Origin: Bacteriovoracaceae bacterium
GTDB taxonomy: Bacteria; Bdellovibrionota; Bacteriovoracia; Bacteriovoracales; Bacteriovoracaceae
DNA length: 64,000 bases
Assembly (NCBI GenBank): GCA_018649885.1
Contig: JABIHA010000113.1
Location: 1-64,000 of the forward strand
Direction: 5' to 3'
The translations under genes were made by a program, and so were the position numbers. The notes beneath the pieces were generated by a model that ran no database searches, was not told the origin of the DNA, and was given only the letters and a program-made list of their open reading frames with translations. Below are positions 1-64,000 of the stretch, in pieces (position 1 is the first letter of the stretch; each line of letters starts with the position of its first letter).

Positions 1-169
1 ACCCGCTTCACCCTCGTATTCCTCGGCTTCAGTAGTTCACGGTCCCTTGTGATCATCTATCACAAAAACTGTGATATTACCTTATTGCCAAATTGCTGAA
101 TACTAAGTGGATGATTTTTCATCCTGGGCCTCATGTACCTTGCGCAAGTAGCCCCGATAGGGATCTAGT

Positions 170-1122
170 TAGGGCGTGTTGAGCGTTTTTTAGAATTTCT
201 TGAACCTGGAATGAAAAATATTCACGCAATTATTCTTCCAATTTTTTTACAGAATTTATCACGGTAAAATCACATACAATATATTAAATATTAAAAACAA
301 GGTATTGAGCTCAGGTGATACTTAAAAACCTCACTCTTATGGAAGTGGGCTACTTGCACTAAATTACAAAGATCGCCGAATATATTTCATGGCCTGAAAA
401 AAAATTATTTTGAGATATTTACAATGCCAGATAATTTAAAATTTGGTAACAATATTTCGAAGACCGTGAAATATTGCGTCGCCTACCCGGGCGAGAGAGT
501 CGGCAAGAATGGATTGAATAAAGTAATTTTTCTAAATTGACAAATTCAATTTTCCAAGGAGGATAATTATGAAAAAGGTTTTAGCCTTATTTTCTTTTGG
601 CATTATTTTTACCATTGGTTTGGTTCATGCCTCGGATGAAACTTCTATTGGTAATACGACTCTCTATGATGCAGTAACAGAACATGACCTCCAGATGGTT
701 TCTCTGCTCTTCATATAGCTTGTAAGAATGGTGATTTGCCTATTGTTAGCTATTTAACAATTGAATTTGAAGGAATAGACGTTAGCTTGATAAGTGATGA
801 AGGAAAAACTGCTCCTGAATACTTAGCAATATACCTTGATCAAAATCCCAGCCTGCCAAGAGAAAAGAAAGAGCTCGTGCTATCTTTAATGCGCATTCAA
901 ACATCAAAAGTAGCATTTGAACCATCTAAGACAAGAAATATTACGGCAATTAAGATCATTTTGCTTGGTATAAGAGCCAACTTAACTGATCCCTACGATG
1001 AAGCGGAAATTCAAGAAATGCTTGAGCTTGAAAATGATTTCCAAAATTACTATGGGGTTGGTAATTGATGAAAAATACTAGCTCCGCTATCCCTACCCTC
1101 AAAAACGCTTAAATCGGCCCTA
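170..1122. mobile_element. Putative non-autonomous IS-derived element (imperfect TIRs, TA flanks) carrying an ankyrin gene
   Basis: Left end TA-GGGCGTGTTGAGCGTTTTT (170-190); right end reverse-complements to TA-GGGCCGATTTAAGCGTTTTT (1101-1122). No transposase inside. Confidence 0.4.
569..1068 (+). pseudogene. Frameshifted secreted ankyrin-repeat protein
   Basis: AAGGAGG RBS, ATG 569, signal peptide MKKVLALFSFGIIFTIGLVHA, ankyrin-like GNTTLYDAVTEHDLQMVSLL, stop at 718. Another frame continues DGFSALHIACKNGDLPIVSYL...DEGKTA to 1068. Confidence 0.7.
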
Positions 1123-1226
1123 AATCACCCGCGAAATTAACAAGAAAATCTCTATGCTCAATAACTCTCATTATGTAGCATCAGCAGACTTAAATATTTT
1201 TACAGGAATTTCATTTTCTAAAATGC

Positions 1227-2078
1227 TTAAAAATCTTTAGGCAGCGGTGAAGAAATTTCTATCGATTTCCCGCCAAGTTTTATTTGATAGTTATAAGAAT
1301 GAAGATATAGGCGATCAGAAACTAATCCTCCGTATAAAACATCACCTATAATCGGAAATCCAAGTTCGCTCATTACAACTCGAATTTGATGTCTATATCC
1401 ACTTTTAATGGTAATCTTCACAATTGAGAAGTCGTTAACACTATTGCAATCAACATCTAAAATGGTAGTAAATGTATTAGGTGCCTCAGTTTCGACACAC
1501 ACAACCTTTTTTTTTCCTGGGCCAAAGGGTCGTAAATGAAATGAGTAATCCCCCTTGATATGGGAGGCATCTCCGGAGACTTTTGCATAATAGATTTTGC
1601 GGGTAATTATCCCTTCAAAATTTTCTCTTATTTCTTTCAATAGCTCCCCGCACTTTGAATAAAGAACAACACCACTTGTTTCAAAGTCTATACGATTGAT
1701 AAGACCTCGATCATAGGAATTCACATTTACATCCAGATATTTAAATGAATTCTGCCTTAGCCAACTAAGTAAATTACCTTGATCACTATAACAAAGAGGA
1801 TGGCAATGAATGCCAGCAGGTTTATCAATGCCAACGACAAAGTCATTTTCAAATAAGATTTTTGGAAGAGGGCCTGAGTAGATAGGAGAAATAAGGCCAT
1901 TATTGATGATATCTAAGCTTATCGAGGTCAACTGCCTACTCGAAATTTTTGCTTCAAGCAGCTTCTTATTTGTGATGTGCTTTTTTATTTGATTACTACT
2001 TAAACCAAGATCTTTCAGAGCACTAAAAAAAGTCTCATAACTTTTCAGAAAACAAAGATCTATTTTAGGGGTTTCCAT
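1227..2078 (-). CDS. RluA-family pseudouridine synthase
   Basis: DKPAG, NRIDFETSG (catalytic Asp motif), GYRHQIR, PIIGDVLYG, LYLHS motifs. Confidence 0.9.
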   Translation of the reverse strand: METPKIDLCFLKSYETFFSALKDLGLSSNQIKKHITNKKLLEAKISSRQLTSISLDIINNGLISPIYSGPLPKILFENDFVVGIDKPAGIHCHPLCYSDQGNLLSWLRQNSFKYLDVNVNSYDRGLINRIDFETSGVVLYSKCGELLKEIRENFEGIITRKIYYAKVSGDASHIKGDYSFHLRPFGPGKKKVVCVETEAPNTFTTILDVDCNSVNDFSIVKITIKSGYRHQIRVVMSELGFPIIGDVLYGGLVSDRLYLHSYNYQIKLGGKSIEISSPLPKDF

Positions 2079-2941
2079 TACTGAGTGTTGACCTTATGGC
2101 CTTTAGATCTCAAATCTCTTTTTCTCAAGATAAACTCGACTCTTCTGTTGAGCTTTTGTGGAGATTTGGAATGGTCTAGATATTCATTGTCAGGACGTGA
2201 GTCACCATAAAAGACAGCTGTGACTTTCTCAGGCCTCACTCCACTTTTTATTAAAAACTTTGTGACTTCTTGAGCTCGTATGGAAGATAGGTAGTATGCA
2301 TCTTTCTTTGTTCCATCTTTTAAAGTAATAGTTTCACCAAGGCTAGCATGACCTTGAACAAAAATAGTCCAGTCCTGTTTAGACATCATTTTGATTAGCC
2401 TATCAAAAACCTCTCTGGTGTAATCGGCAATCCTCACTGAGCCTTCTTCAAATAATATTTTATCTTTTATATTAACTTTTATTCCCTCAGGCATTTCCTG
2501 AATTTCGCTAGAACTTGATAGGCCGTAAGAATAGAGATCACTTTTCATTGAGGCCAAATCTTCATCAGAGCTTCTATTGACTTGGTGCTTATCAAGTAGT
2601 CCTTCCATTGTCAGAAATTCAATAGGAAATGGACGAATAGGTTGTTGTGACTCTAGCATTGTAGGGGAATCATCAGATGACTTACCCAGTTGGATCACTT
2701 CACCTTTAACTAGTACATTTCCACCAAAGGCATTTCTAATAGACCCCATAGCGGCTTCATATTTTGCTGTTTCTGTTTTTGCCATTGAAAGAAGTAAAAC
2801 GAAGAATGTAAGAAGAAGAGTCACCAAATCGGAGAATGTGGCCATCCATGTCGGAGCACCGGCAACGCATTCTTCGCAGGCTGGGCACTTTGCAGGCTCT
2901 TCTGGCCCACCACCCTCTGCAGCTTTTTCTTCTTCGGCCAC
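2078..2941 (-). CDS. motB: Flagellar stator MotB/PomB (OmpA-like peptidoglycan-binding C-terminus)
   Basis: WMATFSDLVTLLLTFFVLL TM helix with conserved Asp; LSSIRA and NRRVEF OmpA-like motifs; follows motA. Confidence 0.92.
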   Translation of the reverse strand: MAEEEKAAEGGGPEEPAKCPACEECVAGAPTWMATFSDLVTLLLTFFVLLLSMAKTETAKYEAAMGSIRNAFGGNVLVKGEVIQLGKSSDDSPTMLESQQPIRPFPIEFLTMEGLLDKHQVNRSSDEDLASMKSDLYSYGLSSSSEIQEMPEGIKVNIKDKILFEEGSVRIADYTREVFDRLIKMMSKQDWTIFVQGHASLGETITLKDGTKKDAYYLSSIRAQEVTKFLIKSGVRPEKVTAVFYGDSRPDNEYLDHSKSPQKLNRRVEFILRKRDLRSKGHKVNTQ

Positions 2942-2955
2942 CCCCTACCTCCTAT

Positions 2956-3726
2956 TTATTCCCCTCCGCCATCATCGGCAACTTGCCTTAGCGAAGGAGG
3001 TAGAAAAGAATCGAGCTTCTCTCTGATAACTCTGGGGTTTTCACCAGCAACGATTCCTAATGTTCCAGCAATAATTATATTCATTTTTAACATTTCAATA
3101 CCCGATCTAAAGGCAATTTTATTTGAAAATGGAATAGCAAATGCGTTGGCAATACAAGAACCGTAAAAGGTCGTAAGAAGTGCAACAGCCATGGCCGGAC
3201 CAATTGAAGATGGATCGGAGAGGTTTTGAAGCATGATCACAAGACCAATCAGTGTCCCAATCATACCGTAAGCTGGTCCATCGGCACCAATACCATCAAG
3301 CACCGCAATTCCTTCCTTATGCCTTTGCTCCATTGCATCTATCTCTAATTGCAATATCGCCTGAATAATCTCAGGTGGTCTATTATCAGCCGCAAGAGTC
3401 ATTGCTTTCTTTAAAAAGGGATCTGCCACTGGAACTTTTTCGAGTGCAAACACCGACTCTCTTCTCGCCGTTTCAGCAAGCTTTTGAACTTCTTCGATAA
3501 TTTCCTTAGGATCAGAGGGCTGAAAAAAAATGGCCTTCGAAATATAACTGCCCAACCTCTTAACTGTTTCAATGGGCCACTTTATAAAAGTACCCGCAAG
3601 AACACCTCCACAAACCACAAATATGGAAGGAACATCTATAAACCAGCCAAACTCACCACCAGTGAGAATTGCACCACCAACTGCAGCCACAACTAGCACT
3701 AGCCCAATAATTGTTGCAATATCCAT
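2956..3726 (-). CDS. motA: Flagellar stator MotA/PomA
   Basis: PAYGMIGTLIGL, IGPAMAVALLTTFYG and GENPR motifs. Confidence 0.95.
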   Translation of the reverse strand: MDIATIIGLVLVVAAVGGAILTGGEFGWFIDVPSIFVVCGGVLAGTFIKWPIETVKRLGSYISKAIFFQPSDPKEIIEEVQKLAETARRESVFALEKVPVADPFLKKAMTLAADNRPPEIIQAILQLEIDAMEQRHKEGIAVLDGIGADGPAYGMIGTLIGLVIMLQNLSDPSSIGPAMAVALLTTFYGSCIANAFAIPFSNKIAFRSGIEMLKMNIIIAGTLGIVAGENPRVIREKLDSFLPPSLRQVADDGGGE

Positions 3727-3768
3727 CCGCGTTTCCTTGCTGTTTTAAAACAAATGTTCTTTTGTATT

Positions 3769-3795
3769 TCTTCGGAAGGCGCTGAAATCTCTTTA
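3769..3795 (-). promoter_or_regulatory. Sigma28 (FliA)-like promoter of motAB
   Basis: Minus strand TAAA-N15-TCCGAAGA vs consensus TAAA-N15-GCCGATAA, ~40 nt upstream of motA. Confidence 0.6.
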
Positions 3796-4091
3796 AAAAA
3801 TCATTAAGGAAATAAGGAAAAAAACAATTTTTTCCTTAACAACGGACAAAGCCGATCGGATAATTATCTGAGGGATTTGGTTTGAAAAACCAAAATAGAA
3901 ACCAGCAACCTATTTAATTAGATTCCAGTTTTTAAATTAAATAGTGTTTAGTTCACTGCCCATGAACAAATTGTCTTAAAAACCGAGTCGATGGAGATGC
4001 CAATGTAACTCCCTCGCCAGGGACCTTCACGGACATCTTCCAAATCCTCACTTTAGGCACTACTACAAACTTGTGGGAATAACTCTGCTAA

Positions 4092-4319
4092 TTATTCCTC
4101 TACCCAAGCTTGATTGAGGTAGTTAACCATGGCTTCACGCAAATCTTGCATCTCTAGCTCCCCACTCTCATCTACTTTTCCTTCTAAAAGAAGCTCCTCT
4201 TTAATAAGTTCTTTGGGAAATCCAACTAACTCAGAAAAAGAGGTCAAGTTGATAAGAGAGGGCTTTGTGTGCTGTACTTGCAAGTTTTGCGGACAATCCT
4301 TTGTATCCAAAGCTCGCAT
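4092..4319 (-). CDS. Small hypothetical protein
   Basis: ATG at 4319 preceded by GAAGGAG; protein-like composition (ELVGFPKELIKEEL...LREAMVNYL). Confidence 0.6.
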   Translation of the reverse strand: MRALDTKDCPQNLQVQHTKPSLINLTSFSELVGFPKELIKEELLLEGKVDESGELEMQDLREAMVNYLNQAWVEE

Positions 4320-4462
4320 GCTTTCTGCTCTCCTTCGACCGATGACCACATTCCTTGGTCATTACGCACAAAATCGTATCAAGAAGCCATTTTCGGTGTC
4401 AAATGCAAGGCAGCACCTGAGGGCATAAGTAAGATTTTATTAGAGATGGGGATAACTTTAGC

Positions 4463-5758
4463 CTATTTTGGGGAAAATTCGCTCTTAACTGTGAACAGTT
4501 TTGCACCATTTTGGTGACTTTTTTCTCCGAAAAAGCTCTTGAGCTTCAATTGCATCTCTGCATATTCACTACCACACTCTGACAGAAGTGTAATACCCCC
4601 TCCTGCCCCGTACACAAGTTCATTTGTTTTCATATCAACAACTGCTGTTCGAATGTTAATAGAGCCCATAGAGATCTTTTCATCGCTTATGAAAGTAGTG
4701 CCACAATAAAATGAACGAGCTACCAACTCAACATCATGGATTATCTCCATCACTCTCTTCTTCGGTGCACCTGTTATGGATCCACCTGGGAACATAGCTT
4801 GTAAAAGCATGTATAAGTCGACCTTATTTTCAACTTCAAGATTAATTAGTGAATACTGATGCAAAATATTAGGAACCACCAGTGGCGCGCGCCGCTTAAC
4901 GACATTTGAATATGCACGAGTAATCTTAGAGAGATCATTTCTCACAAGATCAGTAATAATATCCAGCTCCCCTCTATCTTTTTTGGAGGCCACAAGCTCT
5001 TCCCACACCGAGCTAAGCTTATCGCTACCATCATTAAAGGGAATACTTCCTTTGATGGGCATACTGTAAATACGAGCTTTTCCACCCCTTTGTTGCCTAT
5101 GGGTAAACAAGCACTCCGGACTGTTACTTATGAGTAAGAAGTTGGCATCTTTAATATAAGTAGCATGGGCAAACTTCCCAAGAGATGAGCTCTCCTTCCA
5201 AAAATGATTCAAAATATCCCATGGACCCGTGGCATTTCCGAGAGTTGTTATATAAGGAAAAGTTAGATTTACTTGGTAACAATCTCCCTTAAGTAGATGC
5301 TGAAATATTTTATCGAAGCTTTTTTTGTACCTTCCGTAATCAACACCTTTTATATCCCCTACACTGATCTCTTTTGACTGATAACCACGCCACTGACTTT
5401 CTGAAATTAACCTTGAGTCCGCGTATTCTATCTCTACAAAGAGCAATTGATCGTCTGAAATCAAATTCTGTAAATCTAAAAAAAGATGGCCCAACTCAAA
5501 ACAAAAATGAAAAACCCTCTTCTGCTTAGAGGTATTTTCAAGTGGAATACTTCCAAGGTACTCAGTTAGAGCATCTAAATTTCTGTAGCTTGTTTTCTTT
5601 TGAATATTGTCGAACTCGTGGTTTTTGTAATGAAATACAATTTTTGAAGAGTTGCTCAGGAGCTGGTACTGACCCTTGTCAGCACCCCACGTAATAGGAA
5701 AAATGGTCCAGTTATTGATATGATCCAGCACTCTCACCATCTTTGGCATTTGAGTCAT
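4463..5758 (-). CDS. Chorismate-binding enzyme, PabB/TrpE component I family (start uncertain)
   Basis: GDCYQVNL, SPECL, PIKGS, DLVRNDL, FPGGSITGAPK, INIRT, GAGGGI motifs. Confidence 0.85.
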   Translation of the reverse strand: MTQMPKMVRVLDHINNWTIFPITWGADKGQYQLLSNSSKIVFHYKNHEFDNIQKKTSYRNLDALTEYLGSIPLENTSKQKRVFHFCFELGHLFLDLQNLISDDQLLFVEIEYADSRLISESQWRGYQSKEISVGDIKGVDYGRYKKSFDKIFQHLLKGDCYQVNLTFPYITTLGNATGPWDILNHFWKESSSLGKFAHATYIKDANFLLISNSPECLFTHRQQRGGKARIYSMPIKGSIPFNDGSDKLSSVWEELVASKKDRGELDIITDLVRNDLSKITRAYSNVVKRRAPLVVPNILHQYSLINLEVENKVDLYMLLQAMFPGGSITGAPKKRVMEIIHDVELVARSFYCGTTFISDEKISMGSINIRTAVVDMKTNELVYGAGGGITLLSECGSEYAEMQLKLKSFFGEKSHQNGAKLFTVKSEFSPK

Positions 5759-7064
5759 AAGCTAAATTATCAAAACGAGTAAATGCACCAGTAAAACTCA
5801 ACTTGGCAGTCCCTGCTTCACCAGAACGGTTTTTACCTATAATGACTTCAGCCACTCCCTTCTCTTTTGTGTCTGGGTTATAAAATTCATCTCTATAAAT
5901 AAGCATTACAATATCCGCATCTTGCTCAATTGATCCCGATTCCCTTAAGTCAGAAACCATCGGTCTCTTATTAGGTCTTGATTCAACCCCCCTATTAAGC
6001 TGGGATAGGGCAAGAACTGGACATTCAAGTTCCTTAGCAAGGGATTTTAATCCCCTAGATATTTCTGAAATTTGTTGTTCCCTTGGAACATTACTACCAG
6101 GTTTCATCAATTGGATGTAGTCCACAACTACTAATCCTAAACCTTGCTCGGCCTTAATTTTACGACACGAACTTTTAATATCAAAAATGCTGGTGTCACC
6201 AGAATCGTTTATAAAAAGAGGAAGTGGTTGTAGGTTTTTAACTGCCTCAGCAATTTTTCTAAGATCGGTATCTAAAAAATTCTTTGATCTGAGTCTTGAA
6301 GAATCGACTCTAGCTTCAGCCTGCAAAATCCTTCCACTAAGTTCAGGGGCAAGCATTTCCAGAGAATAAATAGCTGCAGGCAAGCCCGATTGTTTTATGG
6401 TGTTGATTGCGATGTTAAGGGCCAGGGCGGTTTTCCCCATGGCGGGCCTTGCGGCCAAAATTATCAATTGCCCAGGCTGCATGCCCAACAATTTTTTATC
6501 TAGCTCATGGTAGCCAGTAGGAAGTCCTGAGATTTCGCCTGGTTTTCTTGAGGTATCTTCAAGGTCTCTTAAATTTGTTTTGAGACAAGCACTGAGCTTG
6601 TACATATTGCCGGACCTGGCCTCACTAGTCAGTTGAAAGAATTTTGACTCCACATCAGAGAGAAAATCTTGAATATTGCCAGTATGGCTTCCGCCGGTCT
6701 CGGCCACTCTCTGTGAGAGTCTAATAATTTTTCTAAGAGAAGACTTTTCTGAAACAATTTTTGCATAATAATAGACGTTGGCAGCTGAGGCCTGGTCTTC
6801 AACAAGACCCACAATAGCGGAAGTACCACCAAGCATTTCAAGCTTATTTTTGGCCGATAATTTTGAACAAAGAGTTACATGGTCGACCGGCTCGCCATTT
6901 TGATATAACTCTTCGATATTTTCGAAAATAATTCCGTTTTGAGTACTGTAGAAATCTTCTTTTGTTAATTTTAAATCGATAACTTCATCGAAGGCAGCGC
7001 TATCAATAATCAGGCAACCTAAAAGGGATTTTTCTGCAAGCAAGTCATGTGGCAATTCTTTCAT
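5712..7064 (-). CDS. dnaB: Replicative DNA helicase
   Basis: PHDLLAE N-terminus, ARPAMGKT Walker A, VVDYIQL, LSQLNR, DLRESGSIEQDAD. Confidence 0.98.
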   Translation of the reverse strand: MKELPHDLLAEKSLLGCLIIDSAAFDEVIDLKLTKEDFYSTQNGIIFENIEELYQNGEPVDHVTLCSKLSAKNKLEMLGGTSAIVGLVEDQASAANVYYYAKIVSEKSSLRKIIRLSQRVAETGGSHTGNIQDFLSDVESKFFQLTSEARSGNMYKLSACLKTNLRDLEDTSRKPGEISGLPTGYHELDKKLLGMQPGQLIILAARPAMGKTALALNIAINTIKQSGLPAAIYSLEMLAPELSGRILQAEARVDSSRLRSKNFLDTDLRKIAEAVKNLQPLPLFINDSGDTSIFDIKSSCRKIKAEQGLGLVVVDYIQLMKPGSNVPREQQISEISRGLKSLAKELECPVLALSQLNRGVESRPNKRPMVSDLRESGSIEQDADIVMLIYRDEFYNPDTKEKGVAEVIIGKNRSGEAGTAKLSFTGAFTRFDNLAYDSNAKDGESAGSYQ

Positions 7065-7087
7065 TGATTCTTACCCCCCCCCACGAG

Positions 7088-7113
7088 AAAAGTCCCCCCA
7101 TCTCTGGGGGGAC
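7088..7113 (-). terminator. Rho-independent terminator-like hairpin between rplI and dnaB
   Basis: Minus strand GTCCCCCCA-GAGA-TGGGGGGAC followed by TTTT. Confidence 0.65.
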
Positions 7114-7133
7114 ATATAAAAAAACAATTTAAG

Positions 7134-7727
7134 CTATGCTTCTTCTTCAGTAGTTTGCTCTTCAGCAGTTGCTTCAGTAGCCTCACCTTCTTCAGTGGTC
7201 TCACCTGCTTCAACTTGAGCTTCTTTTTTGGCCTTACGTTTCATAGCAAGCTCTTCTTTCTTTCTGATTTCTTCAGCTTGATTTTGATCCATGACAACTT
7301 TGACCTTAAACTCACCTTCAACACCAGGAAAGAGCTTGGCCTTTACTGCAAAACTTCCAAGTGACTTAATGGGAGTCTCAACGATAAGAACACGTCTTTC
7401 AACATCGATTCCCTTTTCAGCTAAAACCTTTGAAAGTTCTGTATTTGTAATTGTTCCAAATAGTTTCCCATTTGATCCAACTCTTTTAGAAAATTCAAGT
7501 GTTAAAGATGAAAGTTCTTTTGCTACAGCAGTTGCAGCGTCTCTTTCAGCATTTACTTTCTTAGAGATTCTTCTTTGTTGATTTGCGAGTACCTTTGTAT
7601 TGGACTCATCTGCCAAAACACCCAATCTCTGAGGGATGATATAATTTCTTGCATATCCAGGAGATACATTTACGATCTCCCCAACATTTCCAAGAGTTTT
7701 GACTTTTTCAGTTAAAATAACTCTCAT
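7134..7727 (-). CDS. rplI: 50S ribosomal protein L9 with charged C-terminal extension
   Basis: MRVIL...LGNVGEIVNVSPGYARNY, KLFGTI, PIKSLG; rpsF-rpsR-rplI-dnaB synteny. Confidence 0.97.
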   Translation of the reverse strand: MRVILTEKVKTLGNVGEIVNVSPGYARNYIIPQRLGVLADESNTKVLANQQRRISKKVNAERDAATAVAKELSSLTLEFSKRVGSNGKLFGTITNTELSKVLAEKGIDVERRVLIVETPIKSLGSFAVKAKLFPGVEGEFKVKVVMDQNQAEEIRKKEELAMKRKAKKEAQVEAGETTEEGEATEATAEEQTTEEEA

Positions 7728-7745
7728 AATTTACTCCTATATAAC

Positions 7746-8783
7746 TTAATTACTGTTACCTTTTTTTGTTTTAAAAAATTTCTTAAAATCTACCCACATA
7801 TCAAATAAACCAACTAATGCAACAACCCACGATCCTGTAATAACTGTAAACAGGATCAAAAGCATTCTTAAAAATCCACTAATTTTTAGAAAATCTAAAA
7901 AATCAATGTAGATTCCCATACCTTGGAAGAAGTAGAATAACCCTAAGCACTTGAGCAAACTTTGGCCCCAAGCGGTTGCATCTTTCGTCCCGCCAACAAT
8001 TTCTGGACTGGGAGTGAAATAGTCTCCGAAAAGTGTAAATACAAGTGCGACAATAACAAATATAATGAAATACTCTGGCACTTTAAAATTTAAAAGTTCT
8101 CGGTCTGAATAGAGGTAGCTCTTATCAATGAAAAAAGTTCTCTGACTTCTAAGAATCAAATAAAGATTAACCCAAATCCAAAAGAAAATTCCCATTAAAA
8201 TGCTCGCTGGTAATGCTTGCAATATGAGTTCCGTCAAGACATCAGGAGTTTCGAGTAGATCGAGAAATTTTAAATTTTCCTCACTACCATTGGTTATCGC
8301 CTGGTTTCTAGTCTCTAATAGTTTCTTAGATTGAAGTTCAACCTGAATTTTTAGCTGCTCTTTAAAGTCACCATCACTTGAAATAATTGCGCCCACTGAA
8401 AGAAGAGAAAATAGTACAGTTATCACTCCACCTAATTTCATCATTCCTTTAATTGGGGAAATCCCTCTTTTAATAATTTCTGAAATTCCAACTCCTACCA
8501 TTGCTGCAAATAAGTAGGTAAAGGGAATAAAAGGGCTTGCAAGAACTTTAAAGCCAATGATTGTACTAGCGAATAACCCAACGACACTCAGTGTGATCCC
8601 CTTATTCCTTCCGTACATAATGAAGGATAAAGCGATGGGAAATGAAGCAAACACAGACATAAACATGGTGGCATTTAAAAAGATGGAGAACACTCCTAGA
8701 AAAATAAAACGTGAAAAGCTCTGGTCTCCATTTTGAGTCCCGCTCCAGTCTTTTATTTCATTTGGTTCGATGTGATCTCTCAT
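7746..8783 (-). CDS. DUF2232/YybS-like membrane protein
   Basis: Multi-TM; YFFQG and VGLFDMWVDFKK C-terminal motifs; typical position between rpsR and rplI. Confidence 0.8.
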   Translation of the reverse strand: MRDHIEPNEIKDWSGTQNGDQSFSRFIFLGVFSIFLNATMFMSVFASFPIALSFIMYGRNKGITLSVVGLFASTIIGFKVLASPFIPFTYLFAAMVGVGISEIIKRGISPIKGMMKLGGVITVLFSLLSVGAIISSDGDFKEQLKIQVELQSKKLLETRNQAITNGSEENLKFLDLLETPDVLTELILQALPASILMGIFFWIWVNLYLILRSQRTFFIDKSYLYSDRELLNFKVPEYFIIFVIVALVFTLFGDYFTPSPEIVGGTKDATAWGQSLLKCLGLFYFFQGMGIYIDFLDFLKISGFLRMLLILFTVITGSWVVALVGLFDMWVDFKKFFKTKKGNSN

Positions 8784-8815
8784 AATCTTTAAGTCAAATT
8801 CCTTGTTTCGTTACA

Positions 8816-9421
8816 TTAGGCAGTTGGGTTATTTGTCATATATCCCATCATACCAATATTTCTTGCTCTCTTAATTTCAGTCGTTGCCTTTCTTTGATAC
8901 TTTGAAGACAGGCCTGTAATTCTTTTTGGAGAAATTTTTCCAAATTCGTTGATTAGCCATCTGTAAGTAGTTTGGTACTTCCAATCTGGCTCAACTTTAT
9001 TGGCCTTAAACCAACAAGTTTTTCTTCTAGCAAATCTTTTACGATCTTTTTCAACATCGCGATCAGACCTTCCTTCAGCATCAACTTGTCCAGTAAATGG
9101 ATTCTTGTAATCTTTGAGCATTTTTTCTGCTGAGATTTCTTTTTTAATGATGAGAGAGTTTAGACAGTCTTCATTGATTTTAAATCGCCTTTCGAGCTCT
9201 TTAATAACCTTTCCATCTTCACAAGAATAGATAAAGTAGACATAGCGTCCCCGCCTATTGCCTCTTTTGTTGGGTTGAGAAAAAATTCGTGCTCCCCAAT
9301 CGTCAGTGAGCAGGATTTCTCCTCCAAATTCTTTAATGACTTCACTGACTAGGCCTTTAAAAGCCTCAAATGCAGTTTCATCAATTTCGGCACGCAAAAC
9401 GATAGCCGCTTCATAAACCAT
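8816..9421 (-). CDS. rpsF-rpsR: Fused 30S ribosomal proteins S6-S18
   Basis: N-half S6 (YEAAIVL, DDWG, GRYVY, ELERRFKINE); C-half S18 (RRKTCWF, DWK, GKISPKRITG, YQRKATTEIKRARNIG); single ORF. Confidence 0.92.
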   Translation of the reverse strand: MVYEAAIVLRAEIDETAFEAFKGLVSEVIKEFGGEILLTDDWGARIFSQPNKRGNRRGRYVYFIYSCEDGKVIKELERRFKINEDCLNSLIIKKEISAEKMLKDYKNPFTGQVDAEGRSDRDVEKDRKRFARRKTCWFKANKVEPDWKYQTTYRWLINEFGKISPKRITGLSSKYQRKATTEIKRARNIGMMGYMTNNPTA

Positions 9422-9480
9422 AAGATCCTCCTGGATTAATTCAAATTAAACCCCTGTCTCTTATGTCGGCAGGAGTGAGA
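9422..9480 (-). ncRNA. Candidate S6:S18 autoregulatory mRNA leader
   Basis: Minus strand CUCCUG-CCG...CAGGAG: 5' CUCCUG can pair with the SD, with adjacent CCG; inner hairpin UUAAUU/AAUUAA. Confidence 0.55.
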
Positions 9481-9599
9481 TTATTAATGTAGGGAGTGAA
9501 CTTAGCAAAAAGCAGATGATTCAACAAGAAAGATTGAGCTAGAGATCTTGAAAAACATCCGGATAAGTGACTGTTATTATATGGAAATAAGAAAATATT

Positions 9600-9626
9600 T
9601 AAGACCCTTTCCGAATGCTTCGATAA
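9600..9626 (+). promoter_or_regulatory. Sigma28-like promoter of the PilZ gene
   Basis: TAAG-N15-TTCGATAA, ~25 nt before ATG 9651. Confidence 0.5.
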
Positions 9627-9650
9627 GTCATAACGGTGAGGTCGCAAAAA

Positions 9651-10433
9651 ATGAGTTTCAAAGACAATCAAAAGCAATATTTAAAGGAACTTAGAGAAGG
9701 TGAAACAGATGAATTTTGGGACAAAGTTGCCCTAAAAGGCGCGCGAGCGTTTGTCTGGAAAACTGGACAAGAATCGCCTCACAGTCTTGATGTTTCAGTG
9801 CAGGATAATTCTCAAAATGAAAGCATAAATATTGATGTGCCATCTCTATTACAAAATATATTTAGAGAAGATTACAAACAAAAATTGATTTATTTTAAAC
9901 TTGTCACTGCGAGCGATGATCAATTTTTTACTCAGGGTCAAATTAGTTGCAGCAGCTGCGAAGCTGGCGACAAATTCAGCTTTCATCCTAGCGGGCAATT
10001 TTACAAAGCTGTTAAAAGAGAAAATTGCAGATACCAAATTGGAGGAGACGAAAAAGTCATTGTTAATCTCGCAGGTTTTGACTACGAGTGCTTTGATATT
10101 TCAGCAGGTGGCCTAAGCTTTTTACTACAAATGAATGAGTCCGAGCTTTTCGATAAAGGCACTGAGTACAAAAATGCACCCATTAAGTACAACCAAAAGA
10201 GATTTAATATTGATGATTTAAAAATTGTGGCAATCTTGTTTGTAGACATGACAAAGAACAAGAGCAAAGACCATGTCAAAATAGACACCCACGCCAAAGT
10301 TTGCGTTCAGTTCGATAAAATTAATAACCAAGTTCAAGACGACCTATGGCTTGCGGTCAACAAAAGTCTTCAGTCTCAAATGTCAGTTGACATGAAAAAG
10401 AGGCAAGAAGAAATGGAAAAAAAAGCAAGCTAG
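9651..10433 (+). CDS. PilZ-domain (c-di-GMP receptor) protein
   Basis: RxxxR (RENCR) and DxSxxG (DISAGG) motifs; GAGG RBS before ATG 9651. Confidence 0.8.
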   Translation: MSFKDNQKQYLKELREGETDEFWDKVALKGARAFVWKTGQESPHSLDVSVQDNSQNESINIDVPSLLQNIFREDYKQKLIYFKLVTASDDQFFTQGQISCSSCEAGDKFSFHPSGQFYKAVKRENCRYQIGGDEKVIVNLAGFDYECFDISAGGLSFLLQMNESELFDKGTEYKNAPIKYNQKRFNIDDLKIVAILFVDMTKNKSKDHVKIDTHAKVCVQFDKINNQVQDDLWLAVNKSLQSQMSVDMKKRQEEMEKKAS

Positions 10434-10663
10434 CTTGATCGATTTACAATAAATTCTATTTAAATTTGAAAAAACCAATTGTGCCTTTAAGAGTTGCCAA
10501 AAAAGGTTAATTCGACGCCCATACCCAAGTGGGTGCTATTTAGCTAGGTATCCAATATTAAAGACTTTCCTTCCAAAATACAAAATTAAGTCAGTCAGGC
10601 ACTCCAACTGTTCAATAATAGATGAACAAAATAAGTATCAATTAGTTAACAAGGATTTTGACC

Positions 10664-13108
10664 ATGAAAACTTTACGCTGGATCGTCCAGTCTCAATCTG
10701 GATTTTCCTTAATCGAAATCATGATCGTCTCTGCAATGATGGCCGGTGTGGCCATGGTGTCTACCAAAATGTCGAGCAACCAAATGAAAAACGCCAAAAC
10801 CATCGAAAAGAAGTTTGGTGTTATTCAAGAAGCTGAGTCACAAAAGTTCCTACTCTCAAAGTCTGTGAACTGTAATAAGACTCTTGAAAACGTCGATTTG
10901 GATGACCTCGGTGGTGGTGCAGAAATAGATGTTCCGAGTCTGATGAAATCTGATGGTGTCAGTAAGTGGACACCTGGAACTGACTATGACAATGGAAATA
11001 TTAACTTAGAATCAGTTAAGCTCACAGGTGATTTTGAGGTGGACCCTGACAATCCGCTATATGGTGATATCAATTTACGAGTTAACTGGAAGAAAAATGG
11101 AAGATTTTATGGCCCCGAGAAGGTTTATAAAGATATCCCTCTCAGAGTTACAGTAGACGCTAGTAATGTAATCCAAAATTGTTATACAACTTCTGGTGGT
11201 GATGGTGGTGCCTCGCTTTGGCAAGAACATGTCGATGGAATTTATTATTCAGATGCCATAGCAGCTAAAGTGACAATTGGAAAAGATCCAAGTGCTGCTG
11301 TTGCAACATTTGAGGTCCTTGGCAACGCTGCTATCGGAACAAATTCCAGTGTCACTACCACAACAGGATTGGCTTTTGGGGGATCTTCAAGTGCGGACTA
11401 TAGCCTTGCCCTTGGTGAGAGGGCCAGTGCATCTGATGATGCTTCCATTGCAATTGGTAGTAGTCTTAACGCAGGCTATGTCGCCGCCAGCGGTGATGGC
11501 TCTACTGCTATTGGTTCTGCCAATACCTGGAACCCACATGCATCTTCCCAGTACAATAAGGGGGCCCTTGCCACAGGGGATGGATCTGTCGCCATAGGTG
11601 GAGCCGGTTATGATCCAACAACTACCGCGTGGCCATCAATTGCTCAAAGAGAAGGAGCAAAAGCTTCAGGGGACTACAGTATTGCCATGGGAGTAAGGTC
11701 GGAAGCAGAAGAGATGAACTCTATTTCCATTGGTGTTGTCTCTTGGGCGGGATCGAATTCAGCTGAAAGTGGAAATAGGCCCTACAGTATTGCCATTGGC
11801 CACAATTCCTACTCTATGGACTCAAAAACAATTGCACTCGGTTACCGTTCCTATGCAGGTGAAGCAGGTACTAATGACAGTGATACAGACAATGCTAGTG
11901 CAATTGCTATTGGAGAAACCGTCTATGCGTATGATAAATACTCAATTGCTATTGGTTCATCTGCTGTAACTGGAAACTCTGATGAAGACCCAGGAGCTGT
12001 TGGCGAAGGTGATGAATCAATTGCCATTGGGCGCTCTTCAAGGGCCTACGACAAAAGATCTATCGCCATTGGTCCCAGTTCGACTGCCGGTAAAAATACA
12101 ATTGGCACCGATAAGCAAAATGGTATTGCCATTGGTTATAGCTCAAGTTCGACAGAATCTAATACAATTGCCATTGGCCAGAGTGCAAGCTCTTCGTCAT
12201 CAGATGGCATTGCTATTGGGCAAAGTAGTGTAGCCTCTCAATCAGCTGCAATTGCTATTGGAAAAGGCGCTGTAGCTGATGAAATTTATTCAATTGTTAT
12301 AGGAGACTCAGCTGATGTCAGTGACTCTTACGGTATAGCCATTGGTTATGGTGCCAACGCTGCATTTGGAGGTGCCTATGATGGACCTATTGCCATTGGT
12401 AAAGATGCAAAATCGGCTGGTCGAGGAATAGCCATTGGTTATGAAGCTGAAGCAGAAGCAGGAAGTTACGTGATTGGTTATAAAGCAGTCGCTAAGGGAG
12501 AGCTCCATATAGCAATTGGGGGAGATATCACCCACGCTAACTCCGATCGAAATATTGTTATTGGCTACGGGGCCAAAATTAGCTCAAATGTTGACGAATC
12601 AATGGTGATCTCCAGTGATTGGGGCGCAAGTGTTGACGTCACCTCGAGTAATAAATTCTTAGCACATTTTGATAATGGCTTTGATTTTTGTACAGGTAAT
12701 ACTGCCGACCCTTGTTCAACAAAAATGACTATTAGCTCTACTGGTAATGCAGCTATCACTTCAGATAAAAATAAGAAAACACGTTTTGAAAAAGTAGATC
12801 CAGAAGAGTTTGTAAACCGCTTTTTTGATTTAGATATCTTCTGGTGGAACTACAAAACAGATCTAGAGGATAAAGATAGGCATGTTGGACCTATGGCCCA
12901 AGATTTTAAGAAAGCTTTTGGTACTTACGGAAAAGAGACGATGATCAGCCAAATGGATATGAGAGGTGTTAATATGCTGGGGATCAAAGGTCTTGCAATA
13001 AAAAATAGAAAGCTTGCAGGAGAGGTTGAAGAGCTTAGGGCCGAAAATGATGATCTAAGGGTGAGGCTTGAAAGAATTGAATCAATTCTAGAGAAACTAG
13101 ATAAATAA
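10664..13108 (+). CDS. Prepilin-anchored trimeric fibre adhesin 1 (pilin N-terminus + YadA-head repeats + peptidase S74 chaperone)
   Basis: G|FSLIE prepilin motif with hydrophobic helix; many S/A-I-A-I-G repeats; SDKNKK...WNYK...HVGPMAQD and terminal coiled coil. Confidence 0.85.
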   Translation: MKTLRWIVQSQSGFSLIEIMIVSAMMAGVAMVSTKMSSNQMKNAKTIEKKFGVIQEAESQKFLLSKSVNCNKTLENVDLDDLGGGAEIDVPSLMKSDGVSKWTPGTDYDNGNINLESVKLTGDFEVDPDNPLYGDINLRVNWKKNGRFYGPEKVYKDIPLRVTVDASNVIQNCYTTSGGDGGASLWQEHVDGIYYSDAIAAKVTIGKDPSAAVATFEVLGNAAIGTNSSVTTTTGLAFGGSSSADYSLALGERASASDDASIAIGSSLNAGYVAASGDGSTAIGSANTWNPHASSQYNKGALATGDGSVAIGGAGYDPTTTAWPSIAQREGAKASGDYSIAMGVRSEAEEMNSISIGVVSWAGSNSAESGNRPYSIAIGHNSYSMDSKTIALGYRSYAGEAGTNDSDTDNASAIAIGETVYAYDKYSIAIGSSAVTGNSDEDPGAVGEGDESIAIGRSSRAYDKRSIAIGPSSTAGKNTIGTDKQNGIAIGYSSSSTESNTIAIGQSASSSSSDGIAIGQSSVASQSAAIAIGKGAVADEIYSIVIGDSADVSDSYGIAIGYGANAAFGGAYDGPIAIGKDAKSAGRGIAIGYEAEAEAGSYVIGYKAVAKGELHIAIGGDITHANSDRNIVIGYGAKISSNVDESMVISSDWGASVDVTSSNKFLAHFDNGFDFCTGNTADPCSTKMTISSTGNAAITSDKNKKTRFEKVDPEEFVNRFFDLDIFWWNYKTDLEDKDRHVGPMAQDFKKAFGTYGKETMISQMDMRGVNMLGIKGLAIKNRKLAGEVEELRAENDDLRVRLERIESILEKLDK

Positions 13109-13111
13109 ATT

Positions 13112-13144
13112 ATATAAGTGCCTTCCTAAGGAAGGCACTTATAT
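13112..13144 (+). terminator. Perfect 15-bp hairpin after fibre gene 1
   Basis: ATATAAGTGCCTTCC-TAA-GGAAGGCACTTATAT. Confidence 0.7.
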
Positions 13145-13370
13145 CTAACAACTCAATAAATTTCCTTTTCAATCTACTCTTATTTTTTTGCCATCACTAG
13201 TGGTCAGTTAATTAAATTTAAACCAGTTTCCTATAGAGTATCTACTCATCACATCTTATTAATATTACAAAGAAAACGACCTTAATCCGAAACTTAACCC
13301 ACTGGATACACATGAAATGCTCGATAATGGACGATAGAGAAGTACTAAAATGTTAACAAGGATTTTGACC

Positions 13371-15785
13371 ATGAAAACTTTACGCTGGATGGTCCAGTCT
13401 CAATCTGGATTTTCCTTAATTGAAATCATGATCGTCTCTGCAATGATGGCCGGTGTTGCCATGGTGTCTACCCAAATGGCAGGCAACCAAATGAAAAATG
13501 CCAAAACCATCGAAAAGAAATTTGGTGTCATTCAAGAAGCTGAGTCACAAAAGTTCCTACTCTCAAAGTCAGTGAACTGTAACAAGTCTCTTGAAGGTAT
13601 CGATTTAGACGATCTAGGAGGTGGGGATATTGACGTCCCTAAACTTGTAAAATCAGATGGGGTAATATCCACAGATAAGTGGGTGGTCGGAAATGATTAT
13701 GACAATGGAAATATCAATTTAGATTCCATTAAATTAAACTCGTTTGATGTGGACCCTGACGAAGCTCTCTATGGTGATGTCAATATGAGAATTAACTGGA
13801 AAAAACTGGGGAAATTTTACGGACCAGAAATGGTTTTTAAAGATATTCCTCTCAGAGTCACTGTGGACGCTGATAATGTGGTCCAGAACTGTTACACAAC
13901 CTCTGGTGGTGATGGTGGTGCCTCTGTCTGGCTAGAACATGTAGATGGAATTTATTATTCCGATGCCATAGCAGCTAAAGTGACAATTGGGAAAGACCCA
14001 AGTACCGCAGTTGCAACATTTGAGGTCCTTGGCAACGCTGCCATTGGGACCAACTCCAGCGTCACGGCCACAACGGGGTTTGCCATAGGCGGATTATCAA
14101 GTGCTGATTATGGACTTGCCCTTGGAGAGAGGGCCAGCGCATCTGATGATGCTTCCATTGCAATTGGAAGTAGTGCTGATGCTGGCTATGTAGCTGCCAG
14201 CGGTGACGCCTCTGTAGCAATTGGCTCGGCTAATACCTGGAACCCACACGCATCATCTCCTTACAACAAGGGTGCTCTTGCCACAGGGGATGGATCTGTC
14301 GCCATAGGTGGAGCAGGCTATGATCCAACGCTTTCCGCGTGGTCATCAATTGCCCAAAGAGAAGGAGCACAAGCTTCTGGGGACTACAGTATAGCCATGG
14401 GTGTAAGATCTGAAGCCGAAGAAATGAATTCAATTGCCATTGGTGTTGTCTCATGGGCAGGATCAGATGCAGGTGAAACTGGAAATAGACCTTATAGTAT
14501 TGCCATTGGTGCCAACGCCTATTCTAATGACTCAAAAACAATTGCACTTGGATACAAATCTTATGCTGGTGAATACGGGGCCAACGATAGCAATACCGAT
14601 AATGCCGGTGCTATTGCAATTGGAGAAACGGTCTACGCAAAAGATAAGTATTCAATTGCCATAGGATCTTCTGCAGTGGCCGGGAACTCCGGTGAAGACC
14701 CAGGAGCAGTAGGTGAAGGTGATGAATCAATTGCCATTGGACGTTCTTCAAGGGCCTACGATAAAAGATCAATCGCCATTGGTGCAAGTTCTACTGCAGG
14801 TGGAGCTACAGTTGGCAGTGATATTCAAAATGGAGTGGCCATTGGTTATAGTTCTTCTGCAACAGGTGCAAATAGTGTTGCCGTAGGACAAGACTCAAAT
14901 GGTGGCGGTAGTTATGCTGTTGCAGTGGGTGACGGAGCAACCGCTGGTTCTTCAAGAGGCATTGCGATCGGAAGAAATGCTTCCGTTACAGACAGCTACG
15001 GAATTTCTATTGGCTCAGGTGCAGTAACAGGAAATGGTGGAGCTTCGTTTGGCGAGGAATCAATCGCTATTGGACGAGATTCCGTTGCCTCAAATGAGCA
15101 AACGATTGCTATCGGATTCGAAGCTGAGGCAACAGGAATTGATGGCGTCTCAATTGGGTATAGTGCAAAAGCAAGCGCTTATTCACTTGGTGCACTCGGA
15201 GAAGCAACAGGGGTTGGATCAGTTGCTATAGGCCGTGGTGCTAAAGCTGAACATGATTACTCAATGGTTGTTAGTCCACAATTTTTACTTTTTCTTTCAC
15301 CTGATGTTCGATCAAGTACAACAGAGCAATACACTGCTTACTTTGATAATGGTTATCGATTTTGCACCAATAGCGATATTGCTGACCCATGTGGACAAAG
15401 GTTTTATATTTCTACCTCAGGAACCTATGGAACAATTTCTGATAGAAATAGAAAAGATAAATTTATAGACATTGATCCTGATGAATTTTTCAATAAAATT
15501 TTGGAAATAGATGTCCAAAGATGGAATTACAAAACAAGTATGGACCCAAAGGATCAACACATTGGACCAATGGCCCAAGATTTCTACAAAATTTTTGAAA
15601 TCGGTGAAGATGACAAAGTCATTGATGGAGTCGATATTGACGGGGTTAACTTAATGGGACTCAAGTCTGTTGCTCTCAAAGAAGTTGAGCTTGAAAATAG
15701 AGTGGTTGAATTAGAAAGTGAAAATGCGAGTCTTAAATCAAGGCTTGAAAGACTAGAATCAATTGTTGAAAAACTAAGTAAGTAG
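13371..15785 (+). CDS. Prepilin-anchored trimeric fibre adhesin 2 (paralog of 10664-13108)
   Basis: Same G|FSLIE motif and YadA repeats; SDRNRK...WNYK...HIGPMAQD; near-identical N-terminal half. Confidence 0.85.
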   Translation: MKTLRWMVQSQSGFSLIEIMIVSAMMAGVAMVSTQMAGNQMKNAKTIEKKFGVIQEAESQKFLLSKSVNCNKSLEGIDLDDLGGGDIDVPKLVKSDGVISTDKWVVGNDYDNGNINLDSIKLNSFDVDPDEALYGDVNMRINWKKLGKFYGPEMVFKDIPLRVTVDADNVVQNCYTTSGGDGGASVWLEHVDGIYYSDAIAAKVTIGKDPSTAVATFEVLGNAAIGTNSSVTATTGFAIGGLSSADYGLALGERASASDDASIAIGSSADAGYVAASGDASVAIGSANTWNPHASSPYNKGALATGDGSVAIGGAGYDPTLSAWSSIAQREGAQASGDYSIAMGVRSEAEEMNSIAIGVVSWAGSDAGETGNRPYSIAIGANAYSNDSKTIALGYKSYAGEYGANDSNTDNAGAIAIGETVYAKDKYSIAIGSSAVAGNSGEDPGAVGEGDESIAIGRSSRAYDKRSIAIGASSTAGGATVGSDIQNGVAIGYSSSATGANSVAVGQDSNGGGSYAVAVGDGATAGSSRGIAIGRNASVTDSYGISIGSGAVTGNGGASFGEESIAIGRDSVASNEQTIAIGFEAEATGIDGVSIGYSAKASAYSLGALGEATGVGSVAIGRGAKAEHDYSMVVSPQFLLFLSPDVRSSTTEQYTAYFDNGYRFCTNSDIADPCGQRFYISTSGTYGTISDRNRKDKFIDIDPDEFFNKILEIDVQRWNYKTSMDPKDQHIGPMAQDFYKIFEIGEDDKVIDGVDIDGVNLMGLKSVALKEVELENRVVELESENASLKSRLERLESIVEKLSK

Positions 15786-15792
15786 TAAATAG

Positions 15793-15867
15793 ATGTGATC
15801 ACCAAAGGCAATCAACTTTGCTGATCACATTTTCTGGTGAGAGTGCCAACTTTTGTTGGCACTCTTT
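15793..15867 (+). terminator. Two tandem hairpins after fibre gene 2
   Basis: ATGTGATCA...TGATCACAT+TTT (15793-15833) and AGAGTGCCAAC-TTTT-GTTGGCACTCT (15840-15865). Confidence 0.6.
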
Positions 15868-15978
15868 AACTATTTCAATAAATTCTCTTTTCTAAAATTG
15901 GGTAGTTACTCAAAAAAATTCATTGATACCCTTATATGGCCTAAAATTAAGGGGTGGGGCCTAGAAAGGAGGAGCTCT

Positions 15979-16242
15979 ATGAATGATCAAAACAAGCTCT
16001 TAGAAAAGCTTATAAGAGATCGAGAGGAGTTCCTGAGAGCCTATCCACACTTACGACCTCTGCAAGATTATATCGATCAAAAGCTGGATATGGCGGGATC
16101 AGACCCAGCAAAAAGAATGGAAGTTATTTACCACTTATTGTCTGAATTCATGAGAAATGGGGCTGACTTACAAGAAGAAGTCGATGAGCTATCTAAAAAG
16201 CTCGATACACTAGTGGCCAAATTTCTGAAAGAGAGTGCTTAG
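15979..16242 (+). CDS. Small helical/coiled-coil hypothetical protein
   Basis: Strong AGGAGGAG RBS before ATG 15979; amphipathic helical sequence. Confidence 0.7.
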   Translation: MNDQNKLLEKLIRDREEFLRAYPHLRPLQDYIDQKLDMAGSDPAKRMEVIYHLLSEFMRNGADLQEEVDELSKKLDTLVAKFLKESA

Positions 16243-16246
16243 ATAT

Positions 16247-17833
16247 TTAAAACTCTTGACCAATAATTTCGTACTGCTCAATGTGATAGTTATTTTCGGC
16301 CCGGAGGATGATCTGTTTATTGTATACTTCCCCAAGGGACTCGATAATATCGATATCCTCTCCACAGAGCCTTGAGCTGACTTCAGGGTGAGCATATATA
16401 TAGAGTTTCTTACCTTTAGATTTCTTGATAGTTTTTGCGGCTTCTCTGACAATATCATAGCAGACAGTGATAACAGTTTTAACAGTACCTGTTCCCTCAC
16501 AGTAAGGGCAGGACTCGCACATCACTCTGGTCAATGTATCCCGAATTCTTTTTCTGGTCATTTCTACCAGACCAAAATTCGAAATAGGAAGAACATTTGT
16601 TTTTGCGCGGTCTTTTTTTAATACTTCTAAAAGAGATAAGTAAACCTGCTCGCGATGCTCTTCTCTTTCCATATCAATAAAATCGATAATTATAATTCCA
16701 CCGCAATTTCTAAGTCTTAGTTGATAGGCAATTTCTTTGATGGCCTCAAGGTTGGTTTGAAGGATTGTATCTTCAAGGGATCTTTTGCCAACAAATTTGC
16801 CGGTATTAACATCTACTGAGACCAAGGCTTCTGTTTGGTCAATATTAATTGAGCCACCAGATTTGAGATAAATTTTATTTCCCAGAGCACGCTCAACTTC
16901 AATCTCGATTCCGTATTGCTCAAAAATCGGCACATCACCACCGAAGAGCTTAACCTTACCCTTCATCTGAGGGAGATATTTATTTATGAATTTTTCTACT
17001 TGCTTAAAATGAGTTTTGGAATCAACCAAAATTTGATCTACATCTTGATCGGTAATATCCCTTATGGCCCTTTGAATGAAATCTAGGTCAGTGTGAACTA
17101 GAGCAGAAGCCTTGGCCTTTTTTTGGGCCCGATCTATTTCTTTCCAAATTTTACTAAGCATTTGATAATCAGCTTTCAGCGTTTTTAGGGCCTGCCCTTC
17201 AGCGACTGTTCTGGCAATGACTCCAGTCCCCTCTTGGCAAATCCCCTCAATAACCTCTTTTAACCTAATACGCTCATCTTCATTTTCAATTCTTCTGGAA
17301 ACTCCGATGTGTTCTATGAAAGGCATGTAAACAATATGCCTACCGGCCAGGGTAATATGTCTAGTAATCCTTGGACCTTTAGTAGAGATAGGCTCTTTGG
17401 CCACTTGAACTAAAATCTCTTCACCCTCTTTAAGAAAATCTTCAATTTTAACGTCTGGTCTAAGTGTCATATCAACTGACTCAGACAGAGTGGAAAGCTC
17501 ATCTGGAATAGTATCCATTTTTTTCCGGGCCTTCTCTTCTTCCTCTTTTTTTATACGAAGCTTTTCTGCCATCTCTCTCTGCTCTTCGAGAGTTGGAATG
17601 TAGGCATCATCAACATATAAAAATGCGGCGCGCGCCCAACCGATATCCACAAAAGCAGACTGCATACCGGGGAGAACTCTTATGACTTTTCCTTTATAGA
17701 TATTGCCTACAATGGGTCGATTATCTCCGCCATGCTCCACGCGATCAATGAGGTAATCAACGATTGCACCATTGTCCATAAAAGCGATACGAGTTTCGTT
17801 AAGTGTCTGATTAATAATGAGTTCTTTGGCCAT
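16247..17833 (-). CDS. rng: Ribonuclease G/E family (Rne/Rng)
   Basis: GNIYKGKV..PGMQSAFVDIG S1 domain, DVNTG, RLRNCGGIIIIDFIDM, CPYC; length fits RNase G. Confidence 0.9.
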   Translation of the reverse strand: MAKELIINQTLNETRIAFMDNGAIVDYLIDRVEHGGDNRPIVGNIYKGKVIRVLPGMQSAFVDIGWARAAFLYVDDAYIPTLEEQREMAEKLRIKKEEEEKARKKMDTIPDELSTLSESVDMTLRPDVKIEDFLKEGEEILVQVAKEPISTKGPRITRHITLAGRHIVYMPFIEHIGVSRRIENEDERIRLKEVIEGICQEGTGVIARTVAEGQALKTLKADYQMLSKIWKEIDRAQKKAKASALVHTDLDFIQRAIRDITDQDVDQILVDSKTHFKQVEKFINKYLPQMKGKVKLFGGDVPIFEQYGIEIEVERALGNKIYLKSGGSINIDQTEALVSVDVNTGKFVGKRSLEDTILQTNLEAIKEIAYQLRLRNCGGIIIIDFIDMEREEHREQVYLSLLEVLKKDRAKTNVLPISNFGLVEMTRKRIRDTLTRVMCESCPYCEGTGTVKTVITVCYDIVREAAKTIKKSKGKKLYIYAHPEVSSRLCGEDIDIIESLGEVYNKQIILRAENNYHIEQYEIIGQEF

Positions 17834-17870
17834 TGCGCCAGTTTACACGTGGATATAAAGTCAGGCAATT

Positions 17871-20800
17871 CTAGGGAGTATATTTATAAATTAGTCTTGA
17901 GCTGCTACTGAGGACATAGATATTGCCGCTCTCGTCCATGGTCAGGCCATAAAGGGCAAAAGTATCATTAAGGCTTGCAGGAAAGGCAATGCTTGTTTTA
18001 TTACAGGTACCATCAGTAAAGGTTGTATCATAGCACCTGAGTGCGCCACTTTTGAGGTAATAAATTTTTCCAGTGGATTCTTCCCAAAGAAAGTGTCCCA
18101 TACTCCCACCCCAGGTATCATTTAAAAGTGTGCCTAGCTCGGTGGGGATTCCAGAATCAGGATTTTCGATGTACCGAATAGTCTCTTTTTCATGAAAGAG
18201 CAGCCTTGGAGTTGTAGCATCATTGTCAAACTGCAAATACATTGAGGCATACCCAATGGCACTTATTCCACTGTATGCTGACACAGTGTTGAGTGCAGTG
18301 CCTGAGCTATCAGCACTAACAACATTAGTTGCTCCATCACCTAAGATTTTATAAATTTTCCCGTCAGATCCATTTACTCGGTGGATACCACCAAACCTGT
18401 GGTAAGTGTTTGTACTTCTTGTATAAAAATTGCCGTTATCATCAATTACCCAGCCACCATAATACCCATAGGTTGTTGGCTTATAGTCTGTAGCAGTGTC
18501 ACCATCAGAAGCCGTATGTAGTCCTGCAGATGCTCCCGCCAGAAAGCCACTGATAGAAAGGTCAGCATTGACCTTGTATACTAGCTGCTGGCTTGTCCCA
18601 AAAATAATGAGACCGTTATTATCAAAGGCAAAAGGTCCACCGGCCATTTCACCGTGTCTTAAGCCTAAGAATTGAGTACTTCCAAAAGTTGTGGGAGCAA
18701 GTGAGGCATCAATTTGATTGCCTCCCATATTGTGAATAATATCTGTTGCTGGGTCTATGCGGCCAATGACTGTGGCTTGGCCATCACTCCAATATAGTCC
18801 TCCAGGAAGATTGGCTTGGTTGGGAGCTGTCGTTTTTTTCCAGTTTAAAAATCGAACTTTTCCAAACCTTGCCAGTAACTTATCTCCCCCATCCCCATTG
18901 AAGGCCAATTGCCCAGCAAAGGTTTGAAGCTTATTATTAGAGTCAATATAGCGAAGTCTTGCTGCTTGTGGTGAGTTGTTATACGGGCCATCGGCAAAAC
19001 CAATAGCCCCACTTGCTCTTGTCCAGGGATGTCCCATATTCGTGCAAGCTGTACCTGGAGCAGCAACAACATCATTGTCACTACAGCTGATCATACCAGC
19101 AGTTGCGGACCTTTGACCTTTTGTCACCTGAATCGCCACTTCATCGTAATCGTTGGAAGATGTTGGAAGAAATTTATATATTGCTCCCCATCTTGAACCA
19201 TAGATGTAACCATCCGCTGATGAATATGCCATGCTACGATAAGAATTTTGAGGACTACCATTAGTCTTATATACGACTCCATTGATTAACTTGTAATCAT
19301 AGGCACCAGATTTATTTGACACATAAAGAGCACTATTTGATGGACTGTAAAAAAACAAGGTAGTGGTAGGCCATGACTGATTGGTCAAGCCTGTGGCCAG
19401 TGGATCATCGCCATCCGAAGGATAAGCATCACTGCAATCACCAAATGCAGTCGTTGCGGTTCCCGCAGAGCCATCTCCATTTTGCGCAATTTTTCTTATA
19501 ATATATCCCATAGTATTAGCATTGGAATTAACTGCATTACAAACGACTAGAAAATAAATATCATTATTGGCCGGGTTAATTGTCAGTTGAGAAGTGTAGT
19601 GTATAAAAGTATTGGCAGCAGTCGTGTCGGTTAAGTAATCTGAGCCACCTCCAGCATACTCACTAATAGTATCTGCGCTTGTATCAATTTTATAAATTCT
19701 CATATTGGTTGCTAAGGTACTATTGCCATTGCTTCTAGCTGTAATATAGATATTATCACTTGTATCTTTTGTGATTCCATGGACTATGCCAACTTTTGCA
19801 CCTGAAACAGGACCAGGAACACCAGATACTGCCGATTCGGCAGTATCAAGATAATTGTCAATCACACCAGTAGAAGCGGTAATTTTTCTCATATATGTTG
19901 CATCAGAGATGTAGATATCTCCATTAGATGTTTCAATAATTCTGTGATCAGGGGCCTTATCTTGAAAGGGACCAATATAGGCCGAAAGTGCTGAGTCACC
20001 ATTTCCATTGGCATCATTCCCCGCATAAATCTCCCATCCAAGTGTATTCATCAGCTGAGAGTATTGAGTTGCGGTATTTCCATTTCCATCTGTCACAACT
20101 AATTTGAGTCTAAAAAATGCAGTAGTGGGGGCCAAGAAGGAAACTGTAGAATGGGTCCAACTAAGAATCTCACCACTCCCACCAGTTGTATTGGAACCAT
20201 CTGTTGTTGAATCCCCTACACCTGCGGCTGCAAGACCTAGATTTGTAAAATCAATATTATCAGTTGAGTAATATATTTCCACGGCATTTGTCGCAAGCCC
20301 TTCACCATCGGCAACTGTAAAGCTTACTGTCACTGGTGCACTAAGAGCAAAGGTTGTCCCACCTCCACCGTCATCAACAGTAAGTGCTGTAAAAGATGGT
20401 GCCGTCCCCGCAGAGAGTTCCACTGAGTCTGTATCCACTAAACTTGTACCGGCAGCTGAATTCGTTGTTATGGTAGAAACATTACCAACACTATCTTTCC
20501 CCCAAGCACAGATTTTTTTATTTCCGGCAACGGGTGAGGTGGTAAGAGGGAGTGAGGTAGGAGATGCTGAGTATACGACCCAACCAGAATCGGCATAGTC
20601 GTTTTGACAGTCGGCATCTACACTCTCGGCCACTTTAACATGTGTAAGCCCAATACCAGCATCAGATGCAGTTACATTAATATTAATATCCCGCAAAGTA
20701 ATGATCCCATCACTTGGAGTTCCTTGGTTGTCTATAATTCCTGTTGCGCTTACAACTGGGTTGGTAGAGTCAACAGTAAAAGCTGTGGTATTTTCATCAG

Positions 20801-21827
20801 TACCTATATTGCCATAGGAATCCGTAAAGGAAACTCTCAATTTAACATTTGTTGAATCAATTGAGGGCACAGTCCAGGATATACTTTCCGCCTGAGCACT
20901 CAGACTTCCATTAATGGCGTTAGCAAGTGTTGAAGCCGGAGAGATTGCACTCCAGCTAGTTCCACCATTTGCGGAGTACTCAATTGTATAAACAAGAGTG
21001 TTATCAGCGTGTGTATCAGTTGCCTGCCAGTTTATGGTGATGCTATCGCCACCCTTGTTACTCCCATAACTCCCAGTAACATTAATTGTTGGAGCCGTTG
21101 TATCTAGAGTAAAATTGACAGCAGCATCTTTAGTGAATGCGTTGGTGGCCAAGTCACTCATGGCAACACGCAAAAGCATTTGAGAGCTATCAACACTACT
21201 TGGATAGGTCCAGTTGTATGAGTAACTACTTTGAGCACTAACTGCTGACACGCTCGTAAGTGCGCTCCAAGATGTTCCATTATCACTTGAATAGGTTAGA
21301 TCAAAACTTGAGGTCTCATCAAAATTTAATTCTGTAACCGACCAACCCAAACTAAATACACCAGGTCCGACAGTGCCTGAAGGCTCATTAACCCAACTAA
21401 GCACTGGGTTAGTTGAATCGATCGTTGCCGTTTTTAATGAACTAGCAGATGTGCCGTTTTGGTAACTAATTACTAAACGAAGAACAATTTCAGAATCTAT
21501 AGAAGGTATTGGGTTCCAAGTATATTTAGTTTGTGTGACCAAAATAGATTTGGTCAAAAGATTCCACGTTGTACCACCATCATCGGAGTAGTGTAGAACT
21601 GCAGATTTAAATTGTTCAGTATCCCCTAAACTAAAACGAATATTAGTACTTCCACCACCAGGAAGATAAGCCGTTGGTTGACTTAAGGCCCCCTGAACAA
21701 TATCTCCACCAAAAGTTTCTCCGAGATCTCCAGAGCCCTCACCAGCACTAAATTGGCACGACATCTGAAAAATCATCAGAAGCCCGAGTATATATAAATG
21801 AGTAAGTCTAGAAACTCCACACTTCAT
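17871..21827 (-). CDS. Large surface lipoprotein: Ig-like/Asp-box repeats plus NHL/beta-propeller C-terminus
   Basis: Signal ending ...QMSC; repeated YSxDxGxxW and DxTxP; GDGG-type NHL motifs; Ser/Thr/Gly rich. Confidence 0.75.
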   Translation of the reverse strand: MKCGVSRLTHLYILGLLMIFQMSCQFSAGEGSGDLGETFGGDIVQGALSQPTAYLPGGGSTNIRFSLGDTEQFKSAVLHYSDDGGTTWNLLTKSILVTQTKYTWNPIPSIDSEIVLRLVISYQNGTSASSLKTATIDSTNPVLSWVNEPSGTVGPGVFSLGWSVTELNFDETSSFDLTYSSDNGTSWSALTSVSAVSAQSSYSYNWTYPSSVDSSQMLLRVAMSDLATNAFTKDAAVNFTLDTTAPTINVTGSYGSNKGGDSITINWQATDTHADNTLVYTIEYSANGGTSWSAISPASTLANAINGSLSAQAESISWTVPSIDSTNVKLRVSFTDSYGNIGTDENTTAFTVDSTNPVVSATGIIDNQGTPSDGIITLRDININVTASDAGIGLTHVKVAESVDADCQNDYADSGWVVYSASPTSLPLTTSPVAGNKKICAWGKDSVGNVSTITTNSAAGTSLVDTDSVELSAGTAPSFTALTVDDGGGGTTFALSAPVTVSFTVADGEGLATNAVEIYYSTDNIDFTNLGLAAAGVGDSTTDGSNTTGGSGEILSWTHSTVSFLAPTTAFFRLKLVVTDGNGNTATQYSQLMNTLGWEIYAGNDANGNGDSALSAYIGPFQDKAPDHRIIETSNGDIYISDATYMRKITASTGVIDNYLDTAESAVSGVPGPVSGAKVGIVHGITKDTSDNIYITARSNGNSTLATNMRIYKIDTSADTISEYAGGGSDYLTDTTAANTFIHYTSQLTINPANNDIYFLVVCNAVNSNANTMGYIIRKIAQNGDGSAGTATTAFGDCSDAYPSDGDDPLATGLTNQSWPTTTLFFYSPSNSALYVSNKSGAYDYKLINGVVYKTNGSPQNSYRSMAYSSADGYIYGSRWGAIYKFLPTSSNDYDEVAIQVTKGQRSATAGMISCSDNDVVAAPGTACTNMGHPWTRASGAIGFADGPYNNSPQAARLRYIDSNNKLQTFAGQLAFNGDGGDKLLARFGKVRFLNWKKTTAPNQANLPGGLYWSDGQATVIGRIDPATDIIHNMGGNQIDASLAPTTFGSTQFLGLRHGEMAGGPFAFDNNGLIIFGTSQQLVYKVNADLSISGFLAGASAGLHTASDGDTATDYKPTTYGYYGGWVIDDNGNFYTRSTNTYHRFGGIHRVNGSDGKIYKILGDGATNVVSADSSGTALNTVSAYSGISAIGYASMYLQFDNDATTPRLLFHEKETIRYIENPDSGIPTELGTLLNDTWGGSMGHFLWEESTGKIYYLKSGALRCYDTTFTDGTCNKTSIAFPASLNDTFALYGLTMDESGNIYVLSSSSRLIYKYTP

Positions 21828-22009
21828 TTCTAGTTCTCTCCCCTAACATGTGGTTATCTCTATTATTTTAAGAGATAACATGACTCCTATTAGTTTAAGT
21901 TTTCATACCAGGCTAATCGGTTAATTTTACGTATCACCAAAGGGTAAAAAATTTTGAGGAAGTCCAATTACTTACAACGGAAGTAGGCAGTTGGGTACAT
22001 CTAGTAATG

Positions 22010-22280
22010 CACTAAATTTTGTTTAGTTTCCCTTTGCCTTCATGTTGGGTGTTGGCAGTACCTTAAAAAGTGTAAACCATGTATCGAGAATAAAATGTAA
22101 AGTATGTGTCGAGAATGGACCAATTATAATAAGAGCAAAAGGTAATGAAAGTGTTACCTATGTCATGATAAAAATATGTAACCTATGTCTTGCAACACAC
22201 CGCCTTGGGAGGGCAAGGGCAACTGCCAAGGGCAATAAGAAGGCAAAGGGAGGTCCTAGCAAATTAAGTGAAATGAGACT
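22010..22280 (+). ncRNA. Candidate unannotated structured RNA
   Basis: ~50-bp interrupted closing stem (22010-22059 with 22222-22270) with G-U pairs on the + strand; four internal TGTwAmyATGT-like repeats. Confidence 0.5.
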
Positions 22281-22288
22281 TGTGGGTG

Positions 22289-23326
22289 CTACGGACAAGG
22301 ATTAGGAAGCATCTCATGAACAGCTTCGATTTCACTAATCACTTCACTACTCAACGTGACATCAATACTACCAATATTTGTTTTGAGCTGATCCATTGTT
22401 GTGGCACCAATGATATTGCTGGTAACAAAAGATCTGGAAGTCACAAAGCTTAGGGCCATTTGAGAGGGATCAAGTCCATATTTTTTGGCGATATCCACAT
22501 ATTTTTCAGTTGAAGTAATGGCCGTGTCACTTGAGTATCTTGAAAAACGATCCCAAAGAGTAAGTCTTGCTCGTGGTGGTTTTTTGCCTCCAAGATATTT
22601 TCCACTCAAAGTGCCAAAAGCAAGTGGAGAATAGGCAAGCAGTCCAGCATTTTCACGAATAGACATCTCTGCCATTCCCACTTCGTAAGTTCTATTAAGA
22701 AGATTATAGGGATTTTGGACACTGACTATTTTTGGAAAATTAGTTTTACATGCCTCCATAATATACTGGTGCATGCCCCAAGGAGTTTCATTAGAAATAC
22801 CAATGTAGCGAACCTTTTTAGACTCTACCAGTTGGGATAGGGCCTCGAGAGTTTGTTCAATAGGCACTCCCATATACTCTCCCGAAGAAAAACCTCTTTG
22901 CCCAAAAAAGTTAGTGGATCTACTGGGCCAATGAATTTGATAGAGATCTATATAATCAACCCCTAGTCTTTCGAGACTGCTATCAAGAGCACGGTGAATA
23001 TTATCACTATCAAGATCTGGTTTTCCCCCTCTGACATGAGCACACATTTCGGCAGGGCCTACAATCTTTGTGGCCAAGATAATTTCATCTCTCTTAGACT
23101 TTAATTTATCCCACTTGCCAATTATTTCTTCGGTTTTTGTATAAGTTTCAGCTTTCGGGGGCACTGGATACATTTCAGCTGTATCAATAAAGTTAATTCC
23201 CCGCTCTAAGGCAAAATCTAATTGCTGATGGGCCTCACTAATTGTATTTTGCTCACCCCAGGTCATTGTTCCCAAGCAAATTGCGCTCACTTTGACATCA
23301 GTGTTTCCTAAATTTCTATACTCCAC
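22289..23326 (-). CDS. tas: NADP(H)-dependent aldo-keto reductase, Tas family
   Basis: ICLGTMTWGEQN, GINFIDTAEMYPVPP, IGISNETPWG, QNPYNLLNR. Confidence 0.92.
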   Translation of the reverse strand: MEYRNLGNTDVKVSAICLGTMTWGEQNTISEAHQQLDFALERGINFIDTAEMYPVPPKAETYTKTEEIIGKWDKLKSKRDEIILATKIVGPAEMCAHVRGGKPDLDSDNIHRALDSSLERLGVDYIDLYQIHWPSRSTNFFGQRGFSSGEYMGVPIEQTLEALSQLVESKKVRYIGISNETPWGMHQYIMEACKTNFPKIVSVQNPYNLLNRTYEVGMAEMSIRENAGLLAYSPLAFGTLSGKYLGGKKPPRARLTLWDRFSRYSSDTAITSTEKYVDIAKKYGLDPSQMALSFVTSRSFVTSNIIGATTMDQLKTNIGSIDVTLSSEVISEIEAVHEMLPNPCP

Positions 23327-23335
23327 AAATTTTTC

Positions 23336-23785
23336 CTATTTTTTAATAATTTTTGGTTCATACTTACTTATTTTTAGCTCACCATTTTCTCTGGTAAATC
23401 CAATGGTGATTTCTACATTTGCATCAACTTTTTCTGGATACAACTTTCTATACCTCACATAGGCAACAATACCTCCAGAATCAAGTCTATTGAAATTGTG
23501 AAAAGAGTGGATGGTCTTCGCCTTTTTATTCTTTAGGCCAACTAAGGCTTGATGAAATCGATCCCTACTTTCAATACTTATTCTTCCAAAATTTAAATTC
23601 AATTTGTCTTTGGCCACAAGAGTAGCAAGCTTGTCTTCAATTTTTACGCTGGGCCTGTCATAGAGATTGTCCCAAAGTTGATACCAGTTTTTTAAAAGTG
23701 CATTTATATCCTCGGCCCTTTCAACCGCCTGCAAGTTAAAACTTGTGCACATTACTAAAAATATGACAGCAATAGTCTTTTTCAT
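23336..23785 (-). CDS. Secreted hypothetical protein (possible NTF2-like fold)
   Basis: Signal peptide MKKTIAVIFLVMCTSFNLQA; C-terminal beta strands ending GELKISKY. Confidence 0.7.
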   Translation of the reverse strand: MKKTIAVIFLVMCTSFNLQAVERAEDINALLKNWYQLWDNLYDRPSVKIEDKLATLVAKDKLNLNFGRISIESRDRFHQALVGLKNKKAKTIHSFHNFNRLDSGGIVAYVRYRKLYPEKVDANVEITIGFTRENGELKISKYEPKIIKK

Positions 23786-23839
23786 ATAATCCCCCCCGAA
23801 TTTATATTCACTTCAATCTTAACCTGAATTTAATGAATA

Positions 23840-23871
23840 AAAAAAGGGCCAACTTTATGAAGGCCCCTTTT
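23840..23871 (-). terminator. Rho-independent terminator after nupC
   Basis: Minus strand GGGGCC...GGCCC stem followed by a T-run. Confidence 0.65.
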
Positions 23872-23897
23872 ATCAGAAATATACATTTTTTTTAAAA

Positions 23898-25121
23898 CTA
23901 TAAGAATAATCCTGCTACACAAGCTGTCATAAAACAGGCTAGCGTTCCACCGAGCAGAGATCTCATCCCCAGTTCTGCAAGGTCTTTTCTTCTTTCTGGG
24001 GCCAAAACACCAATGCCGCCAACTTGAATGGCGATAGAAGAGAAGTTGGCAAAACCACAAAGAGCGTAAGTTGATATGGCAATAGATCTCGGTTGGAGAT
24101 TTGCCATCATTTTTGCTAGCTCATCGTAGGCAACAAACTCATTGAGAACCATTTTCACACCTAGAAGAGATCCCACATTAATACAGTCTCCCCAAGGAAC
24201 ACCCATGAGCCAAGCAATAGGAGCAAATACATAACCTAGAATAATTTGAAAGGTCAGGTTTTCAAATCCAAATAAACCGCCACACCAGCCGATAATTGCG
24301 TTGAGCATGGCTATTAATGCGATAAATGCCAAAAGCATAGCACCAACATTTAAGGCCAGTTTAAGTCCATCTGAAGCACCACTAGCAGCGGCGTCTATTA
24401 CATTAGATGTGGTAACAGGCAGATCAACATTTAAAGTTCCTGCTGTTTCACTGACTTCTGTTTCAGGAATCAAAAGTTTTGCACAAACAAGTGCAGCTGG
24501 AGCTGACATTACCGAAGCAGCAAGTAAGTGCCCGGCGTCAATTCCCATTCCCACGTAGGCTGCTAGCACCCCGCCAGCAACAGTGGCCATGCCACCAGTC
24601 ATGAGGGCCATTAACTCTGATTTTGTCATTTTTCCGATATAAGGTTTGATAACTAGTGGAGCTTCTGTTTGTCCCACAAAAATATTGGCAGCAGCAGAAA
24701 GTGACTCAGCTCCCGAGGTACCCATTATTCTTACCATCACCCAAGCACAACCTTTTACAATCCACTTCATAACTCCAAGGTGATAGAGCACACTCATAAA
24801 AGAGCTGAAGAAAATGATTGTCGGTAAAACCATAGTGGCGAATATAAAGCCAATTCCAGATTGATGCCCTGGATTTACAAGAGTTCCAAAAAGAAATCCA
24901 GATCCAGCAGCTGTAAAGCTCAATATGCTATTGAAGAAATTTTTGGCCATCTCAAATACGCTACGACCTGCATCTGTATTTAAAATAATTGCGCCAAAAA
25001 TCAATTGCAAGCCTATTCCAGTGAGAACAGTTTTCCATACAATTTTTTTCCTATTGGCACTCAACGCATATGCAATTAAAACCATGACCGCAAGGCCCAA
25101 CAACGATATCAAACGTTCCAT
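23898..25121 (-). CDS. nupC: CNT-family (NupC) nucleoside transporter
   Basis: [39 protein letters not shown] motifs; ATG 25121 likely start. Confidence 0.92.
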
Positions 25122-25239
25122 TTCAACCCTTTTATTAAGTGAATTTTTTCCCAATCCAGATATAAATCCTAACTGACTTATAACAGCGTAGCTCAGTTGT
25201 CAAAGCGAGTTGGAAGTAAAGATTCGTTATATCAAAGGG

Positions 25240-26181
25240 TTAGGTGCTAGCATGGTGATCGTAGAGTTCTAAATAGTGTTCACACATTTTTAAATAACTA
25301 AAGTGCTTTTCGGCGTATTCCCTAATATCCATGGGGGTATAACCGGTGTGATGTTTTTTCATTTTTTCTAAGAGTGTTTCTTTATCTGCTGCTTTCAAAA
25401 AAAGATCTTCTCCGCCTTCAAGGCCTAAGACCTCAGGGACAGAACCCCTTTCAAGGGCAAATACTGAAGCCCCACAAAACATCGCCTCAATCATCACAAG
25501 ACCAAAGGGCTCATCCCACAAAATAGGAAATAGTAAGGCCTTGGCCCCTCCTAAAAGTCTATATTTACCAGAATTGTCCAGGTGACCTAGATACCTTCTA
25601 GACGGCAAGCTTATTCCCCGACCTCCGCCAATGAGAAGTTTTGTGCGCGTCTTCTTTGCCAACTCTTTAGCAATGTGCAGACCTTTTCTTTTGAGCCCTG
25701 CTCTTCCCAAAAAGGCAAAATATTTTCTCTTAGAAAAATTATCGACGCCTAGGGGAATACTTTTTGGATCATAGCCATGATAAACAAATTTTTCACGACC
25801 ATGACGTTTAGCATGATCGCCGGATATGAATACAGTTTGAGGTGGAAGAGTAGATAAACTTTCACCTTCTCTTAAATTACCATGAAGAGTGACAATATTT
25901 CTTGCTGGACAAGACTTGGCCATATGGGGAAGGTGCAAATGGACAACATCTGCGTCCCCTGGAATAAGTTCCACATATTTTTTTTCAGCCTCGGCCATAT
26001 TTTCAAACCGGTCTAAGTAAATGTGGTTGATTCCAGGCAAATCATAGTCACCCCGGTAGGAAATCAGCGTCACCTTGTGACCCATTTCTACGTGTCCTAG
26101 GCACAATGACTCTATAACTCTTTCCATTCCACCGTAGAGGCTTACTGGCACCTTATTGTGATAAACTTGGACAATATGCAT
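25240..26181 (-). CDS. Glycosyltransferase family 4 (GT-B)
   Basis: YGGMERV and EPFGLVMIEAM motifs. Confidence 0.9.
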   Translation of the reverse strand: MHIVQVYHNKVPVSLYGGMERVIESLCLGHVEMGHKVTLISYRGDYDLPGINHIYLDRFENMAEAEKKYVELIPGDADVVHLHLPHMAKSCPARNIVTLHGNLREGESLSTLPPQTVFISGDHAKRHGREKFVYHGYDPKSIPLGVDNFSKRKYFAFLGRAGLKRKGLHIAKELAKKTRTKLLIGGGRGISLPSRRYLGHLDNSGKYRLLGGAKALLFPILWDEPFGLVMIEAMFCGASVFALERGSVPEVLGLEGGEDLFLKAADKETLLEKMKKHHTGYTPMDIREYAEKHFSYLKMCEHYLELYDHHAST

Positions 26182-26183
26182 AA

Positions 26184-26627
26184 TTAAAAGTTAAAGCTGT
26201 ATCCCCAGAAAATGGGTGATGCCCTTAGGTTTTGGCGATTACTGCCTGGAAGTTTAACATCCATAGCAAGTCGATTTTTAGATTCCAAACGGAACTCGTT
26301 ATAAGGATCAGGTGGAATCACTTTATTATATGAATCCGTTTTGTAATCATCTTTACTAATATTGGCCTGGCCCCACATAACAACTCCTACGCCAGCAATC
26401 AGGCCAATGGCACCACCAAACATCACATTTTTAAAGTGATCGCCCGGCTCTGCATAGAAGGGAAGAGTGGAAAGGCCTAGGATAGCTCCACCTGCGCCAA
26501 AGGCAGCAACCATTATTAAATCATTAACTGACTTATTAACTGTTTCATTTTCTTGCCCAAAAGCCGGATTGTGAACAATCAGCAAAGACAAAAGAATTCC
26601 AATGGATAATATTTTTTTCATAATCAC
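26184..26627 (-). CDS. Exported glycine-zipper membrane protein
   Basis: Signal peptide; two GxxxG-rich hydrophobic helices; C-terminal YSFNF. Confidence 0.7.
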   Translation of the reverse strand: MIMKKILSIGILLSLLIVHNPAFGQENETVNKSVNDLIMVAAFGAGGAILGLSTLPFYAEPGDHFKNVMFGGAIGLIAGVGVVMWGQANISKDDYKTDSYNKVIPPDPYNEFRLESKNRLAMDVKLPGSNRQNLRASPIFWGYSFNF

Positions 26628-26997
26628 TACCTAGGATGCTCTACGTGTAATTATAAAGCTAGCGCGCTGTAAATCATAGGAAAATGCATGAGCAAAAGCT
26701 TCAACCCCTCGAAAATCATTGGGGGAGAAAGGGCCGGCTACCATTCAGCACATGGATATAGACAGTTTTACTCATCCACTGAAGGAGTTGAAGACAAAGT
26801 TTCCTGCGGCACACAAGTCACCGTGCTGCGTATAAGCTTAGTAGAAGATCGAGCAACGCATCAAAGTAGGAGAAGGCCCTGTAGCACAGGCCTATCACCC
26901 TTCTCGGAGCAATTTAGTCAAAGAAATCGCATGCCATATCCCAAGCAACGTGTTCAAATACAGCCCAACTAAATTGCCAAGTAGTGGAGTTTGTTCA

Positions 26998-27819
26998 ATG
27001 TACGAAAAGTTAAAACAAACATGTGATTTTATTAAAAGTAAGACTAGCAGTGTCCCTAAAGTGGGTCTTGTTTTAGGCTCAGGCCTGGGTGCTTATATTC
27101 AAAGAATAGAAAATCAAACCATCCTTACATATGAAGAGCTTCCAAACTTCCTACCCTGTTCGGTGGAAGGTCATGAAGGCAGACTGATTCTAGGAACTGT
27201 TGATGGCGTTGAAGTGGCCGTGCTTCAAGGTAGGCTTCACGCCTATGAAGGGCACTCAATGGAGCAAATTGTTTTTCCTGTGAGAGTACTCGCAACCCTT
27301 GGCATAGAAGTCTTAGTTCTAACCAACGCTTCTGGTGGGATAAATATGGACTACAGCCCAGGAGACCTAGTACTTCTTTCGGACCATATTAATCTGATGG
27401 GTAAAAACCCACTTGTTGGACCAAACATCTCAGAGCTTGGGCCACGTTTCCCTGATATGACTCAAGCTTATAGCGAAGAAATCATCCAAATTATGAAAGA
27501 GTCAGCTACCGAGATTGGGCTCAATATTAAAACTGGAATCTACTGCTCTCTTTTAGGTCCTACCTATGAAACCCCAGCAGAAATAAGGATGCTAAAAACC
27601 ATTGGTGCAGATATGGTCGGAATGAGCACTGTTCCCGAGTCCATTGCTGGAAACCATTTGGGACTAAAAGTCTGTGGAATTTCATGCATTACCAATATGG
27701 CCGCAGGGATAGCCAAGCACAAACTCAACCATGACGAAGTAAAAGAAGAGGCCCTTAAAGTAATGGAAACCTTCTCAAGCTTATTAACTAAGAGCATGAA
27801 GAAAATAAAAGACCTCTAA
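26998..27819 (+). CDS. punA: Purine-nucleoside phosphorylase (trimeric PNP/XapA type)
   Basis: VLGSGLG, GRLHAYEG, TNASGG, GPTYETPAE, VGMSTVPE, ITNMAAG. Confidence 0.93.
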   Translation: MYEKLKQTCDFIKSKTSSVPKVGLVLGSGLGAYIQRIENQTILTYEELPNFLPCSVEGHEGRLILGTVDGVEVAVLQGRLHAYEGHSMEQIVFPVRVLATLGIEVLVLTNASGGINMDYSPGDLVLLSDHINLMGKNPLVGPNISELGPRFPDMTQAYSEEIIQIMKESATEIGLNIKTGIYCSLLGPTYETPAEIRMLKTIGADMVGMSTVPESIAGNHLGLKVCGISCITNMAAGIAKHKLNHDEVKEEALKVMETFSSLLTKSMKKIKDL

Positions 27820-27944
27820 ATATTACCAATTAAATAATTTGGTTTTATGCTCCTTTTTTTCCACATGAGATAATCAAAGAGGCATGTTAAAATTGATAAC
27901 AGAAGTAATCGTTAATTCGGGCGAATGTTCGAAAGGATATTAAA

Positions 27945-29282
27945 ATGGCAACCACACAGAACGAATCAAATCAAACCTCTCAAGAAATCATTGATAATTT
28001 AACATTTTGTGTTTTCGATTTAGAGACCACAGGTGGCAATCACAGCTATGACAAAATAATTGAAATTGGCATGATTAAAATGAAAGGCAGAGAAATTGTT
28101 GATGAAATGGGCCTTCTCATTGACCCCCAAGTTCAAATTCCTGAGTTCATTCAAAAGCTGACTTCTCTTACTCCCGAAATTCTTGAGGGTAAACCAACGA
28201 TCGATCAAGTATTGGAAGAAATTTTGGAGTTTATGGGTGACTCTATTTTAGTTGCTCACAATTCCTCTTTTGACGTTCCCTTCTTCAATTCTGTTCTAAG
28301 CAGAATGAAGAGAGCTAAATTAAAAAATAGAGTTATTTGCACCAATTTAATGACAAAATATTTGATTCCAGAAATTATGAACTCAAACCTTACTTATATG
28401 AGTCAAATTTTTGGTATCCCCCACCAAAAAGCACATAGGGCACTCGAAGATGCAAAAGCTGCGGGGATGTTACTAAAAAATTTCTTAGATATTTTCGTTC
28501 AAAAAAATATTAGAAAAGTGAATCAACTTTACTACCCAAGAAATAAATTTGAATTAGACCGAGTCCACTTTCAAAGAGAAAATGGAGTGAAGGAAATTTT
28601 ATCAAAAGTTTCTACTGTATCACTTCCTATAACTGTCACTATTAAAGCTGACCAAGGAATTATTCTAGCTATTTTCCCATTAAAATCTGGAACTGAAGAC
28701 CTCACATTCTTAGGCGATTTTTTGGAAACTTCAAACTGGAAAATGGTTACATTAAAGCTAGTTGGCTCATATTTTGAAGGTCTTCTCAATATGGCCCAAC
28801 ACTTTACAAAATATTCTCCTGATCACAGTTTGCATTTGATCGAAAAAATTTGTAAGGATATGAATATTATTAACCTAGAAGAACTGCAAGAAGGCTTTAA
28901 GATTGAAAAGTCTTTTTTCTACCAACAAGATTTTCTTTTAGTTCCACACCTTATTCCTGAGCAACTGATTGTTTATCCACTCGTCAATTTAATCCCCAAG
29001 AAGGAATTAATATTCCGCTATCCAGGACACAAGAAAAAAGTCATTCAATTTATAAGTGGTCAAGTACGGCGTTTCCCCCCAGATAAAAAGAAATATAGAA
29101 AGTCTTTTATTGCAAAAGAGCTGCTTCCTATATTTGACCATTTCTTGAATAATATCGCTGATAAAACATGGGGATTTAAATCAGACTTGCCACTAAAATC
29201 ACAAGGTAAATTCTATGACAAAGTCACAACTTTTATTGAAGAAAATGAGATTGAGTCTAATTATCCCAAGATGCATTTATAG
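27945..29282 (+). CDS. DEDDh 3'-5' exonuclease (DnaQ/PolC-exo-like) with unknown C-terminal region
   Basis: FDLETTG, VAHNSSFD, HRALEDA motifs. Confidence 0.85.
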   Translation: MATTQNESNQTSQEIIDNLTFCVFDLETTGGNHSYDKIIEIGMIKMKGREIVDEMGLLIDPQVQIPEFIQKLTSLTPEILEGKPTIDQVLEEILEFMGDSILVAHNSSFDVPFFNSVLSRMKRAKLKNRVICTNLMTKYLIPEIMNSNLTYMSQIFGIPHQKAHRALEDAKAAGMLLKNFLDIFVQKNIRKVNQLYYPRNKFELDRVHFQRENGVKEILSKVSTVSLPITVTIKADQGIILAIFPLKSGTEDLTFLGDFLETSNWKMVTLKLVGSYFEGLLNMAQHFTKYSPDHSLHLIEKICKDMNIINLEELQEGFKIEKSFFYQQDFLLVPHLIPEQLIVYPLVNLIPKKELIFRYPGHKKKVIQFISGQVRRFPPDKKKYRKSFIAKELLPIFDHFLNNIADKTWGFKSDLPLKSQGKFYDKVTTFIEENEIESNYPKMHL

Positions 29283-30558
29283 ACAGCAGTATGCAACTGT
29301 CAGTTGTATACTCGATGGATCCATTTAACTGGCCTAATAGGTGGTAAAACAAGCTATTTTTAACCAGTTGCTCTTTAAGCCTTTCAACATAAGGAAGGTT
29401 GAACCTAACGACAGTTTCATTTTCAATTACTTCACCGCTTATAGTTAATGGATTAGGTCCTTGATCGTTCTTCAGAATATCTAAGTGAGACCTTACTGTA
29501 ACAAGCTCACTAAAGAGAATGTACAAAAGCATTGTAAATATAGAGTCGTTAAAAACACCTTTTAACGAATTAATTGTATGGGATGTTATATCAATTTTGA
29601 TATCTGTTTGTGCAACTCGAAACCGGAGTAGATCTAGCGCCTGTTCAACTGATCTCCCAAAGGCAAAAGAATCAGATCTTTCAATTGTCTTCCTGGAAAA
29701 ACCTAAAAACATTTGAACTAAATCTCTACACCTTCTTGTTCTCTCAAGCATTTCTTGAATTTCACCAGATAACTGTGTGTCAGCTGCATCTAGTTCTAGA
29801 AGTGTTAGAACTGATAAAATCCCTGCAATAGGATTATTAAGCTCATGAGCAAGAGAGCCACAAATGATTCCAAGATCTTTTGAGGTAAGCCCACTCCCCT
29901 CTTTACCCATTGATTCATTTAATAAAACAATAAGACTATATTTCTCACCAAAGTCACTAAACTCGTAGCGGTGACATTGATATGTATTTCCTTGTAATGT
30001 GGTATTTTCACCATTTGACAACACACTTGCTGCTTCTGGAGCGAGCTTAAGATCAATAAATAATTTATTGTGGTAAATAATATCAGCATGTGAGTTAAAA
30101 ACGGCAAATGGTTTTTCGACAATCTCTAAAACCTCTTCCCAAATTTTTAGATTTTTTTGACTTTTATTAACGGATTTTGATTTTAAATATTTCTTATACT
30201 GAGTTCTAAGCTCAATATAAAATGCTACGACATTCCAATCAACGAAAGATTCATTGTGAATACTTAAATATTTCCCTCTTTTAGAAAAATCTAATAACAA
30301 GATTGTTCCCTTTAATTCGTCAATTTCATTTAATTTATAGATGTAAAAAAAGCTTTGAGGGGACATTGAATTCAATATTTCAATAAATTTACTATCAAAC
30401 TCTGCTTGGGTCTTGGAGTTTAAAAGCTCTTTTTCATTTATCCAATTGGGACCATAGAAATCAGCTTGCAGAATTTTGGTATTACGGCAATTGAGTTTCC
30501 AAAATTCGCTGGTATCTTTCTTTGCCTTTGAATAAATATTTTCGCGAATCTCCGCCAC
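29257..30558 (-). CDS. Histidine-kinase-like protein (PAS-like + HisKA; degenerate ATPase domain)
   Basis: H-box LAHELNNPIAG; no recognisable N/G1/G2 boxes. Confidence 0.7.
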   Translation of the reverse strand: MAEIRENIYSKAKKDTSEFWKLNCRNTKILQADFYGPNWINEKELLNSKTQAEFDSKFIEILNSMSPQSFFYIYKLNEIDELKGTILLLDFSKRGKYLSIHNESFVDWNVVAFYIELRTQYKKYLKSKSVNKSQKNLKIWEEVLEIVEKPFAVFNSHADIIYHNKLFIDLKLAPEAASVLSNGENTTLQGNTYQCHRYEFSDFGEKYSLIVLLNESMGKEGSGLTSKDLGIICGSLAHELNNPIAGILSVLTLLELDAADTQLSGEIQEMLERTRRCRDLVQMFLGFSRKTIERSDSFAFGRSVEQALDLLRFRVAQTDIKIDITSHTINSLKGVFNDSIFTMLLYILFSELVTVRSHLDILKNDQGPNPLTISGEVIENETVVRFNLPYVERLKEQLVKNSLFYHLLGQLNGSIEYTTDSCILLSINASWDN

Positions 30559-30560
30559 AC

Positions 30561-31499
30561 TTAAATCCTGGCCTCTACTAAACTCATCCCATCTATCTTT
30601 TTGCCATTAACCTTAACACCCCAGTGAAGGTGAGGACCACTAACTCTTCCTGACTTCCCAGATTTTCCAACTAATGCTTTTTTAGGTAGATAGACTCCAG
30701 CCTCAACCGAAATTTTTGATAAATGCCCATAAAATGAGAAAATATTTAAACCGTGATCAATAATAACAGTGCCACCTGTAAAAAATAGATCTCCTGCAAA
30801 TACCACCCTACCAGAGTTACTAATTCTAATTGGCACTCCCACCTTCGCCCTAAAATCTGTTCCTAAGTGAGCTGAGTGCTTATGATCATTATAAATCCTC
30901 TTAGTGCCATAATGAGAGGTAACATAGGAATCTAGTGGGATCATAAATGGTGTGCTAAAAAGTGGAGACTTAGAAGAGCGAGAGTAGATCTTCTTTAAAA
31001 TTTTCCCCTCTTTTACGGCCCTTCTAGCATCTTTTGGCGATAAAACGACTCGCTTTTTATCGACATTGAGTTTCTCTTGTTTATATTTCCCAAGTCGTAC
31101 ATTAATATTAACAATTCGAATTTTTTGTCCTGACGATAGAACAACGCACCCAAAACTTCCTGAGCCTGCGTAGTAGTTTTCAGAGAGATAAAATTTTAAA
31201 AAACCTTGGTCTATAAAATGAGGAATTTCTTTTCCACGACAAACCACTTTTAATTTTTCCAGTACTGACAACTTATCTAGCGTTATCAGTCTTACCTTCC
31301 CTGTCACAATTTCAAATGACTCGGACAAAATATTCTTTGCAACAGTAATAGTTTTTTGACTGGATTTTTTTTGCGTGCTGGCTTCCGGCTTATGAACTGT
31401 AATTGAGCCACAGCTAAACAGCACTCCCCAGCTACACAGTAATGTAAAAAACCTATTTATCTTTTTTGTTATCAACTTTTTGGGCCTTTGCTTTTCCAT
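30561..31499 (-). CDS. M23 family metallopeptidase (probable lipoprotein; start uncertain)
   Basis: HLGTD and GPHLHW motifs; LFSC lipobox-like. Confidence 0.88.
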   Translation of the reverse strand: MEKQRPKKLITKKINRFFTLLCSWGVLFSCGSITVHKPEASTQKKSSQKTITVAKNILSESFEIVTGKVRLITLDKLSVLEKLKVVCRGKEIPHFIDQGFLKFYLSENYYAGSGSFGCVVLSSGQKIRIVNINVRLGKYKQEKLNVDKKRVVLSPKDARRAVKEGKILKKIYSRSSKSPLFSTPFMIPLDSYVTSHYGTKRIYNDHKHSAHLGTDFRAKVGVPIRISNSGRVVFAGDLFFTGGTVIIDHGLNIFSFYGHLSKISVEAGVYLPKKALVGKSGKSGRVSGPHLHWGVKVNGKKIDGMSLVEARI

Positions 31500-32736
31500 C
31501 GTGGAATTGAATTAAAAATGCACTACCACAGGATAATTTATTAAACTTAGATAGACCATCAATAACCTGCCCTGATGAGTCTTCAAGATAGCTATAACCT
31601 CTAGTAAGTACTGAGTTTGGACTAAGTGCAAAAAGAACCTGGCTCCTGGTATCTATTCTATTTTTATTGAATTCGATCTTCTTGTTAATTGACTCTAAGA
31701 GGCGAGTTAAGAGCTCATCTAAAAGTAGCCTTTTGTCATCAAGCGACAAACACTTCTCCATGATTCGCTCAAGATTACAGGCCTCTAATTTGCGCTCCAT
31801 AAGCCTCAATTTTTTTTCCAGTAAATAAATCAAAGACTTTGGAGATGATCTGCTCAAAAGATTTTCGAGCTTGCTATACGTAAGACCCATACTGTGCAAA
31901 AGAACCGACCGGCACCTGGAGACCCTGTGGGCCAACTCTTTTTGTGGAGTTGTGATTAACTCTGCTGCTGCAGAAGGCGTTTCACAACGAAGGTCTGCCA
32001 CAAAATCGCTAATTGTAAAATCCACCTCATGTCCCACAGCAGAAATAACTGGGATCCTGCAGTTGTAAATTGCTTGTGCCAGGGCCTCATTATTAAAGGC
32101 CCACAAATCTTCAAGTGAGCCCCCGCCTCTTGTAAGAACAATCAAATCTACATCTGGGTCAGAACAGGCCTTCGAAATCGCCCTGATCAATTGCTCTGGT
32201 GCCTTTTCCCCCTGCACTAAGGCTGGCACTACCAGTAGATTCATATTGAAAGATCGTCGTCGAAATATATTAATAAAATCTCGTACGGCGGCACTTCCAG
32301 GGGCAGTTATCACCGCAATTTTTTTGGGAAATTTAGGTATTGCTCTTTTGATATCACTATCAAAGAGGCCAAGAGAGCGAAGCTTCAATTTCAATTTTTC
32401 GAAGTCTGCTTTCAAGTCACCTTTACCACTAAGTTGGATTCTTCTGGCGATTAGTTGAAATGAGCCACGTTTTTGATAGAGACCGATTGAGCCCGAAAGC
32501 ATTACTTTGTCACCATCTTTCAATCGCCGCATCACTGGGTTTCTCAGTGCATCCCCTTTGAATACTGCGACACTTAAAACTGATGTTGGATCTGAAATGC
32601 TAAAGTAGAAATGTCCTGATGTGGCCCTCGAAAAATTGGTGACCTCGCCTTCCACATAGACATTTCTAAATTCATTTTCAAGTAGATTTTTAATTTCTCC
32701 CATTATCTTGGAGACAGATGATACTTCTATACTCAT
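31453..32736 (-). CDS. xseA: Exodeoxyribonuclease VII large subunit
   Basis: GEVTNF, SGHFYF, RGGGSLEDLWAFN, SAVGHEVD, TPSAAAE, VLTRGYS. Confidence 0.96.
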   Translation of the reverse strand: MSIEVSSVSKIMGEIKNLLENEFRNVYVEGEVTNFSRATSGHFYFSISDPTSVLSVAVFKGDALRNPVMRRLKDGDKVMLSGSIGLYQKRGSFQLIARRIQLSGKGDLKADFEKLKLKLRSLGLFDSDIKRAIPKFPKKIAVITAPGSAAVRDFINIFRRRSFNMNLLVVPALVQGEKAPEQLIRAISKACSDPDVDLIVLTRGGGSLEDLWAFNNEALAQAIYNCRIPVISAVGHEVDFTISDFVADLRCETPSAAAELITTPQKELAHRVSRCRSVLLHSMGLTYSKLENLLSRSSPKSLIYLLEKKLRLMERKLEACNLERIMEKCLSLDDKRLLLDELLTRLLESINKKIEFNKNRIDTRSQVLFALSPNSVLTRGYSYLEDSSGQVIDGLSKFNKLSCGSAFLIQFHDGKAKAQKVDNKKDK

Positions 32737-32770
32737 TGGTATAGCTTACCCGAAATAGATCATTGTGTGA

Positions 32771-34177
32771 TTAGTTTTTCTTCAAACTATTAAGATTTTG
32801 ATATTTTAAAAGATTTACGGCCTGTAAAACTTGGTAATCCTTGGCCGGATCTGGCTTTTCAAAAATCTTATCGCCATCTTTTTTATTTTTCTTCTTTTTC
32901 TTTTTTGCAAGCTTTTGACGCCTTTTAATTCTCTCTTTCTTCTCTTCGGCAATCCGTGCAACCTTTTCTACTTTGGTTTCAATGGTGGCAACAAGATGAT
33001 TTCTTAAATCTTTCTCCCTTAGGTAATTGTTCTCAATTCTATTTTCTTCAAGGGTCTTGGAGTTATAATCTGCAATTTCAATATCAGGTTTAATTCCAAC
33101 AGCTTGGATTTTTCTATTTTTCGGGGTCATGTACTGAGCAATCGTTAGCTTTAGACCATTGTCAGAATCAATTTTCACTACTGTTTGAACAGACCCCTTT
33201 CCAAAGGATTGGCTCCCCATCAAAATGGCCCTTTGGTAGTCCTGTAGTGCTCCTGCCACAATTTCACTTGCAGAAGCAGAAGCGCCATTAATGAGAACAA
33301 CTATTGGCGTATTTAAATCTTTATAACCAGACTTATTTACATATCTCACTTCTTTATTTTTAGGATCTCTGCCTTCAGTAGAAACCACAATACCCTCTTT
33401 TAAAAATAAAGACGATACATTTACGGCCTCATCTAGAAGTCCACCAGGATTGGAACGCAAGTCGAGAATAATCCCCTTTATTCCTCCCTTCTTCTTGGCC
33501 TGCTTAGCAAGTCTTTTTAAGGACTTTGCAATATGTTTTGCTGAGTTTTTTTGAAATTGTGTCAGTCTTACATATCCATAGTTTGAACTCACTAATTTAT
33601 GTTTTACTGGAGGGATTTTAATAACTCTTCTTATGATCTCAAAATGCTGAATCCCAGGCTTTCCTTCTCTGAGAATGCCTAATATTATTTTAGAATTGGC
33701 CTTGCCTCTCATTTTTTTTACAGAATCTTCAAGAGTCATTCCAATTGTTGACTCATGATTTATTTCTACAATTTTATCTTTAGGCTTAAGACCTGCTTTA
33801 AATGCAGGTGTATCATCTATAGGAGTAATAATGTAGAGGATGCCATCCTTTTCGGAGACTTCAATTCCAAGACCACCAAACTCTCCAGAGGTATCGTCTT
33901 GCATTCTTTGAAATACTTCTTTTGCAAGAAACGATGAATGCGGATCGAGGGTTTCCAGCATTCCTTTCAAAGCGCCCTGAATAAGTTTTTTGTTATCTAC
34001 TTCACGATAGTATTGAGATTGAATTAAATTGAGTACTTTGTTGAAAAGCTCAAGCTGCTCAAAAGGTGAGTTGGTAACAGCACCAAGGTTACTGTAAGGA
34101 ATAAATGCAATTGTTGAAATTAAAAGTGAAACCGAAAGCGACCAGACAATGATCTTTTTTGCCAACTTCGAGCCCAT
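32771..34177 (-). CDS. ctpA: S41 carboxy-terminal processing protease
   Basis: LDPHS, GGLGI PDZ, DLRSNPGGLL, SASASEIV, FGKGSVQ. Confidence 0.93.
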   Translation of the reverse strand: MGSKLAKKIIVWSLSVSLLISTIAFIPYSNLGAVTNSPFEQLELFNKVLNLIQSQYYREVDNKKLIQGALKGMLETLDPHSSFLAKEVFQRMQDDTSGEFGGLGIEVSEKDGILYIITPIDDTPAFKAGLKPKDKIVEINHESTIGMTLEDSVKKMRGKANSKIILGILREGKPGIQHFEIIRRVIKIPPVKHKLVSSNYGYVRLTQFQKNSAKHIAKSLKRLAKQAKKKGGIKGIILDLRSNPGGLLDEAVNVSSLFLKEGIVVSTEGRDPKNKEVRYVNKSGYKDLNTPIVVLINGASASASEIVAGALQDYQRAILMGSQSFGKGSVQTVVKIDSDNGLKLTIAQYMTPKNRKIQAVGIKPDIEIADYNSKTLEENRIENNYLREKDLRNHLVATIETKVEKVARIAEEKKERIKRRQKLAKKKKKKNKKDGDKIFEKPDPAKDYQVLQAVNLLKYQNLNSLKKN

Positions 34178-34195
34178 AGAAAAATTCTCCCAAGT

Positions 34196-35221
34196 TTAAA
34201 TATATCTTTTCTTGAGCCACTCTTTAGAATTTTGAGCCATATTCTTTCTTCTGATTTCAAAATACAAAGGTGACTTTTTACGTCCTGTGTCTAAAGTATA
34301 CCCCAATATACTTCCGTGATCTACAAAGTCACCTTTTTTGACCTGAATATCCAAATCGCCCAAAATGACGGAGCGAATATCTTCACCATGATCAACTAGA
34401 ATTACATTTCCATAATTAGAAAGATCTCCAATATAAATAATTCGTCCCTTTCCAATAGAATAAATAGGCTTAACGCCTTTATAGAATAGCTCTACACCCT
34501 TTTTCTTATACTTCTTCCTAGAGAATACTCGCATGGGCAAGTCCAGTTTTCCTTTAAGTTTAGAAAACCTTGCAAATGCTCCACTTTTTAACCGTTTTAT
34601 CCGCTCACCTTTTGCTGTCTCTAATTGGTTTTTAATTTTCCTTGTTTTCGAGGCCTCCTCGAAATAGTTCTCTGCCACCATTTTTTTTCTGAACTCTAAT
34701 TCGTTCATTATCTTTTGAAGTTCGGTTTCCGTAGTTTGATAATCTTTAATTCTGACACGCAACTTTAGTAATTCATTTTGATAACTTACATTTTTAGCAA
34801 TCTGACTATTAAACTGAGAAATAATGTACTTAATCTCTTTAACTAATATCTTTTTCTTAATGGTCTCATCTATATCTTCGCTTTGAGTGATACCATTTGC
34901 GATTGTGAGCCTTAGAGATCTTTTAATCTTCTGATAATTATCCTTTAAGCTAAGCTCATTTTCTTTGAGTGAAGCTCTCACCTTTTCCATTATCAGACCA
35001 AGGCCTTTGGAGCGTTTGATTCCTTGAATATAGCGAGAATTCTTTTTACCTAGATCATTTTCAAGCTTTGAAAGATCAGTTTTGAGCCAATCGAGTTTTT
35101 TTGAGTGGAGAACCAAGTCTCCCTTTAATTTAGTAATATCACTAGGAATAGCAGAGTAGGCCATCATTGATAGCGAATACATTACTACGATGAATATTTT
35201 AACTAAAATTCTACAGACCAT
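34196..35221 (-). CDS. envC: EnvC-like murein hydrolase activator (coiled coil + degenerate M23)
   Basis: Coiled coil; YGNVILVDHG and LYFEIR; lacks HxxxD/HxH; follows ftsEX. Confidence 0.75.
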   Translation of the reverse strand: MVCRILVKIFIVVMYSLSMMAYSAIPSDITKLKGDLVLHSKKLDWLKTDLSKLENDLGKKNSRYIQGIKRSKGLGLIMEKVRASLKENELSLKDNYQKIKRSLRLTIANGITQSEDIDETIKKKILVKEIKYIISQFNSQIAKNVSYQNELLKLRVRIKDYQTTETELQKIMNELEFRKKMVAENYFEEASKTRKIKNQLETAKGERIKRLKSGAFARFSKLKGKLDLPMRVFSRKKYKKKGVELFYKGVKPIYSIGKGRIIYIGDLSNYGNVILVDHGEDIRSVILGDLDIQVKKGDFVDHGSILGYTLDTGRKKSPLYFEIRRKNMAQNSKEWLKKRYI

Positions 35222-35991
35222 TTTTTTAAATTAACTAATGAAAGGATTGATATAAACACCAGGCACCCAATAATTTTGGCAACTGGGGGTGGTGCGATTA
35301 AAAAAGATAATAATGTAGAAATCATAAAAACAGCGAGGATCCCGCATGAGAATATCTTCACCCTTACAAATTTCTTTCGTTGAAACTTTTCTATTAAATA
35401 ACTTCTTTTTTGAATAATCATAACAAACTGGAAGCTGAGAACGCCCCACAATATAACTAGCAGTGCAAAAATCCCTATGCGACTCTTCATTACAGTGAAT
35501 TTGACCTTATCTTTCAATGCCCGACTCTTTGTCTTTGGGTCGTGCACTGGAGAAAGAGAAACATCATCCTTACCAATTAGCTTTCTTGTAAATTCCTGGA
35601 TCAATTCTTCTGCTCTTGAACCTATCCCTGTTTCCATAAATACCGTTAGCACTTTGGGATCGATATTAAAATACTTACTAGATGAGTTGATATCTAGATT
35701 TTTTAGAATGCTATTTGTTTTTTTCTTTATTACAGCTTTTTCTTTTTGGATCACTCTTGAAATACCCGGAAGCTTTCTTAAACGATTTAAAATTACGCTA
35801 GAATCTATTTTTTTCTCGTATACAACATGAAAGAATTTATTCTCACTACCTGTGCGACTTAATTCTAATGCATTTAAAACAAATCCTTCTTGTTGCCAAA
35901 GAAGAGTAAATAAAAAAGTGGACACCAAAAAAAGGCCTCCCCTAACCGGGTAAGCGGAAACCAATTTGATAAATTTGGTTAGATAAAACAT
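35203..35991 (-). CDS. Divergent FtsX-like permease
   Basis: One N-terminal TM, periplasmic loop, three C-terminal TMs; between ftsE-like and envC-like genes. Confidence 0.6.
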   Translation of the reverse strand: MFYLTKFIKLVSAYPVRGGLFLVSTFLFTLLWQQEGFVLNALELSRTGSENKFFHVVYEKKIDSSVILNRLRKLPGISRVIQKEKAVIKKKTNSILKNLDINSSSKYFNIDPKVLTVFMETGIGSRAEELIQEFTRKLIGKDDVSLSPVHDPKTKSRALKDKVKFTVMKSRIGIFALLVILWGVLSFQFVMIIQKRSYLIEKFQRKKFVRVKIFSCGILAVFMISTLLSFLIAPPPVAKIIGCLVFISILSLVNLKKWSVEF

Positions 35992-36695
35992 GCATGTCCC
36001 GAATAAATCATTTTACCGTTATCCATGTGAACAATCCTTCCAGAGAACTGTCCCACAAGATTTCTATTGTGTGATGCCCAGATAACAGTCATTTTTCTTT
36101 TTGAATTGTAATAACTCAAAACCTCAAATAGCTTTTCACTATTTCTTTGATCGAGAGAACTCGTTGGCTCATCAGCAAGTAAAATATCAGGTCTTGATAG
36201 AAGAGCTCTAATAATAGCAATTTTTTGCTTCAGACCTCCATTGCAGTCTTTAATTTTTAAACCTAGAGAGTCTTCAATACTAAAATAACTAGTTAGCTCT
36301 GATACTTCTTTTTCAAATTCTTTTTTGTTTTTGTAAATGCTGGGATCATAAGCAATGGACAAATTGGCTTCACAGCTTAAACTAGGCTCCAGCTTTAAAT
36401 CCTGATAAACAGTTGTACAAAAATGCCTTGAGGGATCAGGAGTTAGAAGTCTACCCTCTGTTGGTTTTAAGTCTCCTGATAATACTTTAAGAAGAGTTGT
36501 TTTTCCCGCACCTGAAGGCCCGGTTACAAAAAGGATTTCTCCTCTTTCGACTTTTAATTGGATTGAATCGAGAGCAAGTTTGCCATTGAAATCTACAGAC
36601 AAACCATCTAGGTAAAAGAGGGAGTCGTTACTTGAAAATCCGGGATTATTTCTCTTTTGAGCAGAGATGATTTCTCTTCTAAGCATGTAGTTCAA
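35979..36695 (-). CDS. ftsE: FtsE-like ABC ATPase
   Basis: GPSGAGKTT, LLADEPTSSLD, ASH; ftsEX-envC-ctpA synteny. Confidence 0.75.
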   Translation of the reverse strand: MNYMLRREIISAQKRNNPGFSSNDSLFYLDGLSVDFNGKLALDSIQLKVERGEILFVTGPSGAGKTTLLKVLSGDLKPTEGRLLTPDPSRHFCTTVYQDLKLEPSLSCEANLSIAYDPSIYKNKKEFEKEVSELTSYFSIEDSLGLKIKDCNGGLKQKIAIIRALLSRPDILLADEPTSSLDQRNSEKLFEVLSYYNSKRKMTVIWASHNRNLVGQFSGRIVHMDNGKMIYSGHACFI

Positions 36696-36725
36696 TCCTT
36701 GAGTTTAACAAACCATCCATGATTT
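36692..36725 (-). promoter_or_regulatory. Two GGA-loop hairpins (CsrA/RsmA-like sites) in the ftsE leader
   Basis: Minus strand AAAUCA-UGGA-UGGUUU and UCAA-GGA-UUGA, the latter covering the SD and TTG start. Confidence 0.45.
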
Positions 36726-36827
36726 GCCTGGGTCCCTAAAGACTCAGCTCTTTCATTTTAACTTGATACAGCATCTGTGTAAAGATATCAGAGATTTGAA
36801 TAGATTTTATTTATGATCCGACAGATT

Positions 36828-38249
36828 TTAGTCAACAATTTTCTCTTTTTTGAGCAATTCATGGGCGGAAGGGCTACAAAATACGTTGGGTACAAAGTTA
36901 AAAGTATTTTGAATCTTGCCAATAATTGAGTTTTCTACTTCGGCAAGAAGTTTCACTTTGCCGTCATCAAATAAAATTTTGACTGGATCTCTAGAGTGTA
37001 AAATATTCTCACCCTTTAGCCCCTTAACGACTTGTTGATAGCTTTTTACAAAAACAATGTCTTTATTTGGGAGATCGGTAAGAATCCAGTCATTACTGGA
37101 TCCTTTTTTCTTAAGAACTTCATTGATTTCACTAATCTTATCTTCGGCCCTCTTTACTTGCTTGGCCCTTAATGATGTATCATCTTGGCTTAAAAGGTGA
37201 GAGTTAAATTCCTTGCAGTTAATTGAAACTGGAGATATTTCAAAGAGTATACTTTCGGCCAATTGATAGATTTTTTTGTCTTTATTAAAGGCGCCCTGAA
37301 CAAAGTGCTTGTGGACCGTTTCAATGAAATACATATCGTTAAACCGATAGAATTCAATTGGATTACCTGCAATCAAATCCAGAAGCTCTCCGTAGCGATA
37401 GATCAGTCCATTTTTAATTAGGAAAAAGGTAATTTCCTCTGCGATAGCATCGTACTTCGCTCCCCTTGCAGACCTTATCACTTGCGAATACCAAGCAAAT
37501 CTGGCCATTAAAAAATCTTCAACACAGTGAAGGGCCCCCTCTTTAATGGTCAACACATCTACACCGCCAATATTGGCCGTTTTAAAATGATGAAGTAGAT
37601 AATCGCGGTCATAAGCGCCATACTTTAGACCAGTGTAATGGGCGTCTCTGAGAAGATAATCCATCCGGTCACAATCAATTTCAGAATGTAGAATTTGATT
37701 GGCCAAAATATCTTCACCCATCCCTTTGACCAGATAGGATATTCTTTGGGGATCAAACCCATACTTATTTAAAATATGAGTGATACCACCTGAGTAATTT
37801 GTGTTTTTGATAATATAAGAGCCGAGATGCTCATGGTTATCACTTAACCCTTTTCCCGATTTCTTGTTTGTAGTCTCTCCATACCTAACATAAGCTCCCT
37901 CAGTAGTATGAGAAAACATAAATGTTCCAAGATCGTGCATTAAAGCTGCAAGTCTAATAGATTTGTGAAAAACAGCTTCTTTGTTCATACACTTTGGATC
38001 TAATAACTCTTCGTGAGGCACTGCCTTACCAATGGCCTCAAGCATTTTTTGAGCATTATTCATCACTCCTATTGAGTGACCAAACCTAGAATGTTCAGCT
38101 CCAGGAAAAACATAGAAAGAAAACCCAAGCTGCTTGATCCATTTGAGCCTTTGATAAAATGGCGAGTGAATAATTTCCCACTCAACAGGTGTAACCTGAA
38201 TAAATCCGTAGATTGGATCGAATACGAGATTGTTTTTTGACCTACTCAA
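36828..38249 (-). CDS. HD-domain phosphohydrolase, SAMHD1/dNTPase-like
   Basis: DPIYG, YQRL, QLG, HSRFGHSIG, MHDLG, DCDRMDYLLRD. Confidence 0.88.
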   Translation of the reverse strand: MSRSKNNLVFDPIYGFIQVTPVEWEIIHSPFYQRLKWIKQLGFSFYVFPGAEHSRFGHSIGVMNNAQKMLEAIGKAVPHEELLDPKCMNKEAVFHKSIRLAALMHDLGTFMFSHTTEGAYVRYGETTNKKSGKGLSDNHEHLGSYIIKNTNYSGGITHILNKYGFDPQRISYLVKGMGEDILANQILHSEIDCDRMDYLLRDAHYTGLKYGAYDRDYLLHHFKTANIGGVDVLTIKEGALHCVEDFLMARFAWYSQVIRSARGAKYDAIAEEITFFLIKNGLIYRYGELLDLIAGNPIEFYRFNDMYFIETVHKHFVQGAFNKDKKIYQLAESILFEISPVSINCKEFNSHLLSQDDTSLRAKQVKRAEDKISEINEVLKKKGSSNDWILTDLPNKDIVFVKSYQQVVKGLKGENILHSRDPVKILFDDGKVKLLAEVENSIIGKIQNTFNFVPNVFCSPSAHELLKKEKIVD

Positions 38250-38385
38250 TTCTGATAAATTCCTTGATAAAAAATATCCGTAGAAACCATTGTCTCATAA
38301 AAAAAAAAGAGGTGACGTTACTAGTCAAAGTTACCCTATTAAATAAATTATATGGAATATTGGGAAATGACCGTGAGGTTTGATC

Positions 38386-38415
38386 AAAAAAAAGGAGCAA
38401 CTCAGTTGCTCCCTT
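38386..38415 (-). terminator. Rho-independent terminator
   Basis: Minus strand GGAGCAAC-TGA-GTTGCTCC followed by T8. Confidence 0.8.
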
Positions 38416-38444
38416 CACAATATATAATTACCTTGTCTAGTAAT

Positions 38445-38675
38445 TTATTGCTTCTTAGCTCTTTTAGCTCTTGTTTTTTTCTTCTTCTTTTTCTTAACAT
38501 TTAAAAAACTTAAAGCGTTATCAAGGCCCTTTAGCGCTTCTTCACGTAAGTTTGATTCGTGAACAAAGCGGTAAAAATTTTCAAAATCAGGGTGGGCGTG
38601 AAAGTTTTTAAGTCCTAAATTTTCTGGTTTAACTGCTGCTGCTTCAGATAATGATTCAGTGCTACTTTCTGACAT
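38445..38675 (-). CDS. Small hypothetical protein with Lys-rich tail
   Basis: AAGGAG RBS; downstream terminator. Confidence 0.75.
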   Translation of the reverse strand: MSESSTESLSEAAAVKPENLGLKNFHAHPDFENFYRFVHESNLREEALKGLDNALSFLNVKKKKKKKTRAKRAKKQ

Positions 38676-38773
38676 TCTAATGCTCCTTGCCTGCTCTGTT
38701 AATTCTCTTTTGATGGGAAACTATACCTGCAAGGGTGGGATCCCACAAGGGAGCCCACCCGTTAGGTCATTAT

Positions 38774-40312
38774 TTATTCTCTTGTTTCAATCATATTGTA
38801 ACTGTGAAGCTTGTTATAAAGGGTTTTCACAGTAATTCCAAGAGTTTTGGCAGTCTTGGTTTTATTGCCACCCAAGTGATCAAGAGTTCTTATAATGTGG
38901 CGCTTCTCAAGATCTGATAAAGTCATTTCTTGCCAAATTTCGATCTCTTGTACTTCTTCTTCACATGGAGCATGAATTTGCTCTGGAAAATGTGAGTCAT
39001 CAATAAACTTACCTTCACTCATAATATAAGCTCGCTCCATTGCATTTTGAAGCTCTCTAATATTACCAGGCCAATCGTAATCCATAATTACTTTAATGGC
39101 ACTTGGTGTAAGCGACTTGAAATCCTCATTGATTTTACCTTGATTGAGGAAGTTTTCTGCTAGAATTTGTATGTCATTGCCTCTCTCTTTAAGAGAAGGA
39201 ACTTCAATTTTAATAGTGTTAAGTCTGTAGTAGAGATCTTCTCTAAAACGACCTTCATCAACTTCTTTTTTAAGATCTTTATTTGTGGCCGAAAGGATCC
39301 TTACATTTACTCTATAAGGAGTTCTTCCACCAACTCTATAGGCTTCGCCTTCTTGAAGAAATCTTAATAGTTTAGTTTGAACAGCTGGAGAGAGCTCACC
39401 TACTTCATCAAGAAATAAGGTTCCGCCATCGGCCATTTCAACTAGACCAACTTTCGTATTTATTGCACCTGTAAAAGATCCTTTTTCGTGACCAAAGAGC
39501 TCACTTTCAAGAAGAGTATCTTGAAGAGCACCACAGTTTACAACTACATAAGGTGATTCTTTTCTAAGTGAATTACAATGAATTTTTTGGGCAACAAGCT
39601 CTTTACCTGTACCAGACTTCCCTTGAATAAGAATAGAAGAGTCAGTGGGAGCTACTTTACCAATTATAGAGATGACCTCTTTAATTTCAATAGAGTTTCC
39701 AATTATCGTTTTCTCAATTAGGTGGCTTGTTCTTTTAGCGTGAGGACCTTCTTTTTGCTTTTTAAGCTCTCTTTCTTTTTCCTCAATTTTTTTCATGAGT
39801 GCTTCATTCAAGTTTTTAGCAGATAAATAAAGCTTCATATTTCTAACAGGTTGCTCAAGCTTGTTGAGTATTCCCATAACTTCGATCACATCATCTTGTG
39901 AGAAAGTTTTATCAGCATTATTTGATTGGATATGGATAGAGGCGATAATAACACCTTCAATCATTACAGGGACACCTAACTCAGAGTTAATGCCACCGAT
40001 ATTTTCAAAAGTAGAAAATAATGGATCTCTTTGAACAGAGTTTGAGTAATAAGCTCTCTTTGTTTTAATAATGTAGCTTGCCAAACTTTTGCCACTCTCC
40101 ATTACTTCACCAGATCTGAGAGGAGCACCATTTTCGGAGACTAAACAGGCCCTGCCGTCATCGTAGGCCTTGAAGACTCTGATACTTTCACCGGGGTAAA
40201 TCTTTTTGAAGAAGCGGGAGAGCTCTCCAAAGAAAATCCCCTCATCAAGTGAGGAAAGTAGCGTCGACATCAAAGGCGCTAGTTCATTTTCGACTATTTC
40301 GGGATTAATCAT
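38774..40312 (-). CDS. GAF-domain sigma54-dependent enhancer-binding protein (Fis HTH)
   Basis: GKSGTGKE, ESELFGHEKGSFTGA, LFLDE, FREDLYYRL, WPGNIREL, C-terminal HTH. Confidence 0.93.
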   Translation of the reverse strand: MINPEIVENELAPLMSTLLSSLDEGIFFGELSRFFKKIYPGESIRVFKAYDDGRACLVSENGAPLRSGEVMESGKSLASYIIKTKRAYYSNSVQRDPLFSTFENIGGINSELGVPVMIEGVIIASIHIQSNNADKTFSQDDVIEVMGILNKLEQPVRNMKLYLSAKNLNEALMKKIEEKERELKKQKEGPHAKRTSHLIEKTIIGNSIEIKEVISIIGKVAPTDSSILIQGKSGTGKELVAQKIHCNSLRKESPYVVVNCGALQDTLLESELFGHEKGSFTGAINTKVGLVEMADGGTLFLDEVGELSPAVQTKLLRFLQEGEAYRVGGRTPYRVNVRILSATNKDLKKEVDEGRFREDLYYRLNTIKIEVPSLKERGNDIQILAENFLNQGKINEDFKSLTPSAIKVIMDYDWPGNIRELQNAMERAYIMSEGKFIDDSHFPEQIHAPCEEEVQEIEIWQEMTLSDLEKRHIIRTLDHLGGNKTKTAKTLGITVKTLYNKLHSYNMIETRE

Positions 40313-40647
40313 TTTAAAATCTCCTCTTAAGTAATATTAATAGTTTATAACTTAATGCAACGCACAACTCCCCTCAAGTATACCTATGTCTGGATTTTTT
40401 ACAAGATCAAAATGCTCAAGTACTGAACTTTTTACACCCCGCACAAACTATCAGTAACTTGGCCTGACCAAAGTATGTACAAAGTAAATCATTGGAGGTT
40501 TTTGACTCTGATACTTATTACATGTGAAGAAAATATGGACATTCTAACAGCCCAATATTAAAGAAGAATTATTTGGCCGCAATCGAAAAAGATTTTTCAG
40601 GCAACTTCTTTATAGTGATGTGAAATCCGTACTTAAATTACAATATA

Positions 40648-41877
40648 TTGATGATGACCCTAACACTCTTGTCCCTTTTATTCGCTACTAACCTAGAAGC
40701 GGCTCCCTTTGATCGAATGGACAGTAATGGTGATGGGATGCTCTCTAGAAGAGAGTTTAGAGGCCCACCGCCTGCCTTCGGCAGACTAGATAGAAATAAA
40801 GATGGCCTAATATCTGAAAATGAGGCCAGAGGCACCAGGCTTCTCCCTGGTAGAAGGCACAGGCAACAAAAACCTGCACCCAAAATCAGCTACAACACCA
40901 AATTTATAGATACCCACAACCACTTAATGCCCTTTACCTCACGTGGGGGACTCGACTTTTTTGGTGCCTTTAAAAATAGTAATAACCTTTTTAAAGGTGT
41001 TGGCGGCCAGCTCAACCTACTTATGCCTCCTCCTCAGCTTACAAACCAGAGGGGACGCTATGATGCCAGCGAGCTATTAAAGATCTCAAAAAATTATCCA
41101 GAAATGGTCCGTGTCTTGGCCGGTGGTGGATCGTTAAATAGTATGATTCACCAAGCTTACAAAAGAGGAAGTGTTTCAGCTGCCCTTAAAGAGAAGTTTA
41201 GAAAAAAGGCCATGAGCTGGCTCTCCCTTGGCGCCGTAGGCTTTGGCGAGATGACAGCAGAGCATTTGTCATTCAATAGCCACCACCCCTATTTAAGTGC
41301 TCCAGCAAATCACCCTCTTTTTTTAATTTTATCAGATGTGGCGGCCAAATATGGAGTTCCAATCGATTTCCACATGGAGGCAATACCCAGCAATATGAAA
41401 TTGCCTGGTCTCTTTGAATCACCTCCAAACCCTCCTACGCTTAAGGCCAATATTCCAGCATTCGAAAGTCTTCTATCTCATAATCGTAGAACAAAGATAG
41501 TCTGGGTTCATTTAGGATGGGATAGCACTGGAAAACGAGGTCCTGAACATACAAGAAAAATGTTAAAAAAACATTCAAATCTCTATATGAGCATTCGGCT
41601 CCCCACTAAAATGCACCTTCGTCATACGCCAAAATCCAGCAGGATCTTTGATTCAAAAAGTACCATTAAACCAGAATGGAAAGAAGTCTTTTTAGAATTC
41701 CCAGGACGCTTTGTTATGGGTAGTGATGAATTCTTTGTTACACCTTATGGAGCACGCCCGAGACACGGAAGTACAGGCAGCACCACAGGTTCTGCAAAGT
41801 TTCTATCGCAATTACCAGTCGTGGTGGCCAAGGCCATTGCCATGGACAATCCCATAAAACTATACAAGTTGAAATAA
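40648..41877 (+). CDS. Secreted amidohydrolase-family protein with N-terminal EF-hand pair (start uncertain)
   Basis: Signal peptide; DSNGDGMLSRRE and DRNKDGLISENE; IDTHNH, GFGE, DFHME, WVHLG, MGSD. Confidence 0.82.
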   Translation: MMMTLTLLSLLFATNLEAAPFDRMDSNGDGMLSRREFRGPPPAFGRLDRNKDGLISENEARGTRLLPGRRHRQQKPAPKISYNTKFIDTHNHLMPFTSRGGLDFFGAFKNSNNLFKGVGGQLNLLMPPPQLTNQRGRYDASELLKISKNYPEMVRVLAGGGSLNSMIHQAYKRGSVSAALKEKFRKKAMSWLSLGAVGFGEMTAEHLSFNSHHPYLSAPANHPLFLILSDVAAKYGVPIDFHMEAIPSNMKLPGLFESPPNPPTLKANIPAFESLLSHNRRTKIVWVHLGWDSTGKRGPEHTRKMLKKHSNLYMSIRLPTKMHLRHTPKSSRIFDSKSTIKPEWKEVFLEFPGRFVMGSDEFFVTPYGARPRHGSTGSTTGSAKFLSQLPVVVAKAIAMDNPIKLYKLK

Positions 41878-42065
41878 TCGCATCAAGAATGATAATTAAC
41901 AGCGCCTAAATAAATTTCAATAAAAATTGATTCTTATTAATCTTGTCATAACTATCAACAGATTAGGAATTGGGTTGGAAATATAAATAAATTAATTTTG
42001 TTTACAACAATTTTACTATCTTGCTCAGCTTCTTTTGCGAGTAAGACAGAGATGCTCTCCCTTAA

Positions 42066-45000
42066 TCACAACCCTAGGACTTTGGATGCCTGTAAAACCT
42101 TAAGTACAAATGAGTCAAGATAATCAAGTGGACTATCAGTATCATAAGCATATATTGGCCTAAATTTACCTCGGGATTTATCGCTAATTCTAATATCACC
42201 AGTTCTACCTGTAATACCTCTAAGTTTTGGAGAACGAAGGTAAGCTTCTCGGTGAATTTCTTTATCAGTTGCCAGTGAGGCAAGAAAATTGATAGCACTA
42301 AGAGTTTTACCATTCATCGAAATTAATGAAACAAGCCTTTTTAGGAATCTAAATGAAGAGCGCTTGTCTTTTCGAGTCTCAAGGTTTCTTTCATCCTTCA
42401 AGTAATCTTCTCTAATTCGTCCAAATTTCTTGATAAAACGTCTAACTTTCCCCATATTTCCAGAGTTATTAAAAATATTGGCATCTAGTGCCTTAAAACA
42501 AAAATCACCCGGCTTTTCAATATCTTCGACCACAGCATAAAAAACACATACTCTTTCATCTGACCTAGTTAAGTCAGAAAAAATATTCTTTATACCTTTT
42601 GAAGAAATCACAAGGTTGGATTCCATTTCTATTGATCCCAAATAGTAATTAAATGATTCTGGCTCAGCTAAGAGAAAATCTTTTGGAAATACGTTGCGAT
42701 AATTTCTCAGCACCTTTAGAAATTTCTTTTTTTCCATTTTGGGATGTGAAAATTTAAAGAGATAAGACATATACATCTCTCCCTTTTCATTAATAATTGC
42801 CTTCGCTGATAATTTTCTTCGCTCAAAGGGTACAAAATCACGTGTCATTCTCTCAGTCATTTCTCTTTCATAAACTATAAAATGATCACTTCTCTCTCTC
42901 TTATTAGTGATGACCTCAACTTTATTTTTGGAGAAATTTATTCCCCAAACATTAAAAACAGGAGTTCTTATTCCTATTCCTTTTCCTCTAGAAGTCAGCT
43001 GATTGGACTCTACGAGGTACTCTTCAGGAACATTTTTTGGTGATACTTTACCAATATTTTCAAATAGAATATCTTTTTGTACTGGATTTCCTAGATCAAA
43101 TAGATAACTCTTCCCCTCACGTTTCATGCCACTAAACTCTGTATTAAAAAATGGGAATTTAATAAATAAAAAACCAACCTCAGGCTCAAGCTTCACATTC
43201 AGAGTCCTTAGATTACTCCAATTGGCAAACATCATATCATCAGACTGCTTGTATAGGGTCGACCTATTTGTAACCATAATATCGTAGCTATTTTTTATAC
43301 CCACACTAATTCCAAAAAATAGCGGGTATGATAACTTCAGTTTAACTTTTGGTCCTACATAAGAGCTTGTAACAAGAATATCACCCTCTTTTAAATTCTC
43401 CAAAAGTGATTCTTTGATTTTTTTTCGGGGAATAATTGGTCTATGTATCTCACTCATCAGTTCTTTTAAGTTAGAAATATCACTTGTTGGCCTTATTTTT
43501 ACCCACTCATACCCTGCAGCCAGCTCCCCTGATAAGCCAACGTAATCAGAAATGGGGCTCTCAAGTCCCATATCTGTAAATGTAGACTCTGCTCCTGCTA
43601 ATATACCAAGCCTTAATACATCTACAATCCAGTACTTATTTGTATCTTTGTGAGCATCGTAAAATGGATTTTTTACGACTAATCGATATGGGATAAAAGC
43701 ATCGAGACCAGCTTTGAAACCACTTCCCCAAATTGATCCTTCATCAAAAAGTTGTGGACTTAAATTGAGATCGAGTGCATCGATTTCAATACCTTGATTT
43801 GTTACCTCAGTCCCCCGAGCAAGAGGAGGAAGAATTAGATTGGCCATGGCCTGAGGAATAGTTTTGAAAAGTGTTGTTCTGTAGTCTTTTGCAGACTTGC
43901 CCTCTTTATCACCTTTTGAGCCAAAGGAGCGATCCCAATATCTTGGAAATGGCTCCACACTTGGATCAAATAATTCACCATCTGAATCAATAATATTCCC
44001 ATTAAAGAAAAGGTGCTCATAGCCTGTAACTGAGTAGGTAAGTGGATCAACCATCTTGCTTGAGCTTGCGCTAAAGGTAAACTCTTCACCAGTGTGACTT
44101 AAAAATGTGGTGCCATCTAATTCCAGAGCAGCGACTAACTGGTCACGTCTTCTTAATAATATATCTGTATAAAGTGTTGCAATTGCATGAGGGTAACCGC
44201 CATATTCAAAGGCTTTGAAAATTTGCTCTCTTGAAAGTTGCATCGCAAGTGTTACGAACCATTTGGCATCACTAAATGAGGCACTTTCTAAAATTGGCAA
44301 GTTGTAAATACCACTATAATCTAGGTCGATTTTTTTAATTTCACCTCTGATATTCTTATGAACTTTTTTTACAAGGTTTCTTTTGAAATTATTGGGAAGT
44401 CCATAACCAAATGAAAGCCCCATGTCTGACAATGAGTAAATAAGTGAATTACCCTGTGACTCTTTATCCGAATGAGCAAGTTTTAGTTTAGCATTACCAT
44501 CTTTAACATCAGGGTCTCCCACCCAGGCCATAAAAAGAGCAGCTCCTCTATGATCTCTTCGTAGGTTTCGTCCGAAAGCATCTTTTACAAATCCCCCAAG
44601 ATTAGTATCTGTATTCTTATCAGATTTTTTTTCTAGCGTTACAGACTTCATGACAAAATATTTCTTCTGGTCGCTATCAACTCTTATATCTGTAAAAGCA
44701 GAAGCCATATTCAACTTTTCTCTGAAGCTTAAAATTATTTCGTCATAAATAAGATCGACATAGTATTGAAAACTTTTTTCATTTTTATAAGCAGCACCTG
44801 GTAAATAGAGATGAACCTCTCTTTTAAAATAGGTGGGATCAATACTAAATCCTAGAGCGGCAGCAAGATTATTCACCGCAGGCTCAACATTTACCTCACT
44901 TCCAACTAATGCACGACTAATCATATTGAACAGATTTGGGTCGTCCCCTGCCCCCATATCATTGGTAATAAATTTTAATTTCCAATTTTGCTTACCAATT

Positions 45001-46103
45001 TTTCCATTTAATTTTGGAGAAAGGCCACCTTGAATTTTACCTTGTTTATATATTATTTTTGTTACGGCCTTTGGATCAACTAGGTTTTCTACTTCTTCTT
45101 CGCTAAGTCTTTTTAAAAGTGAAGGGTGGCCCAATTGATGATAATTAGAGGTATTAAACTGTGAAATAGCAACTTTTGGTTTTCTCCAAAGTCCGGAATC
45201 GGCAGGGTAAAGTATACCGAGATCAATTCCTTCAGACTCTAAGATTTCAAGTTGATTTTCAGAGAAAAATTTCTGGCCTACTCCAAGTTGAAGCTTACTT
45301 GCAATTTTTTGGTATCTAAGTAAACTCTCTGCTCTCGCCAATGTTAATTCTTTTTTTCTCAGTTTTTCATCTATTTTATAAAATATGTGATTTTGTATGG
45401 CCTCTGCAGAACCCTCTACTAGTAAATTTGAAGACTCAAAGGCCTTACCTTTAAGTGAATGATAAATGAGTGTATTTAATGTCTTAGTCCAAATACGGCT
45501 AACACCTCTTTGAGCATCTTCGTTTCTGGCCCCTTCATAAGCTTCGAGTCCCTCAAGAAGGTAAGAAGCAACCAATTGCCCATTTTCGGTATTCAAGCTC
45601 TTTTCATTAGCGATAAACCCATAGTGTTGAAAGCTTTTTTTAAATTGATCTAACCTTTTTCTTGAAAAACTTGTAGCAAGAAAAGTCCTCTCCTCCTCCC
45701 ATTTTTCAATATGTTTTTTCTTTATTTTACCTGAGCAATAATCGTTTCCAATTCTTAGTGAATACTTGGATCCCTTGATCTCGTCAGCACAGAAAATCAA
45801 AAAAGCATTGTGTTCATAGCTAGCTACTTGATCAATTTTTTCCTGCAGTTTCTTTCCGTCTAGACGGCCATCATCAGTAAGATATGAAAGAAGTATTTCA
45901 GATGGAGTTCTTCGTTCAATGCCATCATTTTTTTTCTCCCTTTTGACTTTTGGACCTTTGTAAAAATCCGATTTGAAATCAAATGAGATATACCCTGGAA
46001 AATTAGTGGTTTGATTGTAGGGCCAGAGAACATCACTTTTAACATCTGTGCAGACGAAGAAGCTAATGGCCAAAATCAATGAAAGAAACTTTAGTACAAA
46101 CAT
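42066..46103 (-). CDS. Large secreted protein with central atypical kinase-like domain
   Basis: Signal peptide; WKLKF, E..PAVNNLAAALGF, DPDVKDGN, SDMGLSFG. Confidence 0.7.
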   Translation of the reverse strand: MFVLKFLSLILAISFFVCTDVKSDVLWPYNQTTNFPGYISFDFKSDFYKGPKVKREKKNDGIERRTPSEILLSYLTDDGRLDGKKLQEKIDQVASYEHNAFLIFCADEIKGSKYSLRIGNDYCSGKIKKKHIEKWEEERTFLATSFSRKRLDQFKKSFQHYGFIANEKSLNTENGQLVASYLLEGLEAYEGARNEDAQRGVSRIWTKTLNTLIYHSLKGKAFESSNLLVEGSAEAIQNHIFYKIDEKLRKKELTLARAESLLRYQKIASKLQLGVGQKFFSENQLEILESEGIDLGILYPADSGLWRKPKVAISQFNTSNYHQLGHPSLLKRLSEEEVENLVDPKAVTKIIYKQGKIQGGLSPKLNGKIGKQNWKLKFITNDMGAGDDPNLFNMISRALVGSEVNVEPAVNNLAAALGFSIDPTYFKREVHLYLPGAAYKNEKSFQYYVDLIYDEIILSFREKLNMASAFTDIRVDSDQKKYFVMKSVTLEKKSDKNTDTNLGGFVKDAFGRNLRRDHRGAALFMAWVGDPDVKDGNAKLKLAHSDKESQGNSLIYSLSDMGLSFGYGLPNNFKRNLVKKVHKNIRGEIKKIDLDYSGIYNLPILESASFSDAKWFVTLAMQLSREQIFKAFEYGGYPHAIATLYTDILLRRRDQLVAALELDGTTFLSHTGEEFTFSASSSKMVDPLTYSVTGYEHLFFNGNIIDSDGELFDPSVEPFPRYWDRSFGSKGDKEGKSAKDYRTTLFKTIPQAMANLILPPLARGTEVTNQGIEIDALDLNLSPQLFDEGSIWGSGFKAGLDAFIPYRLVVKNPFYDAHKDTNKYWIVDVLRLGILAGAESTFTDMGLESPISDYVGLSGELAAGYEWVKIRPTSDISNLKELMSEIHRPIIPRKKIKESLLENLKEGDILVTSSYVGPKVKLKLSYPLFFGISVGIKNSYDIMVTNRSTLYKQSDDMMFANWSNLRTLNVKLEPEVGFLFIKFPFFNTEFSGMKREGKSYLFDLGNPVQKDILFENIGKVSPKNVPEEYLVESNQLTSRGKGIGIRTPVFNVWGINFSKNKVEVITNKRERSDHFIVYEREMTERMTRDFVPFERRKLSAKAIINEKGEMYMSYLFKFSHPKMEKKKFLKVLRNYRNVFPKDFLLAEPESFNYYLGSIEMESNLVISSKGIKNIFSDLTRSDERVCVFYAVVEDIEKPGDFCFKALDANIFNNSGNMGKVRRFIKKFGRIREDYLKDERNLETRKDKRSSFRFLKRLVSLISMNGKTLSAINFLASLATDKEIHREAYLRSPKLRGITGRTGDIRISDKSRGKFRPIYAYDTDSPLDYLDSFVLKVLQASKVLGL

Positions 46104-46303
46104 ATGGACCTACCGAAGAATTACTACTGCGCAATGCACAATAAATCAAAAAGGCCTCTAAAGGTGGAAAAAAAGTACTTTATCCCCTTTTTACAGGGAA
46201 AAAGTACAAAACATCAGCTTGCAAGCTCTTGATATTTCATGAGACAGTAAATAGAGCTCAATTTATACCGGCGCCTTAAGGTGTAGATCCAAAAGTTAGA
46301 TAT

Positions 46304-47206
46304 TTGAAAAACCAAAGAGCAGCCTATTTTTACACATTTTTGGCCATCATTTTTTGGTCCACTGTGGCCACTTCCTTTAAGCTGGCCCTAAAAAACTGGA
46401 ACCCAGAGCAAGTTCTTCTTGTGGCCAGCCTAGTTTCCACAATCATTTTATTCACAATTACTGCCTTTCAAAAAAAAACCAAGAACCTATTTTCACAAGA
46501 CCTAAATTCGGTAAAAACCTCTTTCATTCTTGGTTTGATAAATCCATTTTTATATTATTTGATTTTATTTAAAGCTTATTCACTTCTCCCGGCCCAAGAG
46601 GCCCAAACTCTAAACTATCTATGGCCAATTTTAGTAGCTATATTGTCGGCAGTTTTTTTAGGCCACAGTTTTAGACCAATTGACCTTCTATCCCTTTTCA
46701 CTTCTTTTACAGGCGCTGCCATAATCGCTACACATGGCAACCTTACTGATCTCTCTTTTACAAATAGCTATGGGGTTTTCTTAGCACTCATATCAACACT
46801 ATTCTTTTCTATCTACTGGGTGATTAATCTAAGAGATCAAAGAGAGGACTTAGTAAAATTAACAACAAATTTTTTCTTCGGAACAATTGCGATACTCGTT
46901 TATGTCCTTTCAAACTCTTCACTTCCAACCTTTGAATGGACCTCTTTTTTTGCAAGCGTACATATTGGAATATTTGAAATGTCATTAACCTTCTTCTTTT
47001 GGCTAAAGGCCTTAAAGCTAACTGAGTCAGCTTCAACAATTTCAAACCTACTATACCTATCCCCTTTTCTTTCTTTCTTTTTTCTAGTTACAATACTTGG
47101 AGAAAAAATTCTTCCATCCACAATTGTGGGGTTTTTGGCGATAATCATAGGAATAATTTTACAAAATATTCGAAAAAACCTGAAGCGTCCTAGTGCGTCC
47201 ACCTAG
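46304..47206 (+). CDS. DMT/EamA-family transporter
   Basis: About ten TM helices; LNYLWP, LYLSP and GEK motifs. Confidence 0.88.
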   Translation: MKNQRAAYFYTFLAIIFWSTVATSFKLALKNWNPEQVLLVASLVSTIILFTITAFQKKTKNLFSQDLNSVKTSFILGLINPFLYYLILFKAYSLLPAQEAQTLNYLWPILVAILSAVFLGHSFRPIDLLSLFTSFTGAAIIATHGNLTDLSFTNSYGVFLALISTLFFSIYWVINLRDQREDLVKLTTNFFFGTIAILVYVLSNSSLPTFEWTSFFASVHIGIFEMSLTFFFWLKALKLTESASTISNLLYLSPFLSFFFLVTILGEKILPSTIVGFLAIIIGIILQNIRKNLKRPSAST

Positions 47207-48563
47207 GAGAAATACAGTTGCCAAAACCTTTTGTAAGTCTACCTAAAATTTCACCATCCTTATCCATAATATAGAGATTTTGAATGGCCTTAGTTCTACT
47301 AAGAACCCTTTGAGAGGTAAATACAATAAATTGTCCATCATTAGAGAAGCTGGGGTCTTCATTTGAGCCAAAATTCTTTGTCAACCTTACAAGACCGGTC
47401 CCGCTTGAGTTAATCCTATAAATATCAAATCGATTATCTACCCATGAAGAGAAGGCAATATATTTTCCATTTGGTGAATATCTTGGAGTCGCATTAAACT
47501 TCCCCACATAGCTTATTCTTTTTACGCCCGACTCAGCTTTTCCCATCTTAGCTGTATACACATCCGCTCTTCCAGACCGGTTGGAGAGAAATGTGTACAT
47601 CCTACCATCTCTTGAAATTGAGGGATCAACATCATCACTATAGTGTTTTGTTAATGGAGTAATTCTTTTATTTTTTAAATTCAATTGGTAAATTTCAGCA
47701 TTTCCCGAATATGAAAGTGTTAACAATAGAGATTTGTCATCTGGAGTAAATACAGCTCCTGAGTTGATTCCTGGTCGATTTGATAGAAGTCGCATTCTCC
47801 CAGTTCTAAGATTGTGCATATATAAATCGACCGTTTTTTTTCTTCCAGATTTTTTAATTACTGTATAAGCGATCATTTCTCTATTATGTGAAATCGCTGG
47901 TGATACTACGACTGCATTGTGCCTAGATAATTGCCTCGAATTTCTTCCATCAAAATCCATTATAAAAAGCTCTTTAATTTGATGACCTCTTTGGGAACCT
48001 TGATCAGACACAAAGAGAATTTTAGAATTAAATATAGATTGCTTGTTTTTAATACTGGTGTAAATATCATTTCCAATTCCATGGACACCCTTTCTGATTT
48101 TGCCTGAAGAGATTACAAATTCTTTTTCAAGTAGCAGTTTTTTGTCTCTAACCCGGTAAACTCTAGCATCCACTTTGATATCTTGTGTTTTGGGTCCATT
48201 CTTACCAAGTACCAGTGACTTTACTCTTAAATGGAAAGTGTAAGAAAAATTACGTCTTGAAAGAGATTTGTAATCAGGCTCAAAAAAATTACTTCTCTTA
48301 ATATGCATATACGGGAGCCGATCAGGTGCAAGAATTTCAAAGTCTTTTTTATAGTACGAAAAATCTTCTACCAAAATTTCATAAATTTCTTTTATAGCCA
48401 TACTTTGGGGAACACTAAAGTTTCCAACCTTTAACGGAATCGGGATGGCAATTCTATCTGCTTCAAGATCAGCTTTCCCTACGCCCATTCGTATAAATCC
48501 AGTCTGGCCGAATAGTGAACCTGAAAGTAAAATTAAACATATTGAACAAATTAGTAATTTCAT
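47190..48563 (-). CDS. tolB: Tol-Pal beta-propeller protein TolB
   Basis: MDFDG and PD40 repeats (SPDG/SRDG/SPNG/SNDG-like); follows tolQRA. Confidence 0.9.
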   Translation of the reverse strand: MKLLICSICLILLSGSLFGQTGFIRMGVGKADLEADRIAIPIPLKVGNFSVPQSMAIKEIYEILVEDFSYYKKDFEILAPDRLPYMHIKRSNFFEPDYKSLSRRNFSYTFHLRVKSLVLGKNGPKTQDIKVDARVYRVRDKKLLLEKEFVISSGKIRKGVHGIGNDIYTSIKNKQSIFNSKILFVSDQGSQRGHQIKELFIMDFDGRNSRQLSRHNAVVVSPAISHNREMIAYTVIKKSGRKKTVDLYMHNLRTGRMRLLSNRPGINSGAVFTPDDKSLLLTLSYSGNAEIYQLNLKNKRITPLTKHYSDDVDPSISRDGRMYTFLSNRSGRADVYTAKMGKAESGVKRISYVGKFNATPRYSPNGKYIAFSSWVDNRFDIYRINSSGTGLVRLTKNFGSNEDPSFSNDGQFIVFTSQRVLSRTKAIQNLYIMDKDGEILGRLTKGFGNCISPRWTH

Positions 48564-48581
48564 ATTTCTTCTCCAAACTAA

Positions 48582-49370
48582 TTATAGCGGGAAACCTACA
48601 ACAAAGTCTCCTCTAGCTCCACGGTCAGCAATTTGTTCCACCAATGGATCATAAGGGCCTGCTTTTTTAATAGCATCAAGTGCTTTTTCATCGTATTCTT
48701 TCACACCGCTACTTTCAAAAATTGAAAGTTTGATTATATTTCCATTTTTCTTTAAAAAAACTCTAATAGCACAATTCAAATCTTCATCAATTAGATAACT
48801 TGGTAATTTCCAATATCTCTTTATTCTAGAAATTAACCCTGTAATATATTTCTCACTTTCAACTTTTTTGATATCAGCATCACTATCACCTGTCAGTGCA
48901 ATCCCTTTGCTTATTTTATTTCCTGCGTGGATTATTTTTTCTAACTCTTTTTTATTGATTCCGAAAAGAGGATTCTCTTTTTTGACTTTGATTTTTACTT
49001 CTACTTTCTTTTTTAGTTTTAGTTTTTTGTTACTCTGGCTATTTAAAAAATCATCAAAACTCGTTGCTTTTGTCTTAAAAGTTACGTCCTTTTCATCGGT
49101 GACTTCAGGAGCTTTTTCTACAACCTCTTTGGTCACCGTCTCTTCAACATGTGGAAGATCTTGAATGGCCTCTAACTCTTTTAGCGTAAACTTGGGCATA
49201 GAAACAAGATCAACTCTAACAGAGCTTTTAATTATCTCAATATTAGTATTGACGGTAGAATTAAGCCACTGCCTACCAACTGCCCATAGGATTCCAAAGA
49301 CAGCAAGGTGAAGCGCCAGTGATATTAAAAGGGAATTTAAATCAGCGGAAAATTCGCTTCTCCCGTTCAA
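48582..49370 (-). CDS. tolA: TolA/TonB-family energy transducer
   Basis: SLALH TM motif; C-terminal IKRYWKLP...SSG...DEKALDAI. Confidence 0.82.
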   Translation of the reverse strand: MNGRSEFSADLNSLLISLALHLAVFGILWAVGRQWLNSTVNTNIEIIKSSVRVDLVSMPKFTLKELEAIQDLPHVEETVTKEVVEKAPEVTDEKDVTFKTKATSFDDFLNSQSNKKLKLKKKVEVKIKVKKENPLFGINKKELEKIIHAGNKISKGIALTGDSDADIKKVESEKYITGLISRIKRYWKLPSYLIDEDLNCAIRVFLKKNGNIIKLSIFESSGVKEYDEKALDAIKKAGPYDPLVEQIADRGARGDFVVGFPL

Positions 49371-49373
49371 AAC

Positions 49374-49787
49374 TTATTCCTTTTCGATTGGCTCAGTGAC
49401 AAGGGCTATTTTAGAAATTCCAGATTTTTTTAGGTGGGCCATTAAATAAGCAATATTGCCATATTTTAGAGCATAATCAGCTCTTATAAAAAGGGTATCA
49501 ACACTTGATTTCTTAAATTTGTCTTTTACAAAATTAACTATTTCACCAAAAAGAACTTTATCTTTTCCAAGATAATATTCATTGGTTTTAGTTATAGAGA
49601 GTACAACTTGCTCAGCACTTAAATTAATAGAGTTAACTTTTTTGGTTCTTGGTAAATCAAGATTGATTCCACTAAACATCATTGGAGCAGTAACCATAAA
49701 TATAACGAGAAGAACTAACATAACATCCACTAGAGGTGTGACATTAATATCAGATACGTACTTCCCTGAACCTTTTCCCGATTGCAC
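49374..49787 (-). CDS. tolR: TolR/ExbD
   Basis: INVTPLVDVMLVLLVIFMVTAP, IRAD. Confidence 0.92.
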   Translation of the reverse strand: MQSGKGSGKYVSDINVTPLVDVMLVLLVIFMVTAPMMFSGINLDLPRTKKVNSINLSAEQVVLSITKTNEYYLGKDKVLFGEIVNFVKDKFKKSSVDTLFIRADYALKYGNIAYLMAHLKKSGISKIALVTEPIEKE

Positions 49788-50491
49788 TAATTCTCCTCAG
49801 AAATAAATGTCCTTTCAATCAAATTGAGAAGTTCTTGTTCAAAACTTTCCAATCTGGCAACCATCACTTGGTTTTGTTGACCAATGCTATTAAAAAACCA
49901 AACTGCAGGAATAGCTGCTGCAAGACCCATTGCTGTTGCTACAAGCGCCTCAGCAATACCTGGGGCCACACTTTCAAGAGAGCCTCCTCCCGCTGAAAGA
50001 CCAGTAAAAGAGTTTATAATTCCCCAAACAGTTCCAAATAAGCCGATAAACGGTGAAACAGATCCAATGGATGCAAGCGTTGAAAGAAGTGTGTCCATTT
50101 TTTCATGACAACGGATACTTCCTTTCTTAATTGCTCTTTTAATATTTTCAAGCCCATTTTTGCCGAAATGAACTGATACTTTTGATTTAAAATCACTTTG
50201 ACCAAGAGAGTCTTGCATTTTAACTAGCTCATCACAGCCTTCACTAAATATATTTCCACAAAAAGAGTAGGGAAGATTTTGTACTTCCCTAATTATTTCA
50301 TTCAAGTCCGTACTAGAATTGAACAAATCTAAAAATTCACCATTTGAAGCTTTCATTTTTCTCAAATATATTTTCTTCCGAAAAACGATAGTCCATGAAA
50401 GAATGCTCGCAACTATCAGCAGAATTAAAACGAACTTAACAACTGGGCCTGAGCTTAAAAGCAGATTAAATATGTCGATTTTTTCACTCAC
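49787..50491 (-). CDS. tolQ: TolQ/ExbB
   Basis: SPFIGLFGTVWGI, VAPGIAEALVATAMGL. Confidence 0.93.
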   Translation of the reverse strand: MSEKIDIFNLLLSSGPVVKFVLILLIVASILSWTIVFRKKIYLRKMKASNGEFLDLFNSSTDLNEIIREVQNLPYSFCGNIFSEGCDELVKMQDSLGQSDFKSKVSVHFGKNGLENIKRAIKKGSIRCHEKMDTLLSTLASIGSVSPFIGLFGTVWGIINSFTGLSAGGGSLESVAPGIAEALVATAMGLAAAIPAVWFFNSIGQQNQVMVARLESFEQELLNLIERTFISEEN

Positions 50492-50516
50492 ATAAACTCC
50501 TATATGATCAAACTTA

Positions 50517-51428
50517 TTATATATTATCTTTTGGGCCGGCCATGCCCGTCAACAGGCCAGCCATAGGTGCAGAGCGGAAACCAATATATACCCATATACA
50601 AACCCACAATATTGAGACCGCACTTGCAGTTGGAAAGTTAGGGGTGGCAAAAATAGCGTACTGATTTCCCCAGAGGGGATCTAACCCGTACAGGGGAGCT
50701 AAAGGCGCCATAACAAAGCTTAAATAAGTGAGTGCTCCTCCCCACTTTCCTTTATATGCCATACTAATAAAAACTACTGTTAACATGTGGAGAATCAAAA
50801 AGTAGTGCCCCGGTTTTTTGTAGGGAAATGTAATATATGAAAAAATACAAAAAGCGAGAAGAAAGATCACTGATGAAACCAATTGGTCTGTTCTTGAAAT
50901 AGGCTTGTAAATATAGCAGATGTAAAAAAATAAAAAACCATCACAAAAAAAGAAAATTAGATTTCCAACAAAAGAAGCTATTGTGAATTCAAAGTCAAAG
51001 CTCTCCGCAAAAGTAAAGCTCGCTCCTGATAGGTACCAAACAGCACAGTTTAAGAACAAAGGTACCACAAGGTAGCTAGGAATGAAGTTGCCCGCTCCCT
51101 CTTTTATAAATTTTTTCATGGGGTGAATTGAAAAGGTATTTATATTAATCCATTTCACAACCAAACAAAGGGAGACGATTTTACTTAGTCCAATCATCGA
51201 CCACCCATTTCGAATTGCCCAATCTTCGATTGTAGGAAAATTATGAGATAATAAGAAGTGAAAGAAAGCACCCACCGAAATGAGTAACAGATAAATTGAT
51301 AAAAAAATTAAAAGATATCCACCATAGAAAAGAGAAACCTTTGAAGCAGTGTAACTAAAGAGATCTATTCTCTTATGAAGGTGCCGATTCAATCTAATCC
51401 CCCGAGAGGAACTCCTGGTATTAGCCAT
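50517..51428 (-). CDS. Multi-pass membrane protein of unknown function (start uncertain)
   Basis: About eight hydrophobic segments; in operon upstream of tolQ. Confidence 0.7.
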   Translation of the reverse strand: MANTRSSSRGIRLNRHLHKRIDLFSYTASKVSLFYGGYLLIFLSIYLLLISVGAFFHFLLSHNFPTIEDWAIRNGWSMIGLSKIVSLCLVVKWININTFSIHPMKKFIKEGAGNFIPSYLVVPLFLNCAVWYLSGASFTFAESFDFEFTIASFVGNLIFFFCDGFLFFYICYIYKPISRTDQLVSSVIFLLAFCIFSYITFPYKKPGHYFLILHMLTVVFISMAYKGKWGGALTYLSFVMAPLAPLYGLDPLWGNQYAIFATPNFPTASAVSILWVCIWVYIGFRSAPMAGLLTGMAGPKDNI

Positions 51429-52315
51429 CTGATTTGTTGTTCGGGTGATGGATATATTTCGTTATACTTGCTATAGAGTGCATTAGTTCGAATTAACGTA
51501 TTGATTTTTTTTAGAAGACTTAAGTATGCGTTCCAGTACTTGGGATGTCCCTTTAAAATTAATTTAATTTTTTTGGTAATCTCAAACTGTTCTTGAAAAG
51601 TAAAACCTTTATTGAAGAAAACTTTATCGTAATTACTCAATGTTTTTTTAAAAGCATCTAGTTTTAATTCTTTCCCATAAAAATTCTTCCCTAGAATTTT
51701 ACTCAACTCAGGGTCTCTAACTTTTTTTACAACAATTCGGAGGTCAGACCGGTAAAAACTTTCTAGAACAAGAATTGATATCTCTAATTTTGTTAGATCC
51801 ATTACTTGAATAAAAGGAACCGAAATGAGTACTATATATTCACCACTACTCGCAGGTAGTGCAGCATGTGCAAGGGCAGGGGTGTTAAGTAGAAGTATCT
51901 TAAATTCTTTTTGATAAAGCCCAAGCGCTCTTAGAACTCCATTTAAATAGAGATCTAACCCATAATCGGGTTTCTGAAATTCCCACTTCAGCACACTTGC
52001 ATTTTTAACTATCCAGTACTCTGATAGAAAAGACCAAATATCATCTTCCTTGGGTAGATTATAGCGAGTTACATTTCTTTTAATTCTCTTCTTTCTGAGC
52101 TTATCCCCTTTAGATTTTTTTTTCTGAGCTTGTTTTTGTAGTTGATCCTCTTTAAGAATATCTTTTATCGAATTAAAATCTAATAAATCATTTTCTTTTT
52201 CTGCTTTGGTTTTTTTCTCGGGCTGACTTTTTTTAGCAGCACTAGACGGCCCAATTACTTGGCCTGAAAAAAGTGCTAAAAATAGCAGTGAAAATGCTAC
52301 CCTAAAACTTCTCAT
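51389..52315 (-). CDS. Exported protein, apparent catalytically dead M48-peptidase-like fold
   Basis: Signal peptide; AHAALPA..YIVLIS..LTKLEISILVLES and YPSPEQQI echo M48 motifs, but no HExxH. Confidence 0.65.
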   Translation of the reverse strand: MRSFRVAFSLLFLALFSGQVIGPSSAAKKSQPEKKTKAEKENDLLDFNSIKDILKEDQLQKQAQKKKSKGDKLRKKRIKRNVTRYNLPKEDDIWSFLSEYWIVKNASVLKWEFQKPDYGLDLYLNGVLRALGLYQKEFKILLLNTPALAHAALPASSGEYIVLISVPFIQVMDLTKLEISILVLESFYRSDLRIVVKKVRDPELSKILGKNFYGKELKLDAFKKTLSNYDKVFFNKGFTFQEQFEITKKIKLILKGHPKYWNAYLSLLKKINTLIRTNALYSKYNEIYPSPEQQIRWLIPGVPLGGLD

Positions 52316-52800
52316 GGCAGTTTGACCTTTCCAAAAACATAATTGTCATAAAGCTTTCCCCAAAAAAATAAATCATCTATTCCAAGTCCAAATTTTTGAA
52401 CAAAAATGGGGTATTTTTTTTCAAAGCAAGGTGGTCTTTTCGGCGATAGAAAATCTTGTCTAAGAAAGCCGTCTCTTCCACTGGCCTTAACTATATCCCA
52501 CTCCCCCCTTGATCTCCCCTCACTGGTAAAGACTTTAACAGGATGTCCACACCCCAGTGTAGTAATTCCCCTACTATATCTACTAGGGTTTTGGTGAAGG
52601 TGACCGTAGAAAGGCATAAAGTAATAAACACCTACAAGCTTCAATTTAGCAGATTTCTCATTTGAAGCCACATCCCGAGTGGATGCTCCCAGAGTGGATG
52701 CTCCTAGTGGAGCCGGGGCCATGAGAGAAATTAGTAGCACCATGTTAATAGTGCCTAGCTTAATAAGCAATTGGGGTAAATCTATCATCATAATTTCCAT
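52312..52800 (-). CDS. Exported hypothetical protein, possible SH3b-like domain (start uncertain)
   Basis: LHQNPS...TLGCGHPVKV...WDIVK...GFL pattern; LGAST duplicated. Confidence 0.6.
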   Translation of the reverse strand: MEIMMIDLPQLLIKLGTINMVLLISLMAPAPLGASTLGASTRDVASNEKSAKLKLVGVYYFMPFYGHLHQNPSRYSRGITTLGCGHPVKVFTSEGRSRGEWDIVKASGRDGFLRQDFLSPKRPPCFEKKYPIFVQKFGLGIDDLFFWGKLYDNYVFGKVKLP

Positions 52801-54026
52801 CTAAAATGGATCGTTTCCCACTCTCTACATTGAGGGCATCTCCAAAAAAGATTATCTGAGTTATATCCACACTGTTTACAAAAATACCGTGTTAAAGAAG
52901 ATTGCATACTGTCCAGGAGGCCAACAACTTGCTCACAAGCTTGGTCTTTCTTCCCTGTCTCTATTAATAATTTCACATATTCTGTCTTAACTACTTGCGA
53001 ATGAATTTGATGATTTTTTATCCAATCATCCAAAATACAATAGGCCTTGTCGATTTCCCCACCTTGCTTTAACAATCTAATTTTAGTGAGGATAACTGAT
53101 GGACTATCTAGTAAATCTTTATCATCTAAGTTAAGGAAGTATTCCTGGAGTAGCTTAATTCTTTTTCTATAGTCACCTACTTGAGTCTCATCTCCCTGAA
53201 AACTTGAATTAAATGATTCAAAAACAAATGACGTATACATTGGATGCTCTTTTAAAAGCTCCAGTAGTGAAATTTTTGCTTCTTCTAAATTCCCAATGGC
53301 AAGATAGTGCTTCAGTCTTAATATCTTTGCTGAAACAGATGGAGCAAACCTAAAAGCATCTTCAAGATCTTCGAATGAATGTCTAAAATTGCCTTGTTCA
53401 AAGTATTGCTTTGATTTTTGTACAAGTATGTGTGAAATAGTCTCTGCTTGATTTTCTCTTCCAACTTTTGAAAGCATAATTCTGTACTGGTAAGCCTGGT
53501 CCCAATCCTCGATATCTTCATAAATTCTACATAGAGACCGAATAACTTCATCTTGATCACGATTAATTTTCAAAACATCTTTATAGGTTTCGATGGCCTT
53601 GTCTATAAAGCCACCCTTATCAAAATCAACTGCTAATTCCCTTAAAGCATTTAGCCTAGTCGATTCAGAGATGTTGTCTCTTGCAATAAGAGAGCGGTGG
53701 ATACTTATGGCCTTTTCAATTTCCCCATTACTTCGAAACAATCCTCCCAGCGCAAAATAGGTTTCCATTGTTTCCCGGTTGAGGTCGACTGCATTGAGAA
53801 ATTCTTTAATCGCAAGATCTTTATTTCCTGAAATGAGGTATTGTGTGGCATTTAAAAAGATCTTACTTTGCGCCTCGAATATAGAGTTTCGATACTTCTT
53901 AGAGAGTTTTACCCCGTGATCTTTTTCAATAAGGTAGAGATAGATCAACACAACTGTAATACAAACAGCTATAATCGCCAGCATGTGGTGCTGAAACCAT
54001 ATAAGATTAAAATCCGTTAAACTCAC
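52788..54026 (-). CDS. lapB: LapB/YciM-like TPR protein with rubredoxin motif
   Basis: N-terminal TM, ALGGLFRSNGEIEKAISIH TPR, C-terminal CKQCG...WRCPQC. Confidence 0.82.
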   Translation of the reverse strand: MSLTDFNLIWFQHHMLAIIAVCITVVLIYLYLIEKDHGVKLSKKYRNSIFEAQSKIFLNATQYLISGNKDLAIKEFLNAVDLNRETMETYFALGGLFRSNGEIEKAISIHRSLIARDNISESTRLNALRELAVDFDKGGFIDKAIETYKDVLKINRDQDEVIRSLCRIYEDIEDWDQAYQYRIMLSKVGRENQAETISHILVQKSKQYFEQGNFRHSFEDLEDAFRFAPSVSAKILRLKHYLAIGNLEEAKISLLELLKEHPMYTSFVFESFNSSFQGDETQVGDYRKRIKLLQEYFLNLDDKDLLDSPSVILTKIRLLKQGGEIDKAYCILDDWIKNHQIHSQVVKTEYVKLLIETGKKDQACEQVVGLLDSMQSSLTRYFCKQCGYNSDNLFWRCPQCREWETIHFRWKL

Positions 54027-54030
54027 TGTG

Positions 54031-54975
54031 CTAACCTGATATCTTGTTATTCATCATCATGTACATTGGCATAAAGGAATTGTGCGATCCAAATTTAATC
54101 CCCTCTACAATTCCTTCAACATCATCCACTAAATCTCTTAAAGAGAAGGGCCTTTTCTCTTTGATATACTTGAATTTAAAATCACCTTTTAAATTCATCT
54201 CAGAAAATATCGCTCTACCTGCAGTCCAAAGGCTCGCAATCTCGTCAACGAGTCCAAGTTCTTTTGCAACTGTTCCAGAGAAAATTTGTCCTTGAGCATG
54301 ATCGTCGATGTTTCCCTTAATCTTCGATTTTCTTCTCGCCATAATATGATTTTTAAATTGGTCGTGAACTCCTGAAAGCATATTTTTCATGTATAACTTT
54401 TCTTCCTTAGTCATTTTACGATGAGGAGAGCCGATATCTTTATAGAGACCTGATTTAATTATTCCTGGTTTAACTTTTGCAAATTCATATAACTTAGATA
54501 GATCCATAAAGTGCATAATTACACCTATGGAGCCCGTCAAAGTACCGGCATTTGCATATATTTTTCTGCAGGCAGCGCCAATATAGTAACCACCACTAGC
54601 AGCGATAGAACCAAAACTTGCATAGACTGGTTTTTCTTTATCAATACGAATAATTTCATCATAAATTTCTTGAGTCGGGCCAACAGATCCACCAGGAGAT
54701 TCAACTCTCAAGATAATGGCCTTTACTGATTTGTCTTTCTCAGCTCTTAGTAAATTTTCTATCACTTTTTTAGATTCGAAAATAACACCTTTTACTTCGA
54801 CTACACCAATTACGTCACCGCCACTTTTTCCCCAACTGACATTACCTTCACCACTTTCTTTAAGACTAGAAAGAGTAAAGTGCGCAAATAACAAAAGTAG
54901 CGCAAAGAAAAAAATGATAAGGAAAAAAACCAATATGAGCCCCTTCCCCTGCTTATTTTGGGCCGCATTCGACAC
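54031..54975 (-). CDS. sppA: Signal peptide peptidase SppA (S49)
   Basis: SPGGS, AASGGYY, TGSIGV, GLYKD, GLVD. Confidence 0.93.
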   Translation of the reverse strand: MSNAAQNKQGKGLILVFFLIIFFFALLLLFAHFTLSSLKESGEGNVSWGKSGGDVIGVVEVKGVIFESKKVIENLLRAEKDKSVKAIILRVESPGGSVGPTQEIYDEIIRIDKEKPVYASFGSIAASGGYYIGAACRKIYANAGTLTGSIGVIMHFMDLSKLYEFAKVKPGIIKSGLYKDIGSPHRKMTKEEKLYMKNMLSGVHDQFKNHIMARRKSKIKGNIDDHAQGQIFSGTVAKELGLVDEIASLWTAGRAIFSEMNLKGDFKFKYIKEKRPFSLRDLVDDVEGIVEGIKFGSHNSFMPMYMMMNNKISG

Positions 54976-55144
54976 AACATCCTCCAGTTAAAGCACTCTA
55001 GATAGCTAACCAATTTTTAGATAGATAGAGTGCAAATAAATATAGTTTAATCAATTCCCCATGCTTGGTCCACATGCCAGATGCAGCTAAATATCTAATT
55101 TCCCACTGTGCTCAGAAGCTTCAGGGAAAATGTGCATCTTTCCT

Positions 55145-55171
55145 TAAAGCACCGTGTTAAAATGACGATAG
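55145..55171 (+). promoter_or_regulatory. Sigma28-like promoter
   Basis: TAAA-N15-GACGATAG, ~60 nt upstream of 55233. Confidence 0.5.
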
Positions 55172-55232
55172 GACTTAGGTAGGGTTTTATTAAAACATAC
55201 GGGACCTCGAATATCTTACTAGGAGATAAAAA

Positions 55233-55493
55233 ATGGGAAAGAAATTACTTCTAGCAGCACTTTTGGTGGTCTTTTCACTTCCTGCAATGGCCGTAAATGG
55301 CGGAGACGAACGTTTCGAATCAGCTTCTAGAGATGCCCTTTGGTATAGCGTAGAGCAAGATGAAGAAAACCGGCTACCTGCCAGTTACAACGACATGACA
55401 GAGGAAAAGGCACAGGAGAACTTCCAGAAAAAGCATCAACAAAGAAAAGTTGAGTACTGGAATCACGAAACTAAAAGATCGCATGCACCTTGA
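55233..55493 (+). CDS. Small secreted protein
   Basis: AGGAG RBS; signal peptide ending AMA; RLPAS motif. Confidence 0.8.
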   Translation: MGKKLLLAALLVVFSLPAMAVNGGDERFESASRDALWYSVEQDEENRLPASYNDMTEEKAQENFQKKHQQRKVEYWNHETKRSHAP

Positions 55494-55502
55494 AAATTTT
55501 TA

Positions 55503-56588
55503 TTAAGATTCAATACTTGAAAAGCCGGGTAATTTACTCGGCTTTTTTGTGGCCAGAGATTTCAATTGACCACATGCTGCCAAAATATCATCTCCCTTAG
55601 TCACTCTCACTGTCGCTACAAGCCCTCTTTTATTCAATGATTCACAAAACCACTCTACTAGGGCGTCCGCCGGTTTCTTAAATCGACTTCCAGGAAATTC
55701 ATTAAAAGGAATGATATTAACCTTAGACTCTTTCTTGTTTAATAAGCTAACAAGGGCCCTAATATCTTCTTCGCTGTCGTTGAGATCTCTAATTAAAATA
55801 TATTCGTAAGTAATTCTTCTAAAGGCCTTTAGTGGAATTTTTTCAATGGCCTGGAATAGACGCTTTATATCGTAAGCCCGGTTTAAAGGCATAAGCTCAG
55901 AGCGCACTTCATCGTTTGCGGAATGAAGTGAAATAGCAATATTCACTGGTGGGAATTCATCTAATTTTTCAATTTGGGGAACTAGGCCTGAAGTTGAAAG
56001 GGTAATTCTTCTTTGACCCAGGCCCAGGCCTTTGGGGTCGAGAAAAATCTTAGTGGCCATCTTCATATTTTCAAAATTATGGAGTGGCTCTCCCATTCCC
56101 ATATATACAATATTCGATATTTTACTCTCACTACCTTCATCATCTTTTAACCATGAGCTTGCCAAAAGAAATTGCAAAACAACCTCATGTGTAGACAAAT
56201 TGCGAGTTAAACCTTGAGTCCCTGTGTGACAAAAAGTGCAGCCAATAGCGCACCCAACTTGAGAAGAAAGACAAAGTGTTCTTCGCTTTAAGGAACTGAT
56301 TATCACCATCTCTACTTGGTGGCCGTCTTTGAATCCAATTAAAAACTTTGTGGTCCCATCTTTTGAAGTGGAGTTCCAAACAATTTTTGGAATAGAAAAT
56401 GAAAACTCAGATTTTAGTTTTTCTCGATTCGTGAGAGAAATATTACTCCACTGATCAATATCAAAGATTCTTTTACAATAGATCCAATCAAAAATTTGAT
56501 TTACAAGATAACTAGGCATACCCATTTTTTTGAGTCTTTGACTTAGGGACTCAGAGTCGTAGTCTAGAATGTGGTCAATGAGCGACAC
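55503..56588 (-). CDS. rlmN: Dual-specificity RNA methyltransferase RlmN
   Basis: SSQVGCAIGCTFCHTG radical-SAM motif, MGMGEP, AACGQL. Confidence 0.96.
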   Translation of the reverse strand: MSLIDHILDYDSESLSQRLKKMGMPSYLVNQIFDWIYCKRIFDIDQWSNISLTNREKLKSEFSFSIPKIVWNSTSKDGTTKFLIGFKDGHQVEMVIISSLKRRTLCLSSQVGCAIGCTFCHTGTQGLTRNLSTHEVVLQFLLASSWLKDDEGSESKISNIVYMGMGEPLHNFENMKMATKIFLDPKGLGLGQRRITLSTSGLVPQIEKLDEFPPVNIAISLHSANDEVRSELMPLNRAYDIKRLFQAIEKIPLKAFRRITYEYILIRDLNDSEEDIRALVSLLNKKESKVNIIPFNEFPGSRFKKPADALVEWFCESLNKRGLVATVRVTKGDDILAACGQLKSLATKKPSKLPGFSSIES

Positions 56589-56646
56589 GGGGCAGTATTC
56601 CTTTTTTTGGTATCTACCCCATACCTACAAAGAGTGTGGCCCTTTA

Positions 56647-57099
56647 TCAACTATCTTTGAAAATTCTACCAAAAAAAGAAGAATTAGTGCCCTTATTCTT
56701 GTTGGTTTCAATCATATGCCCAGCTAGAAGGCTTTTCTTAAAACCGGCAATATCAAAAACTTGCTCAACCATTTGGTTGTAGTCAAAAACAGAATGAAAA
56801 TAGACCTGAGGGGAGCCAATTTTCTCACCAAGAGATAACCCAAAACGATGTAAATCAGAAATGTTCTGAAAAGGTCCAATTCCCAAATGATCATCAGATT
56901 CTTTCATAAAAACTGATTGGTATTGAAGTTTTAAATCATTCCAACTGAGATCCTCTTGATCAGAAAAAAAATAGGTGATCCTATAATGTTTTTCACCTTG
57001 TAGATCGAGAACAGAGCTTTCATCTGCTACTTCTTCCTCACCAACTGCAGGGTTGGCATAGTCGTATATCAAAAAAAGCGGATAGGCATTTTTCATCAT
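56647..57099 (-). CDS. Hypothetical protein
   Basis: 150-aa ORF co-oriented in operon; AGGA RBS. Confidence 0.7.
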   Translation of the reverse strand: MMKNAYPLFLIYDYANPAVGEEEVADESSVLDLQGEKHYRITYFFSDQEDLSWNDLKLQYQSVFMKESDDHLGIGPFQNISDLHRFGLSLGEKIGSPQVYFHSVFDYNQMVEQVFDIAGFKKSLLAGHMIETNKNKGTNSSFFGRIFKDS

Positions 57100-57109
57100 T
57101 TCATCCTAT

Positions 57110-58849
57110 TCATTCGAAGTGACCAAAATCCAGCGAAACTGAACCACCTGGCAATAATTCTAGATCAACGCCTATAGGGGTTGATTTCACTGAGGCATTC
57201 TCTTTTTCACTTATTTTTAAAAAGGCAAAGTTTTTAGAGCCAACAACTTTTGCCTTTCTTTTATAGCTAGAAGGATTAAAAAAGCTTACCCTTCTCACCT
57301 CCTCATAAGTTAATTCAATATTACTTGGAGAACGTCTTAACCAAAGGAAGTTAATATCTTTATCATGTTCAATTTTAAGATGAGATAAATCTGCATAATT
57401 TAAAAGTTTATTCCAAAAAGCATCTTTTTTCCCAGACGCAGAGTTGGAGAGCTCATTGCCATCAAAGTAAACGAGTGATCCCTCACCAAGTTTACATAAA
57501 ACTAGACTACTAATAAGCTTTACTTCCTGTGTATCAATATCATTTTCAATGATAAAAGCATTAAGCCTCTTTATAAGAGAAGGATCTAGTGAATCAGTAT
57601 CAAAAACGACTCTTTCTCCATTAAGAAAAATTCTTAAAACTTTTTCAAATGATTTTCTAGACATTCCAAGGCCATGGAAAAAATATATTTTTTTGTGGCC
57701 AATGCATTCATCAATATCTAATTCTTGTAGATCTTTTAAAATATAAGTACCATGGTATGAACAAGATAAAAAATTCGCTAGGCCATTATTTTTCCAACAA
57801 AGACCTTCTTTTAGCCCAGTCTCATTTCGAAAAAGCTCAAATAGCCACAGTGGAAAAAAGGTGGTTGGTGTAAAATCATCGAATAACTCGCCATTCAAAT
57901 TTTGATAGAAAAAGCTCTTACTAAGTAGATGTTCAAAAGCCTTATTCAAGACACCATTTTTAATTTTACCATCTAAAAGTACGCTGGTAGGAGATACTCC
58001 CAAGGTTATTGACTCCGTCACTTCCTTAAAGTATCGCCCCACATCTTCCTTTCTTTCAGATGACCGTAAAAAGATGTCGTATGGTCTTGCCCCTAAAAAG
58101 GCGAATTTCAAAACCCCTACCCAACTTGAATTCAAACACTCTTTAGCTGAATTATGGTAAAGATCTTTTATCATTTTTTTATATTGATTTTTATATTGAT
58201 TTTCTACATCAGGAGTAATCGCAACGTCTCCAAACTGCTTTCTTTTCTCATCAATTTTAAGCCCTAAAAATTTACTAAATCCCTTCATAAAGGAACGTGA
58301 TGAATCAGAAAAATAATCTTGGTACTCGCCCGACTCAAGGTAGCCTGACTCCATTCCAATAATATCAGCATCAACTCCATTGCTTGATAGGTACTGTCCA
58401 AGAGACCAAACAAAACTTCTAAAAACTTTGTAGAGTTTTGTATCAAAGAATGAATAAAGCTTTAATATACTGCCATCACTGTCAATAACAGAATAGACAA
58501 GCCCATTACTAGCACAAGCGAGACTACTGGCAAGTGCTGGTGCAATTCCTCCATTAACAAGAAATGGACATGGTCCGAGCGGTACTAAAAAGCACACTTC
58601 TTTTCCCATCTCTTTTGCTAGAAAATATATTTTCTTAAGATCGGTCTCAGGTCTTTTTTCACCAAAGTCAAAACCACCTTCTTCATTAAGGTGAAATCCC
58701 CAGTTGATTGGCACAAATAGTGGAACATTTCTATCGTATGAAGAAATCTTGTTCTCCCACAAAGAATAAGAGGTTTTCCAATAAAAAAACCAGTTTTCCC
58801 CAGGAAGGGATGGATCACATTTACGGTCTGTTGAACTTAATTGTCCCAA
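57110..58849 (-). CDS. Divergent GH35/GH42-like glycoside hydrolase-fold protein
   Basis: VPINWGFH..EGGFDFG...DL..LGP...GG resembles the GH35 N-terminus. Confidence 0.55.
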   Translation of the reverse strand: MGQLSSTDRKCDPSLPGENWFFYWKTSYSLWENKISSYDRNVPLFVPINWGFHLNEEGGFDFGEKRPETDLKKIYFLAKEMGKEVCFLVPLGPCPFLVNGGIAPALASSLACASNGLVYSVIDSDGSILKLYSFFDTKLYKVFRSFVWSLGQYLSSNGVDADIIGMESGYLESGEYQDYFSDSSRSFMKGFSKFLGLKIDEKRKQFGDVAITPDVENQYKNQYKKMIKDLYHNSAKECLNSSWVGVLKFAFLGARPYDIFLRSSERKEDVGRYFKEVTESITLGVSPTSVLLDGKIKNGVLNKAFEHLLSKSFFYQNLNGELFDDFTPTTFFPLWLFELFRNETGLKEGLCWKNNGLANFLSCSYHGTYILKDLQELDIDECIGHKKIYFFHGLGMSRKSFEKVLRIFLNGERVVFDTDSLDPSLIKRLNAFIIENDIDTQEVKLISSLVLCKLGEGSLVYFDGNELSNSASGKKDAFWNKLLNYADLSHLKIEHDKDINFLWLRRSPSNIELTYEEVRRVSFFNPSSYKRKAKVVGSKNFAFLKISEKENASVKSTPIGVDLELLPGGSVSLDFGHFE

Positions 58850-58867
58850 GCTATTTATCCTTGTCTT

Positions 58868-59221
58868 CTAATCAGCTAAGTTTTCGGGAAGAACAAAATG
58901 CCCATCCGAATCCCTTTCAAAAGGGAATGTTTTCTCTACCGCACTGATATTTAATGGACCCATAATATGCGGAAACTCAGTGGTGGCCAGAGGTGTTTCA
59001 TAGGGAACACGGTACTCAACCGGTGAGGTCAGGTTCACAGTATTTATTCTTAAAATAATTAAATCTTGTGCATCCTTTAGAATCGTATTGGCCACGGTCA
59101 ATATTTGATCCGGTAATGCACACCCAATGAATCCCATTTTTTGGAATATTACCGGCTTGTAGTCCGTACCTTGAAGTGAATTATTATACTCAACCTTAGC
59201 TGCAATGTGGTAAATTTTCAT
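58868..59221 (-). CDS. DUF952-family protein
   Basis: IYHI, GFI.C, FPHIMGPLNISAV. Confidence 0.85.
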   Translation of the reverse strand: MKIYHIAAKVEYNNSLQGTDYKPVIFQKMGFIGCALPDQILTVANTILKDAQDLIILRINTVNLTSPVEYRVPYETPLATTEFPHIMGPLNISAVEKTFPFERDSDGHFVLPENLAD

Positions 59222-59297
59222 CTCACCTATTTCCTTGTATTAGAATTATAATGACAAATAATGATAAATCCATTTTTAGTAAAAAAGGCAGGGGAAG

Positions 59298-60650
59298 ATG
59301 GACTATTCTAGTCAACTTTTAGTAGTAGGAGAGGACAATGGCCTAAGGGCCAAGTGCATACTCATCCTTGAAAACCTCTTTGATACCAGTCTGATCATCG
59401 AGTACACAAATATATCTGAAGCCATTGAAGAAATTGAAATGAATGACACTATTACCTTTGTGGTATTGCAGGCTTCTGCTGATGAGATGGCACAAAACGA
59501 TTTTAATGAACAGCTAAAAAAAATGAATTCAAGCTGCCCAGTTTTAGTCATAACAGATGAAGATGAATTCAAGGATAATAACAAAATATGTTATATCCAA
59601 ACTCCTTTCACAGTGGCAGATTTTCAAAAAAAGATTTCGCGTATTCACCAAGACCTTGCTGAAGATTCCAACAACGCCAGCTACAGAAAAGTAAGGATTG
59701 CCAATTTTTGGAGATTTAATAAATCTCTATGTGATATCTACCTAAAGCTTTCAGATATAAAATATGTCAAAATTATCAATAATAATGAGCAATATTCGCG
59801 TTCAGATATAGAAAAATATTCAAAGAAAAAGCTCGATCATCTCTATATTAGAAATGAAGATTTTGAAAACTTTGCTTGTGGCCAATTTCATACACCATTT
59901 TTAATTCTTGATAAATCTCAGTGGAAAGAAGGTCAGGAAGAAGAGGCCTTACTCACAACCCACGCTTTCATCCACGATCTTGCAAAAAATGTTGGTATTA
60001 GCAAGTTGGCAGTTGAACTTGCAGAAGCCTATGTAAAAGAAATCGAAGCACTCATAACTAAAGAAGAAGATATATATGGTTTATTTTTAAAAATGAGAGA
60101 AAATAGAGATTATCTTTATGATCACTCTTATTTAATATCTTGCTTAAGTGCTTCAATGTGCATGGAACTGCCCTGGAAAAACAGAGATGAAATTGCAAAA
60201 AAGCTTACACTGGCAGCTATTTTTCATGACATCACAATAGACGACCCAAACCTTGCTATGATTGATGACATTAACTCACCACTTCTTAAAGAATTCTCAC
60301 TTGAACAAAGAAAGAAATTTAAGGAGCATCCTGAAAAAACAGTAGAAATGATTCGAAAAATAAAGAGTTTTCCAGCCGATGTGGAAACTATTATCTTCCA
60401 GCATCATGAGAAAATTGATGGTAGTGGTTTTCCCAAAGGAATTGCCGAGAAACATATCTCTCCGCTATCTGGGGCCTTTCAAATTATCCACTCATTTGTT
60501 TCAGAGCTCTATAATCATGAGTTTGATCAGTCCAAGGTTGAAGAAATACTACTTGGGCTCTACAAAACCTATGGCAGCGGCGCTTTCAAAGTCCAAATGG
60601 AATCCCTTCTAAAGTCCCTAGAACTGGAATTGACCCTAAAATTTGAGTAA
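59298..60650 (+). CDS. Degenerate-REC + HD-GYP domain protein
   Basis: YDHS, FHDI, HPEK, QHHEKIDGSGFPKG; N-terminal REC-like fold. Confidence 0.82.
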   Translation: MDYSSQLLVVGEDNGLRAKCILILENLFDTSLIIEYTNISEAIEEIEMNDTITFVVLQASADEMAQNDFNEQLKKMNSSCPVLVITDEDEFKDNNKICYIQTPFTVADFQKKISRIHQDLAEDSNNASYRKVRIANFWRFNKSLCDIYLKLSDIKYVKIINNNEQYSRSDIEKYSKKKLDHLYIRNEDFENFACGQFHTPFLILDKSQWKEGQEEEALLTTHAFIHDLAKNVGISKLAVELAEAYVKEIEALITKEEDIYGLFLKMRENRDYLYDHSYLISCLSASMCMELPWKNRDEIAKKLTLAAIFHDITIDDPNLAMIDDINSPLLKEFSLEQRKKFKEHPEKTVEMIRKIKSFPADVETIIFQHHEKIDGSGFPKGIAEKHISPLSGAFQIIHSFVSELYNHEFDQSKVEEILLGLYKTYGSGAFKVQMESLLKSLELELTLKFE

Positions 60651-60731
60651 CACCTCCCCTGTGCGTCTTGCCCACTCCCCCATTTTGTTGCTATAAGCCA
60701 AAGTTAAACTAATTTGTCTTAGGGGAAGAAA

Positions 60732-61895
60732 ATGTGGTTTTTTTCACAAGAAGAAAAAGAGCTTCAAAACGTTTGCCAGAGCTTTGCTCAAAAAGAATTG
60801 GCACCAAAAGCCGCAGAGCTAGACAACACTGAAACTTTCAATTTAGAGGCCTTCAAAAAGATGGGCGAAATTGGACTTTTAGGCATCACTGCAGATCCTG
60901 AATATGGAGGAGCAGGCCTCGGGGCAACATCTGCAACCATTGTGATGGAAGAATTTGGCAAGGCTTGTGCATCAACTACTCTTTCGTATTTGGCCCACTC
61001 AATTCTATGTGTAAATAACATCGATAAAAATGCCTCAAAAGAACAAAAGCAGAAATATCTACCAAAGCTAATTACAGGCGAGCAGATTGGTTGCATGGGA
61101 ATGAGTGAGCCAGGCTATGGCTCTGACGCCATTGGTATCCAAACAAAAGCAAAGTTGAATGGCGATTCATACACAGTTAATGGCAGTAAAATGTGGATCA
61201 CCAATGCACAAAATAGTGACGTAGCCTATGTCTACACCAGGACTGGCGATCATAAAAAAGATCTCACAACATTTATTTTTGACAAAACCATGCCAGGATA
61301 CAGCACAGGAAATCCCATTCACAAAATGGGGATGAAGGCTTCCCCTACAGGTGAGCTAATTTTTGAAAATGCAAAAGTCCCAGTTGGTAATAGGGTAGGA
61401 GAAGAGGGTGACTCTGTTTACCACATGATGAGAAACCTCGAGCTTGAAAGAATTACTATCGCAGGCCTTTCACTGGGAATAGCAAAAGCATGTGTTGAAC
61501 AATGTCTTCGATATGCTAATGAAAGAAAGCAATTTGGAAAGTCTATCGGTGAATTTCAGCTCGTTCAAAAAATGATCGCTGAAATGACTACAGAGCTTGA
61601 AATGATGAGAAGTTTTCTCTATACCACTGCCAAAAGTTATGACGAAGGAAATGTCAGTCCTGCGAGATCAAGAGTTCTAGCAGCTCAGGTCAAACTAGCA
61701 ATCCCAAAAATGACTACTAAAATTGCCCTTGATGCTATTCAACTCCACGGTGGTTATGGATACTCAAGAGAGTTTCCAGTTGAAAGATATATGAGAGATA
61801 ACAAACTCAACGAAATTGGGGCTGGGACAAATGAAGTGATGATTATGATTATCGCTAAACAGCTTCTTAAAGATTCTCTTCAAAAAATGAGTTAA
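60732..61895 (+). CDS. Isovaleryl-CoA dehydrogenase-like acyl-CoA dehydrogenase
   Basis: AHSILCVN, MSEPGYGSD, GSKMWITN, LELER, EIGAGTNE. Confidence 0.88.
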   Translation: MWFFSQEEKELQNVCQSFAQKELAPKAAELDNTETFNLEAFKKMGEIGLLGITADPEYGGAGLGATSATIVMEEFGKACASTTLSYLAHSILCVNNIDKNASKEQKQKYLPKLITGEQIGCMGMSEPGYGSDAIGIQTKAKLNGDSYTVNGSKMWITNAQNSDVAYVYTRTGDHKKDLTTFIFDKTMPGYSTGNPIHKMGMKASPTGELIFENAKVPVGNRVGEEGDSVYHMMRNLELERITIAGLSLGIAKACVEQCLRYANERKQFGKSIGEFQLVQKMIAEMTTELEMMRSFLYTTAKSYDEGNVSPARSRVLAAQVKLAIPKMTTKIALDAIQLHGGYGYSREFPVERYMRDNKLNEIGAGTNEVMIMIIAKQLLKDSLQKMS

Positions 61896-61897
61896 TT

Positions 61898-63031
61898 ATG
61901 ACTAGTGGACTACATCTTGAACTTGTCGAACAAGTTAGAAAATTTTGCATCAAAAACATTGAGCCTACAGCTGAAAAAGATGATGGTGAAAGCAAATTTA
62001 ATATGGATATATACCGAGGCTTAGGTGAGCTCGGAGTTTGCGGCATTGTACTTCCAGAAAAGTATGGAGGAGCAGGCCTTGGTTATAGCGAGCTTATAGT
62101 CGTCTTAGAAGAAATTGCCAAATTCTCTGCATCATACGCAGTAACACTATCAGTCTCCACAATGGTTCAATCAATGATTGATACATACGGAAGCGAAGAA
62201 CAAAAACAAAAATATCTTCCAGAATTAACTTCTGGGAAAGAAATTGGTGCTTTCTCACTTTCAGAAGCCGGATCCGGCTCTGATGCAGCCTCTCTTAGGA
62301 CTAAAGCAACTTTGAAGGGTGAAGACTATATTTTAAATGGCAGTAAAATGTGGGTAACTTCAGGTGGAGTTGCAAAAACATATGTCGTAATGGCAAGAAG
62401 TGGAGCAGATGGACCAAAAGGGGTCAGCTCTTTTATCGTCCAAAATGGTCAAAGTGGTTTTGAGTTTGGAAAACTTGAAAGTAAAATGGGCCTCAAGGCC
62501 TCTCCTACCAGAGAGTTGATATTTGAAAATTGTAAAATACCCAAATCAAATATTTTAGGAAGCCAAGGTTTGGGATTCAATATTGCTATGAGCGCACTGG
62601 ACAGAGGGAGATTTACTATCGCTTCCATTGCAACTGGACTTGCTAAAAGATCACTTGATGAAGCTGTAAAATACTCCTTAACCAGAAAACAATTTAACCA
62701 ACCTATTTTTGAATTTCAAGGCCTTCAATTCATGATGGCCGATATGGCCTGTGAAATTACGGCTTCTGAACTTTTAGTACAAAAAGCTGCAACGAATTTT
62801 GATGCAGGAATAAATGATCAAAAAATTGCTGCCATGGCAAAATTGAAGGCCACAGATACTGCCATGTCAGTCACAACTGATGCTGTTCAAATAATGGGCG
62901 GAGTTGGATACACTAGTGAGTTTCCTCTTGAAAGATTCATGAGGGACGCAAAGGTTCTGCAAATTGTCGAAGGCACTAACCAAATTCAACGTGTAGTTAT
63001 TTCACGCATGCTAAAAAAGGAATACTCATAG
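61898..63031 (+). CDS. Acyl-CoA dehydrogenase (short/branched-chain type)
   Basis: LSEAGSGSDA, GSKMW, GGVGY, IVEGTNQIQR. Confidence 0.92.
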   Translation: MTSGLHLELVEQVRKFCIKNIEPTAEKDDGESKFNMDIYRGLGELGVCGIVLPEKYGGAGLGYSELIVVLEEIAKFSASYAVTLSVSTMVQSMIDTYGSEEQKQKYLPELTSGKEIGAFSLSEAGSGSDAASLRTKATLKGEDYILNGSKMWVTSGGVAKTYVVMARSGADGPKGVSSFIVQNGQSGFEFGKLESKMGLKASPTRELIFENCKIPKSNILGSQGLGFNIAMSALDRGRFTIASIATGLAKRSLDEAVKYSLTRKQFNQPIFEFQGLQFMMADMACEITASELLVQKAATNFDAGINDQKIAAMAKLKATDTAMSVTTDAVQIMGGVGYTSEFPLERFMRDAKVLQIVEGTNQIQRVVISRMLKKEYS

Positions 63032-64000
63032 TGAGCTTAAATTTATCTCTACCGAGTTATGCGACTTCAGAAAATTCAAATATTTCTCCAAAGTTTATAG
63101 AAGACTTCTTTAAAATTTTAAATAGAGAAGATGTCGGTTTTTTTAGATTAGAAGAATCCACTGAACACATCAAACAGTGCAAAGTGGTTTATCAAAAATT
63201 TCTTTTTAAAAAGACATTTGTGCATGTTGGGATTGGAGGCTCTTCACTTGGTCCCGAAATGTTAGTTGGTGCACTTGCCTGTGAAAGCATAGATCGACAA
63301 TTTACATTTATTAACAATATAGATCCAGACGAAATACACAGGCAATTGAAATCTATTGGTAATTTAGAAGACACTCTTTTTTACATCGTCAGTAAATCTG
63401 GTGGTACTGTTGAGACAAACGCGATACTTGCCATAATTCTTAACTTTTTAAAATCAAGGGGCGTAGAAGATAGCGAGCTAAGAGACTACTTTGTTTTTTG
63501 TACTGACCCAAAAACAAGCCAGCTAAGAGAGCTTGCAAAACGCCATCAAATTGATTGTATACCTATTCCTAGTAATGTCGGTGGGCGGTTTTCAGTCCTC
63601 TCTCCAGCGGGACTATTACCTGCCCTATTTGCAGGTATTGATATTGACTCTCTTGTAGAGGGTGCAAAAAGTATGGCAGATGCTATTAGCTCTAAAACGA
63701 GTGAGTACGCTCTGCTAATTGATTTATTCAGTGGCCTAAAAAACGCCTTAGAGAAAAATGTAAATCAAACAGTTCTTATGCCCTACTCTTCAAGATTAAG
63801 AAATTTCTCCTCCTGGTTTGTTCAACTTTGGGCCGAATCACTTGGAAAAAAAGAAAACCTCGAAGGAAAAACACTAAATCTAGGACTTACCCCTATTTCA
63901 GCATTCGGGGCGACTGATCAGCACTCCCAGATGCAACTTTTTAAAGAGGGGCCAATCGACAAATTTATTATCTTTATAGGGATTGAAAAGTTCACCCATG
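63031..64000 (+). CDS. pgi: Glucose-6-phosphate isomerase (runs off the window end)
   Basis: Own translation from GTG 63031: VGIGGSSLG, SKSGGTVET, VGGRFSVLS, QLWAESLGK, GATDQHSQ. Confidence 0.93.
   Translation, partial: MSLNLSLPSYATSENSNISPKFIEDFFKILNREDVGFFRLEESTEHIKQCKVVYQKFLFKKTFVHVGIGGSSLGPEMLVGALACESIDRQFTFINNIDPDEIHRQLKSIGNLEDTLFYIVSKSGGTVETNAILAIILNFLKSRGVEDSELRDYFVFCTDPKTSQLRELAKRHQIDCIPIPSNVGGRFSVLSPAGLLPALFAGIDIDSLVEGAKSMADAISSKTSEYALLIDLFSGLKNALEKNVNQTVLMPYSSRLRNFSSWFVQLWAESLGKKENLEGKTLNLGLTPISAFGATDQHSQMQLFKEGPIDKFIIFIGIEKFTH

Follow-up and report, generated by a model that had tools for sequence, protein, structure and literature searches.

Type IVb pili can be started by a tip pilin that acts as a homotrimer. 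In CofB, β-rich C-terminal domains homotrimerise and start the pilus (PMC6048534), and homotrimeric tip pilins are documented for the type IVb class; type IVa pili normally carry a tip made of PilHIJK and PilY1 (PMC10191384). Tips have also been connected with predation. The Kil pilus of Myxococcus xanthus has interchangeable minor-pilin tips with variable domains, which are tied to prey range (PMC12075869). In Bdellovibrio bacteriovorus, the MAT fibres are trimeric and combine a conserved base with a variable tip (Caulton et al., 2024, PMC10769870); 13 of the 21 end in an S74 domain with the SDxxxK motif, and self-cleavage has been shown for Bd3182. MATs are defined by a signal peptide followed by a β-rich N-domain of about 130 amino acids. 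The passages that describe them make no mention of pilins, and interplay with type IV pili is remarked on as possibly of interest (PMC10769870).

Pilins that end in an S74 domain have been counted before. Dataset S1 of Raynaud et al. (2021, PMC8179133) lists the combination IPR012902-IPR030392 in 29 proteins and IPR012902-(IPR008640)n-IPR030392, the domain order of the proteins described here, in 8 proteins (4+3+1). These are survey counts only, and the passages on S74 describe its function as 'peptidase activity' and give it no part in chaperoning trimers (PMC8179133). Our literature search, which lay mostly outside subscription journals, brought up no experiments on such fusions. The dataset gives accession numbers only, and we take IPR008640 to be the YadA-head entry.

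Here we analyse a tandem pair of such genes in a stretch of 64,000 nucleotides (the window). An earlier note on this DNA had read the pair as pilus-displayed prey-recognition fibres of an architecture that it did not know to have been characterised. That novelty holds in part: the domain combination had already been counted by Raynaud et al. (2021), and it is experimentally uncharacterised as far as we have found. The architecture is a variant of the modular pilin, which by analogy could be described as a CofB-type trimeric tip with a rod from autotransporter heads and a chaperone from phage fibres. We propose, as somewhat better than an even chance, that each gene encodes a homotrimeric, CofB-like modular minor pilin and that the adhesive fibre it forms tips a type IV filament, with the type IVa pilus as the likeliest candidate.

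Results

Both genes lie on the forward strand. Gene 1 (P0001; 10664..13108) encodes 814 residues, arranged as prepilin, pilin head, neck, YadA-type roll, tip segment and S74 chaperone with a coiled coil, and gene 2 (P0002; 13371..15785) encodes 804 residues of the same architecture, with an overall identity of 68%. The likely start of gene 2 is the ATG at 13371 and not the in-frame ATG at 13350, because the 20 bases before 13371 are identical to those before 10664. A terminator-like hairpin of 15 pairs (13112..13144) lies directly 3' of the gene 1 stop; it was called on the reverse strand, and its stem is symmetric. A promoter scan gave 12 sites versus 13.8 expected. In three of three DNA runs (from three studies, one of which may be the source), contigs reach from the end of gene 1 across into the start of gene 2, which rules out an assembly artefact as the origin of the tandem.

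The pair sits between a ribosomal-protein region and RNase G, with ribosomal-protein genes, dnaB and an RNase G-like gene as neighbours. It is an orphan, outside the type IVa pilus, T2SS and Tad loci of the genome that carries it (G000), and the genes that neighbour members of the pilin-head family in relatives are likewise varied. An upstream ORF (9636-10433) has PilZ-like motifs by eye, yet it is absent from the 16 PilZ profile matches. The stretch occurs in marine and seawater metagenomes (20 rows, with at least half of its words in 8). One metatranscriptome has contigs over both genes and the rpsF-rpsR gene; it was picked via the same stretch, and DNA carry-over is possible.

The two proteins begin MKTLRW..QSQSG|FSLIEIM and have the elements of a class III signal, namely a basic leader, Gly(-1) and a hydrophobic 21-mer with Glu5. 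In gene 1 the leader (10664..10702) is 13 residues long and ends in Gly(-1), so that the predicted PilD cut is G|F. TIGR02532 scores 19.7 and 19.8 bits on genes 1 and 2 against a cut-off of 16.3, and Pfam N_methyl is detected under its cut-off (17.3 and 17.5 versus 21.2). The HMMER check that the earlier note had suggested found YadA_head, Peptidase_S74 above its cut-off and N_methyl below its own, with TIGR02532 supplying the prepilin match.

Behind the leader, the pilin module of gene 1 (10703..11188; residues 14-175) is predicted from its model and from conservation to consist of a long α1 helix with Glu5, an antiparallel β-sheet and a Cys70/Cys173 pair; the module of gene 2 (13410..13898; residues 14-176) has Cys70/Cys174. 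The AlphaFold model, built on a 138-row alignment, shows a helix of about 50 residues and then an antiparallel sheet at pLDDT 91.9, and across the 138 aligned heads C70 never varies, while conservation of C173 is at least 90%. A pilin-like domain behind the prepilin signal that the note had seen is what these results point to.

Structural comparison of the head is less sharp. Foldseek gave no match at E <= 0.001. In VIA-align, pilins occupy 8 of the 10 best rows, at Z 4.6-5.4 (rmsd 3.0-4.5; 72-110 residues aligned), values that a common arrangement can also give. GspK ranks first (Z 5.4, tied with type IV pilins), and the rows include TT_C0855, ComZ, K122-4 and PilV; we take the ranking as a weak signal, but a coherent one. 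CofB and TcpB chains are absent from the 50 rows and no PilV-shufflon chain is prominent among them, which says nothing for a different fold. As a lead, the Atlas lists a Shufflon_N cluster at 0.76. A similarity search with residues 1-200 recovered only genes 1 and 2 themselves (2 of 998 candidates).

The remainder of each protein resembles a trimeric fibre. The neck of gene 1 (11189..11338; residues 176-225) is predicted to form strands like those of phage fibres and MATs, and a family profile matches, within this region, the MAT tip structures 8ond (E 2.7e-4) and 8oml. Next comes a YadA-head-type β-roll of about 26 repeats (11339..12598; residues 226-645), which in gene 2 spans 14049..15266. 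YadA_head matches at E 3e-33 in gene 1 and 5e-47 in gene 2. The strict motif [SAG][IV][AS][IVLM]G occurs 14 and 18 times, whereas 1000 shuffles gave a mean of 0.2 and maxima of 2 and 3. When the pattern is relaxed, 26 repeats emerge per protein, mostly spaced by 14 residues; the many S/A-I-A-I-G repeats noted earlier are borne out. A profile of the roll matches the trimeric autotransporter heads YadA 1p9h, BpaC 7o23 and BoaA 3s6l (E 7e-15 to 6e-4), and the full-length monomer model of gene 1 matches the BpaC and BoaA heads by fold (7o23 at E 1.3e-7).

Beyond the roll, gene 1 has a distal tip segment (12599..12760; residues 646-699) with Cys676/Cys684, which would become the free end after the predicted S74 cleavage. 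The S74 chaperones of gene 1 (12761..13105; S700-D-x-x-x-K705) and gene 2 (15438..15782; S690-D-x-x-x-K695) are each followed by a C-terminal coiled coil, and that of gene 1 would have a mass of 13.6 kDa if released. Peptidase_S74 (PF13884) scores 34 and 36 bits against a cut-off of 22. As the note had stated, the Ser-Lys dyad is intact in both proteins, with its residues five apart, and 7 of 7 full-length homologues retain all of S, D and K. The region falls below pLDDT 50 in the full-length monomer model, which is unreliable there, and it has no match among PDB sequences. By analogy with Bd3182 and phage S74 proteins, we infer self-cleavage at Ser700 and Ser690, and the predicted domain is probably a folding helper that removes itself.

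These resemblances raise the question of whether the signal peptide has been misread and the genes encode trimeric autotransporters or MAT fibres of the ordinary kind. S74 and the neck-type strands are common to MATs, with which the proteins also share SDxxxK and, in our model, a trimeric fibre; the left-handed roll repeats are shared with autotransporter heads by profile and by fold. The stalk-anchor barrel of autotransporters is missing here, and the polarity is reversed, with an N-terminal anchor and a C-terminal S74. A Pfam search did not find YadA_anchor (PF03895) in either protein, nor was it found in G000 (92% complete), the control being found in E. coli. At the N-terminus, a 50-residue helix and a pilin head take the place of the β-rich MAT domain that follows a signal peptide. 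Profiles of signal-peptide-type S74 fibres from relatives, one made from 12 sequences and one from 11, gave no match to either protein at E <= 1; these profiles may not include the HD100 MAT domain. We reject both identities, which we regard as very improbable, on the missing barrel, which the note had also remarked on, and the pilin-type N-terminus.

A three-copy model of residues 14-340 scored 0.80, whereas the best of three controls scored 0.00. Of 30 proteins solved as pairs, 20 attain the mark used for this score, as does 1 of 23 solved as single chains, a calibration that is only approximate for three copies. Contact agreement between runs was at least 79% and pLDDT at least 73. Confident contacts lie at residues 185-316, in the neck and roll, and are densest in the neck; the pilin heads make none, and contacts of α1 are sparse and between two copies only. 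Because YadA-head trimers are already solved, the pass may simply reflect likeness to a YadA head. The model supports trimerisation through neck and roll, consistent with the trimeric roll that the note had assumed. YadA-type repeats rise by 0.48 nm each. Assuming this value, we estimate a fibre about 20 nm long.

Comparison of the two paralogues reveals nearly the same base with different tips. Protein identity is 86% over residues 1-480 and 46% over residues 481-814, with a sharp step near residue 480 of gene 1 (about 12100); the roll of gene 2 departs from that of gene 1 past about 14810. Nucleotide identity is 83% in the first part and 55% in the second, and fourfold third positions agree at 94/160 versus 18/55. 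Past residue 600, gene 1 is nearer to the metagenomic homologue P0004 than to gene 2. Recombination explains this mosaic better than selection for binding does, since divergence is just as strong in the chaperone, which is discarded, as in the tip. Trees of the distal part have poor support and long branches; the sequences fit both an exchanged 3' part and a homogenised 5' part, and the trees likewise leave the donor of the divergent tip undecided.

Which machine could display such a fibre depends on the host. The S6-S18 fusion protein encoded in the window marks the host as Bacteriovoracaceae-like: its named relatives, at 43-50% identity, belong to Halobacteriovorax and Bacteriovoracaceae (a taxon or order is given in 5 of 48 rows). 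The organism is uncultured, and we assume from kinship that it is a predator. G000 encodes four secretins, one PilD above cut-off, a T2SS and two Tad-type secretin loci, and by ORF reading it has a type IVa pilus locus with pilBTC, pilA, pilD and pilMNOPQ; the host does have the pilus and secretion machinery that the note had presumed. Genes 1 and 2 are its sole S74 matches and its sole YadA_head matches.

A relaxed class III scan of G000 gave 35 matches, among them a T2SS with five pseudopilins and a Tad locus with four pilins. Besides PilA, the remaining clear prepilins belong to the pilin-head family only. Since T2SS and Tad have their own sets, the family is the candidate set of type IVa minor pilins. 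PilX_N has one weak match in G000, a hydrolase. PilY1 (PF05567) has no match in G000 or in 41 family genomes, but its positive control was also without a match, and we found no statement on Bdellovibrio PilY1 in the accessible text of PMC13190605 or PMC6060248.

This inventory also bears on a different use of the same signal. The trimer could cap a short T2SS pseudopilus, or a Tad pilus, and be pushed out once and then kept at the surface or shed, the pilin module serving as an export tag. A complete T2SS and two Tad-type loci are present, GspK is the tied top structural row for the head, and in B. bacteriovorus PilA and the Tad pilin Flp1 are substrates of a single PilD (bioRxiv 10.64898/2026.07.08.737194). 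Against this, the T2SS comes with a G, H, I, J and K set and the Tad locus with small pilins of its own, and the G|FSLIE motif is unlike the Tad type at C73. We consider such export unlikely, and prefer the type IVa pilus by elimination, because the T2SS and Tad loci have minor pilins of their own.

The pilin head is the hallmark of a large family, for which an HMMER search reached 306 representatives (50% clustering). In an alignment of 137 of 150 listed representatives (13 partial or odd matches were omitted), Gly(-1) is present in 136 and Glu5 in 94. The C-termini vary: S74 occurs in 24 of 132 scanned rows and YadA_head in 0 of 132, a scan that counts in the query fragment and omits six long YadA-bearing rows for size. 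Matches to a head profile occur in 22 of 24 genomes from the same family, in 5 of 16 from farther away and at 13 places in G000, though short matches can be ordinary pilins such as PilA; a modular-pilin repertoire would number about a dozen in G000.

Pilin-S74 fusions are present in 8 of 41 genomes examined (16 genes in total), with six in tandem in G016. All 14 fusions outside G000 have SDxxxK, with 0-1 YadA motifs each. Every S74 match found sits on a pilin in G000, G010, G016 (66% complete), G021 and G024. Only G000 of the eight fusion-bearing genomes has YadA rolls, and the YadA-bearing form is rare overall, with five further full-length homologues (39-48% identity) and the more distant P0216.

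Outside the family, 92 ORFs that end in S74 were counted in the best 72 loci of named genomes. They come from Bacteroidota, Verrucomicrobia, Chloroflexi and others, and the same small-residue repeats recur in many of them. The prepilin motif occurs in 0 of these 92. A named-genome scan with the full-length alignment, driven by S74 words, gave no pilin-bearing relative among the matches listed. In 115 further matches the prepilin motif is found in 8, and 7 of the 8 are headless, their helix running directly into the neck. As a lead, an Atlas cluster of 92 members combines N_methyl (88%), YadA_head (93%) and S74 (100%), and its commonest phylum is Melainabacteria on 3 records (score 0.79). The fibre module appears to be general, and its grafting onto a prepilin may have had more than one origin. 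The 8 IPR008640-bearing proteins of Raynaud et al. (2021, PMC8179133) may belong to the headless lineage.

Because this lineage joins helix to neck without a pilin head, a prepilin helix alone may be enough, as a membrane anchor. The class III helix of genes 1 and 2 might then be only a triple inner-membrane anchor, with a fibre that stays in the periplasm or enters predator-derived vesicles and never enters a filament. The existence of headless prepilin-YadA-S74 proteins fits this idea, as do the lack of linkage between the pair and pilus genes and the discovery of MAT fibres through a vesicle proteome (PMC10769870). We nevertheless think it quite improbable: a conserved, disulfide-pinned head and a Gly(-1) kept in 136 of 137 relatives would be needless, and a periplasmic adhesin fold would have no obvious outside ligand.

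Discussion

The tip-pilin reading suggests the following path. Pilin precursors sit in the inner membrane via α1, with the rest in the periplasm. The prepilins of genes 1 and 2 would be held in the same way, while the C-terminal S74 domain would gather three chains, the roll and neck would zip up and S74 would cut itself off at Ser700 or Ser690. PilD, whose motif is present, would take off the 13-residue leader, and the three pilin modules could start a filament as the CofB trimer does. The growing pilus would carry the fibre out via the secretin, which would stand in for the missing β-barrel. The distal roll and tip would then bind a surface, and the paralogues would supply two tips on nearly the same base.

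CofB and TcpB are the closest precedent for this path. They too join an N-terminal pilin domain to trimerising C-terminal domains, and the layout of our gene 1 model, with C-terminal domains that trimerise and heads left free, is the one described for CofB (PMC6048534). Unlike genes 1 and 2, they have no S74 and no YadA roll, CofB docks a secreted protein, and both are encoded in their own pilus operon rather than as an orphan pair (PMC6048534). Several observations count against the tip-pilin reading: the pair has no linkage to a pilus locus and family members in relatives have varied neighbours, a headless lineage exists, the modelled α1 contacts are sparse, structural matches of the head are weak, and the S74 region is modelled with low confidence. 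The documented homotrimeric tip pilins, moreover, belong to type IVb pili and not to the type IVa class.

What the fibre binds is a separate question. Prey recognition, the role put forward by the note, is now one candidate among others, because the roll and S74 module is common in Bacteroidota and Verrucomicrobia and the three-domain architecture also appears in the Melainabacteria-linked cluster, a lead. The fibres could equally hold the cell on particles, in a biofilm matrix or on the surface of eukaryotes, which would be compatible with display on a tip pilin. Small-residue rolls with S74 behind ordinary signal peptides are common in those phyla and others, predation by this uncultured host is assumed from kinship, and YadA rolls are not a core part of predation, because only one of eight fusion-bearing genomes has them. 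For prey speak the Bacteriovoracaceae-like host and the divergent tips on a common base, which fit the mosaic principle reported for both MATs and Kil tips (PMC10769870, PMC12075869). Kil tips differ in being heteromeric and in belonging to a Tad system, and the passages describing them contain no S74 fibre (PMC12075869). Prey and non-prey ligands seem to us about equally likely, each a little short of even.

Extending the tip-pilin reading to the family, Bacteriovoracaceae and their kin might tip their type IVa pili with dispersed, interchangeable modular pilins instead of PilHIJK/PilY1, sharing a base and swapping C-terminal fibres, some of them S74-trimerised. This would amount to a second, retractable mosaic prey-capture adhesin system beside the MATs, a prospect that we find doubtful at present. 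The proposal for genes 1 and 2 predicts N-methyl-Phe14, release of the 13.6 kDa chaperone and 70 kDa subunits in sheared pili. It bears on prey recognition in predatory Bdellovibrionota and on the cargo of their type IVa pilus tips. If it is true, a single protein, at once a pilin and a trimeric fibre folded by S74, would combine adhesion with retraction, and homotrimeric tip initiation would occur outside type IVb pili.

Neighboring Genes and Fibers of Other Build

Immediately upstream of gene 1, the first of the two tandem prepilin-YadA-S74 genes, lies a forward-strand open reading frame (window 9636-10433) with PilZ-like motifs, which were read by eye and were not picked up by Pfam. On the reverse strand, the window encodes a fusion of ribosomal proteins S6 and S18 (8816-9421) that is common to 47 relatives, as well as a putative lipoprotein of 1318 aa (17871-21827) with Ig-like, BNR, and β-propeller-type repeats. 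Every Pfam match to the latter is weak, and it is a possible surface adhesin.

G000, the genome carrying genes 1 and 2, also contains pieces of a long repeat-rich fiber that is split by contig ends (C146:1-1404 and C96:7000-8883). The fiber is probably of the lipoprotein type; its N-domain matches that of the signal-peptide S74 fibers of relatives (E 6e-37), and it terminates without S74. On an Oceanospirillales contig (L104), four signal-peptide proteins in tandem combine YadA-like repeats with S74, which forms their C-terminal end in place of a barrel. A second prepilin-YadA-S74 lineage, possibly from Melainabacteria, is built without a globular pilin head (P0226, P0240, P0243, P0246, P0261, P0286, and P0288).

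The Pilin-Head Family

In another genome, one locus (L031, G016:C141) holds six pilin-S74 fiber genes in tandem, encoding 870-930 aa each, in which YadA rolls are absent and several members lack the Glu5 of the prepilin helix. Elsewhere, overlapping genes of the pilin-head family occur in conserved triplets of ~330, 265, and 345 aa (L079, L080, L081, and L082; genomes G003, G009, G023, and G011), an arrangement suggestive of a heterotrimeric tip complex.

G000 itself carries ~10 more orphan genes with the pilin head of genes 1 and 2 but differing C-termini (L064-L073, on C4, C24, C42, C43, C84, C103, C127, C128, C132, and C143). Many end in a Cys-rich segment; the C103 gene has no signal, and the C127 member is just 64 aa long. 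In the C132 member (81016-82650, L069), motifs read by eye make the C-terminal part look like a Hint/intein-type self-splicing domain. If so, the shared pilin base would carry another type of self-processing module besides S74.
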